A stretch of DNA of 49,619 nt from Spirochaetota bacterium (GCA_011049595.1 DRHN01000500.1:1-49619), one strand, 5' to 3'; counted from the stretch's first letter, positions 1-49,619 are shown. Notes: generated by a model from the sequence alone, not told the origin. A program made the numbers and translations.

Positions 1-216
1 GGCAAGCCCAATTGCCGGTGTAAAAAAGATGAAAATGCTAAGCATGGTCCCTATAACGTATGGACACGAAAAGTGAAAGGTAAAACTGTAACAAAGTATC
101 TATCAGAACACCAAGCTGAGTTTTGTCGAGAGTTCATTCAGAACTCAAATAAACTAAATCTTATAATTGAAGAGATGAGGAATCTATCGGTGAATATACT
201 AGAGAGTGAAAAATAA
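1..216 (+). CDS. C-terminal part (5' end outside window) of a small DUF6788-like protein with CGKxNCxC-type motif
   Basis: Frame 1 is open from base 1 to TAA at 214-216: GKPNCRCKKDENAKHGPYNVWTRKVKGKTVTKYLSEHQAEFCREF... Motif and size resemble the ORF at 48931-49305. It is absent from the ORF track because it has no start inside the window. Confidence 0.5.
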   Translation, partial: GKPNCRCKKDENAKHGPYNVWTRKVKGKTVTKYLSEHQAEFCREFIQNSNKLNLIIEEMRNLSVNILESEK

Positions 217-359
217 GTGTTTATTTCTTTAGCTCATAAAATCGAGAAAAGTGGAATTTTTATGTGCGGAAAATAGGTTCTAGTATCTCTTTTGCCTTTT
301 TAAGGTCATTCTTGGGCGCTAAAAGTTGAACACCTCTTATAAAAGTTTGACCCCCGGCG

Positions 360-3071
360 CTATTCCATACTTTTTTGCAGCCTGTCCAGCAGGGCAAGGG
401 CCTCAATGGGTGTCATTTGATTGATATCAATATTTTTCAGCTCGTTTATCAGGATCTCATAGGGTGAGGGAAAAAGCCCGAGCTGAACGGACATGTCATC
501 ATCCAGGAGCTTCGCTTCACTGACATCCTCTTTACTGTCGTTATCCCCCCGGGAACTTTCGTGCTGCTGTGCCCCGATAATATGGGACATATAACTTCCG
601 TATTCCGCTTCCAGCCCGTTTAGAATAGACTTTGCCCGCTCAATTACTCGATCAGGTATCCCGGCCATCCGCGCTACTTCAACACCGTAGCTTTTTGAGG
701 CGCTGCCCGGTACTATTTTTCTGAGAAAAATGATGCTGTCATTCCACTCCTTTACGGTCGCGTTGTAATTTACTACACCATGGCTTTTACCAAGTGCCGT
801 GATCTCGTGATAATGTGTGGCAAATAAAACTTTGGCTCCGGCCTTTTTTTCATCAAGTAAATATTCCAGTACGGCCCAGGCAATGGAAAGCCCGTCGTAT
901 GTCGAGGTCCCCCGGCCGATCTCATCCATAATTATCAAGCTCCGGTGTGATGCGTAGTGAAGGATCCTTGAAGTCTCGATCATTTCAACAAGAAACGTCG
1001 ATTCCCCCTTCACAAGCCTGTCCGCCGACCCTATGCGGGAAAACACCCTGTCAACAAGGCCTATCACCGCCGATTTTGCAGGAACAAAACTGCCAACGTG
1101 CGCCATTATTGTAATGAGGGCCGCCTGTCTTAGATAAGTTGATTTTCCCGCCATGTTTGGTCCGGTCAGGATCATTATTCTTCTATCCCTGTCATTGAGG
1201 AAAAGATCGTTTTCAATGAAGCTCTCCTCCCCCAGTTCTTCAACAACCGGATGCCTGCCTCCTGTTATTTCTAAAACATTGTTTTCGACCATCTCGGGCA
1301 TAACATAGCCGTTTTCCGCTGCCGCGAGAGCGAATGTGGTGTACACATCCAGCCTGGCAGCAATTTCCGCCGAATGGTACAGATCATCAGTTAAGTCCAG
1401 AACTTTATTTCTTATTTCTTCAAAAATGGTGAACTCAAGCGTATTGGAATCCTCCCGGGCCTCCATTAAAAGCGCCTCATGTTTCTCCAGCTCCCCGGTA
1501 GTAAATCTCTCTGCGTTTACCAGGGTCTGTTTTTTCAGGTAGGAGGAGGGCACAAGATCGAGGTTTGGTTTTGTTACTTCTATGTAATATCCTATTATTT
1601 TATTGTATTTCACTTTAAGTGACGCAATCCCGGTTCTCTCCCGCTCATCTCCCTGGTACCTGTTAATCCACTCCCTGTTTTCAAGATTGATCTTTCTGAA
1701 TTCATCGAGCTTTTCACTGAAACCGTTCTTAATGATCCCTCCATCCCTGATGGTCGGTGCGGGGTCTTCCACGATAGCCGATGAAATGATTTCGCATATT
1801 TCACTAAAATCAGAAATAGAACCAGCTTCTTCACGGAATTCTTTTATTTCCTCAAGCACAGACCGGATCCTGTTTATGGACAGCAGGGAGTTCTTCAAAC
1901 CTATCAGTTCCCTGGCGTTTCCTTTTCCCACAGACAGCCTGGAAATGATCCTTTCGATATCAAGAACATTTGACAGTTCTTTTATCAGACCTTCCAGCCC
2001 CGCTGGGTTCTCAACAAAATAGCCTGTTTTCTCAAGCCGGTCGTTGATTTCATTTAGATTTCTCGAGGGATTGTTTATGCGCTTTTTCAACAGCCTCCCG
2101 CCCATGGCTGTTACAGTTTTATCCAGTATACCGAGCAGTGTTCCCCTGTGGCTTCCATCGGTCTGACTTTCAGTGAGCTCCAGATGTTTTTTAGTCGCGT
2201 TGTCAATAACAAGGATGCCCTCATTCCTCTTTTCCGTGACCCAGCGTATGTGAGGCATTTTATGCTTTACGTTATCCTGGACATAAGCCAGGACCGCCCC
2301 GCAGGCGATCAGACCCGTCTCAGACTTTATTTCCAGTATCCCGGCGTTCGCGATGGAAAATTGGCCCTTTAATGCTTCCCCTGCTGAAGCCCTGGAAAAC
2401 AGTTGATCAGAGACTGCGCGGATGATAATTTCCGGCTCGAGCTTCCTGAGCTTTTCAATAAAAATAGAAAAGACATCGGACCGGCAGAATGATTCCGGAT
2501 GGAGGATTTCCCGGACACCGTTACTTTCGATCTCGTTCTGCAGGGCATCGAGAGTGTCCTCCTGCGGCAATCCTATCGATAAGAACTCCCCGGTGGAAAT
2601 ATCAAGGCAGCCGCATGCGAGCTGGAGCTTTCTCTTTTTCTCATTTCCATACAGAGCGGCGATAAAGTTGTTGCTTTTATTTTTCAGAAGCTCAGGGTTG
2701 GTGATCATCCCGGGGGAGATTATTTCAACGACTTCACGTTTGACGATCCCTCTCGCTCCGGCAGTTCCCTTAACATTGAGACCATGACCGATCGGATCAT
2801 CCTCATCCGACCCGTTACACTGCTCGCAGATGGCGATTTTTTTCCCATTGTTGATCAATTTAGCTATATATGTATCAGCAGCATGATGGGGAAACCCGCA
2901 CATCGGAACCGCGTTTCTCCTGGTCAGCGTGATGTTCAGGATCGATGACGCGTCTACCGCATCGCTTTCAAACATTTCATAAAAATCGCCCAATCTGAAA
3001 AGGAGGATTGAATCTTTATTTCTGTTCTTTATACGGTGGTACTGCTCCATCATCGGTGTTTCTTTTTTCAT
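360..3071 (-). CDS. mutS: DNA mismatch repair protein MutS
   Basis: ORF 360..3107. N-terminal mismatch-binding motif MMEQYHRIK...LGDFYEMF, Walker A GPNMAGKSTY, MDEIGRGTSTYDG, HYHE. Start moved to ATG 3071 (MKKETPMMEQY), which lies 1 nt after the upstream gene's TGA (TGAtATG). Confidence 0.93.
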   Translation of the reverse strand: MKKETPMMEQYHRIKNRNKDSILLFRLGDFYEMFESDAVDASSILNITLTRRNAVPMCGFPHHAADTYIAKLINNGKKIAICEQCNGSDEDDPIGHGLNVKGTAGARGIVKREVVEIISPGMITNPELLKNKSNNFIAALYGNEKKRKLQLACGCLDISTGEFLSIGLPQEDTLDALQNEIESNGVREILHPESFCRSDVFSIFIEKLRKLEPEIIIRAVSDQLFSRASAGEALKGQFSIANAGILEIKSETGLIACGAVLAYVQDNVKHKMPHIRWVTEKRNEGILVIDNATKKHLELTESQTDGSHRGTLLGILDKTVTAMGGRLLKKRINNPSRNLNEINDRLEKTGYFVENPAGLEGLIKELSNVLDIERIISRLSVGKGNARELIGLKNSLLSINRIRSVLEEIKEFREEAGSISDFSEICEIISSAIVEDPAPTIRDGGIIKNGFSEKLDEFRKINLENREWINRYQGDERERTGIASLKVKYNKIIGYYIEVTKPNLDLVPSSYLKKQTLVNAERFTTGELEKHEALLMEAREDSNTLEFTIFEEIRNKVLDLTDDLYHSAEIAARLDVYTTFALAAAENGYVMPEMVENNVLEITGGRHPVVEELGEESFIENDLFLNDRDRRIMILTGPNMAGKSTYLRQAALITIMAHVGSFVPAKSAVIGLVDRVFSRIGSADRLVKGESTFLVEMIETSRILHYASHRSLIIMDEIGRGTSTYDGLSIAWAVLEYLLDEKKAGAKVLFATHYHEITALGKSHGVVNYNATVKEWNDSIIFLRKIVPGSASKSYGVEVARMAGIPDRVIERAKSILNGLEAEYGSYMSHIIGAQQHESSRGDNDSKEDVSEAKLLDDDMSVQLGLFPSPYEILINELKNIDINQMTPIEALALLDRLQKSME

Positions 3072-3072
3072 A

Positions 3073-4350
3073 TCACTTCTCTTCAACAATAAAGCCCTGG
3101 TATCCAATGTTTTTCAGGGCTTTATTCAGCTCTTCAGCATATTCCCGTGAGGAAACTGTTCCTACCCTTACTCTGATAACCAATGCACCCTCAATGCTGG
3201 CCGATTTTGAATACGCTTCAAACCCTTTCAATATTAATACCGAAACCAGCTTATCGGCATTCTTCTCGTTCGAGAAAGATCCCAGTTGTACGGCAAACCC
3301 TTTGCGTGTGCTTTGACTTCCTTCCCGAACCTCTTTCGCTTCTTCGTCCCGGGTCTCCTCTTTTTCTCCAACCGTGTAAGTCCCGTCAAGAACAGCCCTG
3401 TCAAAAATCCCCTCTATCGGGGCCGGCACGGCATCTTCATTCCGTACACCGAGCTCTTCGATGCCCTTCCCCGCTTTTACGGCAAAAAGCGTACCCGGGT
3501 AGCCCTGTACAATGCTGTTAAATGCCGCGTAGGCGCCCTCGATGTCACCTTTTGTTTTGTAAAGAAATCCTAACTGCAGCAGGGCTTCCTGCTTTAAAAT
3601 ATCGGACTGAGCGGAGCCCAGTAATCTTTTCAATAGATCTTCAGCATTTTCGCGATCATTGGATTGGGCAAGTACCCTGGACAATTCGAAATAATTATTT
3701 ACTATCGAGACCCGGTCAGCCGCGGGATCACCTGAAGCAAGCATTTCATTTGACAGGACATAGTACCGGGCCGCTTTTTCAAAATCTTTTACTTTATAAC
3801 TGATCGCCCCGAGAAATGTGTACACATAGGGCGTAAAGATTGGATATGCGTCTTTTTCATTTTTTTCGATCTCCTCCAGTAATCGAGATGCATTCCCGTT
3901 TTTCTTTAGTATAAAATAAATTTTTGCGAGTTCAAACCTTACAGCATCGATAAGAGGGAAATTGGGATAAACTTCCAATATTTCCGTAAGACCTTTTATG
4001 GATTGATTGGTGTCCTCCAGCATTGTGCTCTGCTTGAACAGAATGTAGGGCGCTTTCGGGGTGTTCTGGACCTTTTTATAGGCCAGGAAATAGTATCTTG
4101 ATGCCTGCCTGAAGTCATTTTTGCGTTCAAACTCCTCTGCGCGTTTTATGTTGGACGCAAAGATCGGGTCATCGGGGATTAGATACATTTTACCCCAGGG
4201 AAAATAGCTGTCAATTACCCTTTCGGGAAGAAAGAAGACCACACCGGTCCGGTTTTCGTGTTCATCGGAAAACCCGCTGACAGATAATAAAAATATCAAC
4301 ACAAAAATAAATGGCGTTAAATAACGGGTGTGAATTTTATAATTTTTCAT
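3073..4350 (-). CDS. TPR-repeat protein with C-terminal SPOR (peptidoglycan-binding) domain; N-terminal signal/anchor
   Basis: Hydrophobic N-terminus YLTPFIFVLIFLLSVSG, TPR-like helical repeats, C-terminal FAVQLGSFSNEKNADKLVSVLILKGFEAY...VRVGTVSSREYAEEL typical of SPOR. Confidence 0.7.
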   Translation of the reverse strand: MKNYKIHTRYLTPFIFVLIFLLSVSGFSDEHENRTGVVFFLPERVIDSYFPWGKMYLIPDDPIFASNIKRAEEFERKNDFRQASRYYFLAYKKVQNTPKAPYILFKQSTMLEDTNQSIKGLTEILEVYPNFPLIDAVRFELAKIYFILKKNGNASRLLEEIEKNEKDAYPIFTPYVYTFLGAISYKVKDFEKAARYYVLSNEMLASGDPAADRVSIVNNYFELSRVLAQSNDRENAEDLLKRLLGSAQSDILKQEALLQLGFLYKTKGDIEGAYAAFNSIVQGYPGTLFAVKAGKGIEELGVRNEDAVPAPIEGIFDRAVLDGTYTVGEKEETRDEEAKEVREGSQSTRKGFAVQLGSFSNEKNADKLVSVLILKGFEAYSKSASIEGALVIRVRVGTVSSREYAEELNKALKNIGYQGFIVEEK

Positions 4351-4402
4351 CCTGTTTTATACCGAAAAATAAATGTTTTTTGCTTAAGATATGTTTAGCT
4401 GA

Positions 4403-5719
4403 TCAGGTAATTTCTTTTCCTCTCAAAGTATTCCCGGAAATACCGGTTACCCTAATATCCAGAAACCTGCCCGCGGGTGCTTTCGTGTTTACAACCACCA
4501 TCTTACCTGTTTCTGTTTTACACAGCATTTCGGATGGGTCCTTCTTACTTTCACCTATTGTCAATGCGGTTTTTTCCGTACCTATCTCTTCTGTGTTTTT
4601 TTCATAGGATATGCGCCGCTGGAGCATTATCAATGTTTCGATTCTCTTTTTTGATATCTCCGGAGGTATTTTTTCCGGAATATCCCGGGCTTTTTCAAAC
4701 TGACGTTCAGAGTATATATAAGTAAACGCGTCGTCAAATAGCACCGACATTACAAGATCAAGGGTCTGATCGTAATCTTCTTCACTTTCTGAGGGAAAAC
4801 CGACAATAATATCGGTTCCGATGGATGCACCGGGTATATACGTACGTATGGCACCGATAATATCCATATAATGTTCCACTGTATATTTGCGGTTCATTAA
4901 CTTTAGAATTCTGTCAGAGCCGCTCTGGACCGGTAGATGAAAATGCTTGCACACTTTTTTAAGCGTAGAGATCCTTTTCACTATTTCTTCATTGAAATCT
5001 TTTGGATGAGAGGTTATAAAGCGGATCCATTTGATCCCTTCAATATCATTGATCTTCTCAAGCAGCTCAATAAAGGATATATCATTGTTGTCTTTGCCGT
5101 AGGAATTGACATTCTGTCCCAGGAGATTGATCTCAACTACGCCTCTGTCGGCAAGTTCGTATATCTCGGTTATTATTTCTGAACTGCTCTTGCTCTTCTC
5201 GGCCCCCCTGAGATAGGGCACTACACAGTAACTGCAATAATTGCTGCAGCCGGTTATTATGTTTACCCACGCTTTATAACCTTCAGCCCTTTTTCCTCTG
5301 TAACCGGAAAACCGGTAATCATTTTTGTCAAGCGCGATTACCGGGCCTTTTGATCCTGAGCGCTCCTCGGCAAATCCCGGTATATCCATGATGTGACAGG
5401 TCCCGGAAACCACGTCGATTTCCGGAAAATACCGTGCCAGGTCCTGCCCGCGTTCCTGGGCCATACATCCGGCGAGAACGATAACCGTTTCCCGGTTGTA
5501 TCTCTCCTTAAAGGACCTGTAATAGCCGAGCCTGCCTAAAACCCTCTCCTCCGCGTTTTCGCGTACAGCGCAGGTGTTTAAAATAATAACATCAGCGTCA
5601 ATCTCACTTTTGGCTTTTTTATACCCGCGCTCTTCGAAAGAAAGGGCTATATCGATAGAATCAGATTTATTCATCTCGCAGCCAAAGGTTTCTATGTAGT
5701 AGCTCTTATTATTTCCCAT
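4403..5719 (-). CDS. miaB: tRNA methylthiotransferase, MiaB-type (MTTase N-domain, radical SAM, TRAM)
   Basis: YIETFGCEMNKSDS N-domain, radical-SAM CSNYCSYCVVPYLRG, C-terminal TRAM-like segment. Cannot fully exclude the RimO/MtaB paralogs without a search. Confidence 0.75.
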   Translation of the reverse strand: MGNNKSYYIETFGCEMNKSDSIDIALSFEERGYKKAKSEIDADVIILNTCAVRENAEERVLGRLGYYRSFKERYNRETVIVLAGCMAQERGQDLARYFPEIDVVSGTCHIMDIPGFAEERSGSKGPVIALDKNDYRFSGYRGKRAEGYKAWVNIITGCSNYCSYCVVPYLRGAEKSKSSSEIITEIYELADRGVVEINLLGQNVNSYGKDNNDISFIELLEKINDIEGIKWIRFITSHPKDFNEEIVKRISTLKKVCKHFHLPVQSGSDRILKLMNRKYTVEHYMDIIGAIRTYIPGASIGTDIIVGFPSESEEDYDQTLDLVMSVLFDDAFTYIYSERQFEKARDIPEKIPPEISKKRIETLIMLQRRISYEKNTEEIGTEKTALTIGESKKDPSEMLCKTETGKMVVVNTKAPAGRFLDIRVTGISGNTLRGKEIT

Positions 5720-5791
5720 GAAATTTTTCCAGATAAATCTTCATATTAAAATAATATTTTTGGTTAAAAATGAAAGAAATAAACACAGGAT

Positions 5792-5938
5792 AATTAGTTC
5801 TTGCTGCCGCTCCGGGCTTGCCCGGCTTAATTAGTATTTTAAGTTTAACTAAGTATTTTTAAGGTTATTAATTATGAAAATATAAACAGTTAAATAGAAC
5901 TAATTATTGAGTTTGTGAATTATTCACCAAGAACTAAT
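5792..5938. repeat. MITE-like intergenic element, copy A (terminal inverted repeat AATTAGTTCTTG / CAAGAACTAAT; internal GC hairpin CCGGGCTTGCCCGG)
   Basis: 5790-5803 ATAATTAGTTCTTG and 5819-5840 TGCCCGGCTTAATTAGTATTTT are identical to 21702-21715 and 21751-21772. Further shared blocks: TTTAAC.AAGTATT, TTAAG, TATTAATTA, AATATAAACA. 5928-5938 is the reverse complement of the left end (11 of 12). Confidence 0.6.
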
Positions 5939-5978
5939 CCGGCAGGCACCACAGGGAACTGATCAGTAAAACACCATG

Positions 5979-6209
5979 TCAATAAAACGAAACATTCATT
6001 GAGCCGCACATGGGACATACGCGGTCAAACCCCAGTTCATCATCGTAGTCAGGGAAAGCATTTCTTTCAGGGTAAACTTTATCGGTCCAGCGGAAATCGC
6101 AATCTTCACACACGTAGGTTTTCTTTATAAAATTCTCCACCTCGTCTTCATCATCATCTTCTGATTCAGTAAAGCGATCCTCTTCGAAATCTCCAGAAGA
6201 ATTCATCAA
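5979..6209 (-). CDS. Small acidic zinc-ribbon protein (CxxC...CxxC)
   Basis: 76-aa ORF. GGGAG Shine-Dalgarno about 7 nt upstream of the ATG. Acidic N-terminal half (SEDDDEDEVE), then CEDCDFRW...CPMCGS. Confidence 0.45.
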   Translation of the reverse strand: MMNSSGDFEEDRFTESEDDDEDEVENFIKKTYVCEDCDFRWTDKVYPERNAFPDYDDELGFDRVCPMCGSMNVSFY

Positions 6210-6322
6210 AAACTCCCGCTTTCATATACAATATAGACTATATGATGTATATCATTTGTCAATAGTTTTCAATTAAAAGAAAAAAATATTTTATCAAACT
6301 GAAACTAATTGAATTATCTCAT

Positions 6323-8257
6323 TTAACTGATTTCACTCCCTGGGTCCATGCTTCTGTCAACACTGATCAGGGAAAGCGTTTCACCGGCAGACGCGGCAAG
6401 CAGCATCCCGTTTGATTTAGTTCCCCTGATCTTAGCGGGTTTTATATTTGTCACGACCACTATTTCTTTCCCGACAATCTCCTCAGCCTTGTATTGCCCG
6501 GCAATACCTGCGACAAGCTGTCTTTTTCCGTCACCGATATCCACAATTATTTTAAGTAATGTCTCAGAATTCTTTATGGGGGAAGCATCCAGAATTCTCC
6601 CAACTCTCATATCGATTTTTTTTATGTATTCTATGTCGATCTTCTCAAGTTCTTTCTTGACCTTATCCTTTTCTTTATCTTTCATTTTACGCTCCGGTTT
6701 TCCAGTATCCTTTAGGTCAGAATCGATCCTTGGAAAAATACTGTCGATCTTTTTGACAGATGTGCCTGGTTTTAATTTGCCCCAAGAATATATCTCTTCA
6801 TTTTCATTTACATTGTCAATATACTTCATTACTTCTTCAGAAAAGGCAGAAAGCGCGGTTTCCGCTTTGTTTATGATGATCGGGGAAAGCAATACCGATA
6901 TTAAACGGAACCCTTCACAGGCATTGTACAGCACTGTTTTTAATTCCTTGATTTTATTTTTTTTGTACAATGTCCATGGAGCAGTTTCGTCAATATATTT
7001 ATTTATTTTTCGAATATACACAAAAATAGCGGAGAGGGCGCTGTTCAGATCTGTATTCTCAATATATGATTTCACCGATTCCGGAAGCGACTTCCCGGCC
7101 GTAATGATCTTTTCATCGGTTTTGCTGACGGCCGCTGTTTCAGGTATTTTGCCTTCAAAATATATCTCGACCATATTTACGATCCTGCTCAACAGGTTGC
7201 CGTAGTCATTCGCAAGGTCAGAGTTGATCGTATTGATAACCATCTCTTCGCTGAAACTAGCGTCAGAGCCTATGATCATATTTTTAACAAGCACGTAACG
7301 GAAGCTTTCGACCCCGTACCTGTCTATGAGGTCAACAGGTTTGACGACGTTCCCAACAGATTTACTCATTTTTTCGTCCTGGATCAACCACCAGCCATGT
7401 GCAAAAATAGTTTTCGGGAGGTCGAAGCCCGCTGATTTCAGCATTATCGGCCAGTAAACTGCATGGGTCGTTGTAATATCTTTCCCGACAAAGTGTATGT
7501 CGCAGGGCCACCACTTTTGAAAAGAATTGTTGTCTCTGTAAACCCCGATTGTGCTGATATAGTTGGTGAGAGCGTCAAACCAAACATAAGTAACATATTT
7601 TTTATCAAAAGGGATCTCTATCCCCCAGTCGAGCCGGGATTTAGGCCTTGAAATACAGAGGTCGATCAGAGGATTTTTTAAAAATCCCAGGATTTCATTT
7701 TTCCTGGTCTCCGGTTTGATGAAATCCGGATGATCTTTGATATAATCCCGGAGCCAGTCCCTGTATTTCGACATCTTGAAAAAATAATTCTTCTCCTCTA
7801 TCGTTATGACCTCTCTGCCGCAGGAAGGGCATTTTGCATCTACAAGGTCCTTTTCGGTCCAGAATCTCTCTTCCGGGATACAGTATTTGCCTTCATAAGT
7901 ATCAAAATATATATCACCCCTTTCATAGAGATAAGTAAGAAGGCTCTGGACCACGAATTTATGCTTTTTTTCTGTTGTGCGTATAAACCTTGTGTAATTG
8001 ATCCTCAGTTTCTTCCATAGTTCTACAAACCTCACAACCATCTCATCACAGTGGAGTTTCGGTTCAACGCCTCTTTTTTTTGCTGCCTCCTGCACCTTTA
8101 GCCCGTGCTCGTCCGTACCTGTTGAAAAAAACACTTCGTCACCGAAAAGTTTATGATACCTGGACATAACATCCGCCAGAATTGTCGAATAAGCATGGCC
8201 GATATGCGGTTCATCGTTTACATAGTATATAGGGGTCGTAATGTAAAAAGTACCCAA
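6323..8257 (-). CDS. metG: Methionine--tRNA ligase with C-terminal tRNA-binding (Trbp111/EMAP-like) domain
   Basis: HIGHAYS (HIGH) and KMSKS motifs, zinc knuckle CPSCGRE, C-terminal KIDMRVGRILDASPIKNSETLLKIIVDIG. Confidence 0.95.
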   Translation of the reverse strand: MGTFYITTPIYYVNDEPHIGHAYSTILADVMSRYHKLFGDEVFFSTGTDEHGLKVQEAAKKRGVEPKLHCDEMVVRFVELWKKLRINYTRFIRTTEKKHKFVVQSLLTYLYERGDIYFDTYEGKYCIPEERFWTEKDLVDAKCPSCGREVITIEEKNYFFKMSKYRDWLRDYIKDHPDFIKPETRKNEILGFLKNPLIDLCISRPKSRLDWGIEIPFDKKYVTYVWFDALTNYISTIGVYRDNNSFQKWWPCDIHFVGKDITTTHAVYWPIMLKSAGFDLPKTIFAHGWWLIQDEKMSKSVGNVVKPVDLIDRYGVESFRYVLVKNMIIGSDASFSEEMVINTINSDLANDYGNLLSRIVNMVEIYFEGKIPETAAVSKTDEKIITAGKSLPESVKSYIENTDLNSALSAIFVYIRKINKYIDETAPWTLYKKNKIKELKTVLYNACEGFRLISVLLSPIIINKAETALSAFSEEVMKYIDNVNENEEIYSWGKLKPGTSVKKIDSIFPRIDSDLKDTGKPERKMKDKEKDKVKKELEKIDIEYIKKIDMRVGRILDASPIKNSETLLKIIVDIGDGKRQLVAGIAGQYKAEEIVGKEIVVVTNIKPAKIRGTKSNGMLLAASAGETLSLISVDRSMDPGSEIS

Positions 8258-8308
8258 GTCAGATTCTCCTGTTCTCGCATCATTTCTTCATAATAGTATT
8301 TATTTAAT

Positions 8309-10915
8309 TCATTTTGTCAAGGAGTTATTGGAAATATAGCCATCAGTCTTTTGCAACACATCCTCGAGACTCCCTCTGGAAATATTTCCTCCGGGAATCG
8401 AATTAAGGAAAATATTTCCATACCTTTTTACAAGTACTCTTTTATCCAGAATAGCAATTAAGCCCCGGTCTGTATTTTTCCTGATCAATCTGCCGATCCC
8501 CTGCTTGAATTTTATAACAGCCAGGGGCAGACTGTAATCCATAAAAGGATTGCCCCCTTCTAATCTTATCCGCTCCATCCTTGCCTTAACAACCGGTTCC
8601 GTGGGGACTTTGAAAGGCAATTTAGTGATTATCACACACTCGAGGGTATCGCCCGGGGCGTCAACACCTTCCCAGAAACTTTCAGTCCCGAACAGTATGG
8701 AATGAATGTTTTTTTTAAAATCATTTAACAAATTCATCCTTGAATCGTTGCCCTGCTTGAAGACAAAAAGCCCTGTCCGTTTGAGCTCATCCCCGATCCT
8801 GTCGAAAACTTCATTCAAGGTTCTGTATGATGTAAACAGTACAAATGCTTTCCCGCCGGTATTTTTCAAGATCTTCAGCACACAGTTGCTGAGGACCGGC
8901 AAATAATCGGGGAGATCCGGCTCCACCATATCGGACGGAATAATTGCAACCATCTGTTCATCATAATGAAAAGGAGATTTTACTATGACGCTTATTTCCG
9001 CTTCATGTAGACACAGCCTTCGCTTTATAAAATCGAACCTGTTGTCAACAGTGAGAGTTGCGCTGGTAAGAACAGCGCTTTTAACCTGGCTGAAAAGCAG
9101 CTCCTGCAGAGCGGCCCCCACATCGATCAATGAAACCACGACAGCAGTTTCTCGTTTCTTTTCGATCCATCGAACGTGATTTTTATCTTCATCGCTCAGA
9201 AAATCATCAACAGTCTGGGTAATTTCAACCAGCCTGAAAATAAAGCTTTCTATCTGCTTTAATACACTTTCTTCAGCATCCCCTATTATTTTTTCTCTCA
9301 ACTCGTACAGGCTGTTGGAAAGACCTGTACATTCCTTATAAAAAATTCCGAACTGCCTTATGACCCTGTTTTCCCACCCCGGCAGGTCCTTTACATCGTC
9401 GGTAATCTCACATACGGCAAGATCACTCTTGTGAGTGTTGAGATCACTCTTGTGAGTGTTGAGATCACTCTTGCGAGTGTTGAGATCACTCTTGCGAGTG
9501 TTGGTTGAAATATGCCTTCCCGTGGATATCAGAAACTCCTCAATGGCTTCAAAAAGCTCATGCGCGGAACTCCGCAACAGTGTTACTTCTTCCATGATCT
9601 TTTTCAAGTCCCGGTTTCCAAAGCCACCGGTGTCTGCAACCCATGTGCCTGAAGTCCCGGTAACGGAAGTTCCGGTAACGGAAGTTCCTGCAGAGTCAGA
9701 CCGCCCTTTTCTCAGCAAAAACATCAAATAACCCTTTTTCTTTTTGTCCCCCGAATAGAGCCTATCCAGAAGTCTCAAAACAGATGAAAGAGTAATTTCC
9801 TTTGTGAAAAAGGAAGTAGCCGAGTCCTCAAGGTTGTGTGCCTCATCGATAATTACCCTGTCGAATGAAGGAAGAATAGAATTGCCTGTTGGAACCAGGC
9901 TGACATCCGCAAGAAGATAGTGATGGTTGGTCACGATGATCCCTGCAGTAATAGCCTTTCTTTTCACCCTGTTCACGAAACAACGGCTAAAAAACCCGCA
10001 TGTGCCCCCCAGGCACGTGTCCGATTGGGAGTTGAGCTTTTCCCACAAAGAATACTTCGGCACAAAAGTCAGGGCGGAAAGGCTTCCATCGTCCGTTGTG
10101 TTTATCCAGCTTAGCAGGTTGTTAAATTGCTCCAGCTCCTCGTCATCTATAAAAGAAAAAAGATCCTGCTGCGCGTCAGCCACCCTGTTCAGGCAAATAT
10201 AATTCCCCCGCCCCTTCATTAAAATATAAGAAAAATCGTGATCAAGCGCCTTTCTCAAACCGGGAATATCCTTGTAAAGAAGCTGCTCCTGCAGGTTTAT
10301 GGTTTTTGTCGAAATGACGACCCTTTCCATGTTAACTTTCGCCCACTCCACTGAAGGGATGAGGTAGGCTAAAGACTTTCCGATTCCTGTACCTGCTTCG
10401 ATCAAACCGCACGAGCTGTTGTTCAAAGCCCCGCACACGTGCTCTATCATCTCCATTTGCCCATCCCGCTCTTCAAAGCCCGGGATTGTTCTGCTGCATG
10501 GACCGTCCTTTGACACCAGCCGTTTCAAGTTTTCGGCATCGATCGGTTTTTTTGTCCCCTTGACAACCGGCTCAACTGCAGCATATACTTCCGTCACGTC
10601 ATTGTTGATAATAAAGAAACCGACTCCCCGGTTCGCGGTGACCGACGCGATACTCAAGTCCGGCCCCGACGGGGTAAGCTTTCCGCCCGGGTGGTTATGA
10701 ATGACAACATCAGCCATAAAACTTCTTTCGAGAGGAAAAGCGACACACTCTTCACTGCCGCGTGCGATTGTCTCGGTTTTTACGACGATGCTGTCTTCGT
10801 TGGTCCAGCCGAAAAACAGGACCTCGTTTCCATACGCTTTGTTTATCTCGGCTTTAATTACCTGCACAGAGCTGTCATCAAAATAAAGGCTTACAGGTTC
10901 TTTTTCGTGTGCCAT
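8309..10915 (-). CDS. Fusion protein: N-terminal RadC-like JAB/MPN (JAMM) domain + DinG/XPD-family Fe-S superfamily-2 DNA helicase
   Basis: aa 31-86: E31...H73-N-H75-PGGKLTP-S83-GP-D86 (complete ExnHxHx7Sx2D JAMM signature). Helicase: Walker A EAGTGIGKS, DEAH box IIDEAHNLE, Cys cluster YICLN / CLGGTCGFFSRCF, motif VI QGIGRLIR. Confidence 0.85.
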   Translation of the reverse strand: MAHEKEPVSLYFDDSSVQVIKAEINKAYGNEVLFFGWTNEDSIVVKTETIARGSEECVAFPLERSFMADVVIHNHPGGKLTPSGPDLSIASVTANRGVGFFIINNDVTEVYAAVEPVVKGTKKPIDAENLKRLVSKDGPCSRTIPGFEERDGQMEMIEHVCGALNNSSCGLIEAGTGIGKSLAYLIPSVEWAKVNMERVVISTKTINLQEQLLYKDIPGLRKALDHDFSYILMKGRGNYICLNRVADAQQDLFSFIDDEELEQFNNLLSWINTTDDGSLSALTFVPKYSLWEKLNSQSDTCLGGTCGFFSRCFVNRVKRKAITAGIIVTNHHYLLADVSLVPTGNSILPSFDRVIIDEAHNLEDSATSFFTKEITLSSVLRLLDRLYSGDKKKKGYLMFLLRKGRSDSAGTSVTGTSVTGTSGTWVADTGGFGNRDLKKIMEEVTLLRSSAHELFEAIEEFLISTGRHISTNTRKSDLNTRKSDLNTHKSDLNTHKSDLAVCEITDDVKDLPGWENRVIRQFGIFYKECTGLSNSLYELREKIIGDAEESVLKQIESFIFRLVEITQTVDDFLSDEDKNHVRWIEKKRETAVVVSLIDVGAALQELLFSQVKSAVLTSATLTVDNRFDFIKRRLCLHEAEISVIVKSPFHYDEQMVAIIPSDMVEPDLPDYLPVLSNCVLKILKNTGGKAFVLFTSYRTLNEVFDRIGDELKRTGLFVFKQGNDSRMNLLNDFKKNIHSILFGTESFWEGVDAPGDTLECVIITKLPFKVPTEPVVKARMERIRLEGGNPFMDYSLPLAVIKFKQGIGRLIRKNTDRGLIAILDKRVLVKRYGNIFLNSIPGGNISRGSLEDVLQKTDGYISNNSLTK
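9419..9502 (-). repeat. In-frame 21-bp tandem repeat x4 inside the helicase gene (encodes NT[RH]KSDL x4)
   Basis: Plus strand (A/G)AGATCACTCTTG(T/C)GAGTGTT at 9419, 9440, 9461 and 9482. Units differ only at one T/C position and the first base. Confidence 0.9.
9651..9690 (-). repeat. In-frame 15-bp tandem repeat (~2.6 copies) inside the helicase gene (encodes GTSVT repeats)
   Basis: GAAGTCCCGGTAACG / GAAGTTCCGGTAACG / GAAGTTCCTG... Protein reads SAGTSVTGTSVTGTSGT. Confidence 0.85.
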
Positions 10916-10961
10916 TGTCGATCTTTCCTCGATCAGGTTCGAAGCCCTTTATAAGGTTTTA

Positions 10962-11798
10962 TCACAAAACTTTGTTTACTGTCAGCTCTATCAGGGCACC
11001 AAGTCTCGAGCCTGCTTTTGTCATGTTTTCCAAAACTTCGCTATGCCTCAATTTTCCTTTTGTGATCCCGCACGCCATGTTCGATATTACAGATATACCG
11101 ATCACCCTGATGCCTTCCTGGGCAGCAACAATAACTTCCGGGACGGTTGACATCCCCACAGCGTCAGCCCCGATTTTTTCAAAAAAGGATATTTCAGCTT
11201 TTGTCTCATAACTGGGTCCATGCACAGCAAGGTAGACTCCTTCGGTGAGCCTTCCGATCTCCTCGTTTGTCCCGGCCGCGTCTTTAACTTTTTTAAGGAG
11301 GGCGAGGTCATAGGGCTCGCTCATGTCTATAAAAATCGGCCCATGGCCCAAAAACCCGATCAAAGGGTTGCTGCCCATGCAGTTTATATGGTCGGTTATC
11401 AGCATGATGTCACCCGGATCAAAATCACGGTTGATACCGCCGCTCGCGTTTGTTATGATCATGGTTTCAACACCCAGCATCCTGGCGACTCTAATATTTA
11501 TTGTGACATCTTCCATCGAAAAACCCTGGTAATAATGAAAACGGCCGTTAAATATCATTACATTTCTCTGTCCCATCCTGCCGACAACGAGCTCACCTTT
11601 GTGCCCCTCTATCATGGAGACAGGAAACCCCGGGATATCTGTGTATTTTATACTCGTCCCTTCCGACAGCCTCTCTGCAACAGGTCCGGCACCTGATCCC
11701 AGTATGATCCCGGTCTTGCAGTCATCTGTGCTCACACATCTGATCTTTTTTCGAATATATCCAGCTGCCCGGTCAATTTTTCTTTTGTAGCTTTCCAT
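10962..11798 (-). CDS. Purine nucleoside phosphorylase (trimeric PNP/MTAP family)
   Basis: ILGSGAG, GHKGELVVG, RFHYYQG, ITNASGGIN, GPSYETKAE, GADAVGMSTVPEV motifs. Confidence 0.85.
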   Translation of the reverse strand: MESYKRKIDRAAGYIRKKIRCVSTDDCKTGIILGSGAGPVAERLSEGTSIKYTDIPGFPVSMIEGHKGELVVGRMGQRNVMIFNGRFHYYQGFSMEDVTINIRVARMLGVETMIITNASGGINRDFDPGDIMLITDHINCMGSNPLIGFLGHGPIFIDMSEPYDLALLKKVKDAAGTNEEIGRLTEGVYLAVHGPSYETKAEISFFEKIGADAVGMSTVPEVIVAAQEGIRVIGISVISNMACGITKGKLRHSEVLENMTKAGSRLGALIELTVNKVL

Positions 11799-11835
11799 TT
11801 ATGTACCTCCGGGGGTTTGATCAACACACAGAAAA

Positions 11836-12990
11836 TCAGAACTCTCTTTTTGTCCAGTCTGACGGGTCGACGTAAATTCCATTTACAAAAATGCCCCAGT
11901 GAAGGTGGTTCCCCTCGGCGATACCGGTTGAACCCACTTCACCAATTTTTTCTCCCTTTTCCACTCTGTCGCCGATACTTACACTTGTCGAATCAAGATG
12001 AAAATACAGAGAAAACACACCCAGCCCGTGATCGATCACAACTGAATTGCCCGTTGTAATTCTCACATCCGAAAACACAACATCACCCCTGTTCGCCGAA
12101 AATACCGGATCTCCCTTTCCCCCCTTTAGATCCATCCCCCTGTGATAACGTGTGAAAGAGTTTGAGTTTTCAATATAATAGATCCTCTTCTTTCCGAACG
12201 CCGAATTCGTTACAGGCTCTTTAACAGGGTATAAAAAAAGGTCTTCCCAGAGTGCCTGGCTGCCGGGTTTTGAAAGTATCCCAGCCAATATCTTTCGTTC
12301 TTTTCTTTTCTGCTCGGAGTCCGCGAAAAGGGCCAGCATATCTTCAGTAAGCGTTACCTCTCCTTTGCCGTAATTTAGCGATTTTAGAAAAAAGGGATAG
12401 ATGATCTCAGAATAATCTCCGTTTTTTGACTTAACAGTTATCGTAAGCCTGTACTTTACCGGCGGGGCCCCAACATCAAAACCTGTCAGGGCCCTGTAAA
12501 TACCGTTACCAACATCATAGAATGTCAGTTTGTTTGAATAGCCGCTGTCATTTTTAATTGCTGAACTTATATTTATACCGCCGATTTGACTGTCCTCCGG
12601 TATGTTTACTATTACTTTCATAGTCTTCCCTTGAACCGGATCGGGAGAAAAATAAAAAGGAAGATCATAAAACTCACCGGAGGCAGACTGGGATAATTTT
12701 CCGTAAATAAGGACAGGTTTTTTTTTGATCTTCAGCACACTGTACGGGTACAGCTTATAGATCCTATCCTTATTACGGAAAACGATTTCGCTGTCCCCGT
12801 GGGTCTTAACAAAGATATCTTCTGTTAATTTACCTCCCTTTCTGACACGGGCGTAGGGGTCCGGGTCTTTTCGCGCGAGCACATTTCCAAAAACATGAAC
12901 AATATCCAGCTCTTCAGCATGTACACATTCCAGTACAAAGATAAAACAGACCGTTGTAATAATAAAAATTTTAAATGTAATTCTTTTCAA
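11836..12990 (-). CDS. Secreted M23-family (LytM-type) metallopeptidase
   Basis: N-terminal signal peptide. C-terminal HRGMDL (HxxxD) and GNHLHWG (HxH) motifs, GEVGSTG. Confidence 0.85.
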   Translation of the reverse strand: MKRITFKIFIITTVCFIFVLECVHAEELDIVHVFGNVLARKDPDPYARVRKGGKLTEDIFVKTHGDSEIVFRNKDRIYKLYPYSVLKIKKKPVLIYGKLSQSASGEFYDLPFYFSPDPVQGKTMKVIVNIPEDSQIGGINISSAIKNDSGYSNKLTFYDVGNGIYRALTGFDVGAPPVKYRLTITVKSKNGDYSEIIYPFFLKSLNYGKGEVTLTEDMLALFADSEQKRKERKILAGILSKPGSQALWEDLFLYPVKEPVTNSAFGKKRIYYIENSNSFTRYHRGMDLKGGKGDPVFSANRGDVVFSDVRITTGNSVVIDHGLGVFSLYFHLDSTSVSIGDRVEKGEKIGEVGSTGIAEGNHLHWGIFVNGIYVDPSDWTKREF

Positions 12991-13036
12991 TATTTTAATT
13001 CCCTTAATTCCAAGTATCTTTCCGTGCGATAAATAC

Positions 13037-14359
13037 CTAAGGGTACAGTCTGTTTATCAAACGCGGAAAAGGAATGGCTTCTCTCACGTGGGGGAGTTTG
13101 CATATAAAGGCAAGCAGCCGCTCTATCCCCAACCCAAATCCTGAATGGGTCACACTTCCGTAACGGCGGATATCAAGGTACCACCTGTACAATTCAACAT
13201 TCAATTTTTCCTCTTTGATCCGTGCAAGGAGTGAATCATGATCGTCATTCCTCTGGGAACCCCCGATTATCTCACCGTAACCTTCCGGCGCGAGAAGATC
13301 ATTGCAAAGGACGGTCCGGTCATCTTCCGGGTTCGGTTTCATGTAAAAAGCTTTGACACCCTTCGGGTAATTGTATATGAACACCGGTTTTTCAAAGCTT
13401 TCCGAAAGAACGGTCTCCTCATCGCCACCGATATCATCGCCCCACTCGACAGGCAACCCTTTTTTCACCAGTATCTCGACAGCTTCTGTGTAGCTTATCC
13501 GGGGAAATGGCGGCTTGATCTTTTTTAGAGGCCCAACATCCCTGCCGATGTTCTCCAGCTCCCTGCCGCATGAGTTTACAATATTTTGTATAACATAACT
13601 TATCACGTCCTCCTGCAGAGACATATTCTGATCGGAATCATAAAAGGCGACTTCCGCCTCAACCATCCAGAATTCGGCCAGGTGCCGCCGGGTTTTTGAT
13701 TTTTCGGCCCTGAACGTAGGCCCGAAACAAAACACCTTGTTAAAAGCGCTTGCCGCAGCTTCCAGATAAAGCTGGCCCGTTTGTGCGAGGGTGGCTTTCC
13801 CAAAGTCGAAATATTCAGTTTCAAAAAAACTTCCGGAACTTTCGCCCACCGCCCCCGTCAAAATCGGGGTATCGATCAAAACATATCCGTTGGTATGAAA
13901 ATAGTCCCTCAAAACTTTTATCAGCTCACTTCTCACCCTGAGAATAGCAAGCTGTCTTCCCGATCGGACCCACAGGTGCCTGTTCTCCATGAGAAAATCA
14001 ACACCATGTGCTTTTGTCGAAATAGGATATTCCTGTTCCGGTATATGCAGCGGCTCTATGTCTTTAACAATCATCTCAAAACCGCCGGGCGCCCTGCTGT
14101 CAGCACGTATTGTACCCGTTACCGCGAGAGAGGATTCGATCTTTAATTTTGAACAGGTATCAAAGATTTCATCTGAAACCTCATCCCTCACAACCACGGT
14201 CTGCATATACCCGGTCCCGTCTCTCACCTCAATAAAATAAAGCGCGCCGCTTGAGCGGATATGGCTTATCCACCCTCTGATCGTGACTTCACGGCCCACA
14301 TGATCTGCCGACTTGCTTATCATAAAACCGTCCTCAATCATAAAAACCCTCCCGGTCAC
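13037..14359 (-). CDS. asnS: Asparagine--tRNA ligase (class IIb; short archaeal/Thermus-like type)
   Basis: OB anticodon-binding N-domain. Motif 2 FRAEKSKTRRHLAEFWMVEAEVAF, motif 3 GFGLGIERLL...REAIPFPR. The true start may be one of the internal Met codons (MIEDGFMISK). AspRS not formally excluded. Confidence 0.8.
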   Translation of the reverse strand: MTGRVFMIEDGFMISKSADHVGREVTIRGWISHIRSSGALYFIEVRDGTGYMQTVVVRDEVSDEIFDTCSKLKIESSLAVTGTIRADSRAPGGFEMIVKDIEPLHIPEQEYPISTKAHGVDFLMENRHLWVRSGRQLAILRVRSELIKVLRDYFHTNGYVLIDTPILTGAVGESSGSFFETEYFDFGKATLAQTGQLYLEAAASAFNKVFCFGPTFRAEKSKTRRHLAEFWMVEAEVAFYDSDQNMSLQEDVISYVIQNIVNSCGRELENIGRDVGPLKKIKPPFPRISYTEAVEILVKKGLPVEWGDDIGGDEETVLSESFEKPVFIYNYPKGVKAFYMKPNPEDDRTVLCNDLLAPEGYGEIIGGSQRNDDHDSLLARIKEEKLNVELYRWYLDIRRYGSVTHSGFGLGIERLLAFICKLPHVREAIPFPRLINRLYP

Positions 14360-14367
14360 CGATAGTA

Positions 14368-15798
14368 CTACCCTTTTATTACACCAAGGGGAACCAGTTT
14401 TGCAACCTTGCTGGCAAGCCCGTTTTCTTCGACTATGTTCACTATTGTCGAAACATTCTTGTATGCTTCAGGCATTTCCTCCATAAGAGTTCTTCTGGCA
14501 TTTGATAATACCAGGATCCCCCTGTCGCCAAGCTCTCTTTTAATATTCCTTCCTTCTGCAATTTTGGCCGCTTTCTTTCTGCTCAAGACTCTTCCCGCGC
14601 CGTGGCAAGTTGTGCCGAAGCTCTTTAAAAGGCTGCCCGGCTCCCCTTTTAAAATGTATGATCCCCTGCCCATGTCTCCCGGGATCAGCACCGGTTGACC
14701 GAAATTTCTGTAATTTTCCGGGATCTCTTTGTGGCCTTTAGGGAACGCACGCGTAGCCCCTTTTCTGTGAACACAAAGTTTAAGTTTGCTGCCGTCGATT
14801 AAATGCTGCTCAAACCTTGCAATATTATGGCTTACATCATACAGGACACTCATTCCTAATTTTTCCCAGGACAAACCAAGAACATTTTCGAAACTATTTC
14901 GGATGATGCTCGTTATTATCTGACGGTTGGCCCAAGCGTAGTTCGCAGCGGCTTTCATGGCTCCTATATACTGCTCCCCGAGACTGTCCCCGATATAAAT
15001 TGAGGAGAGCTGCGGGTCCGGCAGGGTAAACGCTTTTTTCTCCCGCATTTTTTTCAGATAATCGTCACAGATCTGATAACCGAATCCCCTCGACCCTGTG
15101 TGTACAAAAATAAAAACCTGATCCTTGTTTATCCCGAAACCCAGGGCCGCGTCTTTTTGAAACAATTCCTTTACATAACAGATCTCTAAAAAATGATTGC
15201 CTGCTCCAAGAGTGCCTAGCTGCTCTCTCCCTCTTTCCCTTGCTCTTTGGGATACGGCCGTATAATCAGCATTTCGAAGCCTTCCGCTGTTTTCACAATT
15301 TTCGAGATCCGGCTTTACCCCCCTCCCATTTTCAACAGCCCAGGCCGCGCCAAGTTCTGCGACTTTCTTTTCATCCTTTTTCGAAAGCATCAGAGTTCCT
15401 TTGGAGCCCACCCCTGCCGGAACATTTCTATATATCTCAACCAAAAGTTCTTCTAACTTGGATTTAACTTCCTTCATTACGAGATTTGTTCTTATTGCCC
15501 TTACCCCGCAGTTTATATCGTACCCGACACCGCCGGGAGATATTACACCATTATTAACCTCGGTTGCCGCCACACCTCCAATCGGGAACCCGTACCCGTA
15601 ATGTATGTCCGGCATAGCCGCAACAAAACCTTTTACACCCGGCAGGTACGCGACATTTTTCAACTGCCTTACCGCATCCAGAGTTTCCGCACTGGCTGCC
15701 ATTGCGTCATCGATAAAAACGACGCCTTTTACCTTCATCCCCTCGTCTTTTGGGAGCTCGAAAACAGACTTGCCTATCTTTTTTAAAAGCGCTGCCAT
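14368..15798 (-). CDS. rtcB: RNA 3'-phosphate ligase RtcB
   Basis: GGVGYDINCGVR, HTGSRGFG, SHNIA, HRKGATRA, PGDMG, CHGAGR motifs. Start set to ATG 15798 (MAALLKKIGK), preceded by AGGAG. The 30 upstream codons of the tracked ORF lie in the conserved leader repeat. Confidence 0.9.
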   Translation of the reverse strand: MAALLKKIGKSVFELPKDEGMKVKGVVFIDDAMAASAETLDAVRQLKNVAYLPGVKGFVAAMPDIHYGYGFPIGGVAATEVNNGVISPGGVGYDINCGVRAIRTNLVMKEVKSKLEELLVEIYRNVPAGVGSKGTLMLSKKDEKKVAELGAAWAVENGRGVKPDLENCENSGRLRNADYTAVSQRARERGREQLGTLGAGNHFLEICYVKELFQKDAALGFGINKDQVFIFVHTGSRGFGYQICDDYLKKMREKKAFTLPDPQLSSIYIGDSLGEQYIGAMKAAANYAWANRQIITSIIRNSFENVLGLSWEKLGMSVLYDVSHNIARFEQHLIDGSKLKLCVHRKGATRAFPKGHKEIPENYRNFGQPVLIPGDMGRGSYILKGEPGSLLKSFGTTCHGAGRVLSRKKAAKIAEGRNIKRELGDRGILVLSNARRTLMEEMPEAYKNVSTIVNIVEENGLASKVAKLVPLGVIKG

Positions 15799-15873
15799 TA
15801 AAACTCCTGTTGTGTTCCTCTTTATCTCGATTGTGTTTATTGCTTGCAGGAAAAAATATAATGCAGGGTACCA

Positions 15874-15955
15874 CCCTAATGTGGACAAGCCACATTCTTG
15901 ATTTTAAATATGTTTCCTGCAAACTGAAGTTTGTGCCCAAAAAGCAAGAAAATTG
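15874..15955 (-). repeat. Bipartite conserved leader element, copy 1 (upstream of rtcB)
   Basis: In gene orientation: CAATTTTCTTGCTTTTTGG, then ~35 nt variable, then CAAGAATGTGGCTTGTCCACATTAGGG. The 27-mer (15874-15900) is identical to 38877-38903. The 5' block (15936-15955) matches 38821-38840 with one T indel. Contains the perfect palindrome AATGTGG-N5-CCACATT (15878-15896). Confidence 0.6.
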
Positions 15956-15966
15956 TTTTTTAGGTA

Positions 15967-16713
15967 TTATACAAGGGTAAGTATTTCCGGTTCTCCATCG
16001 TTTACTAAGATTGTATGCTCAAAATGCGCGGAAGGTTTGCCGTCCTTGGTCACAACTGTCCAGTTGTCCTTTTTAATCGATACTTCGAAACCGCTCATGT
16101 TGACCATAGGTTCGATCGCGAGAGTCATACCGGAAAGTAACCGAGGGCCCCGCCCCGGAGTTTTGTAATTCGGGATGGGGGGCTCTTCGTGCAGTTTTTT
16201 CCCTACACCATGCCCCACAAAGTCTCTCACAACCGAAAAGCCGCTGCTTTCTACAAGATCCTGAATTGTTTTTGATATATCTGCCACGTGGTTTCTATGA
16301 ACCGCTTTTTGTATTCCCGCGTAGAGGGACTCTTGGGTCACCTTGAGAAGTTTTTTCGTCTCATCTGATATTTGTCCGATCGCAATAGTGGATGCAGCGT
16401 CCCCGAAATACCCCGCTTTTTTCACTCCCACATCAACACTGAGGATATCCCCCTCTTTAAGACGATACTTTCCCGGGATCCCGTGGATCACTTCCTCATT
16501 GACCGAGGTACAAATTGAGGCGGGAAAACCGTTGTAGTTTTTAAATGCCGGAATTGCCCCTTTTTTCATAATGAACTCTTCGGCTTTACCGTCAAGCCAT
16601 ACGGTACTTACCCCGGGTTTTGTTATTTCACTTAGATAAATAAGCAGCTCGCCTGCAATCCTGCAGGCCTGCTTTATATAAACAATTTCTGTGCTGTTTT
16701 TCAGTTCATGCAT
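15967..16713 (-). CDS. map: Type I methionine aminopeptidase
   Basis: VIHGIPG, DVGVKKAGYFGD, GHGVGKKLHEEP, EPMV, HFEHT metal-ligand motifs. Confidence 0.95.
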   Translation of the reverse strand: MHELKNSTEIVYIKQACRIAGELLIYLSEITKPGVSTVWLDGKAEEFIMKKGAIPAFKNYNGFPASICTSVNEEVIHGIPGKYRLKEGDILSVDVGVKKAGYFGDAASTIAIGQISDETKKLLKVTQESLYAGIQKAVHRNHVADISKTIQDLVESSGFSVVRDFVGHGVGKKLHEEPPIPNYKTPGRGPRLLSGMTLAIEPMVNMSGFEVSIKKDNWTVVTKDGKPSAHFEHTILVNDGEPEILTLV

Positions 16714-17161
16714 CCTGGGAAGGTACCTTTTTTTGTGCTTCCTCTTTTTCCTTTTTGATCACCTCCTCAAGTTGAGGACCTGCCTGATAAGATTCTTCGA
16801 TTATATTACGTATCCCTTTCCTCTGTCCGCCGCTGATGGAAATTTCCCCTTCAACCACAACTCCATCTTCAATATTAACCTTGGGCGCCTTGATATTTCC
16901 TAAAACCCTGCCTGTCGATAGTAGAGATACTTCCTCATCTGCCTCGATATTACCGATAACAGTGCCCCCGACCGTTACTCTTTTCGCTGAAATGTCGGTT
17001 TTTACTTTCCCAGTCTCACCTACAATGAGATGCTCTTTTGTTCGGATGTCACCTTCAAACCTGCCGTCGATCTCGAGTGATCCGTTAATATAAAATTTAC
17101 CCTCAAAAATTGAGCCATCCCCTATAACACTGTTCAATTGCGAATCATTTTTTGATGCCAT
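16706..17161 (-). CDS. Bactofilin (polymer-forming cytoskeletal protein)
   Basis: Beta-helical repeat core GSIFEGKFYINGSLEIDGRFEGDI...GKVKTDISAKRVTVGGTVIGNI...GRVLGNIKAPKVNIEDG. Start set to ATG 17161 (MASKND), 7 nt after GGGGAGG. Charged C-terminal tail. Confidence 0.85.
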   Translation of the reverse strand: MASKNDSQLNSVIGDGSIFEGKFYINGSLEIDGRFEGDIRTKEHLIVGETGKVKTDISAKRVTVGGTVIGNIEADEEVSLLSTGRVLGNIKAPKVNIEDGVVVEGEISISGGQRKGIRNIIEESYQAGPQLEEVIKKEKEEAQKKVPSQDA

Positions 17162-17214
17162 TAAAAACCTCCCCGGCTTTATAAACATTCGGTAATATTT
17201 TAATAGTTATGAAA

Positions 17215-18414
17215 TTAAATTAAAATTTTCTTTTTTACAATGTTTTCAATATACTTCCAATCCAGTTCATTTATCTCCTGGAATTTTACACCGTATTCAA
17301 AAACATCTTCCTCTATTCTGTAAATGACACCTCTTGCTTCAACCACCCGTTCCGGAAAGGAAATAGACATCTGAACAATTGTGTCGTTAATAATATATTG
17401 CTTCAGCTCCGGTTTTTCGAGTTTAAACAACAGCCCGCCCGCACTTATATTGACCACGGGGATTTCATAACCGGCGCCGCTGTCAAGATGGAAATAGTCA
17501 TATTTCACAAGAGCCTCGACAAGGATGTCGGCATACCCTGCCGCTTTTAAAGCATAAACAGGTTTAATACTTCTGTGATAGTCGACGTCATTAATAAGCC
17601 TTATATATCCTGCGGTATCTCCTTCGATCATGAGAGGTATAAAACAGTCGGAAAAAATCCTCTGATTCCTCTTTTCCTGAAGAAGATCCAGAAGTTTCGA
17701 CTCCGCTATATTGCGTGGGTCTCCCGTTTTAATCAGATAATCAAGAGCGCTTCCGAAAGTCAATATTTCCTCATCAAGAAACCTTCTTTCGACGATGCTG
17801 TCCTCAAAAGAATCATAAATTAGAAATATTTTTTTTGTTTTTTTTATCAATTGCTCCTCAAGTGTATATTTTTGATCCGGTTTAAAGACTTTCAGACTGA
17901 ACTTCTGTGAATATTCAGATACAAGCTGTTTTATTCCACCAAGTATCTTATCGACCGCCGGTCTGGGTTTTTTAGCCTCCTGGTATATCACCCTCTCATC
18001 CAGCAAAGAAGACGTCTCAAAATCGTGTTTTACCGATTGTATCATAATCTTTACTTTCATAAACACTTTACCGAGAACATTGAACCTTGTGTACTTCCTT
18101 ATAAGATTTTTATTTATTATTTCAGGAAAAATGAGGAGAATGTGGTTCTCATCGAGCTGGCTGGCATTTGTATTGAAGTAATGATAATTATTGTGAAACG
18201 TAAAGTTTGTTTTCAGGTCATAACCAATTTCACCGATAAAAGGAGACATAACTTTAAGGGTAATTGTTTCATCGGTAAAACTCTCAATTACACCCGGGTA
18301 TTCGATCCCGTCTATCATGATGTTAAGAGGTTCTTTCATTTTCTTGAGCCTCTGAAAAATAAGGTTTTTTTCGAGATCACTTGTTACGACCATTTTTTTC
18401 GGCAGTTCACTCAT
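17215..18414 (-). CDS. PilZ-like domain protein (atypical; putative c-di-GMP receptor)
   Basis: C-terminal beta-barrel segment with NISAGG (D/NxSxxG). An RKYTR (RxxxR) motif exists but lies ~220 aa upstream. The ATG overlaps the stop of the upstream cyclase gene (ATGA, 18411-18414). Confidence 0.5.
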   Translation of the reverse strand: MSELPKKMVVTSDLEKNLIFQRLKKMKEPLNIMIDGIEYPGVIESFTDETITLKVMSPFIGEIGYDLKTNFTFHNNYHYFNTNASQLDENHILLIFPEIINKNLIRKYTRFNVLGKVFMKVKIMIQSVKHDFETSSLLDERVIYQEAKKPRPAVDKILGGIKQLVSEYSQKFSLKVFKPDQKYTLEEQLIKKTKKIFLIYDSFEDSIVERRFLDEEILTFGSALDYLIKTGDPRNIAESKLLDLLQEKRNQRIFSDCFIPLMIEGDTAGYIRLINDVDYHRSIKPVYALKAAGYADILVEALVKYDYFHLDSGAGYEIPVVNISAGGLLFKLEKPELKQYIINDTIVQMSISFPERVVEARGVIYRIEEDVFEYGVKFQEINELDWKYIENIVKKKILI

Positions 18415-20648
18415 CTGAAGGTTTCCTTTTTAGCTTTTTCTCTGATTCTTGCTTCAAGAATTTCCATATATATGTCCATGAGCTCCGGATCATATTTCTT
18501 ACCCGACCCCTCCTTCATAATTTCAATCGCCTTTGCCGCGGTAAAAGGGTTTCTAAACGGTCTTTTTGAGATCAAGGCGTTATAATTGTCGACAATACAT
18601 ACCACTCTTGCCCAGAGAGGTATCTCTACACCTTTCAGCCTGTCAGGATACCCGGATCCGTCCCAGAATTCGTGGTGATGTTTAACAAGTTCAACACCTT
18701 CTTTGAATAGATGGAGTTTCTTTTCAACATACTCGGCACCCCTGAGAACATGGCTTTTGATCAGATCAAACTCCTCGGGTGTCAGTTTTTCTTTTTTATT
18801 AAATACCCGTTCGTTTATCCCTATTCTGCCGACATCAATAAGCATGGCGGACGCCCTGAGCTTTGTCAGATCCTCACTGGACAATCCAAGTTTTACACCT
18901 ACCACCTCTACATCCTGTGCTACGTTAAGAAAATGACCGATTATGTAGGGTTCACGTTTTTCGACAACCCGGAGATACTTTCGCGCTATCATCTCCTTTA
19001 TTTCAAATACCTCGATCTGCTGTTCCCTGCCTTTAACAGCAAGAGAAGTGAGATAGTCCGCTTCGACCAGATACTTTACTTCATCAAAGACTTCCTTCGT
19101 TACCAGGATCTGCCCTTTTGCAGCCTGCCCCTCGAGACGAGATGCTGTGTTCACAGCATCCCCTATAACAGTGTAGTCCATTCTGTCAACTGATCCCATA
19201 TTTCCTGATATGACAAACCCGGTGTTGATCCCGATCCCTATTTCAACACGCTCCAGCCCCTCCTTGTCCCTCTTTGCATTTATAGCTTCTATGTACTCCT
19301 GCATTTCAACAGCAGAAAAAACAGCACGTTCGGTGTCGTTGTAGTGGGAGATCGGGGCGCCAAATACTGCCATGACACAATCACCCATGTACTTGTCAAG
19401 AGTACCCCCGTACTTAAAAACAACCCCGGTCAAACCTGAAAGATAGGTGTTCAGCAGGTCAACAACCTCTTCCGGCCTCATCTTTTCAGCCATTGTGGTA
19501 AATCCTCTTATATCAGCGAAAAGAACGGTTATTTTCCTTCGCTCGCCCCCGAGTTTTAATTTACCGGGATCAGAAAGGATCCCGTCAACAAGCTGATGAT
19601 CGACATACCTTGAAAAGGCATACCTGAGGTTGGTTAATTTCGAGGCTTCGATCGCCATGACCATCTGCTGAGCGATACCGTGTATTGAATCGAACACTTT
19701 TTGCGTGTAGGGTTTAAGATTGATTCTTTCACCCAGAGCCAAAATACCGACAACCTCATTTTTCAATAATAAAGGGACCAGGGTTTGAGTTTCAAGCTCC
19801 GACAATATATCTTTTTCTTCGACGGACAGCACATCCATCAGTTCCGAAACAAATATGTGTTTTTTTTTCCGTCTCAACTCCTGTACAAATATCAATTTTT
19901 CTGCGATTGTGACCTTATCGATCAACTTTTTTTCCAGGCCGCGGGAAGCCACGATAGAATACTCGGTGTTATTTTCATTCATGGATAAAAAAATCACCGC
20001 TGTTTTGCTCAAAGCTCTTCCCATTACATTTAGTAAAAAGGTGCCGAAAAAATCCTCCTTGCCCAATGATGTCAGATCACTACCCATACCGGTCAGCTCT
20101 TTCAACTCAAACGCCTTTCTTCTGAGCTCCTTCCCCTCTTTTTTACTTGTCTTTTGAGTGTTGAGGATGCATGCCATTCTTAAAACTACCGTGCTGCAGA
20201 CTGTAGAGAGAAAATCGATTTCCTCTTTATCGATCGCCCCCAGGATATCGCTTGCCCACAATATTGAAAAGTGGGTTATGGCTTGATCTCTTTTTTTTGG
20301 GATTATTAAAAAAGATGAGTTAAAATCAATGTTGTGTCCGCCGATTTTATCAACAAGGAACCTGACACCCCTTTGATCAATAACACTCCAGTCAAGTTTA
20401 TTGACCTCCGCGACAAACTTGGGCTGGAGAAAGAACGGCAGTATTTTCTGTACAGTATCATCGAGAACCGCTGACTCGTATACTTTGTTTACATCCAGAT
20501 CAATAAACGCGTACTGCACCTCATCACCAATCCCCTTTGAAATATGTTTCGAAACATAAGGCGGAATATCTTCAGGATCATTGATGCCGGATATCTCTCT
20601 TGCGACCCTTTCCACGATCGAAAGGTAGTTCGCTTGCTTTGTGTCCAT
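18411..20648 (-). CDS. GAF - class III adenylate cyclase - HD-GYP three-module signalling protein
   Basis: GAF-like end LVPLLLKNEVVGILALGE. Cyclase core VLFADIRGFTTMAE...LDKYMGD...DYTVIGDAVNTASRLE (Lys/Asp pair suggests ATP). HD-GYP: HHEFWDGSGYPDRL, but LIDVGRIG where LHDIGK is expected. Start set to ATG 20648 (MDTKQANY). The 76 upstream codons of the tracked ORF run through a promoter-like region and a 12-bp repeat. Confidence 0.85.
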   Translation of the reverse strand: MDTKQANYLSIVERVAREISGINDPEDIPPYVSKHISKGIGDEVQYAFIDLDVNKVYESAVLDDTVQKILPFFLQPKFVAEVNKLDWSVIDQRGVRFLVDKIGGHNIDFNSSFLIIPKKRDQAITHFSILWASDILGAIDKEEIDFLSTVCSTVVLRMACILNTQKTSKKEGKELRRKAFELKELTGMGSDLTSLGKEDFFGTFLLNVMGRALSKTAVIFLSMNENNTEYSIVASRGLEKKLIDKVTIAEKLIFVQELRRKKKHIFVSELMDVLSVEEKDILSELETQTLVPLLLKNEVVGILALGERINLKPYTQKVFDSIHGIAQQMVMAIEASKLTNLRYAFSRYVDHQLVDGILSDPGKLKLGGERRKITVLFADIRGFTTMAEKMRPEEVVDLLNTYLSGLTGVVFKYGGTLDKYMGDCVMAVFGAPISHYNDTERAVFSAVEMQEYIEAINAKRDKEGLERVEIGIGINTGFVISGNMGSVDRMDYTVIGDAVNTASRLEGQAAKGQILVTKEVFDEVKYLVEADYLTSLAVKGREQQIEVFEIKEMIARKYLRVVEKREPYIIGHFLNVAQDVEVVGVKLGLSSEDLTKLRASAMLIDVGRIGINERVFNKKEKLTPEEFDLIKSHVLRGAEYVEKKLHLFKEGVELVKHHHEFWDGSGYPDRLKGVEIPLWARVVCIVDNYNALISKRPFRNPFTAAKAIEIMKEGSGKKYDPELMDIYMEILEARIREKAKKETFR

Positions 20649-20700
20649 TTGATTGATACCCTTTGATAAATCCCCTTCAGAACATACTATCCGGTTGATA

Positions 20701-20728
20701 TTTATACAATTTATCGCTAAATATGCAA
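20701..20728 (-). promoter_or_regulatory. Candidate sigma70-type promoter of the cyclase gene
   Basis: Minus strand TTGCAT (20728-20723), 16-nt spacer, TATAAA (20706-20701), about 50 nt upstream of the ATG at 20648. Confidence 0.35.
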
Positions 20729-20772
20729 TATTGGTATAACTTATTGTTGCCTGTAAATATATTTGACGCAGA

Positions 20773-20808
20773 AATTGCAGATCAAATTGCAGATCAAATT
20801 GCAGATCA
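20773..20808. repeat. Perfect 12-bp direct repeat x3 (AATTGCAGATCA), each unit carrying a GATC
   Basis: Units at 20773, 20785 and 20797 are identical. They lie between the STAS stop (20888) and the cyclase start (20648), just upstream of the candidate -35. Confidence 0.9.
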
Positions 20809-20887
20809 ATATGAGGCAAAACCAATAGAAAATGCGCGCATTTACGCATATATGGAACATTTATTGTCAGGATCAAAAGAATAACAA

Positions 20888-21607
20888 CTATTTCTTATTT
20901 TTAATAGCAAGTTCAAAACGTTTCTGCCTGTCTAAAAGGTCCATTTCTTTTAATTCTTTTTTTACCGCTCCACCGCCGACTCTAAGACCGCCATACTGTG
21001 GTTCCTTGAGGGCTTTTATGATCTCTTTCAGATCGTAATAAGGATTGTCAACTATAACAGTGATTATTCTTTTCCCCAGGTCGCTTGATGCCGCTGAATC
21101 GGTCTCTGCTTCCGGTTTTCCCGCTTCAGGTGACGGCGAAGGTTCTTTTTTAATCTCCGGGGCAGACTGTGGCGCAGATGTTGGTCCTTTTGCTGTTTCC
21201 CGCGCCGTGACCTGAGGTTTCACGGGCCCCCGGCTTTCTTTTTGGCCCCCCTTCCCTGACAAACTGAGAATAGCATCTTCAATTGATTCGAAAGATTTTA
21301 AGATAGAAGAAAATTCCATCAGCTCATAGACATCAAATACATCAGATGACATGTTGACAAGCACAAGATCACCGTTGTTTTCCCGTATTTCCCTTATCTC
21401 ACTGACAAAAACCCCCCACCCCGCACTGCTCACATAATCTATATTTTCCAAATTTACAATTATTCTGTATTTATTGAGCGCTAACTGCTCCTCCAGCCTT
21501 TTCTCCAGATCAGGTGCAGTTGTTGTATCAATAAACCCGCGCGCAGAGATTATCGCAATCTCTTCATCTTTTCCTGTATATGTAACGTCTACCTGAATGT
21601 CTGCCAT
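20888..21607 (-). CDS. STAS-domain anti-sigma-antagonist-like protein with low-complexity linker and ~57-aa C-terminal module
   Basis: SpoIIAA-like core ARGFIDTTTAPDLEKRL...NLENIDYVSSAGWGVFV. Strong SD GGAGGTGG. Pro/Ser/Ala/Lys-rich linker, then RIITVIVDNPYYDLKEIIKALKEPQYGG... Confidence 0.8.
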   Translation of the reverse strand: MADIQVDVTYTGKDEEIAIISARGFIDTTTAPDLEKRLEEQLALNKYRIIVNLENIDYVSSAGWGVFVSEIREIRENNGDLVLVNMSSDVFDVYELMEFSSILKSFESIEDAILSLSGKGGQKESRGPVKPQVTARETAKGPTSAPQSAPEIKKEPSPSPEAGKPEAETDSAASSDLGKRIITVIVDNPYYDLKEIIKALKEPQYGGLRVGGGAVKKELKEMDLLDRQKRFELAIKNKK

Positions 21608-21701
21608 TCAAACCACCTCCGCTTTATACATTATAATTATTACTCACTCTAAAAATAAATTCAACTGAAAAACAAAAAAAAAATCACAAAATTTATTCCT
21701 T

Positions 21702-21846
21702 ATAATTAGTTCTTGGCACCACGCCGAATAAAACACGGAGTAGCCGTGCATGCCCGGCTTAATTAGTATTTTCACTTTAACCAAGTATTCTTAAGATTAG
21801 TCGCAGTGAAACGGCTCAATATTATTAATTAAGGTAATATAAACAC
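21702..21846. repeat. MITE-like intergenic element, copy B
   Basis: Shares ATAATTAGTTCTTG (21702-21715), TGCCCGGCTTAATTAGTATTTT (21751-21772) and downstream AT-rich blocks with copy A. It has a different, longer insert between the first two blocks. The right-hand inverted repeat is not evident. Confidence 0.55.
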
Positions 21847-21853
21847 TCCTCTA

Positions 21854-24232
21854 TCATTTGTATACAGCCCAGGAGGGCATCTTTCTTTTGGCGAAGGCCA
21901 CTCTCTTTCCCTTCGTGTCAAGCTTCATTCTGATGAGCTCCCGCCGTACGATACTCTCCTTTATTTTATGGCTGCCATATTCCCCGGTGCCCAATAATTT
22001 TGAGATCTTTCCGACGCCATAGTCCGGAAAGAAACGCACAATCTGAACGAGCGCTTTTATCTGGTCATCCGTCGCATGAGTGAGTTCGATCTTTTCCTCT
22101 TTTTCACCCGAATCAACTCTTAACCCCTCATCACCATCTCTTTCCCGCATCTCTTTCAGCACAAGATACTCTTCGTTGGATATACCTGTCTTCTCGAGCG
22201 CTTCCTCCAGAGGATCACCTTCTTCAAGATATTGAAACAGACTGAGCTTTTTTGAATATTTGATCTCGGCAAGACTCATCTCGAGTTTCAGCACAACAAA
22301 AGTAATGTCATCGGTTTGAGGGTACCCCTTGGTAAAAGTCGCGATTTCTTCGTTCAATCTCAATTTGAAGTCCGAAGCAGGCAGATGATTATACTTCTTG
22401 ATAAACTCTATGAGCCTTTTTTCCCCGTACTGCTCTCTTTTTTCATTCATAGCTTCAGTTATACCATCAGTATAAATAAAAAGAATGTCACCCTTTTTTA
22501 ATTTGAGCTTCTCGCTTGTTATCCTCTTGTTAAACTCCTCCGGGTCACCCAGGTCAATACCAACTGCTATCCCTCCCGGGTTTAAAAAACTCACTGATTT
22601 TGTCTCGTCCCTGTAAAGGATCATCGGGTTGTGACCCGCGCTTGCAAAATTCACTGACCTCTTTTTTGAATCCAGAATAACATAGAACATCGTGATATAC
22701 ATTCCCTTTCTAATATCGCCGATAGCAACCCTGTTCACCTTGTCCAGTACGTAGCTTGCCCTTTTGTTTCCCCTGGCCTCGAGCCTCATCGCAGTCCTGA
22801 TCATTGTCATGACCATTGAGCTGCCGATACCTTTACCGGAAACATCAGCGACTACTATCCCAATGGAGTTTTCATCCACTTCAAAAAAATCGTAATAATC
22901 CCCTCCTACCTCCAGAGCTGCCCTGTAGGCAGCGTCAATCTCAAACCCCTCGAGCTTGGGTACTTCTTTTGGTAAAAGTGCGTTCTGGATTTCCTGCGCT
23001 AGCTGCAGCTCTCTCCTCAATCTTGTCTGGTCGGTCAGCTGTCCCTGGGTGATTCTTAAATTCCTCATGATCTCATTAAAAGCTTCACCAATTCTGCTGA
23101 CTTCGGGGTTCCCGGCCTTCAATTTTAATTCCCGGGCCTGTCCCGTCATGCTTACCCTTGAGATTTCATCAGCAAGCTTACGGATCGGCACAATGAATGT
23201 CGAACCGATCACAAACACGCCGATTATGGTTGTGCTCCAGAAAAATATTGCGATGAAAGCAACACGCAGGCGCTGGGTCACCATATCGCTCACCTCGATA
23301 AATTTATCTTCCGGGATGCCCAGATGCACTTCCCCGAGCTTTAAATCTTTGTATTTTACGACAGCGACAAAATCATTGTATGTCTTTCTGTCCCTCCCAG
23401 TGTAGGTGAATACAACTACCGGCTCTTTTGCACTTAAGGGTCTTACCCCGGGCGGTCTGTTATAAGTGCTGAAGATCTGTTTTACATCGGTATGAGCAAC
23501 GATACGTTCATTAGAGTCTGTTATTATTACATATTCAAGCGGCGCTTCGCTCTGTTTTATCGAAGAAACAAGATTTGCGAGTGCCAGATCATCACCCTTC
23601 AGGATAATGTCCAGTGATGTTGCCGCGACCTGACCGGTTACCGACTTATATCTGTCGATAAATTTGTCCCTGATGGTCCTGACCTGGTACCTGGTCCCGA
23701 AATTATACAGGACAACTACCAGGAATGTTATCAGCGCAACCGCATAAAGCGCAAACCTTACCCTGATCGAGACCCTTTGTTTCAAACCCCCCAGCATACC
23801 AGGTGCACCAAGGGTCTCCAGGTAAACTTTCATGGAAAGTATATTTGTTCCTTCAACCCGGCTGTATTCAACTTCATCGATCAGTTTTTTGATAAGCCAG
23901 ATCCCGAGCCCGCCTTTTCTTCTTGTTTCAACGTACTTGTAAAGATCAGGTTCAAGGACCGAGTGCCAGTCGAATGCGACGCCCTGATCTTTTATTTTAA
24001 TCACTACCGAATCCTCCTGCCGGATCATCTCTACCTGGAAACCGCCTTTTTTACCTTCATACGCGTGTCTGATAATGTTCGACACAGCTTCATCAACACC
24101 GAGTTTCACTTCACTTACCTGTTTTAGCGTAAGGCGCATTTTTCGTCCGTATTTTATGACAAAGTTACGGACCCTGAGCAGATTTTTACCTTCGGCGCTG
24201 AGACTTAATTTTTTTGATTTTCCAGTCTTCAT
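21854..24232 (-). CDS. Fusion protein: RsbW/SpoIIAB-type Ser kinase (HATPase) - 2 TM sensor loop - HAMP - SpoIIE/PP2C phosphatase - C-terminal ~57-aa module
   Basis: N-box EAVSNIIRHA, DQGVAFD, GGLGIWLI. TM segments ALYAVALITFLVVVLY and AFIAIFFWSTTIIGVFVIG. HAMP PIRKLADEISRV. PP2C EVGGDYYDF, ADVSGKGIGSS, ASAGHNP, YTDGITEA, DDITFVVL. Confidence 0.85.
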   Translation of the reverse strand: MKTGKSKKLSLSAEGKNLLRVRNFVIKYGRKMRLTLKQVSEVKLGVDEAVSNIIRHAYEGKKGGFQVEMIRQEDSVVIKIKDQGVAFDWHSVLEPDLYKYVETRRKGGLGIWLIKKLIDEVEYSRVEGTNILSMKVYLETLGAPGMLGGLKQRVSIRVRFALYAVALITFLVVVLYNFGTRYQVRTIRDKFIDRYKSVTGQVAATSLDIILKGDDLALANLVSSIKQSEAPLEYVIITDSNERIVAHTDVKQIFSTYNRPPGVRPLSAKEPVVVFTYTGRDRKTYNDFVAVVKYKDLKLGEVHLGIPEDKFIEVSDMVTQRLRVAFIAIFFWSTTIIGVFVIGSTFIVPIRKLADEISRVSMTGQARELKLKAGNPEVSRIGEAFNEIMRNLRITQGQLTDQTRLRRELQLAQEIQNALLPKEVPKLEGFEIDAAYRAALEVGGDYYDFFEVDENSIGIVVADVSGKGIGSSMVMTMIRTAMRLEARGNKRASYVLDKVNRVAIGDIRKGMYITMFYVILDSKKRSVNFASAGHNPMILYRDETKSVSFLNPGGIAVGIDLGDPEEFNKRITSEKLKLKKGDILFIYTDGITEAMNEKREQYGEKRLIEFIKKYNHLPASDFKLRLNEEIATFTKGYPQTDDITFVVLKLEMSLAEIKYSKKLSLFQYLEEGDPLEEALEKTGISNEEYLVLKEMRERDGDEGLRVDSGEKEEKIELTHATDDQIKALVQIVRFFPDYGVGKISKLLGTGEYGSHKIKESIVRRELIRMKLDTKGKRVAFAKRKMPSWAVYK

Positions 24233-24496
24233 CGTTTTTGTCAGAGAAACTTAAAAAATTCACTCTAATCTATTTTGGATCAGGAGTAAAAAAAAAGTGT
24301 TCGCGCTACTATTATCGACCGTTCACATACCCGATTTGACTTATTAGTTGCCCGCGCTGACTTCCCAAACCTTGTTCACGCCAGGCTGCTCAAAGCCGAA
24401 ATCTGCCTCCGAACAAGCGGCTTACACGTTGACACAGCACTGTATCAGTTTACTTACAAAATGAATAACTGTAACAAAATAATCAACCAAAAATGA

Positions 24497-26359
24497 TCAA
24501 TCTAAAACTCTCAGATTTAAAAACGAAAACTCATTATTCTTATCCAGTCTGAGAGATTCCTTGTACGCCTTCGCAGCTTCCCTGGAATTTCCAGAATAAT
24601 GCTGAGCCACGCCTAAAATCGTGTATAGATCAGAAAGTGCAGAAAAGTCCAGCTTAATATCACTTTCGAGGCATTTTTGTACGGTCCGGATGGCACTCTC
24701 ATATCTTCCAGCCTCGATATATTTCAGCGACAGGTTGAAATAAGCTTCATATCTGTATGGAAAATCACGGACCAATTCATGGTACAGATCAAAAGCCTTT
24801 TGATCGTTTTCTACTTCCGCCTGGAACAGGGACAGCCTGTAGTACTGTCCGGTGTGGTCCACAATATTTTTAGCATTAACCAAAAAATCTCTTGTTTTAT
24901 CAGTATGCCCAGTTTTCATGTAGATCTCTGCGATCTCCATATAGGGTATGTAATTTCCGGGTTCTAAAGACAGCATCCTGTGATAGAGCTGAAGGGCGTT
25001 GTTGTTCAGCTCATTTTCCTGATACAGCTCAGCGGCCATTGAAAGATAGCGCAGATCCTCCCCGGCTAATAGAACCGCTTTTTCAACCAGCTCGCGTCCC
25101 TCGGGCTTCCGTTCAATATTGAAGTAAACATCAGCAAGACATATATAAGGCATAGGTCCGTCAGGGGCGCTGCTTATGAGTTCCTCACTTAAATCGACTG
25201 CTTCACTGTATCTTTTTTCTTTTATATAAATATTTACAAGATTCCTGAAAGCACCTTCATTCTCCGGGTTCTGCAGAGCTTTTATATAATATTTTTCCGC
25301 TTCCCGCAGCTCACCCAGTTTTATGTATATATCACCGATAATGTGCGCGATAGAAGTGTCACCTGTACGCTCGAACATGTCAAGATAAAGATCAAGCGCT
25401 TCAGCTAGATTTTCACTTTTAAACAGAGCCATTCCAAGCAGAGTATCAACATCCTCCTCCTTCAGCGTTCTGTCCACGGATCTCAACAGATCGACAGATT
25501 CCCGGTACTTCTTCTGTTTCATGAGAAGAAGAGCAAGATTGTACCTTAGAACGGGGTTCGATGGGAATACATTCAGGGCAGCTCTCAGGTACCTGACAGC
25601 CCTGATTGGGTCACTTTCCCCTAAAATACTGCTTAGTGTGAAATAGCTTACCCCTTTCAGGCTCTCCTCTGAATCGGGATCCTCAATTACTCTGCTCAGC
25701 AAATTAGCCGCATCCTCCGGTCTGTCGAGATTTAAATATGCTGCAGCTGCATTGATCCTGAACACCCCGTCCACATTTTCATGACCTTCATATATCGATA
25801 ATGCCTTTTCATATTTTCGGGCCGCGTAATAGATATTCCCGAGAAGCAGAAGATTCGGCGCGTATTCTTTCTGCAGCTTATAAATCTTCAACACATTTTC
25901 CAGGGTCAATTCGGGATCACCCATTTTCATATAAGACTGCGCGCTGTTGAACAGAGCGAATACATTTTTTTTATCATAGGAAAGAGACTCTTGAAAATAC
26001 TCAATGGCGCCGCTGTAATTACCCCCTTTATACTCTATATTCCCCAGATAGAGAAAAGCTATGCTGTCCATTTTTTTCCGGTTCGAGCCAACGGAGGCCC
26101 TTTTCAGCAGGATCCGGGCTCTTTCGTAATTTTCTAACCTGTAATGATTTATACCCTCGATGAGATCTCTGTTAAGATAGTCGATACTATCGTCTCGAAA
26201 ACCCTCCCTTTTATTTATCGCGAAATACACCAGAATACTGATTACCAACGGCAGTACGACGCCAGTGTACAGAAGGATCTTCCCGTGTTTTAAATAAAAG
26301 TCTTTTGCCGCAGTTAATAAATTCTTGAAATAGGGAAGGTGTTGTTCCTTTTTATCCAT
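24497..26359 (-). CDS. Membrane-anchored TPR-repeat protein
   Basis: One N-terminal TM segment (ILLYTGVVLPLVISILVYFAI) followed by many TPR-like repeats (A..YL.LG..Y...G.Y..AI..F..AL pattern). Confidence 0.8.
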   Translation of the reverse strand: MDKKEQHLPYFKNLLTAAKDFYLKHGKILLYTGVVLPLVISILVYFAINKREGFRDDSIDYLNRDLIEGINHYRLENYERARILLKRASVGSNRKKMDSIAFLYLGNIEYKGGNYSGAIEYFQESLSYDKKNVFALFNSAQSYMKMGDPELTLENVLKIYKLQKEYAPNLLLLGNIYYAARKYEKALSIYEGHENVDGVFRINAAAAYLNLDRPEDAANLLSRVIEDPDSEESLKGVSYFTLSSILGESDPIRAVRYLRAALNVFPSNPVLRYNLALLLMKQKKYRESVDLLRSVDRTLKEEDVDTLLGMALFKSENLAEALDLYLDMFERTGDTSIAHIIGDIYIKLGELREAEKYYIKALQNPENEGAFRNLVNIYIKEKRYSEAVDLSEELISSAPDGPMPYICLADVYFNIERKPEGRELVEKAVLLAGEDLRYLSMAAELYQENELNNNALQLYHRMLSLEPGNYIPYMEIAEIYMKTGHTDKTRDFLVNAKNIVDHTGQYYRLSLFQAEVENDQKAFDLYHELVRDFPYRYEAYFNLSLKYIEAGRYESAIRTVQKCLESDIKLDFSALSDLYTILGVAQHYSGNSREAAKAYKESLRLDKNNEFSFLNLRVLD

Positions 26360-26415
26360 GATGTTTCAATTTCAGGTATGGTTTTTGTAATATTACACAA
26401 GGGGCGTGCACATGT

Positions 26416-26847
26416 TTAAGGCCCGGATACAAACTGCTGATTGCTGTCCTTGCTTTTACGGATCCCGTCCAGCACTCCATTAACAAATCGATATGAATCA
26501 TCAGTTCCGAACATCTTTGCGAGATCAATTGCCTCATTTATCACAACGGTATCGGGAACATCTTTCTGAAAAAACAGTGAATATGTCGAAAATCTGAGAA
26601 TTGCCCTATCAACATATGACAGCCGATCCAAATCCCAGTGCTCAAGCTGAGTCACGATTTTCTTGTCGATCAACGCGGTTTTCCCCATGGTCCCTATAAT
26701 TAATCCCCGCGCAAAATCCAGCGCGGGCGGGTTGACTTCTTTATCCAGCCAGTCGAAAGTTAAAACATCTTCAATTGTCTTATTACCAATGTCTATCTGA
26801 TACAGGGCTTGAAGCGCAATTATCCGCGCACTTCTTCGCGAACCCAA
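26416..26847 (-). CDS. nusB: Transcription antitermination factor NusB
   Basis: RRSARIIALQALYQ..., RLSYVDRAILRFSTYSL, INEAIDLAKMFG. TTG start 7 nt after GGAG. Confidence 0.9.
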   Translation of the reverse strand: MGSRRSARIIALQALYQIDIGNKTIEDVLTFDWLDKEVNPPALDFARGLIIGTMGKTALIDKKIVTQLEHWDLDRLSYVDRAILRFSTYSLFFQKDVPDTVVINEAIDLAKMFGTDDSYRFVNGVLDGIRKSKDSNQQFVSGP

Positions 26848-26850
26848 TTT

Positions 26851-27843
26851 TTACTCCATTTCGATCATATACTGGATTGAGACAACCTGTTTTTTTTCAA
26901 CCAGCCATTCCCTGAATATTTTTTCTCCATTTTCCTTCTGTAAGTAACTGGTTATGCTTCCATAGGCTTCCTCATAAGAAAGAACTTTTTCTCCCTGCTT
27001 ATTTTCTATTTTGTATATGTAATACCCACCCATGCTCATCATCGGTGAAGCTACATCGCCCATATCAAGAGAAAAAATCAAGGCGGCCCCCTCGGGACTC
27101 AATATTGTCAAAAGCTGTTCTTTTGTAAAAGAACCCTGAAAACCCCCTTTATCTGCACTTTCCGGTGTATCTGAATAAGTTCTGATCAATTCCCGGAAAT
27201 CTGCACCCTGTGATGCCTGTTCATAGATCGCCGTCGCATGACTTTTTATTTCTTTTGCCTCTTTGTAAGACACGTCCCCGGGAACAGGGATAAAAATACG
27301 AGAAAGCTCGACAATTCCCGGGGTTGTAAACAATTTTTTATTTTCAGGAACATCATAAAAAATTTTCACTTCTTCATCTGTAACAATATTGACCCTCTGG
27401 GAAATAATCTGACTGATCAATCTCATCCTCAGCACATCGTTTCGATAATTTTCCTTTAAAACCTCCAAAGAAAGATTCTCGTTTTCAAGCTCCTTAACAA
27501 ACTCCTCTCTTGTCAAATTATTTTGAGTTATCATATTATCCACAATACCATCAAGCTCTTCCTCGGTTACGACGATCCCTTTTTTTTCAGACTCCATTTT
27601 TATCAGGAGGTTATCAATTAGAGCATTCATAACACTTTTTTTTTCGGGGACCGGAGTACCGGTAAACAGAGACCTTAGCTTTTCCTGCTCATACGCGGTT
27701 TCAAAATCCTGGATGGTAATTATTGAACTGCCCACCTTGCATGCGATCCCGTTTATAATTTCAGAGTAAACCGGGTTTAGGACTAATAGGAACAGGGATA
27801 ATAATAAAATCACCTTTCTCATAAAAACCAGCCTCACTCGCAT
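26851..27843 (-). CDS. SurA/PrsA-like periplasmic chaperone with parvulin-type PPIase domain
   Basis: Signal peptide, SurA-N-like helical region, parvulin segment GADFRELIRTYSDTPESADKGGFQG...GGYYIYKIE. The start may be the internal MRK at 27822. Confidence 0.8.
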   Translation of the reverse strand: MRVRLVFMRKVILLLSLFLLVLNPVYSEIINGIACKVGSSIITIQDFETAYEQEKLRSLFTGTPVPEKKSVMNALIDNLLIKMESEKKGIVVTEEELDGIVDNMITQNNLTREEFVKELENENLSLEVLKENYRNDVLRMRLISQIISQRVNIVTDEEVKIFYDVPENKKLFTTPGIVELSRIFIPVPGDVSYKEAKEIKSHATAIYEQASQGADFRELIRTYSDTPESADKGGFQGSFTKEQLLTILSPEGAALIFSLDMGDVASPMMSMGGYYIYKIENKQGEKVLSYEEAYGSITSYLQKENGEKIFREWLVEKKQVVSIQYMIEME

Positions 27844-27985
27844 TTAATCATCAAAGATTAACATAACAGAAATTTCATCATAAAGAAAGAAAAACTGATT
27901 TGCCTGTTATACGAATTCGAAGGAGCCTGGTGCGTTGGGGGACAAATAAGACAAGCTGTCTATACGGGTTTTTATTCAATTTTCC

Positions 27986-28014
27986 TTGACAAAAACACAT
28001 TTATAGATTATTTA
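27986..28014 (+). promoter_or_regulatory. Candidate sigma70-type promoter of metK
   Basis: TTGACA (27986-27991), 17 nt, TATTTA (28009-28014). Leaves a ~70-nt leader before the ATG at 28087. Confidence 0.45.
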
Positions 28015-28086
28015 TGTCGAATCATGCCCGGTACGGGCACCCGGAACTGATCATTATTTCCCGGACAATTAAATTGAGGATACAGT

Positions 28087-29247
28087 ATGAATAAAGCTCA
28101 TCATCTTTTCACTTCAGAATCTGTAACAGAGGGCCATCCTGATAAAGTGGCGGACCAGATCTCCGATGCTATACTGGACAGTGTCATAGAGCAGGACCCG
28201 GCCGGCCGTGTCGCATTAGAAACACTTGTCACCACTGGCCTCGCGTTTGTCGCCGGAGAAATGACGACCAAAGCTTATGTGGATATTCCGAAAGTGATCA
28301 GGGGAACGATCAAGGCAATAGGCTACACAGAGCCGGATCTTGCCTTTGACTGGGAGACCTGTGCTGTTATTTCGAGTATCGACGAACAATCGCAGGATAT
28401 TGCCCAGGGGGTCCTCGGGACAGGGCTTCACCACGAAAAAGGCGCGGGCGACCAGGGAATGATGTTCGGCTACGCTGTCGACCAGACTGATGAGCTGATG
28501 CCTCTTCCGATAATGCTCGCCCATAAAATTCTGCTCAGACTCTCGGAACTTCGCAAATCCGGAAAGATAACATACCTTAAACCTGACGGAAAATCGCAGG
28601 TGACTGTTGAATATGACGAAGGCAAACCTTTGAGAGTCGACACTGTCGTTGTTTCAACACAGCACTCGGCGGAAGTGTCCCACGATGAAATAAGAGAAGA
28701 TATGATCACACAAGTTATCAACCCGATTCTCCCGGAAAAACTGGTCGATGAAAAAAATATTACCTACCACATAAACCCCACAGGAAGGTTTGTGGTCGGC
28801 GGGCCTCATGGTGATTCGGGTGTTACAGGAAGAAAAATCATGGTCGACTCCTACGGCGGTTTCGGCAGTCACGGAGGAGGGTGTTTCTCAGGTAAAGACC
28901 CGACAAAAGTCGACCGCAGCGGCGCCTACATTGCACGGTATATTGCCAAGAATATAGTAGCGAGCGGCCTTGCCACTGAGGCTGAACTGCAGATAGCTTA
29001 CGCAATCGGTGTTGCCCAGCCTGTTTCAGTGAGCATCGACACGCACGGTACCGGCCAGGTGGATGAAGAGGGAATAGTCCGGGCCATAAACAAAGTTTTC
29101 GACCTCACACCCCAGGGAATCATTGAAACCCTGGATTTGAGAAAACCCATCTATAAAAAGACCGCCTCTTATGGACATTTTGGAAGAAATGAGTTCAGCT
29201 GGGAAAAAACCGATAAGATAGAAGATCTAAAAAGGGCAGTAAAATAA
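28087..29247 (+). CDS. metK: S-adenosylmethionine synthetase
   Basis: [59 protein letters not shown]. Confidence 0.97.
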
Positions 29248-29310
29248 TCCTTCAATTACCCTGCACTTGACGGTTTAATTAATAGGACCGCCTGTACTTT
29301 ATTATTCGCC

Positions 29311-30234
29311 ATGAAAAAATTGGTTCTTTTTTTTATTGACGGCCTGGGGCTCGGTCCTGACAATCCCGATTGCAACCCTTTGAGATCACTTTTTGCCAGG
29401 TTAATGTCAGGCAGAAAACTGGTAGACACGGAAGGACCTCTGTTTTTCCCCAACGGAGTGCTGATCCCGACAGACCCGACCATGGGTGTTCCCGGCACCC
29501 CCCAGTCCGCCACCGGTCAGACATCGTTATTCACCGGGGTGAACGCTCAGAAACAGATCGGCCTGCACCTGCCGGCTTTTCCAAACAATGAACTGAAAAT
29601 GCTGATCGAAAAGTACAGCCTCATGAAAATGCTGAGGCAGGGAGGAATTAAATCCACATCGGCCAATCTTTATTCTCAGGAATTCTTCACAAAAAGAAAA
29701 CACCACAGGAGGAACCTTTTTCCAGCGTCCACACTGACAATAAAAGCATCGGGGAGCAGGTTCAGGTTCAGGGATGATTACCTTGCCGGGCAGGCAGTTT
29801 TCGCTGACATAACCAACGAGTTGATCCGGAAAAGGGGATACAAGATCGATCTCATAAAACCCGAGCAGGCGGGACGGAATATGCTCAATATCCTGACAGC
29901 TCACCAGTTTGTTTTTTTTGAATACTTTATGACCGATCTGTACGGGCACAGCCAGAATAGAACGGAGCTAAAAAAATGCAAAGATATCCTGGACCGCTTT
30001 ACCCAGACCCTGTGGAACGGTATCGATAATAAGAGCACCGGAATACTTGTTGTAAGTGACCATGGTAACGCGGAAGATATTTCTATTATAAATCACACAA
30101 CCAATAAGATTCCTACCCTGCTTTTTACATGCAACAGAGAAGCTCAAAAGCTTTTCGCACGGAGAATCAAAAACCTGACGGATATTTACCACACTGTTCT
30201 GGAATACTTCGACGTCTCTTCGACAGCGCACTGA
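29311..30234 (+). CDS. Alkaline-phosphatase-superfamily metalloenzyme (cofactor-independent phosphoglycerate mutase / phosphopentomutase-like)
   Basis: N-terminal FFIDGLGLG, GTPQSATGQTSLFTG, DLYGHSQN, VVSDHGNAED metal-ligand-like motifs. The precise activity cannot be read from the sequence. Confidence 0.55.
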   Translation: MKKLVLFFIDGLGLGPDNPDCNPLRSLFARLMSGRKLVDTEGPLFFPNGVLIPTDPTMGVPGTPQSATGQTSLFTGVNAQKQIGLHLPAFPNNELKMLIEKYSLMKMLRQGGIKSTSANLYSQEFFTKRKHHRRNLFPASTLTIKASGSRFRFRDDYLAGQAVFADITNELIRKRGYKIDLIKPEQAGRNMLNILTAHQFVFFEYFMTDLYGHSQNRTELKKCKDILDRFTQTLWNGIDNKSTGILVVSDHGNAEDISIINHTTNKIPTLLFTCNREAQKLFARRIKNLTDIYHTVLEYFDVSSTAH

Positions 30235-30297
30235 AAACTTATTTTGAACCGCTTTTTTGTGTGTTTTTTGTTTAAAACTATTTGACTGGGGGCTTAT

Positions 30298-31209
30298 TCA
30301 AATACCTGCTTTACCTGAAGAACCGTAGACCTTCATCTTGTACCTGACCAGCTCTTTCATGGATATTTCCCCGCCTGCAAGAATGTCCTCTTTCAGTCCT
30401 GACCCGATACGGTATTTTGGTGATATGTTTTGCGAGCCGGATTTTTGTACACTGTCCATGCCATCGAGGAACGCCTGATTCAAAGCAGTGCCAAGGTTCA
30501 TTTTACACAACCCGCGTTTTATCAACTCATTTATATCTTCGTCAGCTATGCCGCTCCCCCCGTGAAGTGTTAAAGGGATATCCACAACGCGGTGTATACG
30601 CTCAAAAAGCTCAAAATCCAGAGAAACCTTTCCATCCATCAACACTTCCACATTCCCGATGGAGACACCAAGAAGATCTATACCTGTCGCTTCTACAAAC
30701 CGCTTCGCACTTTCAGGGTCAGTTAGAGAATGCGAACCGGTGCGCTGTCTCAGGTCATACTGGTCGGCGGTCGGGAGCTGTCCGAAATTAGCCTCAACGG
30801 AAACACCCTTGAGGTGGGCTTTCGCCACCAGCCTGCCGAACATGGCTATATTCTTGTCTATATCTTCGGATTCAGGTTCAAACATAACAGCGTTAAACCC
30901 CAGGTCTATCCCCTGCAAAGCATGCGCAAGCACCGGCACTTCATTTAAAATAAAGGATACCGGAACCGGGGTAATTTCTGCGGCTATTTTCCCGATTGCC
31001 GCGTAATACAATAGGTTGTCCGGTTTCAATACCCTGTCGGCATTTTTCAGGACCCCGCCGTTAAACCCTATTATCACAGGTGAGCTTTCTTCCTCAGCCG
31101 CACTTACAACAGCTTTTAGAGACTGCAGGTCCCAGGATTCAAAATACCCTACGGCATACTTTCCTTCACGTGCTTTGAGCATCAAATCTGTCATTGCCAC
31201 AAGTCCCAT
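30298..31209 (-). CDS. Class II ketose/fructose-bisphosphate aldolase family protein
   Basis: KYAVGYFESWD, VIIGFNG, LTLHGGSGI..., KMNLGTAL. Start set to ATG 31209 (MGLVAMTDL), 5 nt after GGGGG. Confidence 0.8.
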   Translation of the reverse strand: MGLVAMTDLMLKAREGKYAVGYFESWDLQSLKAVVSAAEEESSPVIIGFNGGVLKNADRVLKPDNLLYYAAIGKIAAEITPVPVSFILNEVPVLAHALQGIDLGFNAVMFEPESEDIDKNIAMFGRLVAKAHLKGVSVEANFGQLPTADQYDLRQRTGSHSLTDPESAKRFVEATGIDLLGVSIGNVEVLMDGKVSLDFELFERIHRVVDIPLTLHGGSGIADEDINELIKRGLCKMNLGTALNQAFLDGMDSVQKSGSQNISPKYRIGSGLKEDILAGGEISMKELVRYKMKVYGSSGKAGI

Positions 31210-31222
31210 TTTACCCCCGCTG

Positions 31223-32659
31223 TTAATCTGTAAGATATTCAAGTCTCATTTTTAAAATCCTTGCTACTTTTTCTATTTCACTGCTTATCTCAGCCTGAAC
31301 CAGAGCAAAATGATGGCACACGCCCGCTTGAGCAATTCGGTTAAAATAGTGGTCCAGGGAAACATTCGGCTTAAACACGGTATGCTCATAGTGGATTTCA
31401 AAGGGAGGCAGGTCCACCGATTCACCGCGCGCCAGCCTCATCTCATACCCGGATTCCGCCCTGAATAAGGTAAGCAGGTTGACCGGACCGGGGTTTGTAA
31501 TAAATTCGGGCAAAACTCCGTGATAAGGTGCCCCGGGGGTTTTGCCGAAATTGACATATTGGGTGCTTCTGAGCTTCGGGCGTGTCCCTTTCCTGGCCAT
31601 GCTGAATCCCGCAGACCCCCCTTCATGACCGCCGAGAACCCAGTTCTTTTTTTCATCAAACATCAAATGCTCCCAGAAATGGACCGGTTTTCCGCAGAGC
31701 TCGTTTATTATCAATGCTGACACAGCTACCGACAGATCGCCCTCGGTGGTGACTATTATTCCTTTGTCGATAAGCCTTGCCATCCCCACACAGGGAATCA
31801 TTCCGCACATAGGTATCATGCCCGGGCCGGTGTCGATCATAATAGCGTCCAGACCGGCTTCGGTCACCAGCTTCTCTAAAGCGATCGCCTGTTTTGCCGC
31901 AAGGGAGATCTCCTCGGGCGGCGGCTCTATTACATCGCACATCTCATAAAGCTCTTCGGTCAGATTTATTGTTTCCGGACCGGGCACCTCCCCCATCCTG
32001 TCCAGAAGCTCCTTTATGTAATGATAACTCAATTTTATCCCGGTCTGACCAATCATGCGGGACTCGTCAGGGTATGTATCATACATCGGCACAACAGCGC
32101 TGCGGTGAGGCAGAAAACCGACCTTTTTGCTTTTAAGGTTTTTTACGCATTTTGCCGCTTTCGCGTAGCTGACAATTTCAGATAAAGCGCGGGGATTATC
32201 AATATGCCCGAACACAAACCCATGATCGTAATCCGGCCACAGCCTTTTAAGGCTGCTGGGAAGCTGGGCCGCGCTGTTGACCCCCCATGTAGTCCCCGCA
32301 TCGGTCAAAGAAAAACTGTCCGGGATGCCCGCTCGGCCCTGGGACAAAAACAGCACGCTAAAAATCCCTTTCAGCTCTCCTATCAGTGCTACGCTCATGG
32401 CATCATCAATATAAGAAGCGTGATACATCAGCACAATGTCAACATCATTTTCCAAAAAGATCTTTCCGGCCTTTTTAGCGTCAGATTCATTCCCGACCAG
32501 AAACGGATAAATTACTTCACAATCAATCTCAAGAGAGTTTTTTAATTTTAATATGTCCTTCTCAAGAGCGCCGGGCAATCCATCCATGCCGCATTCTGTC
32601 CAGTATTGCTCGATACCCCCGGCGAACAGCCCTATTTTAGGTCTTCGGGTTTCAGTCAT
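31223..32659 (-). CDS. L-arabinose/L-fucose isomerase-family sugar isomerase (tentative)
   Basis: N-terminal KIGLFAGGIEQYW... Size (478 aa) and overall layout resemble AraA/FucI-like isomerases, and it is adjacent to an aldolase. No diagnostic catalytic motif recognised with certainty. Confidence 0.45.
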   Translation of the reverse strand: MTETRRPKIGLFAGGIEQYWTECGMDGLPGALEKDILKLKNSLEIDCEVIYPFLVGNESDAKKAGKIFLENDVDIVLMYHASYIDDAMSVALIGELKGIFSVLFLSQGRAGIPDSFSLTDAGTTWGVNSAAQLPSSLKRLWPDYDHGFVFGHIDNPRALSEIVSYAKAAKCVKNLKSKKVGFLPHRSAVVPMYDTYPDESRMIGQTGIKLSYHYIKELLDRMGEVPGPETINLTEELYEMCDVIEPPPEEISLAAKQAIALEKLVTEAGLDAIMIDTGPGMIPMCGMIPCVGMARLIDKGIIVTTEGDLSVAVSALIINELCGKPVHFWEHLMFDEKKNWVLGGHEGGSAGFSMARKGTRPKLRSTQYVNFGKTPGAPYHGVLPEFITNPGPVNLLTLFRAESGYEMRLARGESVDLPPFEIHYEHTVFKPNVSLDHYFNRIAQAGVCHHFALVQAEISSEIEKVARILKMRLEYLTD

Positions 32660-32727
32660 ATTTCCTCCTAATTTTGGTACCAGGATATTAAGAAATAAAA
32701 AGTTTGGTCAATATTGTCGATAATAAT

Positions 32728-33786
32728 ATGATGAGAAAAGAAATTAAAAAAAAGCTGCTTCTCACTTTTTCATATATTGCCCTTTTTAGCCTTTTTGTTA
32801 TTTCATTTCCCGAATACAATGCTGTTTTTTCTAACGACGACCCGAAAAAGCCCCATGTTTCATTGCTGTCAGTTAAATACGGGGCAGGCATTGTTACAAT
32901 ATACTTTGAACCCCTGCTAAACGTAAACCTACGCTACAGAATTTATAGATCGCAATCATTGATAAAAGACGATGCCAGCCTCAATGAGGCAACTTTAGTT
33001 TCCGAGATATCTAAATACGAGCTGCCTTTTAACGATACCCCCGGGACCGACGGTAAATATAATTATTTGATCACTATAGTGGAAAAAGAAATCGAGCACA
33101 TCGTTTTTATTCCATTTCAAAATATGAACATCAATCCAATTGATTATTCACCGTTCCCGCAGATGGTTGAGAGTATAGAAATAAAGCCTGGATCTGAAGA
33201 AAGCGTGGAAATATCTTTCAAGCCTGTAAATCCGGACTCCACTTATTTTCTTTACAGGAGCAACGAGATAATCGATGAAATTACGCAGCATGACTTCAAT
33301 GAAACGACCAAACATGAGCTGATCGGAACGACAAAAGGTGAGGACGCCCATTTTACAATTACATTAGAGGAAAACATTCCCTACTTCTTCGCGATAACCG
33401 TAAAAAACCGAAAGGATGTTTTAAATGAAATTGTTTTTCCAGGCAGGAATATGACCGATGGGCCATATATTTTCGAAAAAAAAGCTAAAACGACAGCCGA
33501 AGTAATAATGGTGACCAATCAAAAGCTGATTGATGATAACCTGAAAGACAACTTCTACCGGGCGGATTACTTAAAAACTCTTGATGGGTTTATTCCGATT
33601 TTGAAAAAAGAAAACCTTACCGCAGCAGAAAAAGCGGTCATTCATTTTTACATGGGACAGAGCCACTACTATCTCGGTAATTATAAAGAAGCAATAAAAT
33701 ACTTCATCCTTAGTAAAGAAGCAACCAAGTACAAAAACATGTCAGAAATCTGGATCGACAGGAGCCTCGCAAAAACAAGGGGCTGA
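32728..33786 (+). CDS. Hypothetical exported/anchored protein with C-terminal TPR-like repeat
   Basis: Start set to MMRKEIKKK. Hydrophobic LLLTFSYIALFSLFVISF. C-terminal AVIHFYMGQSHYYLGNYKEAIKYF. Confidence 0.55.
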   Translation: MMRKEIKKKLLLTFSYIALFSLFVISFPEYNAVFSNDDPKKPHVSLLSVKYGAGIVTIYFEPLLNVNLRYRIYRSQSLIKDDASLNEATLVSEISKYELPFNDTPGTDGKYNYLITIVEKEIEHIVFIPFQNMNINPIDYSPFPQMVESIEIKPGSEESVEISFKPVNPDSTYFLYRSNEIIDEITQHDFNETTKHELIGTTKGEDAHFTITLEENIPYFFAITVKNRKDVLNEIVFPGRNMTDGPYIFEKKAKTTAEVIMVTNQKLIDDNLKDNFYRADYLKTLDGFIPILKKENLTAAEKAVIHFYMGQSHYYLGNYKEAIKYFILSKEATKYKNMSEIWIDRSLAKTRG

Positions 33787-33832
33787 ATAAATTTCTCCCG
33801 CAGGAAAACCCTGCCCGATTTGTGGAAACGCC

Positions 33833-35695
33833 TTAAATAAAGATGTTGGTATCGGCTGTGCTGTACAGCACCATACTTTTTTTGATATAGCCGAAACGTT
33901 TTGACTTAAGCTCGATGGGGAGATAAAAATACCTGTTCTCTTCGTCATATTTTACCGTTTTCATCTTAATAAGGTCACCCTCGGTAATACCGACGTTATT
34001 CGCGACCGAGCCGGCAATGATCCTGGAAACCAGGTATGATTTTTTCCTTGGCGGGTCCATCCTTGTGACAACAATACCGAAAAGAGGAGTTATTATATTC
34101 TCATGGGCATCGTGGTTGTAGATATAGATCGAAGGCGTTGCCGGGCGTTTTTTCAAAAGAATACTTTTACTCTCAATTTTATCGTCTTTTCTCACGGTCA
34201 AATTGACTATTATCGGGCTGCTGAAATAGGACAATAGAGCCTGAATATCATTTATCTCGTGAACCGTTTTTTGATTCACAGCCTGTATCACATCCCCTTT
34301 TGAAAGTCTGGAGGGCCAGCCGGGGCCTTCGGGTACAACATAGTCTATAATCAGATCCTCCCCCTGTTTTTCAACGGCAAGACCGGCCCAGCTTCTCTCG
34401 ACCTCGCCTCCCTGGTACAGCCTGAATAATTGTGAAAGCAGAAGATTTGAAGGTATCGCAAAATTCAGGTTCTCAAAACTTACAAGCCCTGCAAACGCGA
34501 TACCGACAAGATAGCCATTATCGTTTATCAGCGCGCCCCCGCTGTTCCCCGGGTTCAATGCCGCGTCTATTTGTATTATATTACCTATCTGAAGAAAAGG
34601 CCTGTCAAGAGAACTCACAACCCCTGAGGTCACCGTATTTGTAAGCCCTACAGGATTTCCTATCGCCAGCACTTTTTCACCCTGCCGGATCGCGCTGGAA
34701 TCACCAAACCGGATAAAGCTCTCCATTTTATTTTCAATTTTTATAAGTGCGAGATCATATATAGGGTCATACCCAACTATCCTGGCGGTAAAACGCACAT
34801 TATCATCTTTACCGGGGATGACAAAAATTTTTGAATACCCTTCATACTTCGGATCCACACTGGATTCAATTATGTGATAATTGGTAATAATATATCCATT
34901 TCCATCGATCACAATACCGGTACCTAAAACCTGGTCCGGGCGACCGATCCTGTTCACTGTCTTTATCCCTTTATCGACAATGATTTTTACACTGCTTTTA
35001 ATGGTGTTTTCAATAGCAGTTTCATAAATGCCTTTTTCCTGTTCCATCTTATTTATCAATCCAGATACTTGCAAATTCAGCTCATCGATTTCTTCGTCAT
35101 ACCCGGATAGATCTTTTTTTTTGACAATCTCCGAAAAGGAAGCTGCATACTTTGACGCGAGCAGAGGGTTGTTTCGCTCGATAAATATTTCGGCAAGCAG
35201 TTTATATGGCAATGGATCATAATAAAAAAAATTGGATAAATAAATGAGCCATGACGCTTTCTCGAGATCACCCTTGTCGCTCAGCTCAGTGCTGATAAAA
35301 TCCTGCAGGTTATCATTTAACTCTTCTTTGAATTCCGCAACCTGATCATCAGGGACCACACCATCCACAAGGTTGACATAGGAATAGATAGCCGTGATCA
35401 TCCAGAGTTTGTCATTTGCGTCCCTTTTTTCATCAATTTTTACACGAAGGAGATCTGTGAGTTCGCGGAGCATCTCATCCTTTTTTTCGCCGTCACAACA
35501 GGCTGAGAACTCTATAAAACTTATACTCGCATCATAAAAATTATTCTCTCCAATATGAGCATCAAACTCCTGGGCGATTTTCCTATCCAGATTTATTACT
35601 TCCGCACTCTCTTCCACAGGCGGAGAAACACAACCGGAGAGAAGCATCATAAAACCCATGATGATGATTAAGGCAGTAACATTTTTTAACTTCAT
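33833..35695 (-). CDS. HtrA/DegP-like S1C serine protease lipoprotein with N-terminal helical domain and PDZ-like C-terminal region
   Basis: Lipobox LLSGC. Catalytic triad contexts TNYHII, DLALIKI, GNSGGALI. Confidence 0.8.
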   Translation of the reverse strand: MKLKNVTALIIIMGFMMLLSGCVSPPVEESAEVINLDRKIAQEFDAHIGENNFYDASISFIEFSACCDGEKKDEMLRELTDLLRVKIDEKRDANDKLWMITAIYSYVNLVDGVVPDDQVAEFKEELNDNLQDFISTELSDKGDLEKASWLIYLSNFFYYDPLPYKLLAEIFIERNNPLLASKYAASFSEIVKKKDLSGYDEEIDELNLQVSGLINKMEQEKGIYETAIENTIKSSVKIIVDKGIKTVNRIGRPDQVLGTGIVIDGNGYIITNYHIIESSVDPKYEGYSKIFVIPGKDDNVRFTARIVGYDPIYDLALIKIENKMESFIRFGDSSAIRQGEKVLAIGNPVGLTNTVTSGVVSSLDRPFLQIGNIIQIDAALNPGNSGGALINDNGYLVGIAFAGLVSFENLNFAIPSNLLLSQLFRLYQGGEVERSWAGLAVEKQGEDLIIDYVVPEGPGWPSRLSKGDVIQAVNQKTVHEINDIQALLSYFSSPIIVNLTVRKDDKIESKSILLKKRPATPSIYIYNHDAHENIITPLFGIVVTRMDPPRKKSYLVSRIIAGSVANNVGITEGDLIKMKTVKYDEENRYFYLPIELKSKRFGYIKKSMVLYSTADTNIFI

Positions 35696-35767
35696 ATTTC
35701 TATCATAATATAATCATCGTGAAAATTCAATACATACAGGTTGCCAAAATTCAAAAATACAAAAGGC

Positions 35768-35796
35768 TTGACTACTTTTTAACACGGCATTATAGT
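35768..35796 (+). promoter_or_regulatory. Candidate sigma70-type promoter of the EF-G paralog
   Basis: TTGACT (35768-35773), 17 nt, TATAGT (35791-35796). Confidence 0.45.
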
Positions 35797-35939
35797 GAGC
35801 ATACACTATAAGTTTCATGCTTCGAATGGAACCGGAAGAGAGAAAACCGCCCCTTCCCCGAAGTTGAAGCATCCTCCCCGTCTGAAGTGTTTACAGCTAT
35901 TTTTGAGAAATGGGGATTACACATTCAGTGGAGGCAATA

Positions 35940-38018
35940 ATGAAAAAGATCAATATCGTGCTCGCCGGCCACACCTCGGTGGGAAAAACTTCTTTTATCG
36001 ATACGATCCTGTTCAATATCGGTGCTGCCGATACAATTGGAAAAGTGGATGAAGGTAGATCCCTGAGCGATTACGATGAAGAAGAGATCAAGAGAAAAAT
36101 ATCCATAAAATCTACGGTTTTCAGCTCGACTTATAACGACGTGATATTCAATATAATGGACACCCCGGGGTCATCCGATTTTTCAGGAGAAATCGTCTCC
36201 TGCCTCTATGGAGCGGATTCAATACTTCTTATCATAGACGCGGTCAGCGGGGTAGAAATCGAAACCAGCAAAATCTGGAACCGTGCCCAAAAACTGGGAA
36301 TGCCGGTCCTGATTTTTATTAACAAAATGGATAAAGAGCATGCCGATTACCGGGAAACGCTCGTTAACATAAAGGAAAATTTAAACGCTAATTTAGTTCC
36401 CCTGCAGATACCCGTTGGGAAGGAGGCGAATTTCAAGGGTGTTGTCGATCTTATACGGATGAAATCCTACATCTATACAGCAGAAGAAAAAAAAGGCAAG
36501 GAGCAGGAGATCCCTGAAGATCTAAAAAATGAAGCCCAGGAGATGAGAAATAATATTATTGAAACAGCCGCGGAATCAACCGACGAGCTTACGGAAAAAT
36601 ATCTTGAGGGGGAAAGCCTGTCGGCCCAAGAGATAAGCACCGGCCTAATGGACATGATCGGCAGTAGGGCGTGTGTCCCTGTAACATACGGGTCTTGCCG
36701 GATGAACAGGGGGCTTACCGAAGCACTCGATCTTATATCCCAAATGGCCCCTTCCTCGTATTTTAGAGGCAGCTTCAAAGCATTGGACGCAAATGACACA
36801 AAAAAAGAAATTGAAGTTGAATACAGCAAAGACTCGAATTTCACGGGGGTTGTTTTTAAAACAGTAATAGACCAGTTCTCAGGCAAGATATCCTTTCTAA
36901 GGGTCCTGTCCGGAACAATACAATCCGACAGCGATATACTCAATACCACCAAAGACCGAAAGGAGAGGCTCTCCAAAATAGGGCAGTCCTTTGGAAAAAA
37001 CCAGAAACCCTTCGGCCGTGACGCAGAAGAGGGGGACATTGTGGTATTTACCAAGCTTCCCTACGCCGAAACCGGGGACACGCTTTCCTCGCTATCAAGC
37101 CCTGTGCTGTTACCTGAAATGCAGCTGCCTTCCCCGGTCCACAGTGTTGCTATAAAAACTGTCAACAAAAAAGAAGAGGATAAATTGGGCAGTCTTCTTC
37201 AGAAGGTTTCTGAAGAGGACATTTCATTTAAAATCGAGTACAACAAGGAGACTGCGCAAACCGTTATTTCCGGGATGGGTGAGCAGCAGCTGAACATCAT
37301 TCTTTCCAGGATCAAGGAAAAAAACAAAATAGAATTTGTGACCTCAACACCCCTGGTTGCGTACAGGGAAACCATACAGACGTCCGGGAAAGGGGATTAT
37401 AAACATAAAAAACAGTCGGGGGGCCACGGCCAGTACGGCCAGGTTTTCCTTGAACTGGAACCTCTTCCCAAAGGAGGCGGGTTCGAGTTTGCGGATAAAA
37501 TCACCCAGGGTGCTATACCAAAGGGATATATTCCGGGAGTAGAAAAGGGAGTAAAAGAAGCGATGAAGGAAGGGATCATCGCGGGATACCCGGTTGTCGA
37601 TGTTAAAACATCACTTGTGTTCGGGTCCTTTCACGAAGTGGATTCCTCAGAGCTCGCTTTCAAAATCGCGGGGAGACATGCTTTCAAGATCGCCATGGAG
37701 CAGTCGAAACCTGTTCTTCTTGAACCGGTCATGAACCTGAACGTATACGTGGATGATAAATACACCGGCGACATCATGAGTGACCTTAATTCAAAAAGGG
37801 GAAGGGTCCTGGGAATGGATAACATCGGGAGCAGTTTGCAGCTGATCAAAGCAAAAGTACCGAAGGCTTCGCTGTTGAAATATTCGATAGAGTTGAGGTC
37901 GATAACCTCAGGAACAGGTTCTTTTGAGATGGATTTTACCTATTACGAGCCGATCACAGGCAAAATAGCCGAAGATGTATTAAAGGAAACAAAAAAGAGA
38001 AAGGAAGAGGAAGAATAA
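35940..38018 (+). CDS. Divergent elongation factor G paralog (translational GTPase)
   Basis: G1 AGHTSVGKTS, G3 DTPGSSDF, G4 NKMD, EF-G domains II-V (GMGEQQLNIIL, YRETI, HKKQSGGHGQYG). The switch I region lacks the canonical ERGITI. Start set to ATG 35940, 6 nt after GGAGG. Confidence 0.85.
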   Translation: MKKINIVLAGHTSVGKTSFIDTILFNIGAADTIGKVDEGRSLSDYDEEEIKRKISIKSTVFSSTYNDVIFNIMDTPGSSDFSGEIVSCLYGADSILLIIDAVSGVEIETSKIWNRAQKLGMPVLIFINKMDKEHADYRETLVNIKENLNANLVPLQIPVGKEANFKGVVDLIRMKSYIYTAEEKKGKEQEIPEDLKNEAQEMRNNIIETAAESTDELTEKYLEGESLSAQEISTGLMDMIGSRACVPVTYGSCRMNRGLTEALDLISQMAPSSYFRGSFKALDANDTKKEIEVEYSKDSNFTGVVFKTVIDQFSGKISFLRVLSGTIQSDSDILNTTKDRKERLSKIGQSFGKNQKPFGRDAEEGDIVVFTKLPYAETGDTLSSLSSPVLLPEMQLPSPVHSVAIKTVNKKEEDKLGSLLQKVSEEDISFKIEYNKETAQTVISGMGEQQLNIILSRIKEKNKIEFVTSTPLVAYRETIQTSGKGDYKHKKQSGGHGQYGQVFLELEPLPKGGGFEFADKITQGAIPKGYIPGVEKGVKEAMKEGIIAGYPVVDVKTSLVFGSFHEVDSSELAFKIAGRHAFKIAMEQSKPVLLEPVMNLNVYVDDKYTGDIMSDLNSKRGRVLGMDNIGSSLQLIKAKVPKASLLKYSIELRSITSGTGSFEMDFTYYEPITGKIAEDVLKETKKRKEEEE

Positions 38019-38103
38019 TCTTAGACCAGGATTACCGATCAACTCCGGAGTTTAATGCTCCGCAACGCTATTACCTGACGGTTCCTGAATCAAGCACTTA
38101 AAG

Positions 38104-38715
38104 ATGGAAATCATAAAAACATGTCTGGGAATGCTCGCGGCAAACTGCTTTATAATAAGAAATGAAAATGAAGCAATTGTCATCGATCCTGGGGGGAACG
38201 CTGAAGTCATCTATCCATATATTGAAGAAAGAACACTGACTTATGTTATAAACACCCATGGGCACTATGACCATATCGCAGCCAACAACGATTTAAAAGC
38301 CCGCTATGATACCAAACTTGTGGTAGGTTCCCTGGACCACGAGCTTCTTTTGGACCCGATGTTAAATCTTTCGGCAACTTTCGACGCACCATTTATTTCC
38401 ATCGCGCCCGATCTGCTTCTCTCCGAAGGCGATACTTTACAATTCGATGAAAGCCTGCTGGAGGTCATCCACACACCGGGACACACAAAAGGAAGTATTT
38501 GCATAAAAATGGGAGACACGCTTTTTTCCGGCGACACCCTTTTTTACCACTCTATAGGGAGGACCGATCTGCCCACGGGGTCATACGAAGAATTGGAAAA
38601 AAGCATAAAAACAAAGCTATATATACTGCAGGATGACACAAAAGTATACACAGGCCACGGCGAAGAAACGATTATCGGTGAAGAAAAAACATTAAACGAA
38701 TTTGTCAGGTTGTGA
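38104..38715 (+). CDS. MBL-fold metallo-hydrolase (glyoxalase II-like)
   Basis: THGHYDH (HxHxDH), HTPGHT, GDTLF, GHG. Confidence 0.85.
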   Translation: MEIIKTCLGMLAANCFIIRNENEAIVIDPGGNAEVIYPYIEERTLTYVINTHGHYDHIAANNDLKARYDTKLVVGSLDHELLLDPMLNLSATFDAPFISIAPDLLLSEGDTLQFDESLLEVIHTPGHTKGSICIKMGDTLFSGDTLFYHSIGRTDLPTGSYEELEKSIKTKLYILQDDTKVYTGHGEETIIGEEKTLNEFVRL

Positions 38716-38728
38716 CCGAAAAAAACAC

Positions 38729-38755
38729 TTGCTTATTTTTACAAGTCATTATAGA
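38729..38755 (+). promoter_or_regulatory. Candidate promoter upstream of the trp leader (one of two look-alikes)
   Basis: TTGCTT (38729-38734), 15 nt, TATAGA (38750-38755). A second TTGCTT-15 nt-TATAAA lies exactly 100 bp downstream (38829-38855), inside the leader repeat. The spacer is short in both. Confidence 0.3.
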
Positions 38756-38820
38756 TTGGATTTGGTCACAAGAAACAAATCTGTATGGGGGCAGAAAAAA
38801 CTTTTTTAGTACCTTCTTAA

Positions 38821-38903
38821 CAATTTTCTTGCTTTTTTGGTAAGAAAATTATAAAAGCCGGGCAAGCCCGAAGTTGCAAGAATGTGGCTTGTCCACATTA
38901 GGG
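38821..38903 (+). repeat. Bipartite conserved leader element, copy 2 (upstream of the trp leader peptide)
   Basis: CAATTTTCTTGCTTTTTTGG (38821-38840), ~36 nt, CAAGAATGTGGCTTGTCCACATTAGGG (38877-38903). Palindrome AATGTGG-CTTGT-CCACATT at 38881-38899. The variable part contains AAGCCGGGCAAGCCCG, the reverse complement of the hairpin core of repeat A. Confidence 0.6.
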
Positions 38904-38910
38904 ATTAACA

Positions 38911-38958
38911 TTGAACGGGACACTATTAAAAAATTACTGGTGGTGGTTTCGGTATTAG
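38911..38958 (+). CDS. trpL: Putative trp operon leader peptide, 15 codons with three consecutive Trp codons (MNGTLLKNYWWWFRY)
   Basis: TTG at 38911, 6 nt after AGGGA. TGG TGG TGG at 38938-38946, TAG at 38956-38958. An in-frame TAG at 38899-38901 excludes any longer version. It sits 200 nt upstream of trpE, immediately before competing hairpins. Confidence 0.6.
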   Translation: MNGTLLKNYWWWFRY

Positions 38959-38984
38959 CCGGGACCGGTATATCTGCCAGTAAG

Positions 38985-39033
38985 GCCGCAGGTCCTGGCT
39001 ACTCTTTGCCAGGGTCTGCGGCTTGTTTATTTA
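38985..39033 (+). terminator. Attenuator: intrinsic terminator hairpin with competing antiterminator
   Basis: GCCGCAGGTCCTGGC (38985-38999) pairs with GCCAGGGTCTGCGGC (39008-39022): 15 bp including 2 G-U, 8-nt loop, then TTGTTTATTTA. GCCGGGACC (38958-38966, starting at the last base of the leader stop codon) can instead pair with GGTCCTGGC (38991-38999): 9 bp, 1 G-U. Confidence 0.6.
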
Positions 39034-39063
39034 CAAGCTGCGAGACTTCATCCTGGCAGACTG

Positions 39064-39094
39064 CCGGGGTCCGGTTTTGCGGCTTTTTTTATTT
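39064..39094 (+). terminator. Second, weaker hairpin plus long T-tract in the trp leader
   Basis: GCCGGGGTCCGGTTTTGCGGC followed by TTTTTTTATTTT. Only ~4 GC pairs plus wobble pairs can be drawn. The 3' arm and tail resemble those of the first terminator. Confidence 0.3.
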
Positions 39095-39162
39095 TACAAA
39101 ACAAAATTATATCGATATAGGATGCGGAAAAATAGCAAATTACTGAAAATGCAGGGGGGTCC

Positions 39163-40686
39163 ATGATGCAGACGGAAAACCACGAGAAAAACTACTTAAT
39201 CAAAGTAATACCGGGAGAAAGGTTTACACCTTTCTCACTGTGCCGTAAACTAAGCGCCCGGGTTTTGCTGGAATCCGCGACTTACGGCCAGGGAAGGGGC
39301 CGCTACTCGCTTCTCCTTTTAAAAGAAGCCTTTTCGGTATTGCAAAAAGGAGAAGACCTTTTAATGATACGTGACGGTAAATCCTTTAAGATAAAAACAA
39401 AGGGAAAAGACATCCTCGATATTCTCCTGTATTTTGCGGTGCAGCATGCGGACACTGAATTCAACTTCCCCTTTCCCTCGGGGGGGATCGGATATCTATC
39501 ATACGAGTACGCATCCAGGTTTGACGATGTGAACTTAAAAGATAAAATGGATCCTGTCGGTATACCGGATGCCTATTTCTTATTCGGTAAGGTCTTTGCA
39601 ATTTTTGACCATTACCGTGACACTATCACGCTGATCGCCCTAAAGTATGATGACCCCCCGGTGGACCCGGACGGGCAGTCAAGCCCTGAACATTCCGGGG
39701 ACCTTTCATGGTCTCTCGACCCCGAAATGCCGCAAGCGCCCGGAGGAACACCGGGCCCCGGCAAATCCCGTAATCTTGAAAAAACTTTGGAAGAAATTGA
39801 AGAGAGGATCCATGACCTCGACTTCAACTACCTGTGCCAGAACCAGAAGGAATATAAATGCGTATCCCTGACATCCGATCGCGAGAAAGATGAGTTTATA
39901 AAAGGAGTCGCAAAAGTTAAAAAGGAGATCATCAAAGGCAACCTTCTACAGGGAGTGCTTTCCAGAAAGATGGTACTGCGTACAGAAATGCCGGCACTTG
40001 AAGCTTACAGCCGTCTAAGGTCACTGAACCCTTCGCCTTATATGTTCTACCTGGATTACGGGGATTTTCAGCTATTCGGCTCTTCTCCTGAAATCCATGT
40101 AAAAGTAAACGACAAAAAAGTTATTATGCGCCCGATCGCGGGGACGAGAAAAAGGGGTAAAGATAAAACAGAGGACGAGTTCCTGGAAAAAGACCTTCTC
40201 TCGGATGAAAAGGAGCGCGCGGAACATCTAATGCTTGTTGACCTTGCCAGGAACGATCTCGGACGTATTTGTAAACCTGGAAGTGTCAAAGTATCCGAAT
40301 ACATGGGTATAGAGCGTTATTCACACGTGATGCACATTGTCTCGCAGGTCGAAGGAACTCTGATGGAAGGAAAAACCGGGCTGGACGCAATACGAAAAAC
40401 TTTCCCCGCCGGAACTGTGTCAGGGGCACCGAAGATCAAGGCCATGGAGATAATCGATTCGCTGGAAAAAGAAAAAAGGGGCTTTTATGCCGGTATAGTG
40501 GGATATTTGGAACCGGACGGAACACTGGATTCCTGCATAACAATCAGAAGCGCATTAAAATATGACGATCTGCTGATCCTTCAGGCGGGGGCCGGAATAG
40601 TGTACGACTCCGTAGCTGAAAAAGAATATGAGGAAACATCTTCCAAATTAGGGGCCCTTGGAAAAGCGATCGGAGTGGAGGTATAG
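39163..40686 (+). CDS. trpE: Anthranilate synthase component I
   Basis: LLESA, NPSPYMFYLD, IAGTRKRG, GTVSGAPKIKAMEII, GFYAGIVGY. Contains a ~50-aa Pro/Gly-rich insertion (see findings). Confidence 0.95.
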   Translation: MMQTENHEKNYLIKVIPGERFTPFSLCRKLSARVLLESATYGQGRGRYSLLLLKEAFSVLQKGEDLLMIRDGKSFKIKTKGKDILDILLYFAVQHADTEFNFPFPSGGIGYLSYEYASRFDDVNLKDKMDPVGIPDAYFLFGKVFAIFDHYRDTITLIALKYDDPPVDPDGQSSPEHSGDLSWSLDPEMPQAPGGTPGPGKSRNLEKTLEEIEERIHDLDFNYLCQNQKEYKCVSLTSDREKDEFIKGVAKVKKEIIKGNLLQGVLSRKMVLRTEMPALEAYSRLRSLNPSPYMFYLDYGDFQLFGSSPEIHVKVNDKKVIMRPIAGTRKRGKDKTEDEFLEKDLLSDEKERAEHLMLVDLARNDLGRICKPGSVKVSEYMGIERYSHVMHIVSQVEGTLMEGKTGLDAIRKTFPAGTVSGAPKIKAMEIIDSLEKEKRGFYAGIVGYLEPDGTLDSCITIRSALKYDDLLILQAGAGIVYDSVAEKEYEETSSKLGALGKAIGVEV

Positions 40687-40689
40687 ACA

Positions 40690-42399
40690 ATGCACCTGAT
40701 AATAGATAATTATGACTCTTTCACATACAATCTCTTTCAGTACCTTCTACAGATGGGTTTGAGTGATGTAAAGGTCATCAGGAACGACAGGACCACCGTT
40801 TCTGAAATTGAACAGATGGCCCCGGAGGGTATTATCATCTCTCCCGGTCCCGGGAGACCGGAAAACGCCGGGATCAGTGTAGAGGTCGTAAGGCAATTTG
40901 CCGGAAAAATACCGATCCTCGGGGTTTGTTTAGGACACCAGGCGATCGGTTACGCCTTCGGCGCGAGGGTTGTCGGGGCCAATGAGATCGTCCACGGTAA
41001 AACCGATGAAATGGACCATGACGGCAAAGGATTGTTCCGCAACATCCCCCCTTCGTCTCAGTTTACCCGCTATCACTCCCTGGTTTTATCGAAAGAGACC
41101 ATCCCGGATGACTTCGAGATCACTGCTACTTCAAAAGACGGAGAAGTGATGGGGATCAGGCACAGGCAATTTACACTTGAGGGAATTCAATTTCATCCTG
41201 AATCCATTGCGTCAGAGTATGGTAAAAAGCTGTTGAAAAACTTTATCCATTATAAGAGGGAGCCTTTAAGCATCCCTCAATTCCTGGGGAAAGTGCTGGA
41301 GGGCCGGGATCTTTTAGAAGATGAAGCATCATATTTTATGGAGGAGATGACAAACGGCGAGCTTTCCGATGCTCAGCTGGCATCCTGCCTGACAGCTCTT
41401 AATTCAAAAAAAATCAAAGCTCATGAAATAGCAGGGTTCGTTTCCGTGCTGCAGAAACTCAAAAAAAGCATTTCCGTTTCAAAACCGCTGCTCGACACCT
41501 GCGGCACGGGAGGAGACGGGACACATAGCTTCAATATTTCTTCCATGGCTGCGATAGTGGCATCAGCATGCGGCGCCTACGTGGCAAAACACGGAAACAG
41601 GAGCGTCAGCTCAAGATCGGGCAGCGCGGACTTTTATTCCGAACTGGGGATACCAATCGATATCCCCCCCGAAAGGGCCTCCGCCTTTCTGGAAAAAACC
41701 GGTTTTGTTTTCCTTTTCGCCCCGATATACCACGGCTCGATGAAATACGCTGCCAGGGTCAGACGTGAAATGGGTATAAAAACTGTCATGAACCTTATGG
41801 GACCTCTGCTGAATCCCGCGGACGCGGAATATCAGCTTATCGGGGTATTTTCAGAAGAGCTTTGCGCAATCATGGCTGAAGCCGCAAAATTACTCGGTAA
41901 AAAGAGGGTCATGGTCGTTCACAGCCTCGATGGGTTCGATGAAATTTCAGTCTCGGTCCCCACAAGGATTGTAGAGCTGGATGAAAACGGAAACTTGAAT
42001 GATTATATCCTGGATCCCGGAAAGCTTGGTATTAAAACATCGTCCCCGATAAACCTTGACATCAAGGACTTAAGTCATCAGGACCCGAAGGGCCATCAGG
42101 ACCCGAAGGGTCATCAGGACCCACAAGGGAATCAGGACCTGGCCGGAGGAACTCCCAAGGAAAATGTTCTTCTTGCCCGCGATCTCATCGAGTCAGGGGG
42201 GAAACTTGTCCTTAAAGAAACTGTGCTTCTTAACGCGGGGGCAGCCCTGCGTGTTTACGGTCTGGCTGAAAACATCAAAGACGGCTACATGCTGGCAAAG
42301 GATGCCCTTGAATCGGGGAAAGTAAAACAAAAGCTGGACCAGATAGTAGAGGAGGGGGAAAAGCTGAACGCCGGCGGGGCCCCAAACAGCGCAAAATGA
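40690..42399 (+). CDS. trpGD: Bifunctional anthranilate synthase component II (glutamine amidotransferase) / anthranilate phosphoribosyltransferase (TrpG-TrpD fusion)
   Basis: N-terminal GATase: IIDNYDSFTYNL, GVCLGHQAIG, FHPES. C-terminal TrpD: CGTGGDGTHSFNIS, KHGNRSVSS, NPA. Confidence 0.93.
   Translation: MHLIIDNYDSFTYNLFQYLLQMGLSDVKVIRNDRTTVSEIEQMAPEGIIISPGPGRPENAGISVEVVRQFAGKIPILGVCLGHQAIGYAFGARVVGANEIVHGKTDEMDHDGKGLFRNIPPSSQFTRYHSLVLSKETIPDDFEITATSKDGEVMGIRHRQFTLEGIQFHPESIASEYGKKLLKNFIHYKREPLSIPQFLGKVLEGRDLLEDEASYFMEEMTNGELSDAQLASCLTALNSKKIKAHEIAGFVSVLQKLKKSISVSKPLLDTCGTGGDGTHSFNISSMAAIVASACGAYVAKHGNRSVSSRSGSADFYSELGIPIDIPPERASAFLEKTGFVFLFAPIYHGSMKYAARVRREMGIKTVMNLMGPLLNPADAEYQLIGVFSEELCAIMAEAAKLLGKKRVMVVHSLDGFDEISVSVPTRIVELDENGNLNDYILDPGKLGIKTSSPINLDIKDLSHQDPKGHQDPKGHQDPQGNQDLAGGTPKENVLLARDLIESGGKLVLKETVLLNAGAALRVYGLAENIKDGYMLAKDALESGKVKQKLDQIVEEGEKLNAGGAPNSAK
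42076..42147 (+). repeat. In-frame 18-bp tandem repeat (3 good + 1 degenerate copies) inside trpGD (HQDPKG HQDPKG HQDPQG NQDLAG)
   Basis: CATCAGGACCCGAAGGGC / CATCAGGACCCGAAGGGT / CATCAGGACCCACAAGGG / AATCAGGACCTGGCCGGA. Confidence 0.9.
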
Positions 42400-43832
42400 A
42401 TATCATCGAGGAGATCGTCCGGAAGAGGAGACAGCAAATTAAATCCCGGGGACATGAAATGGGAGTGAAGCTCCCGGCCAACAGGGTATTGCCTTTGACA
42501 CCTTTCGGGCGGGATCCATTTATTATATGTGAAATCAAGAAGAGCTCTCCCTCGAAAGGTGTTATTGCAGGAAATACAGATGCAGTTTCGCAGGCAAAAA
42601 AATATGCCGATATGGGTATAAAGTCTGTATCGGTGCTTACTGAAAGCAACTATTTTTCAGGATCACTAAAGGACCTTTATTCAGTAAAAAAAGCATTTCC
42701 GGGTCTTTCGATCCTCAGAAAAGATTTTATACTTGACCTTGAAGATGTTGATGTATCCTACCGGGCGGGGGCGGACGCCGTACTCCTGATAGCGTCTATG
42801 CACGATGCCAGCACCCTGACCAGACTGTATAAAAGGGCAAGATCCTCCGGAATGGACGTGCTCGTTGAAGTCCACGACAGGGATGATCTGAAAAAGACAA
42901 AAGCGGTCCGCCCCGCCATGACCGGGTTCAACAGCAGGGACCTGTCCACTTTCCGGATCGATCCCGCTGTCCCTGTTATGCTTGGTGCGGGCGTTGAATG
43001 GAACACACGGATGGTGTTCGAATCCGGGATCTCATCGGGTGAAGATGCAGCGTTTGCGTTATCATCAGGTTTTTCGGGGATCCTTGTCGGGGAAGCGGTA
43101 ATGAGGGACACAGCTCTCATCTATGAGCTGAAAAACATCTTCAGCCGTAATATTGACTTTAATACGGCAACCTTCTGGAAAAAGCTGTACTCCAGAAAAA
43201 AAAATGGGAAGTGTTTTGTAAAGATATGCGGCATCACCACCGAAGAGGACGCTGATAATGCCGCCCGGTTGGGGGCGGATATCCTGGGTTTCGTATTCGC
43301 GGATTCCCCGAGGAGGGCCCAACCCGCACTGTTGAAAAAGATCCGGGACCTTGACATATTGAAAGCTGCAGTTGTTGTGCTTGACAGAGATCACCCCTCG
43401 CTGCCGGATGAAATAAAGACCTTTTTGGACATCGGTTTGCTGGACGTGGTACAGTTTCATGGAAAAGAAAAACCCGAGGACTGCTATGGCCTGGCATTCC
43501 CCTACTACAAAGCTGTGAGAGTAAAAGGCCTGTCTGATATCGACAAACCCGGTCGTTACAGGTGCCCGCGTGTGCTTGTCGACACTTACACCCCTGGCAA
43601 AGCCGGCGGAACCGGGAAAAGGATCCCGGATGAGCTTGTTATGGGAATAAAAGAGAAGCACCCGTTATGGCTCGCGGGCGGGGTCGGGCCTGAAAATGTC
43701 AGAGATATTGTTGTAAGGTTCAAACCGGAACTGATCGATGCTTCGAGCCTGCTTGAATCATCACCGGGAAAAAAGGACCACGGTAAATTAAAAAAATTAT
43801 TTGAGGAAATCAAGATTGGAACAGCTCTATAA
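42396..43832 (+). CDS. trpCF: Bifunctional indole-3-glycerol-phosphate synthase / phosphoribosylanthranilate isomerase (TrpC-TrpF fusion)
   Basis: ICEIKKSSPSKG, LRKDFI, EVH (TrpC). VKICGIT, GADILGFVF, VQFHG, LAGG (TrpF). ATGA overlap with the trpGD stop. Confidence 0.93.
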   Translation: MNIIEEIVRKRRQQIKSRGHEMGVKLPANRVLPLTPFGRDPFIICEIKKSSPSKGVIAGNTDAVSQAKKYADMGIKSVSVLTESNYFSGSLKDLYSVKKAFPGLSILRKDFILDLEDVDVSYRAGADAVLLIASMHDASTLTRLYKRARSSGMDVLVEVHDRDDLKKTKAVRPAMTGFNSRDLSTFRIDPAVPVMLGAGVEWNTRMVFESGISSGEDAAFALSSGFSGILVGEAVMRDTALIYELKNIFSRNIDFNTATFWKKLYSRKKNGKCFVKICGITTEEDADNAARLGADILGFVFADSPRRAQPALLKKIRDLDILKAAVVVLDRDHPSLPDEIKTFLDIGLLDVVQFHGKEKPEDCYGLAFPYYKAVRVKGLSDIDKPGRYRCPRVLVDTYTPGKAGGTGKRIPDELVMGIKEKHPLWLAGGVGPENVRDIVVRFKPELIDASSLLESSPGKKDHGKLKKLFEEIKIGTAL

Positions 43833-45045
43833 CGACTTTTTCGGCAGCTTCGGCGGAAAATACGTGGCAGAAATACTCAGGACACCGCTGGACATGCTTA
43901 AGGAAGAATGGCTGAAAGCAATGAACAGCAGCGGATTCAGGCATGAGCTCGACAGGATGTTGAGAGAATTCGCCGGCAGGCCCACCCCCCTCATGTATGC
44001 CGAAAACGCTACCAAAGCCGCTTCAGGCGCGAAAATATTTATCAAACTGGAAGGCCTTGCAAACACCGGGGCGCATAAAATCAACAACGTGCTTGGCCAG
44101 GCTCTCCTCGCAAAAAAGATGGGCAAAAACCGCGTCATCGCGGAGACGGGCGCCGGCCAGCACGGTTTCGCGACAGCCGCGGTCTGCGCGAAGCTCGGCC
44201 TGGAATGTCAAATATACATGGGTGAAATCGACATGAAAAGACAGAGGCCCAATGTGTTCTGGATGGAGCTTTTCGGCGCTAAGGTCGTCCCGGTCGAATC
44301 GGGGTCAGGGACCCTGAAAGATGCTGTAAACGAAGCCCTGAGGGATTGGGCCGCCAGTTTTGAAACCACTCACTACCTTCTTGGTTCCGCCCTGGGTCCC
44401 TCACCTTACCCGGACATGGTGCGTGAATTTCAGTCTGTTGTGGGGATCGAGGTAGAAAAAGAAATAAAATACAGGGGACTCGATGTTGAGGCTTTGATTG
44501 CATGTGTCGGCGGCGGTTCCAACGCTATAGGGTTCTTTTATCCCTTCCTCGAAAAAAAAATACCACGTCTTATTGGTGTCGAAGCGGGAGGTTCCGGTGA
44601 CGAACCGGGAAGCCACGCGGCAAGGATGAGCGGTGCCGGCAGGGCCGGAATTGTCCACGGGTACAAATCCCTTTTTCTGTTGGATGATGATGGCCAGGTA
44701 GGCACCACACATTCAGTGTCAGCGGGACTGGATTACCCGGGGATCGGCCCCCAGCTCGCCCATCTCGGTCAGACCGGCAGGGTCGAGTTTTTGAAAGCCA
44801 GCGATACGGAAGCTCTCGAGGCAGTGCAATTTTTTTCCAGGAACGAAGGCGTTGTTTTCGCGCTGGAATCAGCTCACGCGGGGGCCATGACCGTAAAAAT
44901 CGCAAAAGATCTGCCCAGGGAAAAATCTGTAATCGTGAACATGTCGGGGAGAGGCGACAAAGATCTTTTCATACTCGCCTCGAACCTGGATAACGAAAGA
45001 TGGTGCTCCTTTCTGAAAAAGGAGGTAAAAGACAATGAAAGCTAA
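43816..45045 (+). CDS. trpB: Tryptophan synthase beta chain
   Basis: FGSFGGKYV, HKINNVLGQALLAKKMGK (PLP lysine), ETGAGQHG, GGGSNAIG. Start set to TTG 43816 (MEQLYNDFFG), 8 nt after GAGGA. The tracked ORF begins at 43801. Confidence 0.93.
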   Translation: MEQLYNDFFGSFGGKYVAEILRTPLDMLKEEWLKAMNSSGFRHELDRMLREFAGRPTPLMYAENATKAASGAKIFIKLEGLANTGAHKINNVLGQALLAKKMGKNRVIAETGAGQHGFATAAVCAKLGLECQIYMGEIDMKRQRPNVFWMELFGAKVVPVESGSGTLKDAVNEALRDWAASFETTHYLLGSALGPSPYPDMVREFQSVVGIEVEKEIKYRGLDVEALIACVGGGSNAIGFFYPFLEKKIPRLIGVEAGGSGDEPGSHAARMSGAGRAGIVHGYKSLFLLDDDGQVGTTHSVSAGLDYPGIGPQLAHLGQTGRVEFLKASDTEALEAVQFFSRNEGVVFALESAHAGAMTVKIAKDLPREKSVIVNMSGRGDKDLFILASNLDNERWCSFLKKEVKDNES

Positions 45046-45769
45046 AATAATGTCACATATGGTTTCATTTTACCCGGACAGGGAACTATCAATCGATGTA
45101 GCAAGGGCACTGATAGACGGCGGGTCGAGCTATCTTGAGATTCAGTTTCCTTTCAGTGACCCGGCGGCTGACGGGAAATACATCCAGGAGGCATGCAGTA
45201 CGGCGCTGCGAAAAGGTTTCAAAGTGCGCTTTGGATTCGAGCTTGTAAGAAAATTAAAATCCCTGACGGACATCCCGGTATTTATCATGGGGTACGCGAA
45301 CACTGTGTTATTTCACGGCGTGAAAAAATTCCTCGAGGAATGCGTAAAAGCAGGTGTGCACGGCCTGATCATCCCTGACCTGCCTCCCGGTTATGACGAA
45401 AACCTTTTCACCCTCGGGAATGACGCCGGTATACACATAGTCCCGGTCATTGCGCCTTGGGTGGCAGACTCAAGACTGGACATGATATTATCGGTACGGC
45501 CTGAATATGTTTACGCGGTGCTCAGAAAAGGCATCACAGGAGATTATACGGTAATCGGCGAAGATAATCTTGGGTTTTTAAAAAAGATCGGGCAATACAA
45601 CGTAAAAATTCTCGCGGGCTTCGGTATTTCAACAAAATATCAGGTAGCTGCCCTTTCTCCTTATGTACACGCTTCGATAGTGGGCACGGCGTTCATCAGA
45701 GAGATAAAGGAAAACAGCTCGAAAAGCCCTTACGATGCAGTAGCAAAAAAAATTAAAGACCTTTTATAA
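45035..45769 (+). CDS. trpA: Tryptophan synthase alpha chain
   Basis: YLEIQFPFSDPAADG, GLIIPDLP, GFGIS. Overlaps the trpB stop. GGAGG 10 nt upstream. Confidence 0.9.
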   Translation: MKAKIMSHMVSFYPDRELSIDVARALIDGGSSYLEIQFPFSDPAADGKYIQEACSTALRKGFKVRFGFELVRKLKSLTDIPVFIMGYANTVLFHGVKKFLEECVKAGVHGLIIPDLPPGYDENLFTLGNDAGIHIVPVIAPWVADSRLDMILSVRPEYVYAVLRKGITGDYTVIGEDNLGFLKKIGQYNVKILAGFGISTKYQVAALSPYVHASIVGTAFIREIKENSSKSPYDAVAKKIKDLL

Positions 45770-45849
45770 ACCTGAAATATTTTTAATATAGACAAAATCC
45801 TTTTATCATAATATAATCCGACTACCAAAATATTTTACGGGGAATTCCT

Positions 45850-47520
45850 ATGGCAAAAGAGGTTATTTTCAGCCTGATAGGGGGGCTGGGGCTTTTCTTT
45901 CTGGGCATGAAAACTATGTCGGACAGCCTGAAAAAAGTCGCCGGCGAACGATTAAAAAACACTCTCGAACTGATCACGAAAAAACCGATCATCGGTCTTT
46001 TCATCGGGGCCCTTGTTACCTGTTTGATCCAGAGCTCAAGCGCGACCAGTGTTATGTCTATAGGATTTGTAAACGCAGGGCTTTTAACACTCAAACAGGC
46101 GATATCGATATTGCTGGGGGCCAATATCGGCACAACCCTTACCGCGTGGCTCATCTCCTTTTTTGCGCTTTTTAAAATAACAAATTACGCCCTTCCCGCC
46201 ATAGGCGTCGGATTCCTGCTGACCATGTTCGGCAAGACCCGCTCGGCCAAGATGTGGGGACAGTTTATACTCGGCTTCGGTCTGCTTTTTACAGGGCTCG
46301 GATTTATGAAGGACGCTTTTCTACCACTGAAGGAAAGCGAGGCGCTCAAAAATGTACTTGTAACCTTCGGTGCCCGCCCCCTGCTTGGGGTTATTCTCGG
46401 GGCCGTGATCACCATAATACTTCAGAGCTCATCCGCTACGATCGCTCTCCTTCAAATCATGGCCTTTTCAGGGCTGATAAGTTTTACCGCCAGTATACCG
46501 ATCATTCTCGGCGACAACATCGGCACAACGGTCACAGCGCAGCTGTCAGCCATAGGCACCAACACCGCTTCGCGGAGGGCAGCCCGAGCTCACGCGCTTC
46601 TCAATATACTCGGTGTGGGCTACATGATGATCTTCGTCTATACGGGTCTTTATAGCAGGCTGATCGAATTTATTGTACCAGGCCCCATTACGTCCGGCAA
46701 CGTCATGCTGCACATAGCGTTGGCGCACAGTGTTTTCAACATAATAAATTCTCTTGTTATTTTCCTTCCTCTGATAAACGTGCTTGAAAAACTGACAGTA
46801 AAGCTTACTCCGGCGAGAGCAGGCGAGATAGACATGGTCCCTCAATATCTCGAAAAGCATCTGCTCGATACTCCGGTTGTCGCCCTGGAGCAAGCGGTAA
46901 ATGAAATAATACGAATGATAACCATTGCAAAAGAAGCACTTCAAAACGCGGTAAAAGGTTTTTTTGAGAACGACTCGTCATATTTCGATAAAGTAAACAA
47001 ACAGGAAGACGCGGTTGACAATCTTCAAAAAGAGATCACCCAGTACCTTGTCGAGCTGTCGCAGAAAAACCTTGAAAGACCGGAAGCCGAAAAGCTCCCG
47101 GTCCTGCTCCATTCGGTAAACGATGCCGAGAGGATAGGGGACCACGCTATAAACATCCTGGAAATATCAGAAAGAAAGATAGACCAGAAACTTCCGTTCT
47201 CCGAGGATTCTATAAAAAGGCTTAATTACATGGTTGAAATCGCTGTATCGATGATCGATTATGCCATAGACGCTCTTCACAACGACAATATATCTTCTGC
47301 TAAAAATGTGCTGGAGCAGGAAGATTCCCTCAACGAACTTCAGGTAATACTTAAACAGGGGCAAGTCGCAAAAATTAAAGAAGGGAAATACAATTTTCTA
47401 TCAAGTATAGTTTACAACGATTTTGTCGACAACATAGAGAAGATCGGCGACCATACGACAAACATCGCCGAAGGGGTTTTACGGCACCTGCGGTGGAACC
47501 AGGAAATATCCGACGAATAA
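45850..47520 (+). CDS. Na+/phosphate cotransporter family protein (NptA-type membrane domain + PhoU-like C-terminal domain)
   Basis: Duplicated QSSSAT(S/I) transport motifs, GANIGTT / GDNIGTT, C-terminal repeated ERIGDH / EKIGDH PhoU-like helices. Confidence 0.85.
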   Translation: MAKEVIFSLIGGLGLFFLGMKTMSDSLKKVAGERLKNTLELITKKPIIGLFIGALVTCLIQSSSATSVMSIGFVNAGLLTLKQAISILLGANIGTTLTAWLISFFALFKITNYALPAIGVGFLLTMFGKTRSAKMWGQFILGFGLLFTGLGFMKDAFLPLKESEALKNVLVTFGARPLLGVILGAVITIILQSSSATIALLQIMAFSGLISFTASIPIILGDNIGTTVTAQLSAIGTNTASRRAARAHALLNILGVGYMMIFVYTGLYSRLIEFIVPGPITSGNVMLHIALAHSVFNIINSLVIFLPLINVLEKLTVKLTPARAGEIDMVPQYLEKHLLDTPVVALEQAVNEIIRMITIAKEALQNAVKGFFENDSSYFDKVNKQEDAVDNLQKEITQYLVELSQKNLERPEAEKLPVLLHSVNDAERIGDHAINILEISERKIDQKLPFSEDSIKRLNYMVEIAVSMIDYAIDALHNDNISSAKNVLEQEDSLNELQVILKQGQVAKIKEGKYNFLSSIVYNDFVDNIEKIGDHTTNIAEGVLRHLRWNQEISDE

Positions 47521-47596
47521 TGAATAAAGGTAACTCTCCATATCCAGTTCCAGTGTGATAAGAAGATCTCTTGACATCTACTTCTATTTCCATTAC

Positions 47597-47914
47597 TCAG
47601 CTAACCTTCATCCATCCCTTTTTCACGTTTTTGTCAATAAACTCTTTTGCGACGCTCATTATCTGACCTTTGCTGCTCGACACACGCACTTCCCTTTTTA
47701 ACATGTCAGCCCTGCCCGCGCTGAAATTTGTGTAGTGCATCACGTATGCCGGAAACCTGCTGTCTTCTTTCTCCTTGTTTGTCATCCACACAACATACTT
47801 CTGGACCATCAGCTTTTCGTTGCCCCCTTTTTTGTACACCTCCCGCATGATAACATCATGCTCAGGCAGGCTCACTTCAACAACCACAACCGGCTGTACC
47901 ATCCGGAATGCCAC
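47597..47914 (-). CDS. Hypothetical 105-aa protein, weakly WGR-domain-like
   Basis: YVMHYTNFSAGR...SSSKGQIMSVAKEFIDKNVKKGW resembles the WGRxG...A...F...K..KGY layout of WGR domains. Similarity is weak and judged by eye only. Confidence 0.35.
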   Translation of the reverse strand: MAFRMVQPVVVVEVSLPEHDVIMREVYKKGGNEKLMVQKYVVWMTNKEKEDSRFPAYVMHYTNFSAGRADMLKREVRVSSSKGQIMSVAKEFIDKNVKKGWMKVS

Positions 47915-48109
47915 ATGGTTTGAATCACTTTCAATGTAATCCGGGTGTTTGATTATGCAAGATCAGGTCGATGATCTTTGTTATGTCCGAGCACGCTTAT
48001 ATCTGCAATAGATTTGCAGTCCTCAAGTTCCACTATCAATTATTTACAATGTATAGTTACAGATAGGGGATGGCTTTCATTCAAATGGATCCCATACTCG
48101 TTTAAACCC

Positions 48110-48247
48110 AAAGCCTTGAAAATGCTTTTGGTTACGAGTCGTGAATTCTGTTACCCCGTGCCCAAGCCAAATCAGATATGGAGTTGGGATATAACGTATC
48201 TGAGGAGTTGTGCGGATGTAGTTCAATATCGTTTCATACCCATATGA
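48110..48247 (+). pseudogene. Remnant of an IS3-family (DDE/rve) transposase
   Basis: Translation ...FCYPVPKPNQIWSWDITYLRS carries the characteristic PNQxWxxDITY(I/L)R motif that starts the IS3 OrfB catalytic domain. The reading frame ends 14 codons later and no continuation is found in any frame. Confidence 0.5.
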
Positions 48248-48523
48248 GGTCAACGGCTGACCGGCCCAATTCTTACTGATCTCCGAATCTACTTCGTATA
48301 TCTTTTTTATCAATGTGACCCAGGTCTGTTTAGACTTCTTAAAAGAGAAAGAGAAAAAGAATTGACTGATAAGCCTTATGGTAGTTAGTTAGTTAATTAA
48401 TATCGGGAGAGGAGGGTCACTGAAAAGCAAGTCAGGTTTGCCGGAAAGTGAGGCAAATGAATGCGTCCCAACCACTCGCTTTACCTGACAGGCGCCTGAA
48501 GTGAATTATATCGCACATGTACT

Positions 48524-48781
48524 TTACCTCTCAAAACCTACTGCAGGTTCGTTTTCTGATAAGTCACAAAGAGAACACAAACATACGCCTTGATAGAGTT
48601 TTGTTGTTATTAAATAATTGAAAGCATCCATAGCATCTTGATCAGTTTTAAAAACAAAAAAAGTCTCAGAATTGTTTTTATTTGCAGTGACGCGTTTTAT
48701 CTTATCAGCGAGCTCACCTGCTACATGAGCAACTAAATCAGAGCTTGTTTCAATTTTCTCAATAAGCATATTATACTCCAC
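48524..48781 (-). CDS. Hypothetical 85-aa protein (orphan)
   Basis: ATG-initiated ORF in AT-rich accessory DNA. No recognisable motif. Confidence 0.35.
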   Translation of the reverse strand: MEYNMLIEKIETSSDLVAHVAGELADKIKRVTANKNNSETFFVFKTDQDAMDAFNYLITTKLYQGVCLCSLCDLSENEPAVGFER

Positions 48782-48930
48782 CCTGATGATTCTCTAAAAC
48801 ATTTAATAGATTATTTTAATAACTCTCTTTCCGCAAGTTAAAAACATGTTTTTTTCGAATTATGGTTTCGCTAAATGATTGTATTACTGACATTTATGAT
48901 GGTTCAATAAATATTGATTTTCGATTTTTG

Positions 48931-49305
48931 TTATAAATAATCTCTTAACTGTCGACTTTTTTTAATTGTTTCTTTTTCATAAGCGTCCAGCAATTCCTTA
49001 AAACTCTTATCAAGTTTTTGAATCTCTTTACGTTTCTTTCGGAACTCTCGGTAATTCCCTGTGGCCTTTTTTATCCAAACAATATCTTTCTCTGGTATTG
49101 CCTTTGTCTTAGAATGACCATTTTCTGACCAGGTAATTCGTCTGAGTAGATGACCAGCTTTATCATGACACCAACAGTTTTGTTTTCCACATTTACGATA
49201 TACTTCGTTAAATGATCCAGGAATTATTAGCCGGGAATTGAGAAGTTCTTTTATGAGCTGAATACGTTTTTTTTCTAGATCTTTTATTTCAATAGTGGTT
49301 GACAT
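48931..49305 (-). CDS. DUF6788-like small protein (CGKQNCWC motif, basic coiled-coil tail)
   Basis: GSFNEVYRKCGKQNCWCHDKAGH...ITWSENGHSKTKAIP matches the pattern seen at 1-216. Divergently arranged with the transposase start, 30 nt away. Confidence 0.6.
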   Translation of the reverse strand: MSTTIEIKDLEKKRIQLIKELLNSRLIIPGSFNEVYRKCGKQNCWCHDKAGHLLRRITWSENGHSKTKAIPEKDIVWIKKATGNYREFRKKRKEIQKLDKSFKELLDAYEKETIKKSRQLRDYL

Positions 49306-49335
49306 CTGTACCTATGATACTATTATATAGTACAG

Positions 49336-49619
49336 ATGTCAAGTGAAAATAGTGAAAACACAGAAAGCTTGCAAAGATTCAATGTTGCAGGCATACCTCT
49401 AATTACCTCCATTGCAGAGCGTTTAGGTTTAAGAGCTATTATCTCAGAATATATCGCTCCCTATGGAAATGAAACGGTTCCTGTTGTCGACACATTGATG
49501 CTTCTTTTGTGCAACATCACTCTTGGGAGACAGCCTCTGTATGAACTCGAACAATGGGTACAACGTATTGATCCCAAGTGTTATGGGTTGAGAATAGAAA
49601 CTTCCGGAATATATAATGA
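49336..49619 (+). CDS. N-terminal part (3' end outside window) of an IS1634/IS4-type DDE transposase (DUF4277-like N-terminus)
   Basis: ATG 49336. MSSENSENTESLQRFNVAGIPLITSIAERLGLRAIISEYIAPYGNETVPVVDTLMLLLCNITLGRQPLYELEQWVQ...IYN, open to the last base. The pattern G.(I/L)PL...(L/I)..RLGL....I...........(V/S)....(M/L)...N.......PLY....W is typical of this transposase N-terminus. Not in the ORF track because it has no stop. Confidence 0.6.
   Translation, partial: MSSENSENTESLQRFNVAGIPLITSIAERLGLRAIISEYIAPYGNETVPVVDTLMLLLCNITLGRQPLYELEQWVQRIDPKCYGLRIETSGIYN

What the first reader, a model, noticed from the sequence alone, without database searches (positions are those of the whole stretch)
16706..24232. 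Five-gene partner-switching / second-messenger / cytoskeleton block with no sigma-factor output
Five consecutive minus-strand genes form this block. (i) 21854-24232 encodes one chain carrying an RsbW/SpoIIAB-type kinase, a two-TM sensor loop, HAMP and a SpoIIE/PP2C phosphatase. (ii) 20888-21607 is a STAS antagonist with the usual phosphorylatable serine context (DYVSSAGWG). (iii) 18411-20648 is a GAF-class III cyclase-HD-GYP protein. (iv) 17215-18414 is a PilZ-like protein whose ATG overlaps the cyclase stop (ATGA). (v) 16706-17161 is a bactofilin that overlaps map by 8 nt. The kinase and phosphatase for the STAS protein sit in the same polypeptide. There is no sigma or anti-sigma target anywhere in the window, so the canonical output of partner switching is missing. 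The next genes encode nucleotide-messenger enzymes, a c-di-GMP-type receptor and a polymer-forming cytoskeletal protein. My inference is that the STAS phospho-state gates the cyclase/HD-GYP protein, and through PilZ it affects bactofilin-dependent cell shape or motility. I do not know of this wiring having been characterised.
Basis: partly seen in the sequence, partly recalled or inferred. Interest (0 to 1): 0.7.

Follow-up and report, generated by a model that had tools for sequence, protein, structure and literature searches.

The report
Sigma-less phospho-switch beside a cyclase operon
The five genes are real, but they form two neighbouring units: a membrane sensor that phosphorylates and dephosphorylates a small STAS protein, both carrying the same DNA-binding-like tail, and a separate operon for a cAMP cyclase, a c-di-GMP receptor and a cell-shape protein; this is a new variant of known signalling schemes, not a new kind.

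Summary
All five minus-strand genes and nearly all domain calls hold, and no sigma or anti-sigma gene lies in the window.

1. The kinase/phosphatase fusion and the STAS protein share a basic C-terminal domain of about 65 aa (hhalign 98.4%). It belongs to the transposase-type HTH_32/HTH_21 group. It is present on both partners in 63 of 66 related loci.
2. The 'PilZ-like' protein is a YcgR^GAZ c-di-GMP receptor, a spirochaete family described in 2025.
3. The HD-GYP domain lacks the HD histidine in all 24 orthologues. The cyclase is an intact class IIIb adenylate cyclase.

Gene order is conserved, but so is the whole ~30 kb including housekeeping genes. One complete genome places the sensor/STAS pair about 2 Mb from the cyclase block. 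One unrelated genomic background keeps sensor–STAS–cyclase without YcgR^GAZ or bactofilin. Hundreds of distant relatives keep only the pair.

My reading is a SypE/SypA- or CapK/CapS-like switch whose output is the STAS–HTH protein, with the cyclase operon as a probable local target. The PilZ-to-bactofilin step is unsupported. I rate this a new variant of a known kind, of moderate interest.

The parts
21854..24232 (-). Membrane sensor with both kinase and phosphatase (792 aa): RsbW-type Ser kinase, TM1, extracytoplasmic Cache, TM2, HAMP, PP2C, then two HTH-like units
   Evidence: Pfam; hydropathy; kinase aligns with RsbW/SpoIIAB; 1842 homologues
23828..24196 (-). HATPase_c_2 kinase domain (aa 13-135), with the N-box (DEAVSNIIRHAY) and GGLG box
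   Evidence: motifs read from the translation
23300..23680 (-). Single-Cache sensor loop (aa 185-311), flanked by TM segments at 23693-23773 and 23183-23269
22283..22873 (-). SpoIIE/PP2C phosphatase (aa 454-650), with the GGDYYD, DVSGKG, TDG and DDIT metal motifs
   Evidence: motifs read from the translation
21875..22105 (-). Shared HTH_32/HTH_21-like tail on the sensor (aa 710-786). It is preceded by an HTH_23/28-like unit at about 22118-22240
20888..21607 (-). STAS protein (239 aa): acidic STAS domain (21272-21568), a low-complexity linker of about 60 aa, and a basic HTH-like tail
21425..21427 (-). Codon of Ser61, the predicted phospho-site; invariant in 15 relatives
20891..21085 (-). Shared HTH_32/HTH_21-like tail on STAS (aa 175-239): four helices, pI 9.6
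21733..21749 (-). Terminator-like hairpin after the sensor gene
   Evidence: consensus scan only
20832..20849 (-). Terminator-like hairpin after the STAS gene
   Evidence: consensus scan only
20772..20809 (.). 12-nt perfect tandem repeat, 3.2 copies, overlapping a -35-like TTGATC upstream of the cyclase gene; strain-variable
18411..20648 (-). GAF-like / class IIIb adenylate cyclase (19014-19538) / degenerate HD-GYP (18480-18971), 745 aa
17215..18414 (-). YcgR^GAZ-type c-di-GMP receptor (PilZN; RxxxR at R106/R110; GAF-like insertion; PilZ barrel with NISAGG). Its start overlaps the cyclase stop (ATGA)
   Evidence: PMC11800159
16706..17161 (-). Bactofilin (151 aa), with a GGGGAGG ribosome-binding site; it overlaps map by 8 nt
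15967..16713 (-). Type I methionine aminopeptidase, translationally coupled to bactofilin (context)
24497..26359 (-). TPR protein with one TM segment, directly upstream of the sensor (context; TPR recurs with this sensor family)

Best explanation
Two units lie side by side.

Unit 1 is a self-contained, sigma-independent phospho-switch. The membrane protein reads an extracytoplasmic signal through its Cache loop and HAMP domain. That signal sets the balance between its N-terminal RsbW-type kinase and its C-terminal PP2C. Together these fix the phosphorylation state of Ser61 on the STAS protein. The STAS protein is the downstream element, as SypA and CapS are in their systems. It carries a basic HTH_32/HTH_21-type domain on a flexible linker, and the sensor carries the same domain. 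I take this domain to be the output or co-localisation device, most likely by binding DNA as in CapK/CapS.

Unit 2 is an operon with its own promoter. It encodes a GAF-regulated adenylate cyclase fused to an HD-GYP domain that has lost the HD histidine and so is probably a sensor rather than a hydrolase. That gene is translationally coupled to a YcgR^GAZ c-di-GMP receptor and is followed by bactofilin and map.

In this lineage unit 1 probably controls unit 2, either transcriptionally through the STAS-HTH protein or by STAS binding the cyclase.

Shown: architectures, conserved catalytic motifs, tail homology and pairing, synteny patterns. Inferred: direction of signalling, DNA binding, and the target.
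For: - Domains and motifs.
- Tail homology: BLASTP 3e-5; hhalign 98.4%, E 6.7e-15.
- Tail pairing: present on both partners in 63 of 66 loci.
- Tail family: only 274 cluster representatives among 1.84 billion proteins, nearly always C-terminal. Of 20 sampled carriers, 11 are STAS proteins, 1 HAMP-SpoIIE and 1 FHA. In the other carriers the matched stretch coincides with HTH_32/HTH_21 scoring above Pfam's cut-offs, after an HTH_28/23 unit.
- Tail model: pLDDT 84, four helices. The nearest folds are HTH DNA binders, including the Sleeping Beauty RED subdomain and Pax paired domains. The tails have pI 9.6-9.9.
- Precedents: CapK (HTH-STAS-kinase) and CapS (STAS-wHTH repressor released by Ser phosphorylation) regulate the adjacent operon (PMC13373217). 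SypE is kinase-REC-PP2C, with the STAS protein SypA downstream of it (PMC10120452).
- Link to the cyclase: the order sensor-STAS-cyclase recurs in a different genomic background, with 43/44/37% identity.
- Operon structure across relatives: STAS to cyclase, median gap 237 nt; cyclase to YcgR^GAZ, -8 to +18 nt; YcgR^GAZ to bactofilin, median 33 nt; bactofilin to map, -8 to -20 nt. A promoter-like TTGAAA-N15-19-TAYAHT lies upstream of the cyclase in 6 of 22 intergenic regions, against 0.1 in shuffles.
Against: - No conserved operator, palindrome or direct repeat is shared by the three intergenic regions or enriched across relatives.
- Foldseek matches for the tail are not significant (best E 3.2).
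- The window's own tails reach no Pfam HTH threshold.
- The pair and the cyclase block are separated in CP070841.1. The cyclase is absent next to the pair in L026.
- In the large distant clade the downstream genes are variable housekeeping genes, so control of the adjacent operon cannot be the general role.
- The tail could instead be a docking domain between enzyme and substrate.
Confidence: 0.45

Rival explanations
1. Unphosphorylated or phosphorylated STAS binds the cyclase/HD-GYP protein directly and gates its activity. The nucleotide signal passes through the PilZ protein to bactofilin and so to cell shape or motility.
For: STAS or STAS-like proteins gate the diguanylate cyclases HsbD, BgrR and SiaD (PMC8457831). 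Sensor-STAS-cyclase adjacency occurs in two backgrounds. The cyclase to YcgR^GAZ to bactofilin spacing is tight in all relatives of this clade. A PilZ protein (REC-PilZ) also flanks the pair in the second lineage.
Against: The enzyme makes cAMP (K419/T493, best matches CyaB and CyaB1), which PilZ domains are not known to bind. No GGDEF domain lies in the block, and the HD-GYP lacks its HD histidine. YcgR-family proteins act on flagellar motor proteins, and no bactofilin link is reported (PMC11800159). Bactofilin is coupled to map inside a housekeeping string, and it is absent next to the trio in L023. The model also leaves the conserved HTH tail unexplained.
Confidence: 0.15
2. Canonical partner switching with an unlinked sigma factor. 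The RsbW-type domain of the sensor sequesters a sigma factor encoded elsewhere, and unphosphorylated STAS releases it.
For: The kinase domain aligns with RsbW and SpoIIAB (NCBIfam). The STAS domain is closest to SpoIIAA- and RsbV-type antagonists. From general knowledge, sigma factors are often unlinked from Rsb-like modules.
Against: No sigma factor was seen within ~10 kb of the pair in any of about 100 loci examined; the survey was not exhaustive. In the fused SypE type, the STAS protein rather than the kinase is the downstream element (PMC10120452). The conserved HTH tails have no role in this scheme.
Confidence: 0.15
3. Neighbours by synteny only. The switch acts elsewhere (or only on itself), and the cyclase / YcgR^GAZ / bactofilin / map operon is functionally unrelated to it.
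For: The whole ~30 kb is collinear, including SurA, NusB, map, AsnRS, M23, PNP and a helicase. The two units are separated in CP070841.1. The intergenic gap is long and carries a terminator-like hairpin and a separate promoter. The distant clade has no cyclase next to the pair.
Against: An orthologous cyclase sits in the same slot directly after STAS in a background where no other flanking gene is shared. Its presence or absence there between genomes whose sensors are 85% identical suggests a specific association.
Confidence: 0.25

Closest known systems
SypE / SypA of Vibrio fischeri (PMC10120452)
   Same: One polypeptide carries an N-terminal RsbW-type Ser kinase and a C-terminal PP2C, with a regulatory module between them. 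It sets the phosphorylation of a STAS protein that is the downstream element. No sigma factor is involved.
   Different: The regulatory module here is two TM segments plus Cache plus HAMP rather than a receiver domain. Both proteins carry an extra HTH-like tail. SypA is a single-domain protein of 105 aa.
CapK / CapS (PMC13373217, 2026)
   Same: An RsbW-like kinase and a STAS protein both carry HTH domains. The STAS-HTH protein binds DNA, and Ser phosphorylation releases it, regulating the adjacent operon.
   Different: CapS has a MarR-like winged HTH directly after the STAS domain. Here an HTH_32/21-type domain follows a disordered linker of about 60 aa. CapK is soluble, is activated by ssDNA and has no phosphatase. 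The context there is anti-phage immunity. No sequence relationship was detected (one search lists no CapS chain).
HsbR-HsbA-HsbD, BgrV-BgrR and SiaABCD (PMC8457831, PMC7647112)
   Same: Partner switching without a sigma output, in which the phospho-state of a STAS or STAS-like protein gates a second-messenger cyclase. SiaA is a membrane HAMP-PP2C.
   Different: Their targets are GGDEF diguanylate cyclases. Here the neighbour is a class III adenylate cyclase fused to a degenerate HD-GYP. Their kinase and phosphatase are separate proteins, or are fused with a REC domain.
RsbU/RsbV/RsbW and SpoIIE/SpoIIAA/SpoIIAB of Bacillus
   Same: The three catalytic and substrate domains are homologous, and the phospho-serine position is equivalent.
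   Different: There is no sigma factor here. Kinase and phosphatase are fused in a membrane sensor. Extra HTH tails are present.
YcgR^GAZ, e.g. LIC_11920 of Leptospira interrogans (PMC11800159)
   Same: PilZN plus a PilZ domain with a GAF-like insertion after RxxxR. DUF1577 match. The c-di-GMP motifs are conserved.
   Different: This is a distinct clade from uncultured marine Spirochaetota. It is always translationally coupled to the cyclase/HD-GYP gene, a context the paper does not report.
Degenerate HD-GYP proteins such as PA2572 (YN-GYP) of P. aeruginosa (recalled from memory, not checked here)
   Same: The GYP signature is retained while the HD dyad is degenerate, which implies a regulatory rather than a hydrolytic role.
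   Different: Here the dyad reads I/V/Y-D, the other metal ligands are kept, and the domain is fused to an adenylate cyclase.

Membership tests
Partner-switching system (RsbW/RsbV/RsbU type) | STAS antagonist with a phosphorylatable Ser at the start of helix 2 | tested here: met
   S61 aligns with SpoIIAA S58 and RsbV S56 and is invariant in 15 relatives. Phosphorylation itself was not tested.
Partner-switching system (RsbW/RsbV/RsbU type) | GHKL Ser kinase of the RsbW/SpoIIAB type | tested here: met
   HATPase_c_2 1.2e-23; aligns with RsbW 6M36 and SpoIIAB
Partner-switching system (RsbW/RsbV/RsbU type) | PP2C/SpoIIE phosphatase | tested here: met
   SpoIIE 1.1e-44, metal motifs present
Partner-switching system (RsbW/RsbV/RsbU type) | A sigma factor held by the kinase | tested here: not met
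   None in the window or in the flanks of related loci. A sigma factor elsewhere in the genome cannot be excluded.
SypE-type bifunctional kinase/phosphatase | Kinase and PP2C in one chain acting on a STAS protein | tested here: met
   (architecture conserved in all of the 120 listed homologues that are full-length)
SypE-type bifunctional kinase/phosphatase | Central receiver (REC) domain as the switch | tested here: not met
   Replaced by TM-Cache-TM-HAMP
CapK/CapS-type STAS transcription factor pair | STAS protein with a C-terminal DNA-binding HTH | tested here: inconclusive
   The tail is homologous to HTH_32/HTH_21 units. It is helical and basic. Foldseek is not significant. DNA binding is untested, and the HTH type differs from CapS.
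CapK/CapS-type STAS transcription factor pair | Operator sites near the adjacent promoter | tested here: not met
   No conserved or enriched repeats in the intergenic regions. Only a strain-variable 12-nt repeat was found.
STAS-gated cyclase systems (HsbD, BgrR, SiaD) | Target is a GGDEF diguanylate cyclase | tested here: not met
   No GGDEF in the block. The neighbour is a class III cyclase.
Class III adenylate cyclase (IIIb) | Two metal-binding Asp, a Lys/Thr substrate pair, and the transition-state Asn and Arg | tested here: met
   D379, D423, K419, T493, N500 and R504 are invariant in 24 orthologues. Best PDB matches are CyaB and CyaB1.
HD-GYP phosphodiesterase | HD metal-binding dyad | tested here: not met
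   His is replaced by I604 (I in 20, V in 3, Y in 1 of 24 orthologues). It aligns with the HD of V-cGAP3, PmGH and PA4781.
HD-GYP phosphodiesterase | HHExxDGxGYP signature | tested here: met
   Invariant
YcgR^GAZ (DUF1577) c-di-GMP receptors | PilZN, then RxxxR, then a GAF-like insertion, then a PilZ barrel with [D/N]xSxxG | tested here: met
   R106 and R110 are invariant; N/D322, S324 and G327 are conserved. Precomputed DUF1577 hit. AF2 pLDDT 86; Foldseek hits PP4397, YcgR and MotI, then GAF domains. Ligand binding was not tested.
Bactofilin | Bactofilin (DUF583) beta-helical core | tested here: met
   PF04519 8.4e-28, full length

The most novel reading that the evidence does not exclude
The shared tail is a domesticated transposase-type DNA-binding unit (bipartite, paired-like, on the sensor; single on STAS). 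If so, a membrane-anchored kinase/phosphatase and its STAS substrate meet on DNA. Partner switching then ends in direct, phosphorylation-controlled DNA binding by the STAS protein rather than sigma release. The family would span Spirochaetota, KSB1 and other phyla, and in this lineage it would drive a cAMP/c-di-GMP operon.
Probability: 0.3. Interest if true: 0.7.

Novelty: new variant of a known kind. Interest (0 to 1): 0.45.

Why it matters
Partner-switching modules without a sigma factor are common in genomes, but their outputs are mostly unknown. Here enzyme and substrate carry the same dedicated HTH-type domain across several hundred metagenomic relatives (514 of 600 pattern matches confirmed). 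That gives a concrete, testable candidate for the output: DNA binding or docking. It would extend the CapK/CapS idea of 2026 from phage defence to environmental sensing by a membrane Cache receptor. The neighbouring operon also pairs an intact adenylate cyclase with an HD-GYP domain that looks non-catalytic and with a YcgR^GAZ receptor. That is a possible point of cAMP/c-di-GMP cross-talk in spirochaetes.

Tried and rejected
- Operator search. I looked for a motif, palindrome or short-spaced direct repeat shared by the three intergenic regions or enriched across relatives. Nothing rose above shuffles.
- The 12-nt triple repeat upstream of the cyclase has only 2 copies in a near-identical contig and is absent from relatives. 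I treat it as a strain-level variable repeat, not a conserved operator.
- The search for homologous proteins with the tail alignment returned only 6 fragments. The exhaustive representative search was needed instead.
- Foldseek on the tail model gave no significant match.
- Rfam found no RNA family in the window.
- The two ~330-aa genes after the cyclase in L023 are not PilZ-like.
- The longer TTG-started ORF for the cyclase (to 20876) and the ATG at 17188 for bactofilin were rejected. The shorter starts match the orthologue alignments and the ribosome-binding site.
- The bactofilin 5 kb from the pair in L024 is separated from it by unrelated genes on the other strand. I took this as coincidence.

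Full report
**Origin.** The window comes from a marine-sediment metagenome contig. Its protein relatives that carry a source name are called uncultured Spirochaetota/Spirochaetes.

**Observation.**
- The five minus-strand ORFs exist as described.
- Profile searches confirm these domains:
  - HATPase_c_2, Cache, (weak) HAMP and SpoIIE in the 792-aa protein;
  - STAS in the 239-aa protein;
  - Guanylate_cyc and HD-GYP in the 745-aa protein, with a GAF-like region supported only indirectly;
  - PilZ in the 399-aa protein;
  - bactofilin in the 151-aa protein.
- Hydropathy gives two membrane segments at aa 154-180 and 322-350, bracketing the Cache loop.
- The kinase domain aligns with RsbW and SpoIIAB.
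- STAS Ser61 aligns with the phospho-serines of SpoIIAA and RsbV.
- The ATGA and ATGCATGA overlaps are in the sequence.
- No ORF of at least 110 aa that I scanned (the long gene-like ORFs; nested antisense ORFs were skipped) has a sigma or anti-sigma domain. The neighbours are housekeeping genes: MutS, MetRS, AsnRS, RtcB, map, NusB, SurA, MetK, EF-G and a trp operon.

- The sensor (aa ~655-792) and the STAS protein (aa ~115-239) both have C-terminal extensions.
- Their last ~65 residues are homologous: BLASTP 3e-5; profile-profile 98.4%, E 6.7e-15.
- An HMM of the tail finds it on both partners in 63 of 66 related loci.
- Against 1.84 billion representative proteins the profile hits only 274, almost always at the extreme C-terminus.
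- Of 20 sampled carriers:
  - 11 are STAS proteins, one is a HAMP-SpoIIE protein and one is an FHA protein;
  - in the others, which include three HTH-HTH-glycosyltransferases, the matched stretch follows a significant HTH_28/HTH_23/HTH_Tnp_1 unit and coincides with HTH_32 or HTH_21 scoring above Pfam's cut-offs.
- Homologues of the sensor also carry an HTH_23/28-like unit just before the tail. The sensor therefore ends in a bipartite transposase/paired-like module, and the STAS protein carries the second unit alone.
- The tail model has pLDDT 84 and four helices. Its nearest folds are HTH DNA binders, including the Sleeping Beauty RED subdomain and Pax paired domains, but none is significant.
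- The tails are basic (pI 9.6-9.9), whereas the STAS domain is acidic (pI 4.1).

- It matches DUF1577.
- R106 and R110 (RxxxR) are invariant, and (N/D)xSxxG at 322-327 is conserved, roughly 210 residues further on.
- The AF2 model (pLDDT 86) hits PP4397, YcgR, MrkH and MotI first and GAF domains next.
- This is the YcgR^GAZ architecture described in 2025. The Leptospira member LIC_11920 binds c-di-GMP through the RxxxR arginines. The wider family is linked to the flagellar motor (PMC11800159).

- The cyclase domain keeps both metal aspartates, the Lys/Thr substrate pair, and the Asn and Arg in all 24 orthologues. It is closest to the adenylate cyclases CyaB and CyaB1.
- The HD-GYP domain keeps HHExxDGxGYP. 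The His of the HD dyad, aligned with V-cGAP3, PmGH and PA4781, is Ile, Val or Tyr in all 24 orthologues.
- Hydrolytic activity is therefore doubtful.

**Gene neighbourhood.**
- In 13 species-level MAG loci and about 25 metagenome loci of this clade, the order SurA-NusB-TPR-sensor-STAS-cyclase-YcgR^GAZ-bactofilin-map-(RtcB)-AsnRS-M23-PNP-helicase is collinear, down to 42% YcgR^GAZ identity. Within the clade, conservation therefore says nothing specific about the five genes.
- Informative exceptions:
  1. In the complete MAG CP070841.1, SurA-NusB-TPR-sensor-STAS lies at 1.04 Mb and cyclase-YcgR^GAZ-bactofilin-map at 3.05 Mb.
  2. In an unrelated background (L023), REC-PilZ, sensor, STAS-with-tail and an orthologous GAF-cyclase-HD-GYP follow each other. 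Identities to the window are 43, 44 and 37%. There is no YcgR^GAZ or bactofilin.
  3. A genome whose sensor is 85% identical to the L023 sensor lacks the cyclase in that slot.
  4. Other relatives have the pair alone.
  5. A large distant clade, including KSB1-type bacteria, has a giant protein, a TPR/OM protein, a longer sensor and STAS-with-tail, followed by variable housekeeping genes.
- The universal unit is therefore the pair. The cyclase is a recurrent but dispensable neighbour. YcgR^GAZ and bactofilin are clade-specific.

**Transcription units.** Across relatives the gaps are as follows:

| Junction | Gap |
|---|---|
| sensor to STAS | median 150 nt |
| STAS to cyclase | median 237 nt |
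| cyclase to YcgR^GAZ | -8 to +18 nt |
| YcgR^GAZ to bactofilin | median 33 nt |
| bactofilin to map | -8 to -20 nt |

The window has terminator-like hairpins after the sensor and after STAS. A promoter-like element precedes the cyclase in 6 of 22 intergenic regions, against 0.1 in shuffles.

**Mechanism.**
- The pair matches the SypE/SypA logic, in which a fused kinase and phosphatase act on a STAS protein that is the downstream element (PMC10120452). Here a Cache-HAMP membrane sensor replaces the receiver domain.
- The HTH-type tail on both proteins parallels CapK/CapS, where a STAS-wHTH repressor is released by Ser phosphorylation and controls the adjacent operon (PMC13373217).
- I therefore favour the STAS-HTH protein as the output and the cyclase operon as its probable local target (confidence 0.45).
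- Direct gating of the cyclase protein, as HsbA, BgrV and SiaC do for diguanylate cyclases (PMC8457831), remains possible.
- The PilZ-to-bactofilin step has no support.
- I found no conserved operator, so DNA binding is inferred, not shown.

**Novelty.**
- Every element has a known relative.
- The new features are the combination (a membrane Cache-HAMP sensor with both enzymes), the paired HTH_32/21-type tail, and the adenylate cyclase/xD-GYP/YcgR^GAZ coupling.
- I rate it a new variant of a known kind, interest 0.45.

Noticed in passing
window 20772-20809: Perfect 12-nt tandem repeat (AAATTGCAGATC, 3.2 copies) overlapping a -35-like TTGATC upstream of the cyclase gene. A near-identical contig from the same study (L001) has only two copies, so the copy number varies between strains.
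   Followed up: partly
window 24497-26359; L025 11289-12404; L067 5930-9889; L063 2666-4639: TPR modules keep turning up with this sensor family. They appear as the upstream gene (here and in the distant clade), as the gene after STAS (L025), or fused to the sensor's C-terminus (L067).
   Followed up: partly
window 11836-12990: An M23 peptidase lies four genes downstream of bactofilin in the same collinear string. Bactofilin-M23 cooperation in morphogenesis is known in other bacteria (PMC10945521).
   Followed up: no
L023 9175-9906 and L026 7138-7866: In the second lineage, a REC-PilZ protein (PilZ 25.3 bits) sits directly upstream of the sensor gene. This is a different PilZ architecture next to the same switch.
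   Followed up: partly
P0279, P0298, P0355: Proteins with two transposase-type HTH units, including a tail-like one, fused to family-2 glycosyltransferases. I do not know of this architecture being described.
   Followed up: no
P0214 (487 aa) and P0220 (661 aa): Proteins made of 5 to 12 tandem copies of the tail domain.
   Followed up: no
L023 15505-16491 versus L026 11352-12329: The gene after the pair is only 40% identical between two genomes whose sensors are 85% identical. It is either evolving fast or has been replaced.
   Followed up: no
window 47600-49619: The end of the window has only short ORFs, some with transposase-like fragments, and a 124-aa Cys/His-rich ORF at 48931-49305. It may be the remnant of a mobile element.
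   Followed up: no
L021 12404-12658: In CP070841.1 an extra 84-aa ORF with no Pfam hit lies between the sensor and STAS genes.
   Followed up: no
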